This document shows positions 1 to 64,000 of a stretch of 64,000 nucleotides of DNA, one piece after another. The DNA lies in assembly GCA_944393375.1 (NCBI GenBank), contig CALXZX010000003.1:3903-67902 (forward strand), in the 5' to 3' direction. This stretch comes from an uncultured Clostridia bacterium (GTDB lineage: Bacteria; Bacillota; Clostridia; TANB77; CAG-508). Below the pieces are notes generated by a model. The model did no database searches. It saw only the letters and a list, made by a program, of their open reading frames with translations, and was not told the origin of the DNA. The position numbers and the translations under genes are program-made. Numbering within the stretch: position 1 is the stretch's first letter; each line of letters begins with the position of its first letter.

Positions 1-2
1 TT

Positions 3-539
3 GGAGCAACAACAAAAGCAGGGTCACTTACTACACCATTAAGAGATAGATTTGGAATTGTACACAGATTAGAGTTATATTCTGTTGATGACTTAACAAA
101 AATTGTAAAACGTTCTGCAGGAATTTTAAATGTAGAAATAGAAGACGAAGCAGCAACAGAAATTGCCAGAAGGTCAAGAGGAACTCCTAGAATAGCCAAT
201 CGTTTATTAAAAAGAGTCAGAGATTACGCAGCTGTGTTAGGGGATGGGGATATTACCTTGAAAATCACAAAACATGCATTGAATAAATTAGAAATTGATG
301 AATTAGGATTAGATGAAATTGATAGAAAAATATTGGATACCATGATTGTGCAATATTCAGGAAGACCAGTAGGAATAGAAGCATTGGCTGCAACAGTTGG
401 AGAAGAAGTAGACACTATTGAAGATGTATATGAACCATATTTAATTCAAATTGGATTTATTGCTAGAACATTGAGAGGAAGAATCGTTTTACCACCAGCA
501 TATAAACATTTAGGGTATCCATATCAAGAAAATATCTAA
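3..539 (+). CDS. ruvB: Holliday junction branch-migration helicase RuvB, C-terminal part (5' end lies outside the window)
   Basis: The frame is open from the window edge. The translation ...[16 protein letters not shown]...[18 protein letters not shown]...[17 protein letters not shown] matches the conserved RuvB C-terminus. Confidence 0.9.
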
Positions 540-579
540 AGAATATCAAAAAATATAATATAGTAAAGGAAGTTGAAAA

Positions 580-1140
580 ATGAAACTATTATTACATACT
601 TGTTGTGCACCATGTAGTGTATATTGTATAGATTCACTAAGAAAAGAAGAAATTGAACCAACTGTATATTGGTTTAATCCTAATATTCATCCATATATGG
701 AATATAAAGCAAGAAGGGATTGTTTAAAAGAATACACAAAAAGTATTGATGTAGAAGCTATATTTGAAGAAAACTATGGATTAGATGAATTTTGTAAACA
801 TGTTATAGGAGATTTGCAAAATCGATGTAAAAATTATTGTTATCCAGTTCGTTTGGAACAAACAGTGAAATATGCTAAAGAAAATGGATATACTCATTTT
901 TCTACTACGTTATTGGTTAGTCCATATCAAAATCATGAAGCATTAATAGAAGTAGCAGAACAAATGGCAAAGAAATGTGGAGTAGAATTTTTGTATCGAG
1001 ATTTTCGAGTAGGCTTTAGAGAAGGACAAGCAAAAGCTAGAGAATTAGGATTATATATGCAAAAATATTGTGGTTGTATTTTCTCTGAGGAGGAAAGGTA
1101 CAAAAAGAAAATAGATAAAGACAAAGTTTCTCAAAATTAA
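580..1140 (+). CDS. queH: Epoxyqueuosine reductase QueH (DUF208 family)
   Basis: N-terminus MKLLLHTCCAPCS...WFNPNIHPYMEY and C-terminal Cys pair (YCGCIFSE) are typical of DUF208/QueH. An RBS-like aaggaag lies upstream. Confidence 0.8.
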   Translation: MKLLLHTCCAPCSVYCIDSLRKEEIEPTVYWFNPNIHPYMEYKARRDCLKEYTKSIDVEAIFEENYGLDEFCKHVIGDLQNRCKNYCYPVRLEQTVKYAKENGYTHFSTTLLVSPYQNHEALIEVAEQMAKKCGVEFLYRDFRVGFREGQAKARELGLYMQKYCGCIFSEEERYKKKIDKDKVSQN

Positions 1141-1251
1141 AGTTGTAAGGAAGAAAAATAATAAAACTTGTAAAATATCAAAAAATCTTCTAGTTGAACT
1201 AATTTTTATTTCTTATGCCATAATGATATATGAGTAGTGGAGGCAAGAAAA

Positions 1252-2412
1252 ATGACGCGAGATAAATTAAGAGAAATATTTTATGATTTAGTGAAAGATG
1301 GAGAAAATGGTTTTTCAGTTATTATGGGAGAACTGGATTATGTTAGATTTAATTATTATGAACAAGGACATTTTTTTAATAGAAATATGACAGATATAGA
1401 TTATTTAGGAGATGAAGAAAAAGTAAATGAGGAATATGAAGCAGAGTATTCAAATGGAACTGCTAATTATATTCCATTATTAAAGGTAGATGATACAAAT
1501 AAATTTTTTGCGTTATTGGAAAAATATGTGGATTGTTATTGGAATTTATATGATTTTAATAAGATACCTACAGCATATGGAGAAGAAGATTGTGTAAAAA
1601 CCATATTATTAACCTTTTTGGCCAATGCTAGATATCAAGATTATACTAATCCTATACCATATTTAGAAAGATATATTAACTTTTTTAAAAAAAGTGAATT
1701 ATCAAAATATGAAAATTCAGTTATTAGTAGTCCAATTTCTTTTTTAGAGAATTCAATTATATATGTAACTAACAGGAGAGATTCTTTTGGCTATGAAACT
1801 CCGTATAGATTTGATATATCATTAAAAGTAGAAAATTCAGAATATAAATTACCAATTATAAATTATGGGATAAGTGATGGCGTTTGTTATATTTATGCAA
1901 TACAAAATAAAGAAAAAAATGAAAATAGTCAAACTATAAAAAAGATAAAGAGAAGATTTTATAAAGTAAATGACGGAGTTGAAAATGATACAGATTATGA
2001 TACGAATGATACTATTTTAGGTACTACTCCTAGTTTTATACTTACAATGGCTATTTTCTTGAAAGTACTAAGAGAAAATAATATTGATACTGTTAGAGTA
2101 GTTACTTTATTACCAGATAGATATATGGAAAGAATAGCTACAAATAATGAATTAGATGATAAACAAATTCAATCAAATAGTACGGAAAAAATGATATTGC
2201 TTTGCTATAGATTACAACATCATTTTAAAAATATTGGTGTTAATTATCCTATTGGAGATGGATATAGTTTGATTGATGACGAAAATATAGGGGAAGATGT
2301 AATATTAAGGTTACCAGAAGTAATGGAAACGGATAATCATTTGCTAAATGAAGTCATGAATTCGATTAATTCTGTAAGGTATTTAAGTGGTAAGGAGGAT
2401 AATGTAAGATAG
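1252..2412 (+). CDS. Hypothetical cytoplasmic protein (about 386 aa); no domain recognised
   Basis: Long ORF. GGAGG lies 8 nt upstream of the ATG at 1252; the ORF-track start at 1237 is a GTG inside the RBS. Confidence 0.6.
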   Translation: MTRDKLREIFYDLVKDGENGFSVIMGELDYVRFNYYEQGHFFNRNMTDIDYLGDEEKVNEEYEAEYSNGTANYIPLLKVDDTNKFFALLEKYVDCYWNLYDFNKIPTAYGEEDCVKTILLTFLANARYQDYTNPIPYLERYINFFKKSELSKYENSVISSPISFLENSIIYVTNRRDSFGYETPYRFDISLKVENSEYKLPIINYGISDGVCYIYAIQNKEKNENSQTIKKIKRRFYKVNDGVENDTDYDTNDTILGTTPSFILTMAIFLKVLRENNIDTVRVVTLLPDRYMERIATNNELDDKQIQSNSTEKMILLCYRLQHHFKNIGVNYPIGDGYSLIDDENIGEDVILRLPEVMETDNHLLNEVMNSINSVRYLSGKEDNVR

Positions 2413-2520
2413 TAGTAATAATAAATTTTGTGGTAGAATGGGTTACTTGTAAAGAAGATAGATATCAAAAAATTGAGAGATAAAAAAGATAAATTATAAA
2501 TAATGAAAATAAAGGGAAAG

Positions 2521-4086
2521 ATGAATATTATGTGCAATGTAATTATAATAGGAGCAGGACCAGCAGGATTGACAGCTGCTTATGAATTATCAAAAAATGA
2601 AAAATATAAAGTAATTATGTTAGAGGAGTCTGAAGATGTTGGAGGAATATCTAAAACTATCAAATATAAGCAAAATAGAATGGATATAGGAGGACATAGA
2701 TTTTTTTCAAAGGATGAAACTATTATGAATTTCTGGAAAGAAATCATGCCTTTACAAGGAGAAAAAGCATTTGATGATAAAATATTGGGGAGAACAGCAG
2801 AATTGGAACAAAATGGACCAGACCCAGAAAAAGAAGATAATGTTATGTTGATAAGACATAGGATTTCAAGAATATATTATGCAAGAAAGTTTTTTGATTA
2901 TCCAATTGAAATTAAACCAGAAACCTTTAAAAATATGGGACTAAAAAAGACAATACAAGCAGGATGTAGTTATCTAAAAAGTAGTATATTTAAAAGAAAA
3001 GAAAATTCACTAGAAGACTTTTATATTAATCGATTTGGAAAAGTATTATATCAAATGTTTTTTGAAAAATACACAGAAAAAGTATGGGGAAGACATCCAA
3101 GTCAAATTTCACCAGATTGGGGAAAGCAACGTGCCAAAGGACTTTCAATAGCGACAATCTTAAAAGATATGGTTTATAAAATTTTAAAAATAAAAAATAA
3201 CAAAAATGTGGAAATATCTTTAATAGAAAAATTTTGGTATCCCAAATATGGACCTGGACAATTATGGGAGAGACTTGCTCAAATAATAGAGAAAAAAGGA
3301 GTAATGATAAAACGTGGATATAAAGTGCAAAAAATCATAAAACAAAATGGAAAGATAAAATCAGTAATATGTTTACATGATGGAAATGAAGAAGAATTTG
3401 CAGGAGATATATTTATATCTTCAATGCCTTTAAAAAATTTGGTAGAGAATATAAAACAGGAACAAGTACCAGAAAATATATTAGACATTGCAAGTAACTT
3501 ACCATATAGAGACTTTATAACCATAGGAATCTTGGTAGATAAATTAAAAATAAAAAATGAAACAACTATAAAAACACTAGGGGATATAGTACCAGATTGT
3601 TGGATATATGTGCAAGAACCAGATGTGAAAGTTGGAAGGATACAAATCTTTAATAATTGGTCACCATATTTAGTAGAAAAACCAAAAGAAAATGTTTGGA
3701 TTGGTTTAGAATATTTTTGCAAAGAAAATGATGACTTGTGGAATATGTCTGAAGAAGATTTTAAAAATATGGCAATAAATGAATTGACAAAAATAGGAAT
3801 ATTAGAAAATACGACAATGGTTAAAGATGTTCATATAGAAAAAATAAAAAAGGCTTATCCAGCATATTTTGATACATATGAAAAAATAGATGAATTGATA
3901 AAATACCTAAATGAAATAGAAAATTTATATTGTATAGGAAGAAATGGACAGCATAGATATAATAATATGGACCACGCAATGTTAACAGCAATAGAAGCAG
4001 TTAAAGATATAAAAGAAAATAGAAAAGACAAATCAAATATTTGGAAGGTAAATACAGAAAAAAGATATCATGAGATAAAAAGGTAA
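2521..4086 (+). CDS. NAD(P)/FAD-dependent oxidoreductase (amine-oxidase / UDP-galactopyranose-mutase-like fold)
   Basis: N-terminal dinucleotide-binding motif [16 protein letters not shown]...LEESEDVGG and GGHRFF. The start could be 2503 or 2521. Confidence 0.7.
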
Positions 4087-4099
4087 AAGAGGTAACCAT

Positions 4100-5587
4100 A
4101 TGTTAATGATACTAGTTTTTTTTATAATAATAGGATATGTATTATATAAAGTAAATATATTTAAAGAACCATATACTGGAAAAATGTCTCAAAGAATCAT
4201 CATTATTAGTTTTGTGTTTTTATTTATTCTAATGTTAGGAATTAAACCAAGTTTTGTACCAATTTTTTTGGAAGGAGAAAATGATATTTATAATAAATGT
4301 CTAGTAGATGCTATATTAGAAGGAAAAACTAGTATAGATATAGAGCCATCAGAAGAATTAAAACAACTAGAAAATCCATATGATCCGAATCAGAGAGAAG
4401 ATGTAGAATATTCTTTTGACACAGCATATTATAATGGTAAATATTATGTATATTTCGGAATTGTTCCAGCAATATTTGTATTTGTACCATTTACACTTTT
4501 AACAGGGCAATATTTACAAACCAATATAGCGACATTTTTATTTATTAGTCTATCGATTGTAGCAAGTACAGTTTTAATAATACAGATATATAAACGTTGG
4601 TTTAAAAACATACCATTTAATTTATTATTTGTATTTATTATAGCAGGATGTATTTCTGGACTATATATATGGAATACATGGAGAATGTGGCTATATGAAT
4701 TAACATTAATTTCAGGATACTTTTTTGTTCAGCTGGGATTGATATGTATATTGATGGCTACTAAGGAAGAAAAAAAGGTTAATCTAAAATATGTATTTTT
4801 AGCATGTTTATCTATGGCATTAGCAGTGGGATGTAGGCCAACATTAGTATTGTCATCTGCTTTGCTACTACCATTTTTATATAAAATAGTAAGACAAGCC
4901 TATGAAAATAAGAATTTAAAAAAGACATTAGTTTTTATAATTATACCATATGTCATTGTGGCAATTCCATTAATGTTATACAATTATGTAAGATTTGATA
5001 GTATTTTTGAATTTGGAGCGAAATATCAATTAACAGTAGTAGATGTAACAGATTTATCAGAAAGGTATAAAGATATTCCTAAAGGAATGTATCAATACTT
5101 ATTACAACCACCAAAACTAAAAGGAGAATTTCCATATATATATACTGATTTTAGTGAAGATGGACATACTTTAAATTATTGTAATGGTGGTATTGTTTGT
5201 GGAATTCTATTTTTAAATTTAACAATTATAGGTTGTATTTTTTGGTATAAATATTATAAAAAAGTAAAAGATTCTGTTTTAAAAGGGTTGATGATTGCTC
5301 TACCAATTGTTGGAGTGGTAATGTGCATGTTAGTTGTGTATATGGGAGGAACGATACAACGATATGCTGTTGATTTCTTTTGGATGTTTTCTGTATTAGC
5401 AATGATTATTTGGTTTTTTATGTATGAAAATGCCAAAAAAGAAAGTACCAAAAAAATTATTTTAATAACAGTTCTTATATTGATAGGAATTAGTATTTTA
5501 ATTAATTTTATTGGAACATTTTTAAATACAGAGATGAACTATTTAGAAAGATTCTTTCCAGATATATTTCATTTTTTTGAATTTTAG
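4100..5587 (+). CDS. Polytopic integral membrane protein, possible GT-C-type glycosyltransferase
   Basis: 495-aa ORF with more than 10 hydrophobic segments, directly downstream of the FAD oxidoreductase. Function is inferred only from topology and context. Confidence 0.55.
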   Translation: MLMILVFFIIIGYVLYKVNIFKEPYTGKMSQRIIIISFVFLFILMLGIKPSFVPIFLEGENDIYNKCLVDAILEGKTSIDIEPSEELKQLENPYDPNQREDVEYSFDTAYYNGKYYVYFGIVPAIFVFVPFTLLTGQYLQTNIATFLFISLSIVASTVLIIQIYKRWFKNIPFNLLFVFIIAGCISGLYIWNTWRMWLYELTLISGYFFVQLGLICILMATKEEKKVNLKYVFLACLSMALAVGCRPTLVLSSALLLPFLYKIVRQAYENKNLKKTLVFIIIPYVIVAIPLMLYNYVRFDSIFEFGAKYQLTVVDVTDLSERYKDIPKGMYQYLLQPPKLKGEFPYIYTDFSEDGHTLNYCNGGIVCGILFLNLTIIGCIFWYKYYKKVKDSVLKGLMIALPIVGVVMCMLVVYMGGTIQRYAVDFFWMFSVLAMIIWFFMYENAKKESTKKIILITVLILIGISILINFIGTFLNTEMNYLERFFPDIFHFFEF

Positions 5588-5655
5588 AAATGGTATTTAA
5601 TATAACTAAAAGACAAGCCAAAAAATAAAAAACTTTAATAATATAGGAGAAAAGA

Positions 5656-7113
5656 ATGAAGGAAAAAGTAATAGGATTTATAAATTCAAAAAAAGTTATA
5701 ATGGTAGTTTTTATATTAGCTTCTATTTTGTTTGCTGTACCATCTATTCAGTATTTATTAGAAAATAAAACAATAGGTAATTTTAACGAATATTATAAAT
5801 TTTGTTTAAATGATACAAATACTGTTGATCAAACGATAATATATATTGCTATTTTAATAGTATTGACGATATTTTATTTTTTGATTGTAAAAAATAGAGA
5901 AAAAATCTTTAAAAACAATAAGCAGATGTATATGTATATAGCGATTATTTCACTAATTTTTGTCATAGTTGTGCCATTCTTAAGTTCAGATGTATTTTAT
6001 TACTTAGGAGTGGGAAGATTAGATAGCAAATATGGACAAAATCCATATTATGTAACAATACAAGAATTTGTAGAAAGTGGAAATAATAGCCAATATTTAG
6101 AACAAGATACAGTATTAGCAAATGGATATGAAAATTATTGGGCAAATACAACGGTTGTATATGGACCGATATGGACATTGATTTGTAAGATTGTAACAGG
6201 AATTTCTTTTGGAAACATTGATATAGCATTATTAGTACTAAAATTGCTAAATATGGCAATTCATCTATTAAATTGTTATCTTATTTATAAATTAACAGGA
6301 AAAAAATTATTTGTATTACTATATGGACTAAATCCATATATGTTTATAGAAGGTATTGCAAATGTACATAATGATATATATGTTGTAACATGTATATTAT
6401 CTTCTTTATATTTCTTATTAAAAAAGAAGAATATTATTGCTAGTATTGTATTTTTAGCATTGGCTACAGCCATAAAATATTTTGCGATTTTACTATTACC
6501 ATTTATCATTATTTATCATTTTAGAGATAAAAAGCCTTTAGAAAGATTGAAGAAATGCTTTTTATATGGTATGCTATTTGTATTTATAGTAGCAATTACT
6601 TATTTACTATATGTCCAAGACATACAAGTACTAAATGGAATTATGGTACAACAAGAAAAATTTGCGAAAAACTTTTATATTATATTAATGGAATATTTTG
6701 ATATACCGAATTTGCTTATTAATGTAAATGCTGTATTTTTAGGTTTATTTATTATTATCTATTTCTTTACTTGTTTGACATTATTATATAAAAAACAGAT
6801 AACATTTAGAGAAGAAATAAGAAAAGTAGAATATTTTTTAGTAGCATTCTTGTTTTTACTAATTACCAATTTTCAAACATGGTATATTATGTGGTTATTT
6901 CCATTAATGATGTGGCAAAGGAAAAGGATGATACAATTGGTTGTACAAATCGCATTAATCAGTCAATTTTCCAATAGTGTTTTTTTAATAAATGGAGAAG
7001 GATGGAAAAATGGAACACCATTTACATTTTTCATGTTGCTAGGTATTTTTATGTGTTTTAATGTTAGCGATATTTTGCATAGTTCAAAAAAGAAAAAAAT
7101 TACAAATTTTTGA
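5656..7113 (+). CDS. Polytopic integral membrane protein, GT-C / DUF2029-like glycosyltransferase candidate
   Basis: 485-aa ORF with many TM segments. An early extracytoplasmic acidic loop (SSDVFYYLGVGRLD) resembles GT-C enzymes. RBS taggagaaaag. Confidence 0.5.
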   Translation: MKEKVIGFINSKKVIMVVFILASILFAVPSIQYLLENKTIGNFNEYYKFCLNDTNTVDQTIIYIAILIVLTIFYFLIVKNREKIFKNNKQMYMYIAIISLIFVIVVPFLSSDVFYYLGVGRLDSKYGQNPYYVTIQEFVESGNNSQYLEQDTVLANGYENYWANTTVVYGPIWTLICKIVTGISFGNIDIALLVLKLLNMAIHLLNCYLIYKLTGKKLFVLLYGLNPYMFIEGIANVHNDIYVVTCILSSLYFLLKKKNIIASIVFLALATAIKYFAILLLPFIIIYHFRDKKPLERLKKCFLYGMLFVFIVAITYLLYVQDIQVLNGIMVQQEKFAKNFYIILMEYFDIPNLLINVNAVFLGLFIIIYFFTCLTLLYKKQITFREEIRKVEYFLVAFLFLLITNFQTWYIMWLFPLMMWQRKRMIQLVVQIALISQFSNSVFLINGEGWKNGTPFTFFMLLGIFMCFNVSDILHSSKKKKITNF

Positions 7114-7156
7114 AATTATAAATAAGAATAAAAAATTTTATTTAAAAGAGAATTGT

Positions 7157-7466
7157 GTGAGAAAGAAAATAAGAAATTTATTGCTTAGCCTATCTATTAT
7201 TATTTTAATAATAGGTATCATTGTAGGAATCAGTGTAAGCAATGAATTAATAAGTTATATGACACCCAAGGACAATTTGACTGTGTGATGATACTGATAT
7301 TTCAGGAATAGCAGGACTTATAGGATTATTAGGTGCAAAAATGATGGGAACATTCATTATATTTGGAAGTATAGGAATAGATTTCGTTATTTGGATTTTA
7401 TATGGTATTGGAAATTTGATTATGAAATTAATAAGAGAAATTGAAGATAGAAAAAATAAACTTTAA
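7157..7466 (+). pseudogene. Small 2-3 TM membrane protein split by a +1 frame change at GTG-TGA-T (7283-7289)
   Basis: Frame A reads VRKKIRNLLLSLSIIILIIGIIVGISV...PKDNLTV and stops at 7286-7288. The +1 frame continues DDTDISGIAGLIGLLGAKMMGTFIIFGSIGIDFVIWILYG...RKNKL to 7466. The +1 frame is closed just upstream (TGA at 7278-7280). Confidence 0.3.
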
Positions 7467-7498
7467 AGACTGGTCACTTAAGTTCAAAGGAGGAAACT

Positions 7499-10201
7499 AT
7501 GGATAATTTTGTTTTAATAGATGGGAATAGTATTATGAACAGAGCATTTTATGGAATTATGGGAAGTAAAATGCTAACAACAAGAGATGGAAAGTATACA
7601 AATGCTGTATATGGCTTTTTAGCAATTTTGTTTAAATTAATAGAAGATACGAATCCCAAATATATGGCTGTGGCATTTGACCTAAAAGCACCAACAGCAA
7701 GACATAAATTATATGAAGGATATAAAGCAAATCGAAAAGGAATGCCAGATGAACTTGCAGAACAAATGCCATTAATCAAAGAAATATTAAGAGCTATGAA
7801 TATTGATATTGTTGAAAAAGAAGGGTATGAAGCAGATGATGTTTTAGGAACACTTTCTAGATATGGAGAAAACCAAGGACTTCATGTTACCATATTATCA
7901 GGAGATAGAGATACCTTTCAATTAGCGACAGATAATGTAACCATTAGAATTCCTAGAACAAAAGGTGGAAAAACAGAAACAGATTTATTTGATAGAAACA
8001 AAATATTGGAAACTTATGGCATAGAACCGAAACAATTAATCGAGGTAAAAGGATTACAAGGTGACAGTTCAGATAATATACCAGGTGTTCCAGGAATTGG
8101 AGAAAAAACAGCATTATCTTTAATTCAAAAATATGGTTCTATTGACAATCTATATGATAAAATAGAAAAAAATGAAGATGATTTGAAAGGAAAGCAAAGA
8201 GAAAAGATTAAAGATAATAAAGAATTAGCAGAATTATCCAAAACATTAGGAACGATTAATTTAGAAGTACCAATAGAAGATACATTAGAACAATTCAAAG
8301 TAGAAGAATGGGATAAAGAAAAAGTATTAACACTATTTAAAGAATTAAATTTTAATCGATATATTGAAAGATTCCATTTAACAGGAGAAAAAGATGATGG
8401 GGAAGAAGAAAACTATAAAATAGAATTTAAGACGGTTGAAAAATCAATAGAAGAAATCATGGATATTATAAAAGAACAAAAAAATATGGTCTTTTATTTA
8501 CAAACAGAAACAGACCAATTACCTGAAAATATTATAAAAGAAAAAATAACAGGAATGAGTCTATATAATCCAGATACTCAGGAAGCTTATTATATAAAAT
8601 TAAATCAAGAGAAAATAACAAAATTAAAAGACATATTCGAAGATGCAAATATAAAAAAGACAAGTATCAATTTAGCAAAAGTATATATTTTATTAAAACA
8701 AGTAGACATTACATTAGAAGGAATTGAAAATGATATATCTATTGGAGCATATATTTTAAATCCAACAAATAATAAATTAGACCTTAAAAATTTAGCAATG
8801 CAATATTTAGAATTGGATATAGAAGAATATATAGGAGAAGAAGATAATCAAAAACAAATGACTTTATTTGAAGAAAATGATACTCAAAAAGATAAAAAGG
8901 ATTTAGAAAAATATACTTTGCATGCGTATGTCATTGAAAAAATAAACATTATGATTTTACAAAAATTAAAAGAAACTAATAGCTTTGACTTATATACGAA
9001 TATTGATATGCCAACAGTAGAGGTTCTATCTAGTATGCAATGGAATGGAATGTATGTAGATGAACGAGAACTAAGTGCATTTGGAGAAGAACTGACTTCA
9101 CAAATTGAAGTTTTGACAAAGGTAATTCATGAAATGGCAGGAGAAGAATTTAATATTAATTCTACAAAACAATTAGGAGAAATTCTTTTTGAAAAAATGA
9201 AATTACCAGTTATTAAGAAAACAAAAAATGGATATTCTACAGATGTAGATGTTTTAGAAAAGCTAAAAAGAGAAGAGCCAATTATTGGAAAGATATTAGA
9301 GTATAGACAATTAATGAAATTAAATTCTACATATGTAGAAGGATTAAAACCATTTATTAATCCAAAAACCAAAAGAATTCACTCCTTTTTCCATCAAACC
9401 ATAACAGCAACAGGAAGAATTAGTTCAACAGAGCCTAATTTGCAAAATATTCCTACTAGGTTTGAGTTGGGAAAAAGAGTAAGAAAAGTATTTAAACCAG
9501 AAGAAGGAAAAGTCTATATTGATGCAGACTATTCACAAATAGAATTAAGAGTATTGGCACATATTTCAGAAGATAAACATATGATAGATGCTTTTAACCA
9601 TAATGAAGATATTCATAAACAAGCAGCTTCAAAAGTTTTTAAAACACCAATTGATGAAGTAACCAAAGAACAAAGAAGTAATGCAAAAGCTGTAAATTTT
9701 GGAATTGTTTATGGAATTAGTGATTTTGGATTGGCAGAGCAACTAGGAATTTCTAGAAAAAAAGCAAAACAATATATAGATGAATATTTAACAGAGTATG
9801 CAGGAATAAAAGAATTTATGGAGAATATTATTGAAAAGACAAAAGAACAAGGATATGTTGAAACTTTATTCCACAGAAGAAGATATGTACCAGAATTGAA
9901 TTCAAAAAATTATATGGTAAGACAATTTGGAAATAGAGTAGCAATGAATACACCAATTCAAGGAACAGCAGCTGACATCATGAAAATAGCCATGATTAAT
10001 GTAAATAAAGAATTGAAAAAAAGAGATTTAAAAGCTAAGATTATTTTACAAGTACATGATGAAATGATGATAGAAGCACCAGAAAGTGAAAAAGAAGAAG
10101 TAAAAGATATCATGAAAAAGGAAATGGAGTCTGCAATACAATTAAAAATACCACTTGTTGCAGAAATATCAGAAGCAAAAAATTGGTATGATTGTAAATG
10201 A
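7499..10201 (+). CDS. polA: DNA polymerase I
   Basis: 900 aa. 5'-nuclease N-terminus (LIDGNSIMNRAFYG), pol motifs DYSQIELRVLAH and QVHDE. RBS aaggagg. Confidence 0.95.
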   Translation: MDNFVLIDGNSIMNRAFYGIMGSKMLTTRDGKYTNAVYGFLAILFKLIEDTNPKYMAVAFDLKAPTARHKLYEGYKANRKGMPDELAEQMPLIKEILRAMNIDIVEKEGYEADDVLGTLSRYGENQGLHVTILSGDRDTFQLATDNVTIRIPRTKGGKTETDLFDRNKILETYGIEPKQLIEVKGLQGDSSDNIPGVPGIGEKTALSLIQKYGSIDNLYDKIEKNEDDLKGKQREKIKDNKELAELSKTLGTINLEVPIEDTLEQFKVEEWDKEKVLTLFKELNFNRYIERFHLTGEKDDGEEENYKIEFKTVEKSIEEIMDIIKEQKNMVFYLQTETDQLPENIIKEKITGMSLYNPDTQEAYYIKLNQEKITKLKDIFEDANIKKTSINLAKVYILLKQVDITLEGIENDISIGAYILNPTNNKLDLKNLAMQYLELDIEEYIGEEDNQKQMTLFEENDTQKDKKDLEKYTLHAYVIEKINIMILQKLKETNSFDLYTNIDMPTVEVLSSMQWNGMYVDERELSAFGEELTSQIEVLTKVIHEMAGEEFNINSTKQLGEILFEKMKLPVIKKTKNGYSTDVDVLEKLKREEPIIGKILEYRQLMKLNSTYVEGLKPFINPKTKRIHSFFHQTITATGRISSTEPNLQNIPTRFELGKRVRKVFKPEEGKVYIDADYSQIELRVLAHISEDKHMIDAFNHNEDIHKQAASKVFKTPIDEVTKEQRSNAKAVNFGIVYGISDFGLAEQLGISRKKAKQYIDEYLTEYAGIKEFMENIIEKTKEQGYVETLFHRRRYVPELNSKNYMVRQFGNRVAMNTPIQGTAADIMKIAMINVNKELKKRDLKAKIILQVHDEMMIEAPESEKEEVKDIMKKEMESAIQLKIPLVAEISEAKNWYDCK

Positions 10202-10287
10202 TTTTAAATGTTTCTTCATTCATTAGCAAACAAAATAAAATGATGTGAAAATATTAGGGAGTTTAAAATCGAAAAGGAGAGGAAATT

Positions 10288-10857
10288 TTGTTGAAAAACA
10301 AATATAAAATTATAATTGGTACGGCTATTATGATAATCATAGTAGTCATACTATTTGTTCTGTTTAAAGATAAATTATTAAAAATACTATACCCTAAAAC
10401 ATATAGTGAAATTATATCAGTCTATGCAGAAGAATATGATGTAGAAGAAAATTTAATATATGCAGTCATAAAAGCAGAAAGTAATTTTAATAGTGAAGCA
10501 GTTTCTAATAGAGATGCAATTGGACTAATGCAAATTGTAGAAGAAACAGCTATTGATGTTGCTAATAAAAACCAGATAGATGTAGATACTGAAAATATAG
10601 TAGAAGAATTATTAGATATTGATAATAATATTAATATAGGAACAAAATATCTTTCAACATTATTAACACAATATGGAAATATAGAAGTAGCATTGGCAGC
10701 ATATAATGCAGGTATTGGAACTGTAAACAATTGGATAGAAAAGCAAGTCATACAAGCAGATGGCTCAGATATTGAAAATATACCATATAAAGAAACAAAT
10801 AATTATGTCAGAAAAATATTAAGAGACTATGGTGTATATAATGAGTTATATGGATAA
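10288..10857 (+). CDS. Membrane-anchored lytic transglycosylase (SLT domain)
   Basis: N-terminal TM segment, then AESNFNSEAVSNRDAIGLMQI...AYNAG, the SLT catalytic-Glu and AYNAG motifs. TTG start after ggagagg. Confidence 0.8.
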   Translation: MLKNKYKIIIGTAIMIIIVVILFVLFKDKLLKILYPKTYSEIISVYAEEYDVEENLIYAVIKAESNFNSEAVSNRDAIGLMQIVEETAIDVANKNQIDVDTENIVEELLDIDNNINIGTKYLSTLLTQYGNIEVALAAYNAGIGTVNNWIEKQVIQADGSDIENIPYKETNNYVRKILRDYGVYNELYG

Positions 10858-10858
10858 T

Positions 10859-10893
10859 GGGACAATTGGGGACGTTTCTTTTTGGACATTTTT
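10859..10893 (+). repeat. REP-like intergenic repeat, copy R1 (GGGACAATTGGGGACGTTTCTTTTTGGACATTTTT)
   Basis: Starts 2 nt after the stop of the SLT gene. Near-identical to the copies at 15123, 16094(-), 40431, 46023 and 56144(-). Confidence 0.9.
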
Positions 10894-10919
10894 AAAAAAT
10901 AGAGAAAATAGGAGAATAC

Positions 10920-11411
10920 ATGGCAAGAAAAGTTTTAAATATTGTAATATATATGATGATATTTGTCATCCTAATATTGTTACTATATAGCATCATACAA
11001 AGGAAAACAACTGGTGAGAAATATACCAATCTATTTGGTTATACATTTTTAGAAGTAGTGACAGGAAGTATGGCAGGAACAATTGAAATAGGTGATGGCG
11101 TTATTGTTAAACTAACTTCAGATATAAAAGAAAAAGATATTATTGTATATAAAAAAGAAGAAATTTTAATTACACATCGATTAATAAAAATGGAAGATAA
11201 TAGCTTACTTACAAAAGGAGATGCCAATAATGTGCAAGATGACCCAATAACAAAAGATGTTGTTATTGGAAAAGTGATTTTTGTGATACCCAATATCCAT
11301 TTTTGGAAAAAAGCAATAGTTGTAATTTTAATTATTTTAATTTGTATATATGTTATTGCACAACAAATAATAAATAAAAAAACAAATGTACTAAAGGAGG
11401 AAGAAAAATGA
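10920..11411 (+). CDS. sipW: Signal peptidase I, SipW (ER/archaeal S26B) type
   Basis: N- and C-terminal TM segments. Motifs VVTGSMAGT (Ser nucleophile), ITHRLI (His) and TKGDANNVQDD. Confidence 0.8.
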   Translation: MARKVLNIVIYMMIFVILILLLYSIIQRKTTGEKYTNLFGYTFLEVVTGSMAGTIEIGDGVIVKLTSDIKEKDIIVYKKEEILITHRLIKMEDNSLLTKGDANNVQDDPITKDVVIGKVIFVIPNIHFWKKAIVVILIILICIYVIAQQIINKKTNVLKEEEK

Positions 11412-11989
11412 AAGTTATATTAGCATCTCAATCTCCAAGAAGAAAGGAACTATTAGCCTTAATTGTTCCTAAATTTGAAGTTATAGTGAGTAACCAAGAA
11501 GAAACTTTAAATAAAAAATTATCAGTAGAAGAACAAGTAGTTGAAATCGCCTATACAAAGGCAAAAAATGTATATAATAGAACTGAAGGTGATAGAATTA
11601 TTATTGGTTCTGATACCATTGTTACCAGAAATGGAAAAATATATGGAAAACCAAAAAATAGAAACCATGCAAAAGAAATGATAAAAGAATTAATTACGGG
11701 AGATAGAGTTCATCAAATTATAACAGGATTGAGCATTTTAATAGAAGAAAACGGACAATTAAAAGAATATAAAACATATGATGCAGTAAAAGTATACCTA
11801 AAAGATATATCAGATGAAGAAATTGAAAAATGGTTAGATACAGGAAATGCTATGGACAAAGCTGCTGCATACGGGATTCAAAATGAATTTTGTGTACATG
11901 TAGAAAAAATAGAGGGAAATTATACAGCAGCTCTCGGATTACCAACACATAAAGTATATGATGTAATAAAAAAGTATATAAATCTATAA
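11408..11989 (+). CDS. maf: Maf-like nucleoside triphosphate pyrophosphatase (septum formation protein)
   Basis: MKVILASQSPRRKELL...GSDTIV...DKAAAYGIQ. A 4-nt overlap with sipW (ATGA). Confidence 0.9.
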   Translation: MKVILASQSPRRKELLALIVPKFEVIVSNQEETLNKKLSVEEQVVEIAYTKAKNVYNRTEGDRIIIGSDTIVTRNGKIYGKPKNRNHAKEMIKELITGDRVHQIITGLSILIEENGQLKEYKTYDAVKVYLKDISDEEIEKWLDTGNAMDKAAAYGIQNEFCVHVEKIEGNYTAALGLPTHKVYDVIKKYINL

Positions 11990-12060
11990 AGTAGAAAAAA
12001 GAGAATATCTTTTTTACAAAAAATGGTTGAAAAAATAACAATGTTGTAATATAATTGTAA

Positions 12061-13111
<1,051 letters not shown>

Positions 13112-13164
13112 ATCTAAAAGCTGATATTCAAGAGTTGTAAAATAAATGAAAAGAATGAAAATAG

Positions 13165-13203
13165 AGAAAGCAATTATGAAAAGTGGTTGTTTTCTTTATT
13201 TTT
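13165..13203 (+). terminator. Putative intrinsic terminator after mreB
   Basis: AGAAAGCAA/TTGTTTTCT stem (one G-U pair) followed by a T-rich tract. Confidence 0.45.
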
Positions 13204-13320
13204 ATAGTTATGTTTTTATAATATTAACTATTTAAACAGTGGGGATATAATATAAGCTTATCTTGAAAATACTAGAAAAATATGTCATAATAGATAGAGT
13301 TTTGTAAAAAGGAGAGAAAA

Positions 13321-14610
13321 ATGAAAACAGTAGCATTTATTACATTGGGATGTAAAGTAAATCAATATGAAACAAATGCCATGATACAACAATTTATAGA
13401 AAAGGGGTATGAGGTTGTAGAACATAGCAAAAAAGCGGATATCTATATTGTCAATACTTGTACAGTAACTAACATGTCAGATAGAAAATCTAGACAAATG
13501 TTAAGAAGGGTAAAAGAATTAAATAAAAAGGCAATTGTTGTTGCTTGTGGTTGTTATGCGCAGGTGGCAAAAGAAGAATTAGAAAAGATAGAGGAAATCA
13601 ACTTAGTATTAGGAAATAATGAAAAAAAAGAAATCGTAGAATATGTTGAAAAGTACATAAAAAGTGAAATTCCAGAAATACAAACAGAAGATGTTATGAA
13701 GCGAAAAGAGTTTGTAGAATTTGGTGATATCACATTTACAGAAAAAACAAGAGCGGTTATCAAAATACAAGATGGTTGTGATCGTTTTTGCTCTTATTGT
13801 ATCATTCCATATGCACGAGGAAGAGTAAGAAGTAGAAAACCAGAACATATTTTATCTGAAATTCAAAAGATTGCAAAAGAAGGTATAAAGGAAGTTGTTA
13901 TCACAGGAATTCATATTGCTTCATATGGGAAAGACTTTAAGAAAGAATATCGACTAATTGATTTGTTAGAAGAAATGAATGAGATAGAAGGAATCGAAAG
14001 AATTCGATTAGGTTCTATAGAGCCTTTATTAATAACAAAAGAGTTTGTAAGTCGATTAGAAAAATTATCTAAAGTATGTCACCAGTTTCATTTATCATTA
14101 CAAAGCGGCTGTGATGAAACATTAAAAAGGATGAATAGAAGATATACGATAGAACAATTTAAAGAGATAACAAAATTATTAAGAAAAACATTTGAAGATG
14201 CCATTTTAACTACAGATATCATTGTAGGATTTCCAGGAGAAAGTGAGGAAGAATTTGAAAAAACATATGCTTTTCTAGAAAAAATAAAATTCTATAAAAT
14301 GCATGTATTCAAATATTCACCAAGAAAAGGAACAAAAGCAGCAATTATGCCAAATCAGATTGATGGAAATAAAAAAGAAGAAAGAAGCAGAAAATTGATA
14401 GAATTATCCAATAAAAATGAAAAGATATATAATGAACAATATGTAGGAAAAGAACTAGAAATCCTTTTTGAGGAAGAAAAAAATGGTATATGGCAAGGGC
14501 ATACGAAAAATTATATATTAGCACATTACAAAACAGAGGAAAATTTAGAAAATAAAATCATAAAGTTACAAGGCATAGGTGCAGAAGATGAATATATTAT
14601 TGTGAATTAA
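13321..14610 (+). CDS. mtaB: tRNA t6A37 methylthiotransferase MtaB (radical SAM, MiaB-like)
   Basis: MKTVAFITLGCKVNQYETNAM N-terminus, radical-SAM CDRFCSYCIIP motif, TRAM-like C-terminus. Confidence 0.8.
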   Translation: MKTVAFITLGCKVNQYETNAMIQQFIEKGYEVVEHSKKADIYIVNTCTVTNMSDRKSRQMLRRVKELNKKAIVVACGCYAQVAKEELEKIEEINLVLGNNEKKEIVEYVEKYIKSEIPEIQTEDVMKRKEFVEFGDITFTEKTRAVIKIQDGCDRFCSYCIIPYARGRVRSRKPEHILSEIQKIAKEGIKEVVITGIHIASYGKDFKKEYRLIDLLEEMNEIEGIERIRLGSIEPLLITKEFVSRLEKLSKVCHQFHLSLQSGCDETLKRMNRRYTIEQFKEITKLLRKTFEDAILTTDIIVGFPGESEEEFEKTYAFLEKIKFYKMHVFKYSPRKGTKAAIMPNQIDGNKKEERSRKLIELSNKNEKIYNEQYVGKELEILFEEEKNGIWQGHTKNYILAHYKTEENLENKIIKLQGIGAEDEYIIVN

Positions 14611-14804
14611 ATCTATAAAAGAATTTGAAAAAATATCTTCGAAATGTAACCAAAGTTTAGCTAAAATGGTAAGATGTAACAAAAATGTAATCATTTTGTA
14701 ATTAATATTTAATAAAAAAAGAAGTGAAAAAGTATTGATAAATAACAAAAGATATAGTATAAATAATATAGTAAGGTATAATAAGCTACAAAGGAGGAAA
14801 TTAA

Positions 14805-15116
14805 ATGGCAGATATAAGAGAAGAAAATAATGTATTTGGTGGAGTAGAATTTAATAATGAAAATGGTAATAATGGACAAGTACAAGCTTCAAATGGAAAA
14901 AATTTACCTGTAAAACAAGGATTTTGGTCAAAATTCAAAACATTCTGGTTCCAAGAAATTGATTGGAACAAAGAAATAAAAGTAGAATTAACACCATATC
15001 AACAAAAAGTGGAAAATGAAATAAATGAATTCTTACATCAAGAAATTACTTGGGAAAAAGTACATGATTTCTTATTCCAAGAAATAAGATTTGGAAAAAA
15101 GAAAACAGAAGTGTAA
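14805..15116 (+). CDS. Hypothetical 103-aa protein with three F-x-(F/H)-QEI-x-(W/F) repeats
   Basis: RBS aaaggagg. Internal repeats FWFQEIDW, FLHQEITW and FLFQEIRF. Confidence 0.55.
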   Translation: MADIREENNVFGGVEFNNENGNNGQVQASNGKNLPVKQGFWSKFKTFWFQEIDWNKEIKVELTPYQQKVENEINEFLHQEITWEKVHDFLFQEIRFGKKKTEV

Positions 15117-15122
15117 TAAAAA

Positions 15123-15153
15123 GGACAATTAGGGACGTTTCCGTTTGGACATT
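15123..15153 (+). repeat. REP-like repeat, copy R2 (AGGACAATTAGGGACGTTTCCGTTTGGACATT)
   Basis: Sequence identity to the repeat family. An extra GGGAACG unit follows at 15163-15170. Confidence 0.85.
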
Positions 15154-15282
15154 TTTCTAAATGGGAACGCTTTTTGAAATTATATATGAAATTAAAAGGA
15201 AAGTGTAGCAAAAAATATGAAAATATGCTATACTTTTCTTGTTTTAGGGGCAAATAAAAAATTAATGTAAGGAGAGATGTAT

Positions 15283-16056
15283 ATGCCCCGTGTAGCAAGA
15301 AAAATTAGTAATACAAAAGTATATCATATCATTTTAAGAGGAAATGATAGACAAGATATATTTTATGATGAGCAAGACTACAAAAAATTTTTGAAAATAA
15401 TGAAGTTGACAAAGGAAAAATATCAATATGAAATATATGTATATTGTTTTATGGCCAATCATGTACATTTAGTTTTTTATGACAAAAATAATCAAATTTC
15501 TAAGATAATACAAAGTATAGCAATATCTTATTCAAGTTATTTTTCAAAAAAATATAGAAAAGAAGGACATTTATTTCAAAATAGATTTTTAAGTAAAAAC
15601 ATTGAAACAAAAGAATACTTGTATCGTTTATGTAGATATATCCATCAAAATCCATTAAAGGCTGGAATTTCAACTGTAAAAAGATATAAATGGAGTAGCT
15701 ATCGTGAATATATTTATGATGAAAAAATGATAAGTAGAGAATTGATTTTGTCAATGTTTGGTCAAACAAAAAAAGAGGCGATAGAAAATTTTATTATTTT
15801 TCATAGTTATGAGGAAAAAAACATAAATGAAGAAGTAGAATATGAAATTATTGATAAATTAACAGATGAACAGGTAAAGAGGAAAATACAGAAAATATTA
15901 AGCATTGAAGATGTATGGGAAATTCGTACATATAATAAAAAAGTAAGAGATGAAAAAATATATCAATTAAAAAATATAAAAGGAACATCCAAAACACAAC
16001 TTTCAAGGATTTTAGGAATCAATAGAAAAGTAATTGAAAGAGTTATGAAAAATTAA
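15283..16056 (+). CDS. IS200/Y1-family (HUH) transposase-like protein, RAYT-like, with C-terminal HTH tail
   Basis: HUH motif FMANHVHLV. Catalytic-Tyr region CRYIHQNPLKAG. C-terminal TSKTQLSRILGINRKVIERV looks like an HTH. RBS GGAGAG sits 6 nt before the ATG at 15283. Confidence 0.8.
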   Translation: MPRVARKISNTKVYHIILRGNDRQDIFYDEQDYKKFLKIMKLTKEKYQYEIYVYCFMANHVHLVFYDKNNQISKIIQSIAISYSSYFSKKYRKEGHLFQNRFLSKNIETKEYLYRLCRYIHQNPLKAGISTVKRYKWSSYREYIYDEKMISRELILSMFGQTKKEAIENFIIFHSYEEKNINEEVEYEIIDKLTDEQVKRKIQKILSIEDVWEIRTYNKKVRDEKIYQLKNIKGTSKTQLSRILGINRKVIERVMKN

Positions 16057-16093
16057 AAATTTTAAAAAATAGAAATTACAAAAAAATTAATAA

Positions 16094-16152
16094 AAATGTC
16101 CAAAAAGAAACGTCCCCAATGGACCCAAATGCCCAATGGACCCAAATGGACA
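16094..16152 (-). repeat. REP-like repeat, copy R3 (inverted), with an internal 17-nt tandem duplication
   Basis: AAATGTCCAAAAAGAAACGTCCCC is the reverse complement of the family core. It is followed by CCCAATGGACCCAAATG x2 (16115-16148). Confidence 0.85.
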
Positions 16153-16165
16153 AAAGGAGAGAAAA

Positions 16166-17530
16166 ATGGCAAAAAGTAAAACGATTTTTGTATGTAGTGA
16201 ATGTGGAAATGAATCTAGTAAATGGCTTGGAAAATGTCCAGCATGCAATAGTTGGAATACATTTTATGAACAAAAGGTAGTGGAAACAAAAGCAGGAGGA
16301 CATAAAGATTTAGCTAAAAGTGAAAACAAACCACAAAAATTGAATTCTTATGAAGCAAAAGAAACATTAAGAACTTCAACAGGTTTTGGAGAATTGGATA
16401 GAGTATTAGGTGGGGGACTTGTAAAAGGTTCTCTTGTGTTACTTGGTGGAGAGCCTGGAATTGGAAAATCTACTTTGATTTTACAAATATGTGATAAAGT
16501 AAAAGGCGAAGGAAAGGTTTTATATGTTTCTGGAGAAGAATCAGCAGAACAAATTAAAATGAGAGCTGATAGATTAGGTATTAACAATGATGATATTCTA
16601 TTTTTAGGAGAAACAGATATAGATGTTGTCAATCAAGCGATTATAGAAATTAATCCAAAACTTGTAATTATTGATTCTATTCAAACCATGTATTCAGAAG
16701 AAATTTCAGCAGCTGCAGGAAGTGTAAGCCAAGTAAGAGAAATTACTTCACAAGTTATGAGAGTTTGTAAATCTAGAGCAATTACAACAATCATTATAGG
16801 ACATGTAACCAAAGAAGGAAATATAGCAGGCCCAAGAGTTTTAGAACATATGGTAGATACAGTGCTGTATTTAGAAGGAGAAAGGTATTTTTCATATAGA
16901 GTCCTTAGAGGTGTTAAGAATAGATTTGGTTCAACCAATGAAATTGGTATGTTTGAAATGAATGAAGAAGGAATGTGTGAAATTACAAATCCTTCAGATA
17001 TTTTAATTTCTGAAAGAGAAGATAATCCAGCAGGCTCTTGCATTGTGTCTAGCATAGAAGGAACAAGAGCAATTTTAATAGAATTACAAGCATTAACAAC
17101 ACAAAGTATTTTTGGATTTCCAAAAAGAACGGCAAATGGAACAGATTATAATAGACTTGCCTTATTAATTGCTGTTCTAGAAAAAAGAGCAGGGATTATG
17201 TTAGGAAGTCAAGACATCTACTTAAATCTAGTAGGTGGTATTAGAGTAAATGAACCTTCTATTGACTTAGGTATGATGATGGCAGTGGTTTCAAGTTTTA
17301 AAAATGTACCAATTCCAAAAGACATGGTCATTATTGGAGAAGTTGGTTTGACAGGAGAAGTAAGAAGAATAAATCTAATTGGCAAAAGGTTGAAAGAAGC
17401 AGAGAAATTGGGATTTAAGAGTTGTATTATTCCAGAATCTAACAAAAAAGACTTGAAAGAAACATATAAATTAGATATAATAGGTGTCAGCAATATTAAT
17501 GAAGCAATGAAAAAGATTGGATTAAAATAG
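16166..17530 (+). CDS. radA: DNA repair protein RadA/Sms
   Basis: Zn ribbon CSECG...CPAC, Walker A GEPGIGKST, KNRFG motif, Lon-like C-terminus. RBS aaaggagag precedes the ATG at 16166. The ORF-track start at 16136 lies inside repeat R3. Confidence 0.95.
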   Translation: MAKSKTIFVCSECGNESSKWLGKCPACNSWNTFYEQKVVETKAGGHKDLAKSENKPQKLNSYEAKETLRTSTGFGELDRVLGGGLVKGSLVLLGGEPGIGKSTLILQICDKVKGEGKVLYVSGEESAEQIKMRADRLGINNDDILFLGETDIDVVNQAIIEINPKLVIIDSIQTMYSEEISAAAGSVSQVREITSQVMRVCKSRAITTIIIGHVTKEGNIAGPRVLEHMVDTVLYLEGERYFSYRVLRGVKNRFGSTNEIGMFEMNEEGMCEITNPSDILISEREDNPAGSCIVSSIEGTRAILIELQALTTQSIFGFPKRTANGTDYNRLALLIAVLEKRAGIMLGSQDIYLNLVGGIRVNEPSIDLGMMMAVVSSFKNVPIPKDMVIIGEVGLTGEVRRINLIGKRLKEAEKLGFKSCIIPESNKKDLKETYKLDIIGVSNINEAMKKIGLK

Positions 17531-17568
17531 TTTGATTGCATAATTAAAGGGGAGAAGGGAGATTAATT

Positions 17569-18642
17569 TTGAAAAAGGTAAAAGAAGATAACATTACATC
17601 TGTTTTAAAATTAATAGCTCCAGGAACACCAATAAGAGATGGTCTAGAAAATATATTGAGGGCAAAGACAGGAGCATTATTATTAATTACAGATAATGGA
17701 GAAGTCTTAAAAGAAGTGGTTGATGGTGGTTTTGTTATTAATGAAGATTATACATCATCAAAATTATATGAATTAGCAAAAATGGATGGTGCAATTGTAT
17801 TAAGTGGAGATATGAAGAAAATTCTATATGCTAATGCACAGTTAATTCCAGAACATGAAATCCAAACAACAGAAACAGGAACAAGACATAGAACAGCAGA
17901 GAGAACTGCAAAGCAGACAGGAGAATTGGTGATTAGTATTTCACAAAGAAGAAATATTATTACAGTCTTTAAAGGAAATGATAGATATGTTTTAGAAGAT
18001 ACAGATGTTGTATTAAATAAAGCAAATCAAGCAATTCAAACATTAGAAAAATATAAAAAAGTATTTGATAATAAGTTAAACATATTGAATGAATATGAAT
18101 TTAATGATATAGTAACATTGCAAAATGTTGTACTTGCCATCCAAAGAGCAGAAATGGTTATGCGAATTGTAGAGGAAATACAAAGACAAATTTATGAACT
18201 TGGAGATGATGGACGACTAGTAAAAATGCAACTAGATGAATTAATTGGAGGACTTGAAAAAGAAGAAAGTTTGATTATAAAAGACTATGTAGTTAAAAAG
18301 AAAAAATCTTCTGATAAAATAATAGAAGAATTAAAAGACTTAGAATATGAAGAATTGTTGAAAGAATCTTCTATTGCTAAATTATTAGGATATGAGTATT
18401 TTGATAATTATGATGAAGTTGCTGTTTACCCAAAAGGATATCGAATTTTAAGCAAAGTACCAAGAATGCCTAATAATATTGTAGAGAACTTAGTAGATTC
18501 ATTTAAGTCTTTTCAACATATATTGGCAGCAGATATTGAAAGTTTAGATGAAGTTGATGGTATTGGAGAAGTAAGAGCGAGAACCATTAAACAATCATTA
18601 AAAAGAATGCAAGAACAATTTGTTTTTGATAATATGATATAA
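17569..18642 (+). CDS. disA: DNA integrity scanning protein DisA (diadenylate cyclase)
   Basis: LKLIAPGTPIRDGLENILRAKTGALLLI, DGAIVL and RHRTAER DAC motifs. C-terminal HhH (VDGIGEVRARTI). Conserved radA-disA order. TTG start. Confidence 0.9.
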   Translation: MKKVKEDNITSVLKLIAPGTPIRDGLENILRAKTGALLLITDNGEVLKEVVDGGFVINEDYTSSKLYELAKMDGAIVLSGDMKKILYANAQLIPEHEIQTTETGTRHRTAERTAKQTGELVISISQRRNIITVFKGNDRYVLEDTDVVLNKANQAIQTLEKYKKVFDNKLNILNEYEFNDIVTLQNVVLAIQRAEMVMRIVEEIQRQIYELGDDGRLVKMQLDELIGGLEKEESLIIKDYVVKKKKSSDKIIEELKDLEYEELLKESSIAKLLGYEYFDNYDEVAVYPKGYRILSKVPRMPNNIVENLVDSFKSFQHILAADIESLDEVDGIGEVRARTIKQSLKRMQEQFVFDNMI

Positions 18643-18679
18643 TAATCTAAAGATTAAAAGGAAAGGAAATGTGAAGTAA

Positions 18680-19474
18680 ATGGGAAAATTTAAAAATATT
18701 ATATGGATAGTTGCTTTAATTATTTTAATTGTTTTAATAGGAATTGTTAGTTATGGATATTATAGAAATGCAACAATGGAGGTTACAAGACCGGTTGCTA
18801 CAATGGAAGTAGAAAATTTTGGAACGATTAAATTTGAATTATATCCAGAATATGCTCCAGAAACAGTAGCAAACTTCATAACATTAGCAAATAGAGGATT
18901 TTATGATGGATTAACATTCCACAGAATTGTAAAAGACTTTATGATTCAAGGTGGAGACAAAAATGGAGATGGAACAGGATTAGCAACAACAAGTGATTTG
19001 AAAGATGATGGTGATGATACAGAATATACAATAAAAGGTGAATTTATAGCAAATGGAGTGGATAATAAAATGCAATTTGAAGAAGGAGTTGTGGCAATGG
19101 CAAGATCTGATTACACCAATTATTCTTCAACATTAGCAGAAGAATCTTATAATTCAGGAAGTTCTCAATTCTTTATCATGACAGCAGAAAACACAGGATT
19201 AAATGGACAATATACTTCTTTTGGTAAAGTAATAGAAGGTATGGATATTGTACATCAAATAGAAGGTGTTGAAGTAAAAGCGGCAGATGATGCAGAAACA
19301 ACAGGAAATACGGAAGTAAGTACACCAGTAAACCCACCAGTTATTACATCTATTAGAGTAGAAACAAATGGAGTAGATTATGGATTACCTGAAACATTAA
19401 CACCATTTGATTATATGTCATGGTTATATCAACAATATGGAATAGACCCAAGTAGTATGAGTACTACAGAATAA
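18680..19474 (+). CDS. Membrane-anchored peptidyl-prolyl cis-trans isomerase (cyclophilin type)
   Basis: N-terminal TM segment, then FELYPEYAPETVANFITLANRGFYDGLTFHRIVKDFMIQGGD. Confidence 0.9.
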   Translation: MGKFKNIIWIVALIILIVLIGIVSYGYYRNATMEVTRPVATMEVENFGTIKFELYPEYAPETVANFITLANRGFYDGLTFHRIVKDFMIQGGDKNGDGTGLATTSDLKDDGDDTEYTIKGEFIANGVDNKMQFEEGVVAMARSDYTNYSSTLAEESYNSGSSQFFIMTAENTGLNGQYTSFGKVIEGMDIVHQIEGVEVKAADDAETTGNTEVSTPVNPPVITSIRVETNGVDYGLPETLTPFDYMSWLYQQYGIDPSSMSTTE

Positions 19475-19560
19475 TAAATATAATTTTGTAAATACTATTT
19501 ATAAAATATTAATAAAGTTTTAAAATTTTACAAAAAAACAAATAAAAATTTCTAAAATGG

Positions 19561-19590
19561 TTGACAAGATGGGGTGAAATAGGTTAAAAT
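19561..19590 (+). promoter_or_regulatory. Putative sigma-A promoter of the tRNA-His/tRNA-Gln pair
   Basis: TTGACA (19561-19566), an 18-nt spacer, then TAAAAT (19585-19590), about 35 nt upstream of tRNA-His. Confidence 0.45.
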
Positions 19591-19626
19591 AAGAAATGTG
19601 CTAATAAAAAGGTGCACGTAAACTAT

Positions 19627-19704
19627 GGTGGATGTAGCGTAGTTGGTTAACGCGCCAGTTTGTGGCACTGGAGACCGTGGGTTCGAGTCCCATCTTCCAC
19701 CCCA
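19627..19704 (+). tRNA. tRNA-His (anticodon GTG), with encoded G-1 and CCA
   Basis: Hand-folded cloverleaf: anticodon arm CCAGT-TTGTGGC-ACTGG, T arm GTGGG-TTCGAGT-CCCAT, extra 5' G opposite discriminator C. One T-T mismatch in the acceptor stem. Confidence 0.85.
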
Positions 19705-19713
19705 TGTATATAT

Positions 19714-19788
19714 TGGGCTGTAGCCAAGCGGTAAGGCACCAGACTTTGACTCTGGCATGCGCTAGTTCGAATCTAGCCAGCCCAGCCA
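19714..19788 (+). tRNA. tRNA-Gln (anticodon TTG), CCA encoded
   Basis: TGGGCTG acceptor, anticodon arm CCAGA-CTTTGAC-TCTGG, T loop GTTCGAATC. Confidence 0.9.
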
Positions 19789-19796
19789 ATAATATC

Positions 19797-19830
19797 AAGA
19801 CTTTCGAGATTTTCGAAAGTCTTATTTTTT
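19797..19830 (+). terminator. Intrinsic terminator after the tRNA pair
   Basis: AAGACTTTCGA / TCGAAAGTCTT perfect 11-bp stem followed by ATTTTTT. Confidence 0.85.
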
Positions 19831-19991
19831 GTCAAAATTAATCAAACTTGTCCAAATTTTTATTTTATTAGGATTTATCCAAATACTTCCAGGGATAGAA
19901 CAGACATTAGCAAGGTATGATTAAAAAATGGATGTAGTAGTTGACAATAGTGAAAATATGAAATAAAATTTTAGTAAAAAAGGAGGAAACT

Positions 19992-20276
19992 ATGATAAAA
20001 CATATTGTTATTTGGAAATTTAAAGAAAATCAAGAAGAAACTATGAAACAATTTCTAGAAGGATTAAATCATTTAAAAGATATTATTCCACAAATTAAAT
20101 ATATGGAAACTGGGATAAATATAAATCCAGAAAATGAATATGATGCAATATTAATTTCAGAATTTGAAACTATGGAAGATTTAGAAATATATAAAAATCA
20201 TCCAGAACATATTAAAGTATCAAATTTATGCAAATCTATTAGAATAGATAGACAAGCAATTGATTATGAGGTTTAA
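19992..20276 (+). CDS. Dabb-family (stress-responsive A/B barrel) protein
   Basis: MIKHIVIWKFKE...YKNHPEHIKV pattern. RBS aaaggagg. Confidence 0.75.
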   Translation: MIKHIVIWKFKENQEETMKQFLEGLNHLKDIIPQIKYMETGININPENEYDAILISEFETMEDLEIYKNHPEHIKVSNLCKSIRIDRQAIDYEV

Positions 20277-20280
20277 AACA

Positions 20281-20853
20281 ATGGATTTAGAAAAAATAAA
20301 AAATGCAAAGACGAAATATATAGGCAAAGAAATAGAATATTTTAAAGAAATAAGTTCAACACATATCTATGCAAAAGAAATTGCATTGCAAGAAAAACAT
20401 AGTGGGAAGATAATAATAGCGGAAACACAGACAAATGGAATTGGGACCAAGGGAAGAACATGGTATACTGGAGAAAGCAAAAATATTGCAATGACAATTA
20501 TATTAAAACCACAATGTAAAATTAGTAGATTAGAAGGTTTAACTGTAAAAATAGCAGAATGTATGCAAAAAGCAATTTATGATGCATATGAAATTTCATT
20601 ACAAATAAAAAAGCCAAATGATTTAACTTTAAATGGTAAAAAGGTATGTGGAATATTGACAGAAATAAATACAATATCTGAAAAGATTAATTATTTATTA
20701 ATTAGTTTAGGAATTAATGTAAATGAAGAAATATTTTCAAAGGAAACAAAAAATCTTGCAACATCGTTAAAAAAAGAGTTTGGAAAAGATTTTAGTAGAG
20801 AAGATATTATTAAAAAATTTATTGAAATTCTAGAGAAGGAAATAGAATGCTAG
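20281..20853 (+). CDS. birA: Biotin--[acetyl-CoA-carboxylase] ligase (group I, no HTH)
   Basis: GIGTKGRTW (variant of GRGRxGRxW) and KKPNDLTLNGKKVCGILTE motifs. Start taken at the ATG at 20281, after GAGG. Confidence 0.8.
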   Translation: MDLEKIKNAKTKYIGKEIEYFKEISSTHIYAKEIALQEKHSGKIIIAETQTNGIGTKGRTWYTGESKNIAMTIILKPQCKISRLEGLTVKIAECMQKAIYDAYEISLQIKKPNDLTLNGKKVCGILTEINTISEKINYLLISLGINVNEEIFSKETKNLATSLKKEFGKDFSREDIIKKFIEILEKEIEC

Positions 20854-20913
20854 TTCTATTTCTTTTTTTTTGCAAATATACATTAAAAAGAAAGCAGAAA
20901 GGAGAATTTAAAA

Positions 20914-21306
20914 ATGGAAAATTCAGATAATATAAATAATAAAAATTTTATCAATATATTGAAAGGTTTAGGAATTGCCTTTATTGTTACTTTCATTTTT
21001 TTATTGATTTTATCAATTGTTCTAACATATTCAAATGTTTCTGAAAATATTATTAATCCAACTATCATTATCATTACGGCACTTAGTATATTAATAGGAA
21101 GTAGTATTAGTAATATAAAAATAAAAAAGAATGGATTAATAAATGGGGCAATAATAGGAGGCATATATATCATCTTATTATATTTGTTTTCAAGCATATT
21201 CCGTATGGACTTTTCTTTAACAATACAATCTATGATTATGGTTATTACAGGTATTGTTTTTGGGATTTTAGGGGGGATTATAGGTGTTAATATATCTTCT
21301 AAGTGA
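20914..21306 (+). CDS. Small 4-TM membrane protein (TIGR04086/YrzE-like)
   Basis: 130 aa with four hydrophobic segments. RBS aaaggagaa. The antisense ORF 20883-21323 has no RBS. Confidence 0.6.
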   Translation: MENSDNINNKNFINILKGLGIAFIVTFIFLLILSIVLTYSNVSENIINPTIIIITALSILIGSSISNIKIKKNGLINGAIIGGIYIILLYLFSSIFRMDFSLTIQSMIMVITGIVFGILGGIIGVNISSK

Positions 21307-21335
21307 AAGTTAATATGAAACATAGGTAAGTAAAA

Positions 21336-21360
21336 GCCATAGATATAAGTAATCTATGGC
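21336..21360. terminator. Bidirectional terminator hairpin between convergent genes
   Basis: GCCATAGAT / ATCTATGGC 9-bp stem, flanked by an A-run upstream and a T-rich tract downstream. Confidence 0.55.
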
Positions 21361-21382
21361 AATTTATTTTATATGTAAGAGT

Positions 21383-22729
21383 TTATTCAACATAGTCTGT
21401 ATAAATGACACGATTCCAAAAATTGATTAGGTATTGTTTTTCTGATTTTGGAACAATATTGATTCTAATGGCAGAAAAAGGTTTATTATGTGAATAGGTA
21501 GTTTCTTCACCATCAGAAGATGCTTTTAGCCAACCAACATTTGGAACATATATTTGGTAAACAATAGAATATTCATTACAATTTTTTAATTGCAAAGAAA
21601 TACCAGAAAGACCATACAAATTCTGAATAGCAATTTCTTTTGGAATAGGCTTATTTTCATTTAGGCAAGAATTATTAGTTAAATTATGTCCTTGACCTCC
21701 TAGTTGCAAGCTTAGTTTTCCTAAAAATCGTACAACATTATTACTACGCATATCATACCAAGTTGAAGCACTAGGTGTATATCCATATTGATATTTGATT
21801 TCAGAATAGTCACATAAAGCAGTTGTATTTTCTCCCCAATACGTATAATCAAAGACTCTAGCTTGTAAAGTATGTTTATCGATATTACCATCTAAATACA
21901 TAACAAGCATTTCAGATTTATAATTTGTATGATTAGTAATTGCTTGTTTGCCAGAAATTTGCCCATTACTATCAAATTGTGTTACAGAATATCCGTTATA
22001 ATTTGCATAGTATAACATAATATTTTTCGCATTTTTTATTTCAACAAAAACTTCTGATTTATTACCAGCATAATCTGCAATCGGAATAGGATAAGAAATA
22101 GGGGAAGAAAATACTTTTGATAAAGAAGAATTGGTGTTATAAAAATTCCAACCATCTATTGGTCTTATATTTTCATTGGCATGAATGAAATATTGGGATT
22201 TATTATTTTCAATAGATAATTCTTCACTAGTAGCAGAAGGAGAAATATTATCGATTGAAATACCAGTATCAAATTTTTGAAAATCGTTTTTTAGACCCCA
22301 AATATCTTCTATTATTCCTTCTGGGAAAATGAGACTTAAAAATCCATTACCGGTTAAGTTAGAAAGTATCAAATCATAAATGATTTCGCCATTTTTATTA
22401 GAAATTAAATCTATTTTTATAGATGGAATGATGACAGTATGATTAACCAAAACTTGAATTGTATTCTGATTAAAATGATTTATAGCAATATTTTTTTCTG
22501 TAATTTTCACTCTTAGTGTTATATCATGTGTATGATTAGCATATTTTTCATATCCTGTATTTGTATTAGAAACAGACAAGACTTCTATTATTGGTTTTTT
22601 ATCAATTTGGATTTTTGTAGCAATGAAAGATTCATCAAAAACATATTTTGAAAAACTGAATTGATAATAAAATGGAATAATCAATAGAAAAATGAAAAAT
22701 AAGCAAATAATAAAAAACTTTTTATTCAA
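21383..22729 (-). CDS. Secreted or cell-surface protein (448 aa) with SipW-type-like N-terminus and ChW-like C-terminal repeat
   Basis: N-terminal MNKKFF-hydrophobic-QFSFSKYVFDE shares the FSKYV motif with CDS 23032. The C-terminus YQIYVPNVGWLKASSDGEET...FSAIRINIV resembles the clostridial hydrophobic-W repeat. RBS aaggaggga. Confidence 0.7.
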   Translation of the reverse strand: MNKKFFIICLFFIFLLIIPFYYQFSFSKYVFDESFIATKIQIDKKPIIEVLSVSNTNTGYEKYANHTHDITLRVKITEKNIAINHFNQNTIQVLVNHTVIIPSIKIDLISNKNGEIIYDLILSNLTGNGFLSLIFPEGIIEDIWGLKNDFQKFDTGISIDNISPSATSEELSIENNKSQYFIHANENIRPIDGWNFYNTNSSLSKVFSSPISYPIPIADYAGNKSEVFVEIKNAKNIMLYYANYNGYSVTQFDSNGQISGKQAITNHTNYKSEMLVMYLDGNIDKHTLQARVFDYTYWGENTTALCDYSEIKYQYGYTPSASTWYDMRSNNVVRFLGKLSLQLGGQGHNLTNNSCLNENKPIPKEIAIQNLYGLSGISLQLKNCNEYSIVYQIYVPNVGWLKASSDGEETTYSHNKPFSAIRINIVPKSEKQYLINFWNRVIYTDYVE

Positions 22730-22897
22730 AAAATCCCTCCTTAATTAAAAAATAATGAATATTGGGAATTTGAAATAATACGAAATAAAATATTTGAATA
22801 TGAATATACACATTATATAGTGGAAAGTAAGAAAAGTCAAGAAAAATGATTTTGTCGAATTTTGCGATAAAAAGATTGGAAAAATTAGAATAAACAA

Positions 22898-22926
22898 TTG
22901 ACAATTCCAAAATATGGAATTATAAT
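22898..22926 (+). promoter_or_regulatory. Consensus sigma-A promoter with a palindromic spacer (candidate operator) for the TasA-like cluster
   Basis: TTGACA, a 17-nt spacer, then TATAAT, both exact. The spacer is ATTCCAaaataTGGAAT, with perfect 6-bp inverted arms. Confidence 0.6.
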
Positions 22927-23031
22927 TTACTTACATTTTTTTCTATAATTTTTAATATTAATTTTTAATTTCAAAATTATCTAATCATTATCCACAACAA
23001 AAAATAAATAAAAAAAAGGAGGAATGCCTAT

Positions 23032-23616
23032 TTGAATAAAAAGAAAACAGCCTTGATAGTGATAGCTGTGTTGCTAGCTATTATATTATCATTTATTGGT
23101 GGTAGAACTTTTTCGAAATATGTATCAGAAGTAAAAGGAACAGGAACGGCTGAAATCGCAAATTGGGTTTTTAAAGTAAATGGAAAAGAAGATGTGGTTC
23201 AAAATGTAAATTTATTATCTACATATAATAATGAAACATTAATCAATAATAAAGTGGCTCCAGGAACCAGTGGGAATTTTAATATTGTAGTCGATGCAAC
23301 AGGTTCTGAAGTGGGAGTGGAATATGCAATACAATTTTTAAATGAGAGCGAAAAACCACAAAATCTAATATTTATCTATGATAATAAACAATATACAACC
23401 ATACAAGATTTAGAAAAAGATTTATCAGGAACCATAAATGCAAATGATGAAAATAAAACAAGAACGATTACAATTAATTGGGAATGGCAATATGAAACTG
23501 GCGAAAATCAGAATGAAATTAATCTAAATGATAAAATTGATACAACTAATGCAAAACAATTAGAAAACTATACATTTGATATATACGTTACAGGAACACA
23601 AGTTATGCCAACATAA
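23032..23616 (+). CDS. TasA/camelysin-like secreted protein with SipW-type signal peptide (paralogue of 24493-25119)
   Basis: MNKKKTALIVIAVLLAIILSFIGGRTFSKYVSE resembles the TasA signal ...LVGGGTWAAFND. It has a VAPGTSGNF strand and ends FDIYVTGTQ, like the TasA-family ...FSFEATQ. RBS aaaggagg with a TTG start. Confidence 0.6.
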   Translation: MNKKKTALIVIAVLLAIILSFIGGRTFSKYVSEVKGTGTAEIANWVFKVNGKEDVVQNVNLLSTYNNETLINNKVAPGTSGNFNIVVDATGSEVGVEYAIQFLNESEKPQNLIFIYDNKQYTTIQDLEKDLSGTINANDENKTRTITINWEWQYETGENQNEINLNDKIDTTNAKQLENYTFDIYVTGTQVMPT

Positions 23617-23862
23617 GTTATGAAATATATAAAGAATTAAAATATGATGAATATGAAAAAACTGAGAAAGATATATAAATTAAAATGTAAATAAAATATG
23701 GAACAAAAATTTTATATAAATCGAATTTAGAAATCAAGAATTAAAAATTAAAATCCACACATTCAATCCTCTAAATATAAATTATAGAGAAATATGTACA
23801 AACAAAAGAATAAGAATAAAAAAATAAATCATAAAATATTTAGCAGAACAATAATCTTTGTG

Positions 23863-23895
23863 ATTCATTAAGAGGACAGGTTCCTCTTAATGAAT
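23863..23895 (+). terminator. Strong intercistronic hairpin (attenuator or processing site?) with no U-tract
   Basis: ATTCATTAAGAGGA-caggt-TCCTCTTAATGAAT, a perfect 14-bp stem about 10 nt upstream of the RBS of the next gene. Confidence 0.4.
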
Positions 23896-23923
23896 ATATA
23901 AATATGGAGAGGAGAAAGAAAAT

Positions 23924-24484
23924 TTGAATTTAAACTTTATTAGAAACCCCAAAAGAGTAACACTAAAAAATCTAAAAAAAGAGAAAAATAAACATAAAAA
24001 TAAAAAACAGGAACTATTTCTAATTGGTATCATATTAATAATTGGAATTACATTTTTTTCAGGAGTAAGTATAGGAAAGGCAATATATGATACAAATATA
24101 AAAAATAATACGAAAATTGCCAAACCAATTTTAGAAGTAGATAAGGATTCAGAAATCATTATTACAGAAGATAATAGAAAAGGAGAGTATACATTTATAG
24201 TAAAAAATTATAATCAGATAGAAGAAATATCACAAGTAGATTTAACATATTATATTGAAATATTAGAAAATGATTTAGACCGTTCTATTCAATATCAATT
24301 ATATAAAGATGATGAGAAATTAGAATTGAAAGAAAATAGAACAGAAGAAATGATGCTTCATAGGGATTTAAAAGAAGAACAGAAATATACACTAAAAGTA
24401 ACATATGATGAAAGTGAAAACACAATAGAAGATATTATGCAAGATATACAAATAAAAGTACATTCAGAACAGTTGAAAGTATAG
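23924..24484 (+). CDS. Secreted or membrane-anchored hypothetical protein of the TasA-like cluster (186 aa)
   Basis: Lys-rich N-terminus, one TM/signal segment ending GVSIGKAIYDT, then a beta-rich acidic domain. RBS ggagaggag with a TTG start. Confidence 0.6.
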   Translation: MNLNFIRNPKRVTLKNLKKEKNKHKNKKQELFLIGIILIIGITFFSGVSIGKAIYDTNIKNNTKIAKPILEVDKDSEIIITEDNRKGEYTFIVKNYNQIEEISQVDLTYYIEILENDLDRSIQYQLYKDDEKLELKENRTEEMMLHRDLKEEQKYTLKVTYDESENTIEDIMQDIQIKVHSEQLKV

Positions 24485-24492
24485 GTGAAAAA

Positions 24493-25119
24493 ATGCAAAA
24501 AGTAAAAAAACGATATATAATTATCATTATCATTTTAGTGTGTATCATTTTATTTATAATAAATTCTATAAAATATGATTTTTTACAAGAGGATTTATTG
24601 TTTTTTCAATTTTTAAATTCTTCAAATGAGTCAAGAAATATATCAAAAATAGACAATGAAGTGATAGAAGAAAAAATAGAAAAAGAAGAAACAAACATAA
24701 ATGTAAAAACAATTTATTTTCATGTGCAATATCAAAACAGAAAATTAAAAACAGTTAACTTAACAGATACAGTGGATAATAAAACTTTAGTATATGAAAA
24801 AATAGCACCAGGGACAAGTGGTAGATTTGATATCTTATTAAACAGTAACCAAAACATGAATTATAAAATTGTATTTGAAAGTGAAAATGAAAAACCAACA
24901 AACTTACAATTTTATACATTAGAAGATAATAAAAAATATACTACATTAGAGGAGTTAGGAGAAAATTTAACAGGTACTATTTTGAAAAATGAGCAAAAAA
25001 ATATACCTGTTTATTGGGAATGGATATATGAAGCAAATCAAGAGCAGAATAAGCAAGATACCTTAGAAGCAAAACGAATTAGAGAATATCATTTTTTAAT
25101 ATATGTACAAGGATATTAG
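24493..25119 (+). CDS. TasA/camelysin-like secreted protein, paralogue of 23032-23616
   Basis: Aligns by eye with CDS 23032: IAPGTSGRFDIL / VAPGTSGNFNIV, EKPTNLQF / EKPQNLIF, KKYTTLEELGENLTGTI / KQYTTIQDLEKDLSGTI, YWEWIYE / NWEWQYE, FLIYVQG / FDIYVTG. Confidence 0.65.
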   Translation: MQKVKKRYIIIIIILVCIILFIINSIKYDFLQEDLLFFQFLNSSNESRNISKIDNEVIEEKIEKEETNINVKTIYFHVQYQNRKLKTVNLTDTVDNKTLVYEKIAPGTSGRFDILLNSNQNMNYKIVFESENEKPTNLQFYTLEDNKKYTTLEELGENLTGTILKNEQKNIPVYWEWIYEANQEQNKQDTLEAKRIREYHFLIYVQGY

Positions 25120-25220
25120 AATACTATTCACATTAATAGATAAGTAAAACTTATAAAAGACCACAAGTTAAATGAAAATTAATAAAAGGAATAGTATTCT
25201 AATAAATTCCACAAAAATAC

Positions 25221-25249
25221 TTGTAAAAAGCAAAGAAAGACTATATAAT
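25221..25249 (+). promoter_or_regulatory. Putative sigma-A promoter driving tRNA-Gln(CUG) and the downstream pilin-like gene
   Basis: TTGTAA (25221-25226), a 17-nt spacer, then TATAAT (25244-25249), 12 nt upstream of the tRNA 5' end. Confidence 0.55.
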
Positions 25250-25261
25250 ATAAATGTATAT

Positions 25262-25336
25262 TGGGGTATCGCCAAGTGGTAAGGCATCGGACTCTGACTC
25301 CGACATTCCTGTGTTCGAATCACAGTACCCCAGCCA
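25262..25336 (+). tRNA. tRNA-Gln (anticodon CTG), CCA encoded
   Basis: TGGGGTA acceptor, D arm GCC-AAGTGGTAA-GGC, anticodon arm TCGGA-CTCTGAC-TCCGA, T arm CTGTG-TTCGAAT-CACAG. Confidence 0.9.
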
Positions 25337-25358
25337 AAAAGCAATGGAGGAACAAAGG

Positions 25359-27200
25359 ATGAAAAAAAATAATTCTGGAATTACCTTAGTTAGTTTGGTG
25401 ATTACAATTATTGTATTATTAATATTATCATCAATTGCTGTATACAGTGGAATTAGTACAGTACGTTCAGCAAGATTAACCAAATTTACAACAGAATTGA
25501 AAATGATGCAACAAAAGGTAAATGAGTTATATGATAGTTATACAAACAATAAATCAGTAACGGTAAATGGAATAGAATATATTGGGCAGGGACAAGTAGA
25601 AACAGAAGCAGAAGAAGCAATACCAGGTATACAAGAAATTGGACAAGACCCAAGTGGTATATTTAATACAAATCGATTAGAAGAAATTTTTTCAGAAAAC
25701 GGCTCAGGAATTACAGATAAAACAGGATATATGTATTATGATACAGAAACCATACAAGCTTTAGGTCTAGAGGATATGGAATATGAATTTTTCGTAAATG
25801 TTGCTAAAAGAAGTGTTGTTAGTATTGAAGGATTTAATGATTATGGAGAAATATATTATACATTAGACCAGGTACCAGATGGTGTATATAATGTGGAATA
25901 CAATACAATAGATGGAAATTTAAGTTTTGATGTTACATCAGAAGTTCAAAACGGTCAAGGGAAAATTCATATTGTAAATATTAGCTATGATAAATACGTA
26001 AATAAATGGCAGGTAAGATATAGGTTAAAAGCAGAGAATGGTAAAGAAGAAAATTCATGGTATACAACAGAAGAATTTACAGGAAATGAGTATACCATAG
26101 ATGTTCCAATTGATAATGTATTAGACACCTATGAGATACAAGTGATACATGAAGATGAAGTGGCATCAAAAATAGAAGAACACAATATTTTAACAGTTGG
26201 AGGATACATTAACTATGATCCAACAATAGATGAAAATGAAGAAAAAATAAATGATACATATACAGAAAATGGAATAACTTATTCTTATAAATCACTACAA
26301 GGGACATATCATGAAAATCAGTCAGAGGCACTAAACGACACAAATGTAAATATGACAAAGGGAAATGGATATGAAGCTCAAAGTTTTAGTGTGGCAGTGA
26401 ATACTAATGGATGGAGAGTACTGGGAATAGATGAGGATACAGATGAAATTTTATTGATTTCCACAGATATTGTAAAAACGACAGATAATGAATATTTTTA
26501 CTTAGGAGGACAAACAGGATATGAGTGGGGAACAACAGAATTAGATGATATATGTGCCATATATGGAAAAGGAAAAGGAGCAACAGGTGCAAGAAGCATA
26601 ACAGTAGAAGATATAAATAAAATAACAGGATATAATCCAGATACAGCAAACTGTTATGAAGGAGAAATACAAGAATATGGTAATAAAGTAACTTATACAA
26701 AAAATACAAATAACATTAGTTATCAAGATTCAATGGGGAACATAGAACCAGGAACATATGGGAATGAAAGCACAATGTTTAGATATTATGACGAAGGAAG
26801 CAAAATATGGAAAACATTAACAACAGAAAAGAATAAAAATAGTGTAACTTTAAGAAGCACAGCATATTATTATTATCCAACTACATTAACAACAAGCTTA
26901 AATGAAGAAGAAATCGGAATATTAACAGATAGTCCAGAATATGAAATTTTATTTTTAAAGACGGCAAATGGACAAAATTACTGGTTAGCTTCTACCTATA
27001 GCTATACAGATAATGGTTATTCTGCTATGGGATTGCGTTGTGTATATAATGGTGGTGTAGGTGTTAGTAATGGTTTAGTTGGTTCTTATGGTACTCTAGA
27101 TAGTGTTTCTTATGGTGTTAGACCAGTAGTTTCTCTAAATTCAAATATCAGTATATCAGAAGGAACAGGGGAAAAAGATAAACCATATCAGATAAAATAA
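25359..27200 (+). CDS. Large prepilin-like (class III signal) surface protein, 613 aa, lacking Glu+5
   Basis: MKKNNS-G/ITLVSLVITIIVLLILSSIAV fits the prepilin consensus G-[FIV]-T-L-x-E except that Ser replaces Glu at +5. C-terminus ...YWLASTYSY...YGVRPVVSL. RBS ggagg precedes the ATG at 25359; the ORF-track start at 25254 runs through the tRNA. Confidence 0.7.
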   Translation: MKKNNSGITLVSLVITIIVLLILSSIAVYSGISTVRSARLTKFTTELKMMQQKVNELYDSYTNNKSVTVNGIEYIGQGQVETEAEEAIPGIQEIGQDPSGIFNTNRLEEIFSENGSGITDKTGYMYYDTETIQALGLEDMEYEFFVNVAKRSVVSIEGFNDYGEIYYTLDQVPDGVYNVEYNTIDGNLSFDVTSEVQNGQGKIHIVNISYDKYVNKWQVRYRLKAENGKEENSWYTTEEFTGNEYTIDVPIDNVLDTYEIQVIHEDEVASKIEEHNILTVGGYINYDPTIDENEEKINDTYTENGITYSYKSLQGTYHENQSEALNDTNVNMTKGNGYEAQSFSVAVNTNGWRVLGIDEDTDEILLISTDIVKTTDNEYFYLGGQTGYEWGTTELDDICAIYGKGKGATGARSITVEDINKITGYNPDTANCYEGEIQEYGNKVTYTKNTNNISYQDSMGNIEPGTYGNESTMFRYYDEGSKIWKTLTTEKNKNSVTLRSTAYYYYPTTLTTSLNEEEIGILTDSPEYEILFLKTANGQNYWLASTYSYTDNGYSAMGLRCVYNGGVGVSNGLVGSYGTLDSVSYGVRPVVSLNSNISISEGTGEKDKPYQIK

Positions 27201-27211
27201 AAAAGAAAAAC

Positions 27212-27256
27212 AAGAAAACTATTTTGATTTTTCAGAATAGTTTTCTTTACTTTTTG
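27212..27256 (+). terminator. Intrinsic terminator after the pilin-like gene
   Basis: AAGAAAACTATT / AATAGTTTTCTT 12-bp stem followed by a T-rich tail. Confidence 0.7.
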
Positions 27257-27311
27257 GTAAAATTAGGATATAATGTAACAAGTTAACAAGATTGAAGAAG
27301 GAGAGATTTAT

Positions 27312-28820
27312 ATGCAAGAAAACAAAAATAAAGCAAATGAAAATCAAGCAGAAGAATTAGATATAAACCATTTAATGCAAATAAGAAGAGAAAAATTAGC
27401 AGAATTACAAGCACAAGGAAAAGACCCATTTGAAATTACAAAATTCAATAGAACGAATACAGCAGGAGAAATCAAAGCAAATTATGATAAGTTTGAACAA
27501 AAAGATGTAACTGTTGCTGGAAGAATTATAGCAAAAAGAATTATGGGAAAAGCATCATTTTGTACTATACAAGATAGTGATGAAAAAATTCAAAGTTATG
27601 TCAGCATTAATGATTTAGGAGAAGAAAGCTATAAGTTATTTAAAACATTTGATATAGGAGATATTATCGGAATTACAGGTTTTGTGTTTAAAACAAGAAC
27701 AGAGGAGATTTCTGTACATGCAAAAGAAGTAACATTACTTACAAAATCTTTAAGACCATTACCAGAAAAATTCCATGGATTAAAAGATATGGATTTAAGA
27801 TATCGTCAAAGATATGTTGACTTAATTATGAATCCAGAAGTAAAAGAAACATTTATCCTAAGAAGTAAAATTCTAAAAGAAATTAGAAAATTTATGGATG
27901 AACAAGGATATATGGAAGTAGAAACACCAATGCTTACAACAGTAGCTACTGGTGATGCTGCAAGACCATTTATTACACATCATAATACATTAGACTTACA
28001 AATGTATTTAAGAATTGCACCAGAACTAAATCTAAAAAGATTAATTGTTGGTGGTTTTGATAAAGTTTTTGAAATTGGTAAAAACTTTAGAAATGAAGGA
28101 ATGGATATTAAACACAATCCAGAATTTACAAATATGGAATTTTATTCAGCTTATGAAGACTATCATGATATGATGAATATAGCAGAACAATTAATTTCAA
28201 CTGTTGCAAAAAATACTTTAGGAACAACAAACATTACGTATCAAGGACAAGAAATCGATTTAGCTCCAGGTTGGAAGAAGATAACCATGATAGACGCGAT
28301 AAAACAAGTAACAGGAGTAGATTTTAATACAATAAATACTGACGAAGAAGCACAAGCTTTAGCTAAAGAAAAAGGCGTAGAGTATGAGGAAATAAAAAAT
28401 ACGAGAGGTCATATTATAAACGAATTTTTCGAAACATTTGTAGAAGAAACATTAATACAACCAACATTTATTATGGATTATCCAGTAGAAGTATCACCAC
28501 TTACAAAAAGAAAGAAAGAAGATCCAAGATTAGTTGAAAGATTTGAATTATTTATTGGGGGCAGAGAATATGGAAATGCTTATTCAGAATTAAATGACCC
28601 AATTGACCAATATCAAAGATTTTTAAAACAAGTAGAAGCTAAAGAAAAAGGTGATGAAGAAGCTGGTGGAATGGATGAAGATTTCGTAAATGCACTAGAA
28701 ATCGGATTACCACCAACAGGTGGAATGGGAATCGGATTAGATAGATTAATTATGTTATTAACAGATTCTGCTTCTATAAGAGATGTATTGTTTTTCCCAA
28801 CAATGAAGCCTTTAAATTAA
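27312..28820 (+). CDS. lysS: Lysine--tRNA ligase (class II)
   Basis: 502 aa. OB anticodon-binding domain and class II motifs ([17 protein letters not shown]). Confidence 0.95.
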
Positions 28821-28854
28821 TTTGATTTTCAAAAAGGGGAAGATAGGAGTAAAT

Positions 28855-29595
28855 ATGTTTAATTTTTCATTTGATAAGAGAATTATATATATCGTATTAG
28901 GAATCATGGTATTATCTATGGTTGTACAATATTTAGCAAATCCAGGAATGTTATTTTCACTGTTGATTAGTGTACCAGGAGTATTAATTGCCATTACCTT
29001 TCATGAATTTGCACATGCATTTGTAGCAGATAAATTGGGAGATGATACGGCAAGGAGAGAGGGGAGACTTAGTTTAAATCCATTTGACCATTTAGACCCA
29101 ATCGGAACCGTATTATTGTTATTTGCAGGATTTGGCTGGGGAAAACCAGTCCATGTAAATCCAAGAAATTATACAAGAAAAATGTCTATGGAAAAAGGAG
29201 AAGCACTTGTTTCTATTGCAGGACCAGTGATGAACTTTATACTTGCTATCATATTTGCTATTATATATTATGGGATTTATAAATTTACAGATGCTTCATT
29301 TTTGCTATCTACAATGGGTGGAATTATTATGAGTTTAATTAGTGCAACTGTATCTATTAATGTGGGATTAGGATTATTTAACTTAATTCCATTACCTCCA
29401 TTAGATGGTTCAAAAGTGATTATGCCATTTTTACCATATAAAGCAAAAGAATTTTTTATCAATAATGAACAAATCTTTTATATTGTATTTGTTGTGTTAT
29501 GGATAACAGGATTGACATCATATATTATTACACCAGGAATTCAAGCAGTAGGAGGCTGGATATCTAATCTAGCAGCTGCGATTTGGGGATTATAA
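28855..29595 (+). CDS. Site-2 protease family (M50) membrane metalloprotease
   Basis: HEFAHAFVA (HExxH) within a TM segment, NLIPLPPLDGSKV motif, multiple TM segments. RBS taggag precedes the ATG at 28855. Confidence 0.8.
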   Translation: MFNFSFDKRIIYIVLGIMVLSMVVQYLANPGMLFSLLISVPGVLIAITFHEFAHAFVADKLGDDTARREGRLSLNPFDHLDPIGTVLLLFAGFGWGKPVHVNPRNYTRKMSMEKGEALVSIAGPVMNFILAIIFAIIYYGIYKFTDASFLLSTMGGIIMSLISATVSINVGLGLFNLIPLPPLDGSKVIMPFLPYKAKEFFINNEQIFYIVFVVLWITGLTSYIITPGIQAVGGWISNLAAAIWGL

Positions 29596-29723
29596 TATAT
29601 TTTAATACGAAAAGATTGCTAGAATTAATAGCAATCTTTACTAATTTTACGATAAATGATATAATTAGCACAAAAAAATGCAAAATATATTACAATAAAT
29701 ATATATAATTATATGGAGGAAAC

Positions 29724-30710
29724 ATGAAAGATATCTATACATTAGGAATTGAATCAAGCTGTGATGAAACATCAGTAGCAATTGTAAAAAATGGTAGAGA
29801 AATTGTATCTAATATCATTGATACACAAATACCAATTCATGAAAAATATGGAGGAGTTGTACCAGAAATTGCATCTAGAAATCATATTGAAGCCATTTCC
29901 AGAGTAACAAAAAAAGCCTTAGAAGAAGCAAAAATGACTTTGGAACAAATAGATGCTGTTACACCTACATATGGACCAGGTTTAGTTGGGGCGTTATTGG
30001 TTGGATTGTCATATGCAAAAGCATTGAGTTTTGCAATAAATAAACCACTAGTAGGTGTAAATCATATCCAAGGACATATTGCAGCAAATTATATTACATA
30101 TAAAGAATTAGAGCCACCTTTTTTATGTGTGATGATGTCAGGTGGTAATACACAAATTATACATGTAAAAGATTATACAGAATTTGAGGTTTTAGGAAAA
30201 ACAAGAGATGATGCAATTGGAGAAGCTTTTGATAAAGTAGCAAGAGTAGTAGGTTTAGGATATCCTGGAGGACCTAAAGTAGATAAATTAGCACAAAATG
30301 GAAAACCAACAATAAACTTACCAAAAACACATTTCGAAAATATGGATTTTAGCTTTAGTGGTATCAAAACAGCAGTTATTAATTTACATCACAAAAATCC
30401 GGAAATCAATAAAGCAGACTTATGTGCAAGTTTTGAAAAAATAGTGACAGAAATATTAATAGAAAATATAAATAAAGCAATAGAATTAACAGGAATCAAA
30501 ACAATTGCACTAGCAGGTGGTGTATCAGCCAATATTTTTATAAGAAAAGCATTTATGGATTTAAAACAAGAAGGTATGGAAATATATATGCCAGATTTAA
30601 AGTTATGTACAGATAATGCGGCTATGATTGCATCAGCTGGATATTATAACTATATACAAGGAAAGAGAGATACTTTAGATTTAAATGCGATACCAAATTT
30701 AAAATTATAA
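29724..30710 (+). CDS. tsaD: tRNA N6-adenosine threonylcarbamoyltransferase TsaD
   Basis: [15 protein letters not shown], HIxGH (NHIQGHI), GGVSAN motifs. Confidence 0.95.
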
Positions 30711-30738
30711 AGTTTCAAGAAAATGTGAGGGATTTACA

Positions 30739-31122
30739 ATGGAAAAAGAAAAGGAAGATAAAAAAGTTCAATCACAAAATAAGGAAAAAATAAACAAGAA
30801 AATAGCTAGAAAAATGATTATTGTTTTCATAGTAGCAATTTTAATTGTTTTATCAGCAGTGTTATATCATAAAGCAACTTCAAAAGATAAAAAAGCAGAA
30901 GAAATTTTTGGCAATGAGTATTGTGAAGCTATTTTACATATGGCAACAAGAGATTTAGTAAAACATGAGTGTAAAATTTGTGGAACAGAATTTCAAGATT
31001 CTTCAATGCATGCAGATATTTGTGAAAAATGTGCAGAAGAAACAGATAGATGTGATTTTTGTGGGAAAAGAATAACAGAAGAAACAAAAGCACAAAGAGA
31101 AAATTTGTCAGAAAATCAATAG
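30739..31122 (+). CDS. Membrane-anchored Cys-rich (zinc-ribbon-like) hypothetical protein
   Basis: One TM segment, then CKICG...CEKC...CDFCG. Confidence 0.55.
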   Translation: MEKEKEDKKVQSQNKEKINKKIARKMIIVFIVAILIVLSAVLYHKATSKDKKAEEIFGNEYCEAILHMATRDLVKHECKICGTEFQDSSMHADICEKCAEETDRCDFCGKRITEETKAQRENLSENQ

Positions 31123-31172
31123 AAGTCAAAAAAAGTAATGGAATAGAAAAAGAGTTAGAATGGAGTAAATAC

Positions 31173-31880
31173 ATGGCAATATATACAATAGGAGACCTTC
31201 ATTTATCCTTTAATGAAAACAAACCGATGAGTGTTTTCGGAGAAAACTGGGAAGGATATGAAGAAAAAGTAAAAGAAAATTGGATAAGTTTGGTAACAGA
31301 AAATGATTTGGTGATTTTACCAGGAGATTTTTCATGGTCAATGTATTTAAAAGATACATATAAAGATTTTGAATATCTAAATTCTCTACCAGGTAAAAAA
31401 CTATTATTAAAAGGTAATCATGATTATTGGTGGTCTACAGTAAATAGTATGAGAAATTATATAAAAGAAAATCAGTTTAAAGATATTGATTTTATATATA
31501 ATAATGCTTATGAATTTGAAAATAAAATCATAGTAGGAACAAGAGGATGGTCTTTTGGTGAAGATGATGAAAGTAAAAAAATGATTCAAAGAGAAGTAGC
31601 AAGATTAGAATTATCTATAAAAAATGGTATAGAAAATTATAGTGTAGATAAGGAAATTATTGCATTTTTACATTATCCACCAATTATAAATCAAAATATA
31701 CAAAACAATGAAATGAATGAATTTATCAAAATGTTAAAAAAATATGATATAAAAAAATGCTACTATGGACATTTACATAGTACAGCGATAAAAGATGCAG
31801 TAGAAGGAGAACATTTTGGAATTGACTTTAAATTGGTTAGTGCAGATGCACTTGATTTTAATTTGATAAAAATCATATAA
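31173..31880 (+). CDS. Metallophosphoesterase
   Basis: GDLHLS, PGDFSW, GNHDYWW and GHLH motifs. RBS tggag precedes the ATG at 31173. Confidence 0.8.
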   Translation: MAIYTIGDLHLSFNENKPMSVFGENWEGYEEKVKENWISLVTENDLVILPGDFSWSMYLKDTYKDFEYLNSLPGKKLLLKGNHDYWWSTVNSMRNYIKENQFKDIDFIYNNAYEFENKIIVGTRGWSFGEDDESKKMIQREVARLELSIKNGIENYSVDKEIIAFLHYPPIINQNIQNNEMNEFIKMLKKYDIKKCYYGHLHSTAIKDAVEGEHFGIDFKLVSADALDFNLIKII

Positions 31881-31885
31881 TAAAC

Positions 31886-31942
31886 TAAGGACATTTGTGT
31901 TTAGATATTTTGGATAAAAATGTGTAAACACAAATGTCCTTA
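31886..31942. repeat. Perfect 18-bp inverted repeat with a 21-nt loop and no U-tract
   Basis: TAAGGACATTTGTGTTTA ... TAAACACAAATGTCCTTA. It contains the GGACATTT core also found in the REP-like family. Confidence 0.6.
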
Positions 31943-32189
31943 ATTGGTTAAAAAATAGAAAAATAGTCTTAGAGTTACATACTCAAAGAACTATTTTATA
32001 CAAATATTTTAGCAATAAATATTTATAAAATCAATCATTTTATAAAAAGTTTTTATAAACTCTTTTTAATTATAAACAAATTATTATATATGAAAAAAAT
32101 AAAGAAAAAAGTTTATGTTTTAATTTATTTTTAACATTCTATTCTTTCTTTAAGTATGTAACTTAAAGAAAGAATAGGAGAGATTACAA

Positions 32190-33953
32190 ATGTGGAAGTT
32201 TATAGTATTAAGGAACAAAAGAGGTGTTACATTATTAGCTTTAGTTATAACAATTATTGTATTATTAATTTTGGCAGGAATTACGATAAGTGCTATAACA
32301 GAAGAAAATGGAATTATCAGAAATGCAGGACAAGCAAAAGAAGAAACAGAAGTAGCAAATGAAAAAGAAGTGATAGAAAAAGCAGTTGTGCAAGCAATGG
32401 GAAATAACAAGTATGGAATTTTAGAAGAAAGTGAATTACAAAATGAATTAGATAAAGAAACAGGAGAAGGAAAGACAGACGCAACAGATATAGGTGAAGA
32501 ATTTGAAGTTATATTTGTTGATAGCAACCGATATTATACAGTTGATAAAGATGGAAATGTAGGAGAAGCACAAGATATTATAAAAGATAAAAATCCAGGA
32601 GATATCACAGTTGGAAAAGATGGAGAGACATTAAATGGAAGTGAAGAAAATCCATATCAAATTTGGTGTATAGAAGATTTAGTAGAATGGTCGCAAAATT
32701 ATGGTAAATATACTAATTCATGTATCAAATTATGTACAACATTAAATTTTAAATCAAAGTTATCATATGCTGATAGTGAGAGAATAGACTATGGAAATCT
32801 TAATGGAAATGAAAATGATGGAAATACGTTAATGAATGAAATGATAACAGGAACAGGATCTAAACCTATCCAATATTTTTATGGTACATTAGATGGCAAT
32901 TTTAATCATCAATATCACGAAATTAAGAATATATATATAAATCAAGAAAAAGATGCAGGTTTCATAATAGCAGGAAATAATAGTACAGTAATAAAAAATT
33001 TAAGTATTTCAGGAGAAATTAGTTCAACAGAACATGCTGCTGGTATTATATGTGGAAACCATGTAGGACATGGAATGACAATTATCAATTGCAAGAATTA
33101 TGCTACGGTTACAGGAAATATAATGGTAGGAGGAATATGTGCTTGGGCAAGAAATATTAGTGTACAGAATTGCGAAAATTATGGAAAAATATATATAGAA
33201 TCTGTAAATTATCCCTATGGAGGTGCAGGGGGTATCATAGCATATGGTAATGGCACCATCCAAGATTGTTGTAACCAAGGTGAAGTATATGGGAATTATA
33301 GATGTGGAGGAATTGTTGGATATGCTAGTAACAATAACATGGAAATAAAAAATTGTTTTAACATAGGAGAAATTCATTCTATAGGAAATTATGCATGTGG
33401 AGGGATTTTGGGAAAAAGTGCAAGTGGAACAATTAATATAATGAATTGTATGAATACAGCAACTATTGGAGAAGAAAGTACAGGAGATGCAGGAGGAATT
33501 GTTGGTGAATATGAAGGTGTTGATTATACAACAGATAGAACATTGAACATATATAATTCTTATAATATAGGAAATGTTGTAAGTCAAAATTATTGTGGTG
33601 GTATTCTAGGAAGACAAGGATTAGTTTCTTTGAGCATACAGTTAAATATAGAAAATTGCTATTCAGCAGGAGAAATAGGAGGAAAGTATGCAGGAGGGAT
33701 TGTAGGAAATTTAACAGATTCAACTTCAAGAACAACAGTTACATCATCTATAAAAAATACATATTATTTAAATACGTCAGCGAATAAAGCAATTTATGAA
33801 GGAACATGTACAGAGAAAGAACAAATTGAAAGTTATGATGTATCTTATATGAAAAGTGAGAAATTTTGTAATATCTTGAACAATCATATTAGGGAAAATG
33901 AAGGCTGGAAAAAATGGATATTCAAAGATAATACCTATCCATCATTTGCATAA
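32190..33953 (+). CDS. Prepilin-like (class III signal, Ala at +5) surface protein with GLUG-motif repeats, 587 aa
   Basis: LRNKR-G/VTLLALVITIIVLLILAGITI N-terminus. At least 8 repeats of the type (C/A)GGI(V/L/I)G...I.NC.N.G (AAGIICGN, VGGICAWA, AGGIIAYG, CGGIVGYA, CGGILGKS, AGGIVGEY, CGGILGRQ, AGGIVGNL). Confidence 0.75.
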   Translation: MWKFIVLRNKRGVTLLALVITIIVLLILAGITISAITEENGIIRNAGQAKEETEVANEKEVIEKAVVQAMGNNKYGILEESELQNELDKETGEGKTDATDIGEEFEVIFVDSNRYYTVDKDGNVGEAQDIIKDKNPGDITVGKDGETLNGSEENPYQIWCIEDLVEWSQNYGKYTNSCIKLCTTLNFKSKLSYADSERIDYGNLNGNENDGNTLMNEMITGTGSKPIQYFYGTLDGNFNHQYHEIKNIYINQEKDAGFIIAGNNSTVIKNLSISGEISSTEHAAGIICGNHVGHGMTIINCKNYATVTGNIMVGGICAWARNISVQNCENYGKIYIESVNYPYGGAGGIIAYGNGTIQDCCNQGEVYGNYRCGGIVGYASNNNMEIKNCFNIGEIHSIGNYACGGILGKSASGTINIMNCMNTATIGEESTGDAGGIVGEYEGVDYTTDRTLNIYNSYNIGNVVSQNYCGGILGRQGLVSLSIQLNIENCYSAGEIGGKYAGGIVGNLTDSTSRTTVTSSIKNTYYLNTSANKAIYEGTCTEKEQIESYDVSYMKSEKFCNILNNHIRENEGWKKWIFKDNTYPSFA

Positions 33954-34113
33954 AACAAATCTAATCAATATAAATAAGAACACAAAGTCTTAAGTTGTTG
34001 AAATAAGCAAACTTGAGGCTTTACTTATTTTTGTACAAATGATATAATTGCTCTAGTATTTATTGACAAAAAATTAAGGAATTGATAATATATACATATA
34101 ATGGGGGAGAAGT

Positions 34114-34605
34114 ATGAATATATATCCAGATGCATATTTTAAAAGAGTAGAAGATATAGATGTAGAATTTTTGAATAAACATAAAATTAAAGCATTATTA
34201 TTGGATGTAGATAACACACTAGTAGACCATACTAAAAAAATGACAGAAAGTGTTATCAAATGGACAAAAGAATTAAAAGGTCAAGGTGTAAAATTATATA
34301 TACTATCCAATACAAATGATAAAGAAAAAATTGAAAATATTGTAAAAAAAATAGATATACCTTATCAGCATTTTGCAATGAAACCACTAAAAAGAGGTTT
34401 CAAAAAAGCACAAAAAGCATTAGGGGAAAAAAGTGAAAATATAGCAATTGTAGGAGACCAAATATTTACAGATGTGATTGGTGGAAAAAGATGCAATATG
34501 TATACCATATTAGTAGAGCCAATAAAAGAAAAAGATTTTTGGTATACTGCATGGAAAAGACCAATAGAGAATAAAATTAAAAATAAAATGAAAACAAATA
34601 AATAA
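34114..34605 (+). CDS. yqeG: YqeG-family HAD-IIIA phosphatase
   Basis: LLLDVDNTLV, SNT and GDQIFTDV HAD motifs. Confidence 0.8.
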   Translation: MNIYPDAYFKRVEDIDVEFLNKHKIKALLLDVDNTLVDHTKKMTESVIKWTKELKGQGVKLYILSNTNDKEKIENIVKKIDIPYQHFAMKPLKRGFKKAQKALGEKSENIAIVGDQIFTDVIGGKRCNMYTILVEPIKEKDFWYTAWKRPIENKIKNKMKTNK

Positions 34606-34649
34606 GCAAAAGATAAAATATGACATTAAAAAGAAAAAAGGAGAAGAAA

Positions 34650-35399
34650 ATGTATTATAATGATGTACATATAGGATATTACTTAGCAGTTGCGATATTA
34701 GGACTGTTTGTAGGACAATTGGTTGATTGGGCAAATAAACGATTACCAGAATATAAAAAGTTTTTATCATTAGATATATTTAAAGAATATAAAAGAAACT
34801 TTAAGCCAAACTATATATTAATGTTATTAACATCAGCAATTTATGTAACATTAGTTTATACATTGGGAATAAAGGATACATTGATTGCGAATTTAGATTT
34901 GATAAAATTTTTGATTTTAACACCAATGCTATTATCGGCATTTGTTATAGATTATAAATTGCAAATCATACCCAATAGACTAAATTTAACTATATTTGAA
35001 GTTGGATTAATATTTGCATTTATATATGGACTATCTGATGTAGCGATTACTTTAAATATGTTATTAGGAATGTTAGCAGGTGCAGGAATCTTTTTACTAA
35101 TTACATTAGTAGGAGGATTATTCTATGGAAAAGAAGCCATGGGATTTGGTGATGTTAAATTAATGGGGGCATTAGGATTATTTTTTGGATTGTCCAATAT
35201 TGTGGTAATCACATTAATATCTTTCTTAATAGGAGCAATTTTAAGTATAGGATTGTTAATCACAAAAGTAAAGAAAACAGATGAATATATACCATTTGGA
35301 CCATTTATAGTTATAGCAACATTTATTAGTATGTATATACCATTTGAAACAATAAAATTTGTATTAATGAAAATATTTACATTAGGAATGTATAATTAA
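34650..35399 (+). CDS. Prepilin peptidase (A24 family)
   Basis: Polytopic protein. Catalytic-Asp motifs FVIDYKLQIIPNRL and GFGDVKLMGALG, plus IPFGPF. RBS aaaggag precedes the ATG at 34650. Confidence 0.85.
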   Translation: MYYNDVHIGYYLAVAILGLFVGQLVDWANKRLPEYKKFLSLDIFKEYKRNFKPNYILMLLTSAIYVTLVYTLGIKDTLIANLDLIKFLILTPMLLSAFVIDYKLQIIPNRLNLTIFEVGLIFAFIYGLSDVAITLNMLLGMLAGAGIFLLITLVGGLFYGKEAMGFGDVKLMGALGLFFGLSNIVVITLISFLIGAILSIGLLITKVKKTDEYIPFGPFIVIATFISMYIPFETIKFVLMKIFTLGMYN

Positions 35400-35420
35400 T
35401 AATATATGGGGGATGATAAC

Positions 35421-36479
35421 ATGAATCCTAAATTACAATGGTTAAGAAATAAAATGTCTAGTCTAGATTTACAGGGGCTAATTATATCCAATCCGATTAA
35501 TATCAAATATCTAACGAATATAGATGCAGAAGGAATATTATTATTAACTAGAAAAGAAAATATTTATATAACAGATGCAAGATATATTGAACATGTGCAT
35601 AGTATATTAACATTATATGATGAAATTATAGTCTATGATATGAATGATGTATCAAAAGAAGATTATGAAAATTTCTTTATGTTTTGTGAAAATGTTGGAT
35701 TTGAAGAACATTATGTCACATATGCACAATACAAAGAATATATGAGGAAATATAAAATTAATAGTTTGGTAGAAACAGAGCATATTATAGAAAAACAAAG
35801 AATGATAAAAGATGAAGAAGAAATCAGTAGTATCAGAAAAGCATGTGAAATTACAGATAATTGTTTTTCATATATGTTAGATTATATCAAACCAGGTATG
35901 ACGGAAAAGCAAATTGCCAATGAAATTGAAGAATATTATAAACAAAGAACAGATGGTTTATCTTTTGATACGATTGTGGCTTCAGGAGAAAATACTTCAA
36001 AGCCACATGCTATTCCAACAGATAGAAAGATAAAAGATGTAGATATCATAACGATTGATATGGGATGTAAAGTAAATGGATATTGCTCAGATATGACAAG
36101 GACATTTTTTGTAGGAGAAGTACCAGAATATGTAAAACCAGTTTATGATTTAGTTTTGAAAAATCAAACACAAACAGCAGATGATTTCAAAGATGGAGCA
36201 AGTACAAGATTGTTAACAAAAATGGTAGAAAATGATTTCAAATTAAATGGATATGATTTAATTCATAGTTTGGGTCATGGAGTAGGCATGGAAATACATG
36301 AAGCACCATATATTAGTTATAAATCAGATACATTACTAAAAGAAAATATGGTTGTAACAAATGAACCAGGAATATATATACCAGGAAAATTTGGAGTAAG
36401 AATAGAAGATACTGTACAAATTACAAAATTTGGTTGTATAAATTTAACCAATTCTGAGAAAAATTATATTGTAATATAA
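35421..36479 (+). CDS. Xaa-Pro aminopeptidase (M24B)
   Basis: DMGCKVNGYCSDMTRT, HSLGHGVGMEIHE and EPGIY metal-ligand motifs. Confidence 0.9.
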   Translation: MNPKLQWLRNKMSSLDLQGLIISNPINIKYLTNIDAEGILLLTRKENIYITDARYIEHVHSILTLYDEIIVYDMNDVSKEDYENFFMFCENVGFEEHYVTYAQYKEYMRKYKINSLVETEHIIEKQRMIKDEEEISSIRKACEITDNCFSYMLDYIKPGMTEKQIANEIEEYYKQRTDGLSFDTIVASGENTSKPHAIPTDRKIKDVDIITIDMGCKVNGYCSDMTRTFFVGEVPEYVKPVYDLVLKNQTQTADDFKDGASTRLLTKMVENDFKLNGYDLIHSLGHGVGMEIHEAPYISYKSDTLLKENMVVTNEPGIYIPGKFGVRIEDTVQITKFGCINLTNSEKNYIVI

Positions 36480-36618
36480 AAAAGCATGCATAACGAAATC
36501 AAAACATATAATAAGCAAAATGGCTTAAAATCAATAAATCTCTTGATTTTTCTTGGAAAGTGTAGTAAAATATATAAAGTTTTGTAATAGTATTTGAAAA
36601 ATGAAAGGAGAAATGAAA

Positions 36619-37185
36619 ATGGCATCAGTATATTCAGCAGGAGATTTTAGAAATGGAACAACATTTGAAATGGATGGAAATGTATATAGAATTGTAGAGT
36701 TCCAACATGTAAAACCAGGAAAGGGTTCTGCATTTGTAAGAACAAAATTAAAAAATGTTATCACAGGTGCAACATTAGAAAAAACATTTAACCCAGGAGA
36801 TAAATTCCCAGCAGCACAAATAGAAAAGAAAAATATGCAATATTTATATAATGATGGAGGTTTATATTATTTCATGGATAATGAAACATATGACCAAATT
36901 CCATTAAATGAAGAACAAATAGGTGATTGTTTAAAATACTTAAAAGAAAATATGGAAGTAACCATTCTTTCATATAAAGGAAATGTATTTGCAGTAGAAC
37001 CACCAATATTTGTTGAATTAGAAGTTACATACACTGAACCTGGATTTAGTGGAAATACAACAACAACATCAGGAAAACCAGCAAAATTAGAGACAGGTTT
37101 AGAAATTCAAGTACCATTATTCGTTGAAATTGGAGATATTTTAAGAATAGATACCAGAACAGGCGAATATATGGAAAGAGTATAG
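36619..37185 (+). CDS. efp: Elongation factor P
   Basis: [49 protein letters not shown] aaaggag. Confidence 0.95.
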
Positions 37186-37199
37186 AAAGGTGAATCTTA

Positions 37200-37724
37200 A
37201 TGGCTAAACTAAGAGAAGAATATAAAAAATTTTTAGAGGACATAGAAAAGAATTTAAAGAATAAAGAAGATTTAGAATATGTAAAAGTCAGATTTTCAAT
37301 GTTTGTTGATAAAGTCATTGACGAAATGGATATGCTTGTAGACTATAAAGCACAGAAAATGAGTGAATTAGAACAAAAACAAAAAGAAATTGAGGATAAA
37401 ATGAGTAAAATGCAACAAATTATTGATAATATCGAAAAAGATATATATTCTGATGAAGGTTTTGATTTTGAAATCATTTGTCCATATTGTGATAATCAAT
37501 TTGTGATAGATGTTGACGAAGATAAAACAGAAGTAGAATGTCCAGTTTGCAATAATATTATTGAATTAGATTGGTCAGGAGATGTAGAAGAAGATTCAAA
37601 TTGTAATGGAAGTTGTTCAGGTTGCCATGGATGTGATGAAGAAATGGAAGAACAACAAGAAGATAAAAAACAATCAACTCAAAATGAAGAAAATAAAGAA
37701 GAAAATAATGATGATGATATGTAA
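37200..37724 (+). CDS. Zinc-ribbon protein with an acidic tail (CD1247-N-terminal-domain-like)
   Basis: CPYCDN...CPVCNN ribbon and a Cys/acidic C-terminus, in the conserved position after efp. Confidence 0.55.
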   Translation: MAKLREEYKKFLEDIEKNLKNKEDLEYVKVRFSMFVDKVIDEMDMLVDYKAQKMSELEQKQKEIEDKMSKMQQIIDNIEKDIYSDEGFDFEIICPYCDNQFVIDVDEDKTEVECPVCNNIIELDWSGDVEEDSNCNGSCSGCHGCDEEMEEQQEDKKQSTQNEENKEENNDDDM

Positions 37725-37773
37725 ATAAAAGAAAAAGTGTCATAAATGGAGAAAATCCATTGTGGCACTTTTT

Positions 37774-38367
37774 TTAGAAAAAAATTAGTGGGTTCTGATA
37801 TTTTCCATCTATTCGAATTCCCAAATGAAGATGTGTACCAGTTGTGGCACCATTTGTAGGTTTACCAGTAGAATCAGAATATTGATTACCTTTTACGCCA
37901 TAAACATATTTAGGACCAACATAGCCAATGACTTGTCCTTGTTTTATTTTATCTCCAACTTTTACAATATAATTTGGAGAACAATGACAATAGGTAACTT
38001 TGTAATTATCAAAAGAAAGAGTAATGGTATATCCACCAGCACCTAAAAATTGTGTGAATGTGATTTCTCCATCAGCTACTGCAATTAATTTTGTTCCTTC
38101 AGGTGCAGGAATATCAATTCCAGAATGAGATGAAGAAGCGCCAGAAGTAGGAGAAACTCTTTTACCAAAATAAGAGCTAATTCTTGTGTATCCTGGAATA
38201 GGCCAAACAAAACCATCTGGATTAATAGAAATAATTTCAGAATTTAAAGTGTTTTCATAATAAACACTATTTGAACTTATTATAGGGCTAAAAAAGATAG
38301 TAATAAATAAAATCATAAAAATAAGTATGAAAATAAAAGATTTTATATTTTGAAAAATAAAAATCAC
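37774..38367 (-). CDS. M23-family (LytM-like) peptidoglycan metalloendopeptidase; start uncertain
   Basis: HSGIDIPAPEGTKLIAVADGEI and GTHLHLGIRIDG motifs. The ORF-track start at 38490 runs through tRNA-Trp. Plausible starts after the GAGGTG RBS are GTG 38367, ATT 38358 and ATG 38316. Confidence 0.8.
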   Translation of the reverse strand: MIFIFQNIKSFIFILIFMILFITIFFSPIISSNSVYYENTLNSEIISINPDGFVWPIPGYTRISSYFGKRVSPTSGASSSHSGIDIPAPEGTKLIAVADGEITFTQFLGAGGYTITLSFDNYKVTYCHCSPNYIVKVGDKIKQGQVIGYVGPKYVYGVKGNQYSDSTGKPTNGATTGTHLHLGIRIDGKYQNPLIFF

Positions 38368-38425
38368 CTCATTTAAATAAAAAAATAGAAACCATAAAAC
38401 TGTTGCACAGTCTGGTTTCCATTGT

Positions 38426-38499
38426 GGCAGGGGTAGAAGGACTCGAACCCTCACAGGCGGTTTTGGAGACCGATGTGCTACCATTAACACTATACCCCT
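38426..38499 (-). tRNA. tRNA-Trp (anticodon CCA), CCA end encoded
   Basis: The reverse complement reads AGGGGTATAGTGTTAATGGTAGCACATCGGTCTCCAAAACCG...GGTTCGAGTCC...TACCCCTGCCA. Anticodon loop CTCCAAA. Confidence 0.9.
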
Positions 38500-38573
38500 A
38501 TCAATGATTTAATTACGACAATTAATATATTAGCATAAAAAAAAGATTTTATCAATATTTTTTTTGAAAATTA

Positions 38574-38602
38574 TTGACTTTTTTAAATAAAGATAATAAA
38601 AT
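38574..38602 (+). promoter_or_regulatory. Putative promoter of the glyQS T-box leader
   Basis: TTGACT, a 17-nt spacer, then TAAAAT. Confidence 0.5.
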
Positions 38603-38629
38603 ATATAAAATTAAATATCTATAGTGAAG

Positions 38630-38820
38630 AAGAAAAAATACTGTAACATTTATTTAAAGAGAGTTGGTGAAGGTGAGATACCAGCAATAAATAAGTATGG
38701 GGAGCTTTGGAGTAGATTTAGAAATGAAGGTGCTTAAAACTTTTAGTTTTAGGAAATAGGGTGGAAACGCGGAATATAACTTTCGTCCCTAGCTTATGCT
38801 AGGTATGAAAGTTTTTTTGT
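38630..38820 (+). promoter_or_regulatory. T-box riboswitch leader (glycine specificity inferred from the downstream gene) with terminator
   Basis: Stem I AGAGAG...GGTGA elements. Conserved T-box sequence AATAGGGTGGAAACGCGG (38754-38771). Terminator ACTTTCGTCCCTAGC-ttat-GCTAGGTATGAAAGT followed by TTTTTTT. Confidence 0.8.
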
Positions 38821-38822
38821 TA

Positions 38823-38945
38823 AAATCGATTAGATTCATCATCTAGCACATTTTCGTAATTTATTTCAAACCTCGATGTACAAATGTACACCTTCGGCTT
38901 GAAATAAATCACAAAAATGCACTATATAATAAATATAATCGATTT
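38823..38945. repeat. 123-nt imperfect palindrome (MITE- or hairpin-RNA-like) inserted between the T-box terminator and the glyQS RBS
   Basis: Arms are 38823-38882 and 38885-38945, with termini AAATCGATTA / TAATCGATTT. 41 of the outer 50 positions are complementary. All 7 transition mismatches become G-U pairs only on the minus strand. Confidence 0.7.
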
Positions 38946-39043
38946 AAGAAAATAGAGGTAAATTCATTATTTATTGCATTTTCTTATTTAATACAAAAAA
39001 ACTTTCATGTTACTGGCAAATAAAATTAGAAGGAGGAATTGTT

Positions 39044-40426
39044 ATGTTAAAATCAATGGATACTTTAGTAGCACTTTGCAAAAACAGGGGATATATTTAC
39101 CCAGGTTCAGAAATTTATGGAGGATTAGCTAATACTTGGGATTATGGACCTTTAGGAAATGAATTAAAAAACAATGTCAAAATGGCATGGAGAAAAAAAT
39201 TTATTCAAGAAAGTAAATATAATGTAGGATTAGATGCAGCGATATTAATGAATCCTACAACATGGGTAGCTTCAGGACATGTAGGAGGTTTCTCTGATCC
39301 ATTAATCGATTGTAAAGAATGTAAAACAAGACATAGAGCAGATAAATTAATAGAAGAATGGGCACATGAAAATGGAAAAGATATGATTGCAGATGGTATG
39401 TCTGATAAAGAATTGATAGATTTTATTAATGAAAATAAAATACCATGTCCAAATTGTGGAAAAACAAATTTCACAGATATTAGAAAATTCAATTTAATGT
39501 TTAAAACATTCCAAGGAGTAACAGAAGATAAAACAGCAGAGATATATTTAAGACCAGAAACAGCACAAGGTATATTTGTAAACTTTAAAAATGTAATGAG
39601 AACAACTAGAAGAAAATTACCAATGGGAATTGCACAAATAGGAAAAGCTTTTAGAAATGAAATTACACCTGGAAACTTTACATTTAGAACAAGAGAATTT
39701 GAACAAATGGAACTAGAATTTTTCTGTAAGCCAGGAACAGATTTAGAATGGCATGCATATTGGAAAGAATTCTGTAAAAATTGGTTATTAGACTTAGGAA
39801 TCAAAGAGGAAAATATTAGATTAAGAGATCATTCAAAAGAAGAATTATCACATTATAGTAATGCAACAACAGATATAGAATTTACTTTCCCATTTGGTTG
39901 GGGAGAATTATGGGGAATTGCTGATAGAACAGACTTTGACCTAAAGAGCCATATGAAAGTTTCAAAAGAAGACTTTACCTATACAGATCCAGAAACAAAT
40001 GAAAAATATGTACCATATTGTATAGAACCATCTTTAGGAGCAGATAGAGTTGCATTAGCCTTTCTATGCAATGCTTATGATGAAGAAGAAATTGGTGAAG
40101 GAGATACAAGAGTAGTATTACATTTACATCCAGTATTAGCACCATTCAAAATAGCGGTACTTCCATTATCTAAAAAATTATCAGAAAAAGCACAAGAGGT
40201 ACATGAGAAATTATCAAAGAAATTTATGTGTGATTATGATGAAACAGGAAGTATTGGAAAGAGATATAGGAGAGAAGATGAAATCGGTACACCATATTGT
40301 TTAACAGTAGACTTTGATACACTTGAAGATAATACAGTAACCATTAGAGATAGAGATACCATGGAACAAATTAGAATTCCAATTGATGATGTAGAAAAAT
40401 GGTTGGAAGAAAAATTAGAATTTTAA
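39044..40426 (+). CDS. glyQS: Glycine--tRNA ligase (homodimeric GlyQS type)
   Basis: 460 aa. [19 protein letters not shown]-terminus and class II motifs ([29 protein letters not shown]). RBS aaggagg. Confidence 0.95.
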
Positions 40427-40430
40427 TTTT

Positions 40431-40472
40431 GTCCATTTGGGACAATTGGGGACGTTTCTGTTTGGACATTTT
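40431..40472 (+). repeat. REP-like repeat, copy R4 (GTCCATTTGGGACAATTGGGGACGTTTCTGTTTGGACATTTT)
   Basis: Begins 5 nt after the glyQS stop. Identical core to R1. Confidence 0.9.
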
Positions 40473-40507
40473 ATGAACTTTGAGGAGATTCCTTAAAGTT
40501 CATTTTC
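40473..40507 (+). terminator. Terminator hairpin T1 of the GAACTTTA-type family
   Basis: ATGAACTTTGAGG-agatt-CCTTAAAGTTCAT followed by TTTC. The right arm is identical to T3. Confidence 0.65.
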
Positions 40508-40603
40508 ATGTATAAAGTATGAAACTTTTATTTAAAAGAAAAATACTATGATTTCCATATATTTTATGATATATTAGATATACTACATATATGAGGTGAG
40601 GGT

Positions 40604-40873
40604 ATGAACAAAAAAATGTATATATTTGAAGCAACCATAAAAAAGGTTCCAGATATAGATGGAGCATATATTGAATTTCCTTATGATGTAGAAAAGGAAT
40701 TTGGAAAAAAGCGAGTAAAAGTACACACAACATTTGATAATGAACCATATGATGGGAGTTTAGTGAGAATGGGAACAACTTGTCATATCATTGGAATTCG
40801 TAAAGATATTCGAAAAAAGATAGGAAAACAACCAGGAGATAAAATAAAAGTAACGATTGTAGAAAGAGAATAA
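40604..40873 (+). CDS. DUF1905-domain protein
   Basis: FEATIKKVPDIDGAYIEFPYDVEKEFGKKRVKVHTTFDNEPYDGSLVRMG matches the DUF1905 pattern. Confidence 0.7.
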   Translation: MNKKMYIFEATIKKVPDIDGAYIEFPYDVEKEFGKKRVKVHTTFDNEPYDGSLVRMGTTCHIIGIRKDIRKKIGKQPGDKIKVTIVERE

Positions 40874-40894
40874 ATATATAAAGGAAGATAGAAA

Positions 40895-42808
40895 ATGAAC
40901 TACAGAATTGTAAATGGCTCTATTTCTTATGGAGCAGAAACCATATTAGAAGAAATTAATTTTGAAATAAAAGAAAAAGATAAAATAGCGATTGTTGGAA
41001 GAAATGGAGCAGGAAAAACTACCTTTTTAAAAGCCATTATTGATAATGATATTTTAGAAGAAGGGATTGGAGAAGAAAAGTTTCATGTATATAAACAAGG
41101 AAATCCTGTGATTGGATATTTGCAACAAATGAACTTTCAAAATTCTAATAAAACTATGTTAGAGGAAATATTAGAAGTTTATGAACCAATTTTAAATTTA
41201 GAAAATAGAATACAAGAAAAAGAAAAAGCTTTGCAAGAAAATACGGATGAAAAATTGATAAAAGAATACACAAATGCTTTAGAACAATATGAAATACAGG
41301 GTGGATATCTATATAAAAAAGAATACGAAACAGCAATTAAAAAATTTGGTTTTAAGGAAGAAGATAAAGATAAAAAAATAAGTGAATTTTCTGGAGGACA
41401 ACGAACGAAAATTGCTTTTTTAAAGTTATTATTAAGCAAACCAGATATTTTATTACTAGACGAACCAACAAACCATTTAGATATTGTAGCAATTGAATGG
41501 TTAGAAAATTATTTGAAAAACTATCCCAAAGCAGTTGTCATTGTATCACATGATCGAATGTTTTTAGATAAAATTGTTAATAAAGTATATGAGATAGAAT
41601 ATGCCAGTATGGTTGAGTACAAAGGAAATTATACAGATTTTGAAGGGCTAAAAAAAGAGCGATATGAAAAGCAATTAAAAGATTATGAATATCAACAAGC
41701 AGAAATCAAAAGATTACAGTCAATTGCAGATAGATTTCGATATAAACCAACAAAAGCAAAAATGGCATTATCTAAATTAAAAAAGATTGAACAAATGACA
41801 ATCATAGAGAAACCAGAAGAATATGATTTAAAAACATTTTATGCGAATTTCGATGTAAAAGTACAAAGTGGAAAAATGGTATTAAAAGTAGACAAGCTAG
41901 AAATCGGATATGATAAACCAATTGCAGAAATATCTTTTGAATTATATAAAGGGCAGAAACTAGCTATCATTGGAGAAAATGGAACGGGAAAATCAACATT
42001 GTTAAAAACACTAAATGGAAATATACCTAAAATTGAGGGAGAATTTGAATATGGATATCATGTACAAACAGGATATTTTGACCAACAGATGGAATTTTCA
42101 AATCCGGAAAATACCGTATTTGAGGAGATAACACAAAACTTTCCAGAATTAACAACAACACAGGCAAGAACTTTGTTAGGAACATTTCTATTTACAGGAG
42201 AAGATGTCTTTAAGAAAATAAATGTACTATCAGGAGGAGAAAGAGGACGATTACAATTGTGCAAAATCTTAAAGAAGCAACCGAATGTGTTATTATTAGA
42301 TGAACCAACAAATCATATGGATATTGTAGGAAAAGAGAGTTTAGAAAACATACTAAAAGAATATACAGGAACTTTAATTTTTGTTTCTCATGATCGATAT
42401 TTTGTGAATAAACTTGCAGATTGTATATTAGAATTCGAAAAAGGAAAAGTAACATTTTATAACAAGAATTATCAAGAGTTTTTAGAATATAAAGAAAATC
42501 AAAAAGATACAATTGATGAAACAAAAGAAGTAGGAGAAAACACAAAACAGGTAAAAGAAAAGAAAAAAGAAACCAATCCATATTTTATAGAAAAAGAGAG
42601 AAATCGAATACAAAATAAGATGAATAAAATTGAAAAAGAAATCAATGATAAGGAAAAGAAAATTCAAGACATTGAAAAAGAGATGACGAAAGAAGAAAAT
42701 GCTTCAGATTATATAAAACTAAACGAATTACAAGAAGAAATACAAAAAATCAATCAAGAAATTGAAGAAAAAATGCAAGAATGGGAAAATTTGAATAATG
42801 AACTTTAA
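40895..42808 (+). CDS. ABC-F family ATPase (translation-factor type; tandem NBDs, no TMD)
   Basis: Two Walker A motifs (GRNGAGKTT, GENGTGKST), two signatures (FSGGQ, LSGGE), a linker, and a C-terminal coiled-coil K/E-rich tail. Confidence 0.9.
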   Translation: MNYRIVNGSISYGAETILEEINFEIKEKDKIAIVGRNGAGKTTFLKAIIDNDILEEGIGEEKFHVYKQGNPVIGYLQQMNFQNSNKTMLEEILEVYEPILNLENRIQEKEKALQENTDEKLIKEYTNALEQYEIQGGYLYKKEYETAIKKFGFKEEDKDKKISEFSGGQRTKIAFLKLLLSKPDILLLDEPTNHLDIVAIEWLENYLKNYPKAVVIVSHDRMFLDKIVNKVYEIEYASMVEYKGNYTDFEGLKKERYEKQLKDYEYQQAEIKRLQSIADRFRYKPTKAKMALSKLKKIEQMTIIEKPEEYDLKTFYANFDVKVQSGKMVLKVDKLEIGYDKPIAEISFELYKGQKLAIIGENGTGKSTLLKTLNGNIPKIEGEFEYGYHVQTGYFDQQMEFSNPENTVFEEITQNFPELTTTQARTLLGTFLFTGEDVFKKINVLSGGERGRLQLCKILKKQPNVLLLDEPTNHMDIVGKESLENILKEYTGTLIFVSHDRYFVNKLADCILEFEKGKVTFYNKNYQEFLEYKENQKDTIDETKEVGENTKQVKEKKKETNPYFIEKERNRIQNKMNKIEKEINDKEKKIQDIEKEMTKEENASDYIKLNELQEEIQKINQEIEEKMQEWENLNNEL

Positions 42809-42834
42809 AGGAAACTTTGAAGTTCATTTGTTTT
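42798..42834 (+). terminator. Terminator hairpin T2; its left arm encodes the last codons and stop of the ABC-F gene
   Basis: ATGAACTTTAAAG-gaaa-CTTTGAAGTTCAT followed by TTGTTTT. The TAA stop at 42806-42808 lies inside the stem. Confidence 0.7.
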
Positions 42835-42933
42835 GCCTGAAACATTGAATTTAAAAGAATAATCTATTGAAATTTCCATAAAATAGTTATATAATATTAG
42901 AGTTGAAAATTAATCAATTTAGGGGGAATTAAA

Positions 42934-43920
42934 ATGGTAAAAATAGCATTTTTTGATGCAAAAAATTATGATAAAGAAGTATTCAACAAATATAATAAGG
43001 AATACAAATATGATATTACTTATTTTGAATCAAAATTAAATAGTGAAACAGCACCATTGACAAAAGGATTTGATGTTGTATGTATTTTTGTAAATGATAA
43101 AGCAGATGCCAAAACATTAAAAATATTAGAAGAAAATGGTGTTAAAATATTAGCGTTAAGATGTGCAGGATTTAATAATGTTGACTTAGAAGAAAAAGGT
43201 AACTTGAAAATTGTACGTGTACCACAATATTCTCCATATGCAGTGGCAGAACATGCTGTGGGGTTATTATTAAGTATTAATAGAAAATTATATAAATCAT
43301 ATCAAAGAACTAGAAAATATAATTTTTCTTTAGATGGACTATTAGGATTTGATATTCATGGCAAAACAGTAGGTGTTATTGGTACAGGAAGAATTGGAAA
43401 AGCTTTTATTAATATTATGAAAGGATTTGGAACAAAAATCATTGCTTATGATACCTATCAAGATGAAAAATTTAGAGAAGAAGTTGGATTTGAATATGTG
43501 GATTTAGATACATTATACAAAGAATCTGATATTATTTCTCTACATTGTCCATTATTAAAAGATACAGAGAAAATGATAAATAAAGAAAGTATTGCAAAAA
43601 TGAAAAAAGGCGTTATTATCATTAACTGTAGTAGAGGAAAATTAATCAATACAAATGACCTTGTTCAAAAACTATCAGAAGGTAAAATTGGTGGAGTAGG
43701 ATTAGATGTATATGAAGATGAAGAAGAATTTTTCTTAAGAGATATGTCTAATAGCTATGTAAGAGATAAAAATCTATCTATATTACTTTCTATGCCAAAT
43801 GTATTTATTACTTCTCATCAAGCATTCTTTACAAAAGAGGCTTTAAATAAAATTGCAAGTGATACATTAGAAAATATAAAAAATGAAATGGAAACTGGAA
43901 CATGTGAAAACGAACTTTAG
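42934..43920 (+). CDS. ldhA: D-lactate dehydrogenase / D-isomer-specific 2-hydroxyacid dehydrogenase
   Basis: GVIGTGRIG NAD motif, catalytic R...E...H context (SHQAFFT), 328 aa. Confidence 0.85.
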   Translation: MVKIAFFDAKNYDKEVFNKYNKEYKYDITYFESKLNSETAPLTKGFDVVCIFVNDKADAKTLKILEENGVKILALRCAGFNNVDLEEKGNLKIVRVPQYSPYAVAEHAVGLLLSINRKLYKSYQRTRKYNFSLDGLLGFDIHGKTVGVIGTGRIGKAFINIMKGFGTKIIAYDTYQDEKFREEVGFEYVDLDTLYKESDIISLHCPLLKDTEKMINKESIAKMKKGVIIINCSRGKLINTNDLVQKLSEGKIGGVGLDVYEDEEEFFLRDMSNSYVRDKNLSILLSMPNVFITSHQAFFTKEALNKIASDTLENIKNEMETGTCENEL

Positions 43921-43946
43921 GGGATATTCCTTAAAGTTCATTTTCT
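43912..43946 (+). terminator. Terminator hairpin T3; its left arm encodes the last codons and stop of ldhA
   Basis: GAACTTTAGGG-gatatt-CCTTAAAGTTC followed by ATTTTC. The TAG stop at 43918-43920 lies inside the stem. Confidence 0.7.
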
Positions 43947-43987
43947 TTCAAATAGTTTAAAAATTTCAATAGATTTATTTTATTAAT

Positions 43988-44170
43988 TTAATTATATAGA
44001 TTTCTTTCATATAAATCTTGAATAAAAACATCTTTTTCTTCAAAGTTGTCAATAAATCCTACTTTTGCCATATTGTTATTTACTCCTTGAATCCATACAG
44101 GTCTATCATCATAAAAAACATCACACTTTTCTTTATTAGCTAATATAGAATTAATTCTAGAAATATCCAT
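43988..44170 (-). CDS. sspH: H-type small acid-soluble spore protein
   Basis: MDISRINSILANKEKCDVFYDDRPVWIQGVNNNMAKV matches the SspH pattern (M..R...I......V.Y.G.PVWI). RBS GGGAGGG. Confidence 0.75.
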   Translation of the reverse strand: MDISRINSILANKEKCDVFYDDRPVWIQGVNNNMAKVGFIDNFEEKDVFIQDLYERNLYN

Positions 44171-44379
44171 AAAAATCCCTCCCACAAAATCATACTAATT
44201 AAAATATATCCCAAAAGATAACTTTATATTCATAAAAATATTCTTGACAGGAAAAAAGATGAAAAAATTTGTATCAGAAAAAATATTTTAGTGGCATATT
44301 TTGACAAGTTTTTATAATGCTTGACTTAAAATTTGATTTCATATACAATAAATTAGGGAAAAACAAAAGGAGGAATAGT

Positions 44380-46020
44380 GTGAAAATACAATATAAAGAT
44401 AAGGTAATGGAATTAGATAAACCAATGACAATTAGTGAATTATTAAAAGAAGAAATTGAAAATAGTGAATATACAGTCGTAGCTGCTGTTTTTAATAATG
44501 AATATAAAAATTTAGAATCTATGATAGAAGAAGATGGAAAAATAGAATTAATTGATATTTCTTCAAAGGAAGGAATGAAAGTATATAGAAGGACATTGGT
44601 ATATATAGTAGGAAAAGCTTTTGAAAAGATTTGCCCTAATAAAAAAATGGAAGTCAATTATCAATTATCAAATGCCATGTTTTGTGATTTAATAAATCAA
44701 GAAGTAACAGATACATTTTTAGAAGAACTAACACAAGAAGTGAGAAGAATTGTAAAAGAAAATCTTCCTATTAGACAAGTCATTATGAATAGGGAAGAAG
44801 CTACAAAATTTTTTAATGAAACAGAAAGCTCAAAAGGAAGATTACAATTAGATTTAGAAGGCAATAATGAAATTTATATGTATTATTGTGAAGATTATTA
44901 TAACTATTGTTATGGAACATTGGCTAATCGAACAGGGGTTACAAAAATCTTTGAAATAGTAAAATATAATAATGGATTTTTAGTTAGATATCCAAGTCAA
45001 AGTGATCCAGAAAGAATGCCTAAGTTTGTAAAAAATAAAAAATTAGCTTGGGCTATGGAAGAATATGATGATATCAACAAAATCATGAAAATTGAAAGAG
45101 TATATCGTATAAATGAAGCCATAAAAGAAGGAACAATTAAAGATATTATCTTATTAGCAGAGGCTTTACATGAAAAGAAAATAGCAAAAATTGCAGATAA
45201 TATAGCCAAAAACAAAAATATAAAAATGATATTGATTGCAGGTCCATCATCATCAGGAAAAACAACTTTTGCGCAAAGATTAGGTATTCAATTAAAATTA
45301 AACAGAATAAAACCAGTAACCATTTCTGTAGATAATTATTTTGTAGAAAGAAAAGACACACCAAGAGATGAAAATGGAGATTATGATTTTGAATGTTTAG
45401 AAGCAATAGATTTAGAACTATTTAATGACCATTTAACAAGATTATTAAATGGCGAAGAAGTAGAAATGCCAGAATTTGATTTCCATGTAGGTACCAAAAG
45501 ATATAATGGTAAAAAATTAAAATTAGAAGATGATGAAGTATTGGTTATAGAAGGAATTCATTGTTTAAATGATAAATTAACCAGTAAAATACCAGCAGAA
45601 CAAAAATATAAAGTGTATATTAGTGCACTAACAGTACTAAATTTAGATAGATTTAACAGAATATCTACAACAGATACAAGATTAATTAGAAGAATTGTAA
45701 GAGATTATCAATTTAGAGGATATTCAGCAAAACAAACAATTGCTACTTGGAATAAAGTAAATGAAGGAGAAAAGAAAAATATATTCCCATTCCAAGAAGA
45801 ATCAAACTTTATATTTAATACATCATTAGTATATGAAATAGGAGCTTTAAAACCAATTATTATGCCATTATTAAAAGAAATTACGAAAGAAGACCCAGAA
45901 TACGCAGAAGCATCTAGACTAATGAATATGTTAAAATATTTTGAAGAAATATCAAAAGAATTTGTACCAAATAATTCATTATTAAAAGAATTTTTAGGTG
46001 GAGGAGATTTTAAATATTAA
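44380..46020 (+). CDS. Uridine/nucleoside kinase-family protein with an N-terminal TGS/ThrRS-SAD-like extension
   Basis: P-loop LIAGPSSSGKTTFAQRL and a PRK/uridine-kinase-like C-terminal half. GTG start at 44380 after aaaggagg. Confidence 0.75.
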   Translation: MKIQYKDKVMELDKPMTISELLKEEIENSEYTVVAAVFNNEYKNLESMIEEDGKIELIDISSKEGMKVYRRTLVYIVGKAFEKICPNKKMEVNYQLSNAMFCDLINQEVTDTFLEELTQEVRRIVKENLPIRQVIMNREEATKFFNETESSKGRLQLDLEGNNEIYMYYCEDYYNYCYGTLANRTGVTKIFEIVKYNNGFLVRYPSQSDPERMPKFVKNKKLAWAMEEYDDINKIMKIERVYRINEAIKEGTIKDIILLAEALHEKKIAKIADNIAKNKNIKMILIAGPSSSGKTTFAQRLGIQLKLNRIKPVTISVDNYFVERKDTPRDENGDYDFECLEAIDLELFNDHLTRLLNGEEVEMPEFDFHVGTKRYNGKKLKLEDDEVLVIEGIHCLNDKLTSKIPAEQKYKVYISALTVLNLDRFNRISTTDTRLIRRIVRDYQFRGYSAKQTIATWNKVNEGEKKNIFPFQEESNFIFNTSLVYEIGALKPIIMPLLKEITKEDPEYAEASRLMNMLKYFEEISKEFVPNNSLLKEFLGGGDFKY

Positions 46021-46022
46021 TT

Positions 46023-46053
46023 GGGACAATTGGGGACGTTTCTGAAATGTCCC
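46023..46053 (+). repeat. REP-like repeat, copy R5 (3' half inverted, forming GGGACGTTT-ctg-AAATGTCCC)
   Basis: GGGACAATTGGGGACGTTTCTGAAATGTCCC, directly after the kinase stop and abutting the RBS of the next gene. Confidence 0.85.
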
Positions 46054-46070
46054 AAACAGAAGGAGTAAAA

Positions 46071-46385
46071 ATGGAGAGTAGAAAATTCACGGAAATAGAT
46101 GAAGAATTTATATGTGAAAATTGTGGAAAAAAAGTTCCTAAATTAGGATATTCTTGTCGAGATCATTGCCCATATTGTTTACATTCAAAACATGTAGATA
46201 AAAATCCGGGAGATAGACAAGAAACTTGTCATGGGGATTTAGAACCAGTTTCTCTAGAAATTGATGGAAAAAAAGGTTATGTGATAATTTATAAGTGTAA
46301 GACATGTGGAGCAATTAGAAAAAATAAAGCAGCTAAAGATGATAATATGGATTTAATTATAGATTTAAGTAGTAGACAAATTTAA
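46071..46385 (+). CDS. RNHCP-domain zinc-binding protein
   Basis: CENCGKKV...CRDHCPYCLHSKHVD...CKTCG pattern. RBS aaggag. Confidence 0.75.
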   Translation: MESRKFTEIDEEFICENCGKKVPKLGYSCRDHCPYCLHSKHVDKNPGDRQETCHGDLEPVSLEIDGKKGYVIIYKCKTCGAIRKNKAAKDDNMDLIIDLSSRQI

Positions 46386-46444
46386 ACGTTGGGGACAGGC
46401 CAAATCGTTCAAAATTTGAACGATTTGGCCTGTCCCTAACGTTT
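46384..46444. repeat. 61-nt near-perfect palindrome (repeat R6) acting as a bidirectional terminator; it overlaps both convergent stop codons
   Basis: AAACGTTGGGGACAGGCCAAATCGTTCAA-aat-TTGAACGATTTGGCCTGTCCCTAACGTTT, a 29-bp stem with one G-U pair. It shares TTGGGGAC with the REP-like family. Confidence 0.85.
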
Positions 46445-48869
46445 AAATTTCTTTGTTCAAGTTTCCATTTGTATAATAGCTACCATCAAATCTTTGATTA
46501 TTGTGTATTCTGTGAATAATTTCATTGATTTCTTCAATGGTTTCATCCAAAATATCAATTCTTGCATAATCAATATTAAATTCTTTTGGATAGATAGATG
46601 TTATTTTACTATTAAAAATTGTTGTAACAGTTTGAATATTATCCGGTAAAATTCTAAATTTCATATGTAAACGGTCTTTCAATTCATATACATTATTTGT
46701 GATACATCTTTGTTTACAAGTTGGATAACATTTATCTGTTTCTCCTAAAAGACAATAATTCATATTTAAAAGTGGTGTTCTACCATAGACAATTAATTCG
46801 TTTGGTAAATCCATACTAGTACATAAATCCTGAATGATTTTTCTATTTAATTCAGGAGATATGGTATATCGGCAAATTCCTAATTTTTTTAATTCTTTTA
46901 TGGTATTTGAATTATACACATTAAAGGTGTAATTGGTAATTAATTCTAAATTTTTGTTCATGTCAGCGAAAAGTGTATGTAATAATTTTATATTACAGAT
47001 ATTTGAAATAACAAATCCTTTAATATGATAATTGTTTAAAGTATTTTCTATATTATTAGATAATAAATTTTTGTAATTTGATTTTATAATGGTTGGCATA
47101 TAGATGTATACATAAAATTTATCATCTAAAATATGTAAAATTTCTTGATAATCTTTCATAGAAAAATATTTTAAAGGTATATATACATTTTCAATGTTAT
47201 GAAGTTGTGTATAGTCAAAATCTTTGTGTAAAATGTTTAATAAAAGAGACAACTTTGTCTTTTTCATAGATATATCTGTGTTGGAATGTTTATGTGTTTT
47301 TTTAACAATAATCTTGTTAGGTGTTCTTTGCATTGTTTTTATTGCATATTGTTCTACCATTTGTAAAATGGTTCTTCTTAAATCATTTAAAGTACTTAAT
47401 TTAGGAATAAATACATTATGATCTAAGTCAATATCTAGTGTTTTAAAAGCATAAGGGGTAGAACCTGTTTTTGAAAATTGTGATATAACTGTATTTTTAT
47501 CTATTGGTCTTGTGATAGCTTTTAAAGGAAGAATATCACTTGTATATTGTATTTTTAAGTCTTTATACAATTCAATATTACTAGCTGATGTAACTGTAAT
47601 CGATATTGGTTTATTTTCTTTTATAACAATATGGCAATTTAAAAGTACTTTTCGATTTTCTTTTGAGCAACTATTTTGTGCAAAAAGATTTAATTTTTTA
47701 GAGCTCATTTTGTAAATTTGGTTACCTAACTTGATATTTCCTTTCATTCTACCAATGACAACTGTTTGACCAATTTCAGTAAATTTAATATTTTTCATAT
47801 TGGTATCCATTAATTCTGAAATAGTATAAGTTCCTTGTTCTTTTTCTAAAGAAATGGTATCTCCAATACCAATTGGCTCATTTAATTTAACTGTAATATA
47901 TCCTTTTTTATGATTGTATTTTTGTATTTTACCTAAGAATAATCCCATGTTATTTGGTTTTTCTTTAAATACTAAATTTCGGTTAGCTTCATTACTTAAG
48001 TGTCCAGATGAAGACATACCTCTATTAAATACTTGTAACAATTCTTTTTTATCATCTTCATCAATAATATATTCATTATCAGATAAAGCTAAATCGATAT
48101 ATTTTCGATAAATTCTGGTAACAGTTGCTACATATTCAGGTGATTTCATACGACCTTCAATTTTAAAAGATTTTACACCAGCTTGTATCAAATCAGGAAT
48201 GAATTCTAAACCACATAAATCTCGTGTACTTAATAAATATCCAGAGTTAATGGTTTTATTGTTTTCTAATAATTCAAAAGGAAGTCTACAAGGACCTGCA
48301 CATTTTCCTCTGTTTCCTGAACGACCACCTAACATACTAGAAAATAGACATTGTCCGGAATATGAGATACAAAGTGCTCCATGGATAAAGGTTTCTATTT
48401 CAATATTTGTATTTTTACAAATATAATCAATTTCATTAACAGAAAGCTCTCTTGCAAGAACAACCCTTCTAAAACCAAGTTCTTGTAATTCTAAAGCACC
48501 ATTTAGGTTATGGACAGTCATTTGTGTACTACCATGAATTGGTAAATCAGGAAATGCTCTCATTAGTGCCAAAGCCAATCCTAAATCTTGAACAATAATG
48601 GCATCAATTCCAAATTCATATGCTTTTTTTGCTATATTCATAGCAGATTCAAATTCTGTATCTGTTACTAAAGTGTTTAATGTTAAATGGGTTTTGACAC
48701 CACGAATTTTTGCATATTGAATGGCTTTTTCTAAATCTTCAAGAGAAAAATTAGTAGCAAAAGCTCGAGCACTAAAGGTATCGCTACCGAAATAGACGCT
48801 GTTAGCACCATTTTGCACAGCAGCTTTTAAACATTCAAAATTTCCAACAGGGGAAAGTAGTTCAACCAT
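46443..48869 (-). CDS. U32-family peptidase (collagenase-like, with DUF3656-type C-terminal extension)
   Basis: MVELLSPVGNFECLKAAVQNGANSVYFG N-terminus, E-x-F-x-H-G-A-L-C (ETFIHGALCISYSGQC) motif, 808 aa. Confidence 0.85.
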   Translation of the reverse strand: MVELLSPVGNFECLKAAVQNGANSVYFGSDTFSARAFATNFSLEDLEKAIQYAKIRGVKTHLTLNTLVTDTEFESAMNIAKKAYEFGIDAIIVQDLGLALALMRAFPDLPIHGSTQMTVHNLNGALELQELGFRRVVLARELSVNEIDYICKNTNIEIETFIHGALCISYSGQCLFSSMLGGRSGNRGKCAGPCRLPFELLENNKTINSGYLLSTRDLCGLEFIPDLIQAGVKSFKIEGRMKSPEYVATVTRIYRKYIDLALSDNEYIIDEDDKKELLQVFNRGMSSSGHLSNEANRNLVFKEKPNNMGLFLGKIQKYNHKKGYITVKLNEPIGIGDTISLEKEQGTYTISELMDTNMKNIKFTEIGQTVVIGRMKGNIKLGNQIYKMSSKKLNLFAQNSCSKENRKVLLNCHIVIKENKPISITVTSASNIELYKDLKIQYTSDILPLKAITRPIDKNTVISQFSKTGSTPYAFKTLDIDLDHNVFIPKLSTLNDLRRTILQMVEQYAIKTMQRTPNKIIVKKTHKHSNTDISMKKTKLSLLLNILHKDFDYTQLHNIENVYIPLKYFSMKDYQEILHILDDKFYVYIYMPTIIKSNYKNLLSNNIENTLNNYHIKGFVISNICNIKLLHTLFADMNKNLELITNYTFNVYNSNTIKELKKLGICRYTISPELNRKIIQDLCTSMDLPNELIVYGRTPLLNMNYCLLGETDKCYPTCKQRCITNNVYELKDRLHMKFRILPDNIQTVTTIFNSKITSIYPKEFNIDYARIDILDETIEEINEIIHRIHNNQRFDGSYYTNGNLNKEI

Positions 48870-49127
48870 AATTCCACCACCTTTTTCGTTTTATACTATA
48901 TATATTATTTCGAAAAATCTTTTTTAATTAATTTTACCTAATTATACCATAAAATGCTTGAAAATTCTAGGTTACATAAAATTACAACAAAAAGACGGGA
49001 AATATTTTATTGATTATTGTCAGATAAAATATGATTAGAACATTTAGGAATTTTTTAATAGCATTATTTTACCCATAATAAACAAAAATGTGATTTATAG
49101 AAATAAAAAATATTTCATTTTGTTCGC

Positions 49128-49155
49128 TTGAAATGTTAAAAAAATAGTATATAAT
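49128..49155 (+). promoter_or_regulatory. Near-consensus sigma-A promoter for the small hydrophobic ORF
   Basis: TTGAAA (49128-49133), a 16-nt spacer, then TATAAT (49150-49155). Confidence 0.55.
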
Positions 49156-49218
49156 AAAGAACATAGGAAAGAGAAAAACAGATGTGGTTTGCCTCCTACA
49201 TAATAGGAGGTGATGCAT

Positions 49219-49341
49219 ATGATAGAAATAGAAACTTTATTATTGATTATAAAATTACTATTTGCTGGTCTAGTATCAGTAACTATCATTACATTTACCT
49301 TAATTATAGCAATCGTTGTAATTATGAGTAAACAAAAATAA
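49219..49341 (+). CDS. 40-aa hydrophobic peptide, candidate type I toxin (below the ORF-track length cutoff)
   Basis: MIEIETLLLIIKLLFAGLVSVTIITFTLIIAIVVIMSKQK has one TM segment and a basic C-terminus. A GGAGGTG RBS lies 8 nt upstream and is sequestered in a CCTCCTA-cataa-TAGGAGG hairpin. Confidence 0.5.
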   Translation: MIEIETLLLIIKLLFAGLVSVTIITFTLIIAIVVIMSKQK

Positions 49342-49350
49342 AATACAAAA

Positions 49351-49390
49351 AAACACACATCTGTATTTTGCCGAAAAAGATGTGTGTTTT
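49351..49390. terminator. Bidirectional intrinsic terminator
   Basis: AAACACACATCT / AGATGTGTGTTT 12-bp stem, with an A-run upstream and a T-run downstream. Confidence 0.75.
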
Positions 49391-49525
49391 TAACACTTCA
49401 CGAGGCAAACCACATAGTGGTTTCTCCTTCCTATACAAATATTATATCATAAAAATAATAAAAGTCAATGAACCTAGATAATTTTGAAAAATGGATAAAA
49501 TTTCAAAACAAAGGAGCAAAGATAC

Positions 49526-64000: not shown

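Follow-up and report, generated by a model that had tools for sequence, protein, structure and literature searches.

Domesticated transposases of the RAYT type, together with their repeats, are a leading example of how such enzymes shape bacterial intergenic DNA. To our knowledge, a single enzyme of proteobacterial origin, with GTAG REPs as its substrate, has supplied all of the biochemistry to date. The 64-kb stretch of DNA that was analysed here (the window), from an uncultured member of the Clostridia, carries a Y1/HUH tyrosine transposase-like gene on the + strand at 15283..16056 that lies between inverted copies of a short repeat found at other sites in the same DNA. Is this gene a resident enzyme that acts on a cognate family of dispersed repeats, an insertion sequence that is located here by chance, or a neighbor of the repeats with no functional tie to them? 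The original prediction was of a REPtron-like architecture that may represent an uncharacterised REP/RAYT pair. We find that the architecture holds, as the Y1 gene is single-copy, under purifying selection, fixed in position and bracketed in inverted orientation by a dispersed repeat, and that the pair belongs to a class that has already been described.

The gene codes for a 257-aa protein of the TIRYT type that contains both the HUH motif (FMANHVHLV) and the catalytic-Tyr region (CRYIHQNPLKAG) that had been predicted, with residues 13-123 matching the Pfam Y1_Tnp domain at an E value of 1.5e-15. The HUH motif and the catalytic Tyr are unchanged in 24 of 24 aligned homologues, as are W137, S138 and S139, which constitute the WSS of YKWSSY beside the catalytic Tyr. 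The protein consists of a RAYT-like catalytic N-terminal domain (residues ~1-150) and a helical, HTH-like C-terminal tail (~190-257). With the AlphaFold model (pLDDT 90.7), the best PDB match in Foldseek is TnpA-REP (4ER8; E 7e-7, TMt 0.69), which is also the sole match in a PDB sequence-profile search. The Y1 protein has a RAYT-like catalytic fold that retains an intact HUH motif and catalytic Tyr, and the dN/dS of its gene (0.18-0.35) indicates purifying selection. The predicted HTH-like tail stands as a domain, but its likeness to an HTH is weak. AlphaFold models the last 60 residues as confidently helical (pLDDT ~90-97), and Foldseek matches to the tail model are led by DnaA (8BTG), KorA (5CM3) and DnaA DNA-binding domains (3PVP, 1J1V) at E values of 0.5-2. 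Pfam HTH_23 matches 6 of the 24 homologues weakly (best E 0.02), scanning only the 74-aa tail against Pfam gave nothing even at E 10, and a PDB sequence-profile search using the tail alignment gave no match below E 0.3. Homology of the tail to DnaA domain IV was considered and dropped, as every Foldseek match had an E value above 0.5. We predict that the helical tail most likely binds double-stranded DNA.

BLASTP comparisons place the Y1 protein with the TIRYTs, since it is far closer to these than to canonical RAYTs. Against published TIRYT sequences, transcribed from Additional file 5 of Di Nocera 2013, the main group gave E values of 1e-36 to 1e-24 (pca_3049 1e-36, gbm_2474 4e-35, dau_2153 5e-30) and the Acidobacteria TIRYT aba_3477 gave 7e-13, while canonical RAYTs gave 2e-9 to 6e-3. 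The 2013 report by Di Nocera, De Gregorio and Rocco (BMC Genomics 14:522; PMC3733652) defines TIRYTs and TIRtrons as RAYT-like genes with non-GTAG inverted-repeat flanks that share GGGGWSAS, a feature of some TIRs and not all, and extends the set beyond Proteobacteria, for example to Acidobacteria. The Y1 protein has the TIRYT signature given there (MPR..YH..RGN..Q.F / CLM.NH.HL / G.L.Q.RF.S / RYI..NP.+A / WSS), and its locus shares with the TIRtrons terminal inverted repeats distinct from GTAG REPs, in which a motif resembling GGGG(A/T)(C/G)A(C/G) occurs, as well as dispersed repeat families that are moderately abundant in some genomes and occur as singles, dimers and clusters. The window repeat (GGGGACGT) matches 6 of the 8 positions of GGGGWSAS, and the family-wide repeat consensus that we observe is GGGGACG(G/T); exact fits to GGGGWSAS occur at the related loci L009 (GGGGACAG) and L013 (GGGGACAC), and at 18 loci in the set of 83 used for flank alignment. 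There are also differences. The tail does not align with published TIRYT tails, the BLASTP alignments ending at about residue 140-185, and a hairpin with conserved loop and variable stem, as well as a fixed adjacency to radA, are absent from the TIRtron description in the available text of PMC3733652. Judged from its sequence, the locus is a Firmicute member of the TIRYT/TIRtron class already described and no new type of system, so the suggestion of an uncharacterised pair does not stand. Our main reading, to which we assign a probability of roughly 0.7, is of a TIRtron locus in which a vertically inherited, single-copy TIRYT, a predicted Y1/HUH ssDNA endonuclease, is flanked by its inverted cognate repeats.

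The class was later re-described as TnpAY1 subclass 2.1, with an HTH or DnaA_C-like C-terminal tail, and equated with TIRYT by the authors (PMC6006769), who found it to be the second largest subclass in their survey. By its described features, the Y1 protein probably falls in subgroup 2.1.2 (Quentin, Siguier, Chandler, Fichant 2018, BMC Genomics 19:475; PMC6006769). It is similarly long with an extra C-terminal domain of putative HTH type (Bac_DnaA_C, HTH_23 or HTH_28-like), although its HTH similarity is weak, it has the serine motif beside the catalytic Tyr, and it is devoid of IS features. In contrast to the subclass 2.1 description (PMC6006769), many Bacillota here have hairpin repeats on either side of the gene and also in dispersed form. 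RAYT Group 1, which probably corresponds to the same class and is the largest and taxonomically broadest RAYT group in another survey, has been reported in Clostridia, with flanking 16-mers that are moderately abundant at about 12 per replicon, in an analysis that focused on Proteobacteria (Bertels, Gallie, Rainey 2017, GBE 9:2110; PMC5581495); by that published description its genes are, like the Y1 gene, single-copy and housekeeping-like. The closest structural match to the catalytic domain, E. coli TnpA-REP (RAYT, YafM; 4ER8), shares only 16% identity with it, lacks the extra C-terminal domain, and has known cleavage and rejoining activity on REP ssDNA (cited in PMC6006769). The Y1 protein scores 67.3 bits with the NCBIfam REP_Tyr_transpos model (NF047646), which is below the equivalog cut-off of 80. 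The E. coli REPtron nevertheless has the same logic of a single resident Y1 gene between inverted copies of a dispersed palindromic repeat, and as in canonical REPtrons the gene here is single-copy (in the 64-kb window and at related loci), vertically inherited and flanked by a dispersed repeat. However, canonical REPs have a 5' GT[AG]G at their foot, while the feet of the window repeat contain neither GTAG nor GTGG and the conserved element, GGGGACGKTTC, is located in the loop.

The bracket itself is as had been predicted. The left flanking repeat, R2 (GGACAATTAGGGACGTTTCCGTTTGGACATTTT; 15123..15155, +), has its core at 15132-15155, with 127 nt between it and the ATG of the Y1 gene, and the right flanking repeat, R3 (16093..16152, -), is inverted relative to R2 with its core at 16093-16116, beginning 36 nt past the Y1 stop codon. 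These agree with the proposed distances of ~130 and ~38 nt. The inverted arms (15123-15162 and 16086-16125) are 40 nt long and 83% complementary. R2 has no 5' stem arm and adjoins the stop codon of the upstream ORF, while R3, which reads TGTCCA-...-GGGGACGTTTCTTTTTGGACA on the - strand, has an outer arm (TGGACA on the + strand, 16147-16152) that adjoins the radA ribosome-binding site. The proposed 17-nt tandem duplication within R3, CCCAATGGACCCAAATG at 16115-16131 and again at 16132-16148, is exact (100% identical); it is also found in L001, a locus of the same species from another sample, and is absent in the 84%-identity orthologue L003. There is no tnpB partner, in accord with the original prediction, as the neighbors of the Y1 gene are a 103-aa ORF and radA. 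Within the radA-linked clade the small ORF (14805..15116, +), which is conserved and has no Pfam match, directly precedes the Y1 gene. It is context and probably no component of the system; where the Y1 gene has been deleted, the ORF remains. The conserved 3' neighbor, radA (16166..17530, +), is likewise context.

The repeat core is a GGGGAC-containing sequence of 24 nt (GGGACGTTTCnnTTTGGACATTTT) with five exact matches in the window (10869+, 15132+, 16116-, 40449+ and 56166-), where 0.00 were expected from 100 shuffles. With one variant copy this gives six copies that are all intergenic, which bears out the earlier view of a repeat scattered between genes. In metagenomes, 71 stretches match the repeat, including contigs of 389 kb, 299 kb and 200 kb with 11, 9 and 7 copies, respectively, and 65 of 79 distinct copies are located between genes. 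Aside from the flanking pair, R1 (10856..10892, +) lies between an SLT-domain gene and an S24-like gene. R4 (40430..40472, +) is a complete copy that reads TGTCCA-TTT-GGGACAATTG-GGGACGTTTC-TGTTT-GGACATTTT, and R5 (56143..56186, -) also has the complete form with a fold z of -4.1. The variant R6 (46020..46055, +), which reads GGGACAATTG-GGGACGTTTC-T-GAAATGTCCC, forms a tight hairpin with a DNA fold of -7.7 kcal/mol (z -2.9). R1 and R2 fold no better than shuffled sequence, which suggests that hairpin recognition may be weaker in the window species. The repeat in this species has drifted to a modular form composed of GGAC/GTCC units, and only part of the copies fold.

Relatives of the Y1 gene across the Bacillota are bracketed by inverted repeats that are also dispersed in the intergenic DNA of the same genome. 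The motif GGGAC[AG][GT] occurs upstream of the gene on the + strand only in 60 of 84 Bacillota loci and downstream on the - strand only in 57 of the 84, with a total over these loci of 790 occurrences versus about 300 expected. In 59 of 83 loci the upstream flank aligns with the reverse-complemented downstream flank above direct and shuffled controls, and the flank sequence of each lineage is found again elsewhere in its own locus. The repeat takes the form of a hairpin in most lineages, its stem being specific to the lineage and its loop, GGGGACG(G/T)TTC, conserved, as exemplified by the simple hairpin at locus L018 (ATGTCTCATTGGGGACGTTTCTTTTTGAGACAT). Of 341 motif instances, 179 lie within a perfectly paired stem of 5 bp or more, as compared with 38 of 341 after arms have been exchanged among instances, and 42 loci carry 30 different 6-bp stems. 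We used this arm-swap control in place of a formal covariation count on selected hairpins, which was set aside as circular because its units had been picked for pairing. In Sporomusa acidovorans there are three hairpin-gene-hairpin units of 896 bp that are 99% identical and end exactly at the hairpin feet. Consequently, the earlier remark that no IS end hairpins are present is misleading, as the flanking repeats of relatives are hairpins that in S. acidovorans define exact unit ends.

Although such whole units are multi-copy in S. acidovorans and in another relative, Bacillus sp. DJP31, the Y1 gene of the window is a vertically inherited resident that has been kept directly upstream of radA throughout a deep clade of gut Clostridia. 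It is directly 5' of radA in about 30 species-level genomes in which Y1 identity ranges from 41 to 86%, and Y1 identity correlates with that of DisA (Spearman 0.86) and of RadA (0.61). Over the window and the related loci of this radA-linked clade, no multi-copy element with identical flanks is seen, and orthologous loci retain the bracket even as the repeat sequence shifts by lineage.

It could be argued that the TIRtron is a fossil in which the enzyme no longer mobilises repeats, with the gene kept for another host function, perhaps radA/disA-linked repair, and the copies surviving as decaying relics. The heterogeneity of the window copies, several of which have no stem arm or no fold, the long fixation of the Y1 gene beside radA and disA, and the repeats still carried by Y1-deleted strains are all in keeping with this. 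For example, a close relative that has no Y1 gene at its radA locus still holds many repeats, so repeats persist for some time without that copy of the enzyme. Other observations point the opposite way. Five window copies have an identical 22-base specified core, the catalytic residues are unchanged in all 24 homologues, and related genomes contain dozens of near-identical copies, which suggests recent spread or homogenisation. Copy presence also differs between the window and the 84%-identity locus L003, in which copies such as those at 997 and 6360 have no counterpart at the matching window positions. On balance we regard a fossil system as unlikely.

A second alternative is that the enzyme acts mainly as a DNA-binding regulator, with an HTH tail that binds GGGAC repeats as operators located just 5' of ribosome-binding sites, the repeats thus representing a regulon and no mobile DNA. 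Repeat copies do often adjoin a ribosome-binding site, as R3 does at radA and R1 does 5' of 10920, and the tail is helical with weak HTH similarity. Additionally, an invariant palindrome, AAAGTGTAGCA-N15-TGCTATAC(TTTT), covers the putative promoter of the Y1 gene at 15200..15237 (+). About 25 loci have these arms 5' of the Y1 gene, separated by a spacer that is always exactly 15 nt long but variable in sequence, and the palindrome is still kept at Y1 identities down to ~50%. The palindrome overlaps a putative extended -10 (TGCTATACT; hexamer 15229-15234) and a weak -35, TAGCAA. A promoter consensus scan gave no listing for the 15200-15237 region; by our own reading, this palindrome likely serves as promoter and operator for Y1. 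It is followed by a conserved TAGGGGCA box (15245..15252, +) in the presumed 5' UTR. Against a regulon of duplex operators, the stems of the repeats vary by lineage yet pair, which indicates that a folded single strand is recognised; the catalytic residues are invariant and under purifying selection; whole units transpose in Sporomusa; and copies occur in either orientation, also between convergent genes. These observations make a mainly regulatory system quite improbable.

We see very little room for the view that the gene represents an ordinary insertion sequence of the IS200/IS605 type, autonomous and present here by chance, a view that is largely refuted for this clade. The Y1_Tnp domain, the HUH/Y1 fold common to IS200/IS605 TnpA such as IS608 and ISDra2 (Foldseek E ~1e-5), the hairpin-containing ends, and the multi-copy whole units of Sporomusa and Bacillus sp. 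DJP31 do recall these elements. Nevertheless, the Y1 gene is adjacent to radA in ~30 species, its identity declining from 86% to 41% in parallel with those of DisA and RadA, and there is one copy in the 64 kb. The NCBIfam IS200 model gives the protein 24 bits against a cut-off of 55, and where IS200/IS605 elements have left and right hairpins on the same strand and often a tnpB, this locus has inverted-repeat ends, no tnpB and a single-copy gene at a fixed position. A tblastn search of plasmids gave 13 weak matches, all tagged 'transposase' or unannotated, and these added no annotation of use. Least credible is that the repeats constitute RNA or terminator elements in their own right, adjacent to the Y1 gene by chance since, even though copies are intergenic and R2 makes a terminator-like hairpin, chance adjacency is contradicted by a bracket orientation that is fixed in ~70% of the 84 loci and by the flank alignment in 59 of 83, the repeat sequence changes with gene lineage, and Rfam has no match for the repeat. 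This terminator-like hairpin (15136..15175, +) has 14 pairs and a loop of 6 followed by CTTTTT, and direct inspection indicates that its second arm is a degenerate inverted partial copy (TCTAAATGGGAACG, 15156-15169) that pairs with the R2 core. The Rfam search, which covered the window and six loci rich in canonical hairpins, returned nothing beyond tRNAs and a single group II intron, and the repeat therefore corresponds to no described RNA family; a full-text literature search with the loop sequence strings returned only unrelated eukaryotic primer matches.

E. coli TnpA-REP and IS608 TnpA suggest, by analogy, how a TIRtron of this type might operate. Probably acting as a dimer, the enzyme would recognise the repeat in its folded state on single-stranded DNA, such as that at replication forks, and would then cut and rejoin DNA beside the hairpin via a 5'-phosphotyrosine intermediate. 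Such cutting and rejoining could spread, remove or rearrange solo repeats, with the enzyme's own gene remaining immobile in this clade. As a best guess, the tail may bind the invariant promoter palindrome and thereby provide autoregulation. On the two sides of the gene the GGGGAC-loop hairpin occupies opposite strands, an arrangement at odds with the IS608 model, in which the two ends share a strand. Solo copies have the same direction as the neighboring gene in 25 cases and the opposite direction in 17, and this absence of a clear bias, in what is a proxy for replication direction that supports no inference on strand targeting, counts against a strict lagging-strand mechanism, which predicts a bias. 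The literature searched contained no binding or cleavage assay of a TIRYT.

The known picture of these systems is unchanged by our analysis and is extended to low-GC gut Clostridia. It provides a substrate model for the TIRYT branch in the form of a short hairpin whose loop is conserved and whose stems co-vary, with exact element ends supplied by the multi-copy Sporomusa units and with the palindrome as a candidate autoregulatory operator. A broader proposal, which we put forward tentatively as possible though doubtful, is that of a widespread but overlooked REP-like system of Bacillota in which the Y1 enzyme would read its hairpin by the loop GGGGACGKTTC and not by a foot tetranucleotide, while the stems diverge by lineage. 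The HTH tail would autoregulate through the palindrome AAAAGTATAGCA-N15-TGCTATAC, and within a single deep clade of gut Clostridia the enzyme would be encoded by a chromosomal gene fixed beside radA/disA and would manage repeats just 5' of ribosome-binding sites. Earlier surveys of subclass 2.1 would have missed such a system. If true, a loop-reading REP-like system would represent a distinct recognition mode and regulatory circuit among RAYTs.

Natural Y1-minus strains of a near-identical genome exist as controls. The deletion is 0.83 kb long, and its junction in L105/L127 reads ATGCTCC|AAATGTCCC and falls within a CCCC microhomology. A cut by the enzyme at GTCCCC was considered for this junction and set aside, as a microhomology-mediated deletion explains it equally well.

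The RAYT-like Y1 gene at 15283-16056 (+ strand) is best explained as encoding a domesticated TIRYT-type Y1 enzyme with a cognate, hairpin-derived repeat family, and its classification as TIRYT-type is well supported. According to Di Nocera et al. 2013 (PMC3733652), there are RAYT-like genes that lie between terminal inverted repeats rather than GTAG REPs; many of these inverted repeats share GGGGWSAS, some are members of dispersed families of moderate abundance, and the enzymes and units are termed TIRYTs and TIRtrons, respectively. Quentin et al. 2018 (PMC6006769) treat TIRYT as equivalent to TnpAY1 subclass 2.1, whose defining features are a C-terminal domain of the HTH or DnaA_C-like type and a serine motif near the Tyr, and report no REP-like sequences around subclass 2.1 genes. 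RAYT Group 1 is described by Bertels et al. 2017 (PMC5581495) as the most widely distributed group, present also in Clostridia, with flanking 16-mers that are only moderately abundant. The window locus is consistent with the descriptions of TIRYT/TIRtron, TnpAY1 subclass 2.1 and RAYT Group 1. The original prediction of a REPtron-like unit holds for the architecture but not for its suggestion of an uncharacterised enzyme-repeat pair, as the class has already been named.

The Y1 coding sequence is intact and specifies 257 aa with FMANHVHLV and CRYIHQNPLKAG; the ATG at 15283 was chosen over that at 15277 because all homologues begin MPR. Y1_Tnp is the sole Pfam match (E 1.5e-15), and in NCBIfam the protein scores 67 bits with the model for REP-associated tyrosine transposases (cut-off 80) and 24 bits with that for IS200 transposases (cut-off 55), which puts it nearer to the former. 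A profile of 24 homologues had a single match among PDB sequences, E. coli TnpA-REP 4ER8 (E 0.02), which also ranks first in fold similarity (E 7e-7, TMt 0.69) to an AlphaFold model with a pLDDT of 90.7, followed by IS608, ISDra2 and IS200 TnpA at about 1e-5. In the alignment of the 24 homologues there is no variation in the HUH motif, in catalytic Tyr119 or in a WSS motif. The C-terminal 70-100 residues are confidently predicted to form a helical bundle. Searches with this tail in Pfam and with a PDB sequence profile gave no match, while Pfam HTH_23 matches 6 of the 24 homologues and Foldseek places DnaA DNA-binding domains and KorA at the top of its list, but with E > 0.5; the similarity to HTH domains is at most suggestive. 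Against the supplementary alignment of Di Nocera et al., the protein matches the main TIRYT group, including gbm_2474 and dau_2153, at E 1e-36 to 1e-24 and the canonical RAYTs at 2e-9 to 6e-3.

The core of the repeat, GGGACGTTTCnnTTTGGACATTTT, is present in five exact copies in the window (10869+, 15132+, 16116-, 40449+ and 56166-) as compared to 0.00 in shuffles, with a sixth, variant copy at 46020-46055. Two of these copies, R2 (+ strand, 127 nt upstream of the Y1 start codon) and R3 (- strand, 36 nt past the stop), bracket the gene with 40-nt arms that are 83% complementary. R3 holds an exact 17-nt tandem duplication that recurs in L001, a separate assembly from this species. The predicted coding motifs, both flanking copies, their inverted arrangement and the exact duplication were all borne out in the sequence. 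The window species and those most closely related to it have a modular repeat unit composed of GTCC and GGAC blocks, with the complete form (R4, R5) being TGTCCA-TTT-GGGACAATTG-GGGACGTTTC-TnTTT-GGACATTTT; the 5' arm is missing from R1 and R2, and R6 is a tight hairpin, GGGACGTTTC-T-GAAATGTCCC. When folded as single-stranded DNA, R5 and R6 are clearly better than shuffles (0/200 fold as well), R4 is marginal (6/200, z -2.0) and R1, R2 and R3 are no better than shuffles. The R2 core pairs with its own degenerate inverted partial copy (15156-15169) to give a hairpin at 15136-15175 that is followed by a T-run, a terminator-like structure directly after a small upstream ORF. A second, longer palindromic repeat family has two copies in the window (46389-46440 and 54354-54430) with the sequence TTGGGGAC(A/G)GG(C/T)CAAAT(C/T)GTTCAAA, loop, TTTGAACGATTTGGCC.GTCCC. 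Its feet carry the GGGGAC/GTCCCC motif, as in the Y1-linked repeat. The family may represent a related repeat in the form of a REPIN-like doublet; one copy is located between convergent genes, where it could terminate transcription in both directions.

Bracketing by inverted copies and dispersal of the repeat characterize the family as a whole. With one genome scanned for each species there were at least 587 relatives, and the 80 retrieved from these all belong to Bacillota (Clostridia MAGs, Sporomusa, Desulfosporosinus, Syntrophomonas, Alkaliphilus, Bacillus and others). The two flanks of orthologous loci likewise form inverted repeats, with a lineage-specific sequence that is found again within the lineage's own 20-kb locus, for example GGGGACAGTCCCCATGCCTAT..TGTCGCAT..GGGGACAGA in L009, GGGACGTTTCCTTTTGCTCCTTTTGGAGCAATTAGGGACACATCT in L013 and TGTCGCAT-15 nt-ATGCGACA in L011. 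Sufficient flanking sequence was present at 83 loci, and in 59 of them the upstream side aligns better to the reverse-complemented downstream flank than to the direct flank or 20 shuffles. The motif GGGAC[AG][GT], observed 790 times versus about 300 expected, is confined to the + strand upstream (within 400 nt) in 60 of 84 loci and to the - strand downstream in 57 of 84. The unit takes the form of a hairpin in most lineages, with a conserved loop, (G)GGGACG(G/T)TTC(T), on a 6-10 bp stem that differs between genomes: TGAGTCA/TGACTCA in Sporomusa (L082), AACACA/TGTGTT in L054, AAGCAG/CTGCTT in L053, ATGTCTCA/TGAGACAT in L018, TGTCGC/GCGACA in L034 and TGGTAATT/AATTACCA in L042. Perfect stems of 5 bp or more enclose 179 of 341 motif instances, as compared to 38 of 341 after swapping 5' and 3' arms between instances, and 42 loci contain 30 different 6-bp stems. 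This retention of pairing despite sequence change favors a folded single strand as the form that is recognized. In L054, a Syntrophomonadaceae MAG, a group II intron fragment (Rfam RF02003, 3116-3234) lies about 30 nt from a hairpin copy at 3263.

Members of the same protein family do show IS-like behavior. The Sporomusa acidovorans chromosome (L082) has three 896-bp hairpin-gene-hairpin units of ~99% identity within 10 kb (approximately 903-1798, 7739-8634 and 9931-10826), with identity bounded exactly by the outer hairpin feet (TGAGTCAGGGGACGGTTCCTTGACTC ... GAGTCAAGGAACCGTCCCCTGACTCA) and unrelated surroundings, and two copies of 1.3 kb that are 98.8% identical occur in Bacillus sp. DJP31 (L043). 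This is evidence that the family is, or was, mobile; it spans both IS-like and fixed single-copy members, with the window in the second group. The window locus tested negative as an IS200/IS605 element, and the Y1 gene is a resident gene rather than an insertion sequence. It has one copy in the 64-kb window, a dN/dS of 0.18-0.35 against eight orthologues, and full-length homologues in a smooth range of identity from 100% to below 40%. It is located directly 5' of radA in relatives of 84%, 63% and 55% identity, and this adjacency extends to about 30 species-representative genomes of uncultured Clostridia, in which Y1 identity ranges from 86% to 41% and RadA identity from 99% to 69%; one 62-64% lineage (L011, L012, L021) has the gene in a different context. 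Y1 identity to the window covaries with that of DisA (Spearman 0.86) and RadA (0.61), as is expected of vertical co-descent. Tests for a canonical GTAG REPtron were also negative at this locus.

Copies of the repeat also occur outside the window. Exact matches to a 22-base specified pattern are present in 71 metagenome stretches, including 11 on a 389-kb, 9 on a 299-kb and 7 on a 200-kb contig; this density of about one per 30 kb implies copy numbers per genome in the tens, perhaps reaching a hundred or more, when variants are counted. The unit in those genomes has an extra 3' module, GTCCATTTTGGGACACATCT, and a 5' block in two forms, ATGTCCATTG (pairs) and GGGACATTTG (inverted). Sixty-five of 79 distinct copies are intergenic, and their orientation to neighboring genes has no clear bias (25 against 17). 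Many repeat copies adjoin a ribosome-binding site. Positions differ between the window and its 84%-identity relative L003, indicating that the family has turned over since their divergence (dS about 0.43).

A natural deletion removes the Y1 gene from its locus in one lineage. Two metagenome contigs from different samples (L105 5700-5905 and L127 535-740), 96-98% identical to the Y1-bearing L019 (9820-10870), keep the small ORF, left repeat, promoter palindrome and 5' UTR, after which ATGCTCC is joined directly to AAATGTCCC and the ribosome-binding site of radA. The loss of about 0.83 kb takes out the Y1 ORF together with most of the right repeat and leaves radA intact, and the junction falls in a CCCC microhomology coinciding with GTCCCC of the right repeat. 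Many repeat copies are still present in these genomes, where a second Y1 copy elsewhere is possible. Repeats without the gene, which the original prediction counted against the pairing, are therefore partly found, at this locus, as one recent deletion confined to one lineage, the pattern expected on RAYT loss.

Upstream of the Y1 gene, invariant arms AAAAGTATAGCA and TGCTATAC(TTTT) separated by exactly 15 variable nt form a palindrome (15200-15237) in about 25 loci, with Y1 identity down to about 50%, followed by a TAGGGGCA box (15245-15252) conserved in about 25 related loci. A putative extended -10 (TGCTATACT) lies inside the downstream arm with TAGCAA 17 nt 5' of it, from which we infer a putative promoter overlapped by a symmetric operator; a generic promoter scan did not report it because the -35 is weak. 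By analogy, the C-terminal tail may autoregulate the gene, and the enzyme would recognize, cut and rejoin single-stranded hairpins. In the text consulted of the 2013, 2017 and 2018 papers, we found no mention of a Bacillota-wide hairpin with conserved loop and variable stem, the invariant palindrome, the fixed radA-adjacent position or the deletion allele, and a literature search found neither a later paper using the TIRYT name nor the loop sequence in a bacterial context.

The window has a G+C content of 27.7% and genes almost all on the + strand, in the order polA, SLT-domain gene, S24-like gene, maf, mreB, MiaB-like radical-SAM gene (13321-14610), 103-aa ORF (14805-15116), Y1 gene, radA (16166-17530), disA (17569-18642) and a gene for a cyclophilin-type peptidyl-prolyl isomerase (Pro_isomerase). 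mreB (12094-13111) is seemingly in two ORFs of 59 aa (12094-12273) and 289 aa (12242-13111), likewise in L001, while relatives such as L003 have one 336-aa gene; the split could reflect a frameshift, an error in sequencing or a true pseudogene. The 103-aa ORF has no Pfam family, is 69-94% identical across the radA-linked clade, where it is always directly 5' of the Y1 gene, and is retained in the Y1-deleted loci. In the species with 84% identity, the conserved block of radA, disA and the isomerase gene is followed in some strains (L007/L008, 14780-20400) by an integrase with KAP NTPase, HEPN and nucleotidyltransferase genes in what looks like a defense-type island, and other strains have other genes there.
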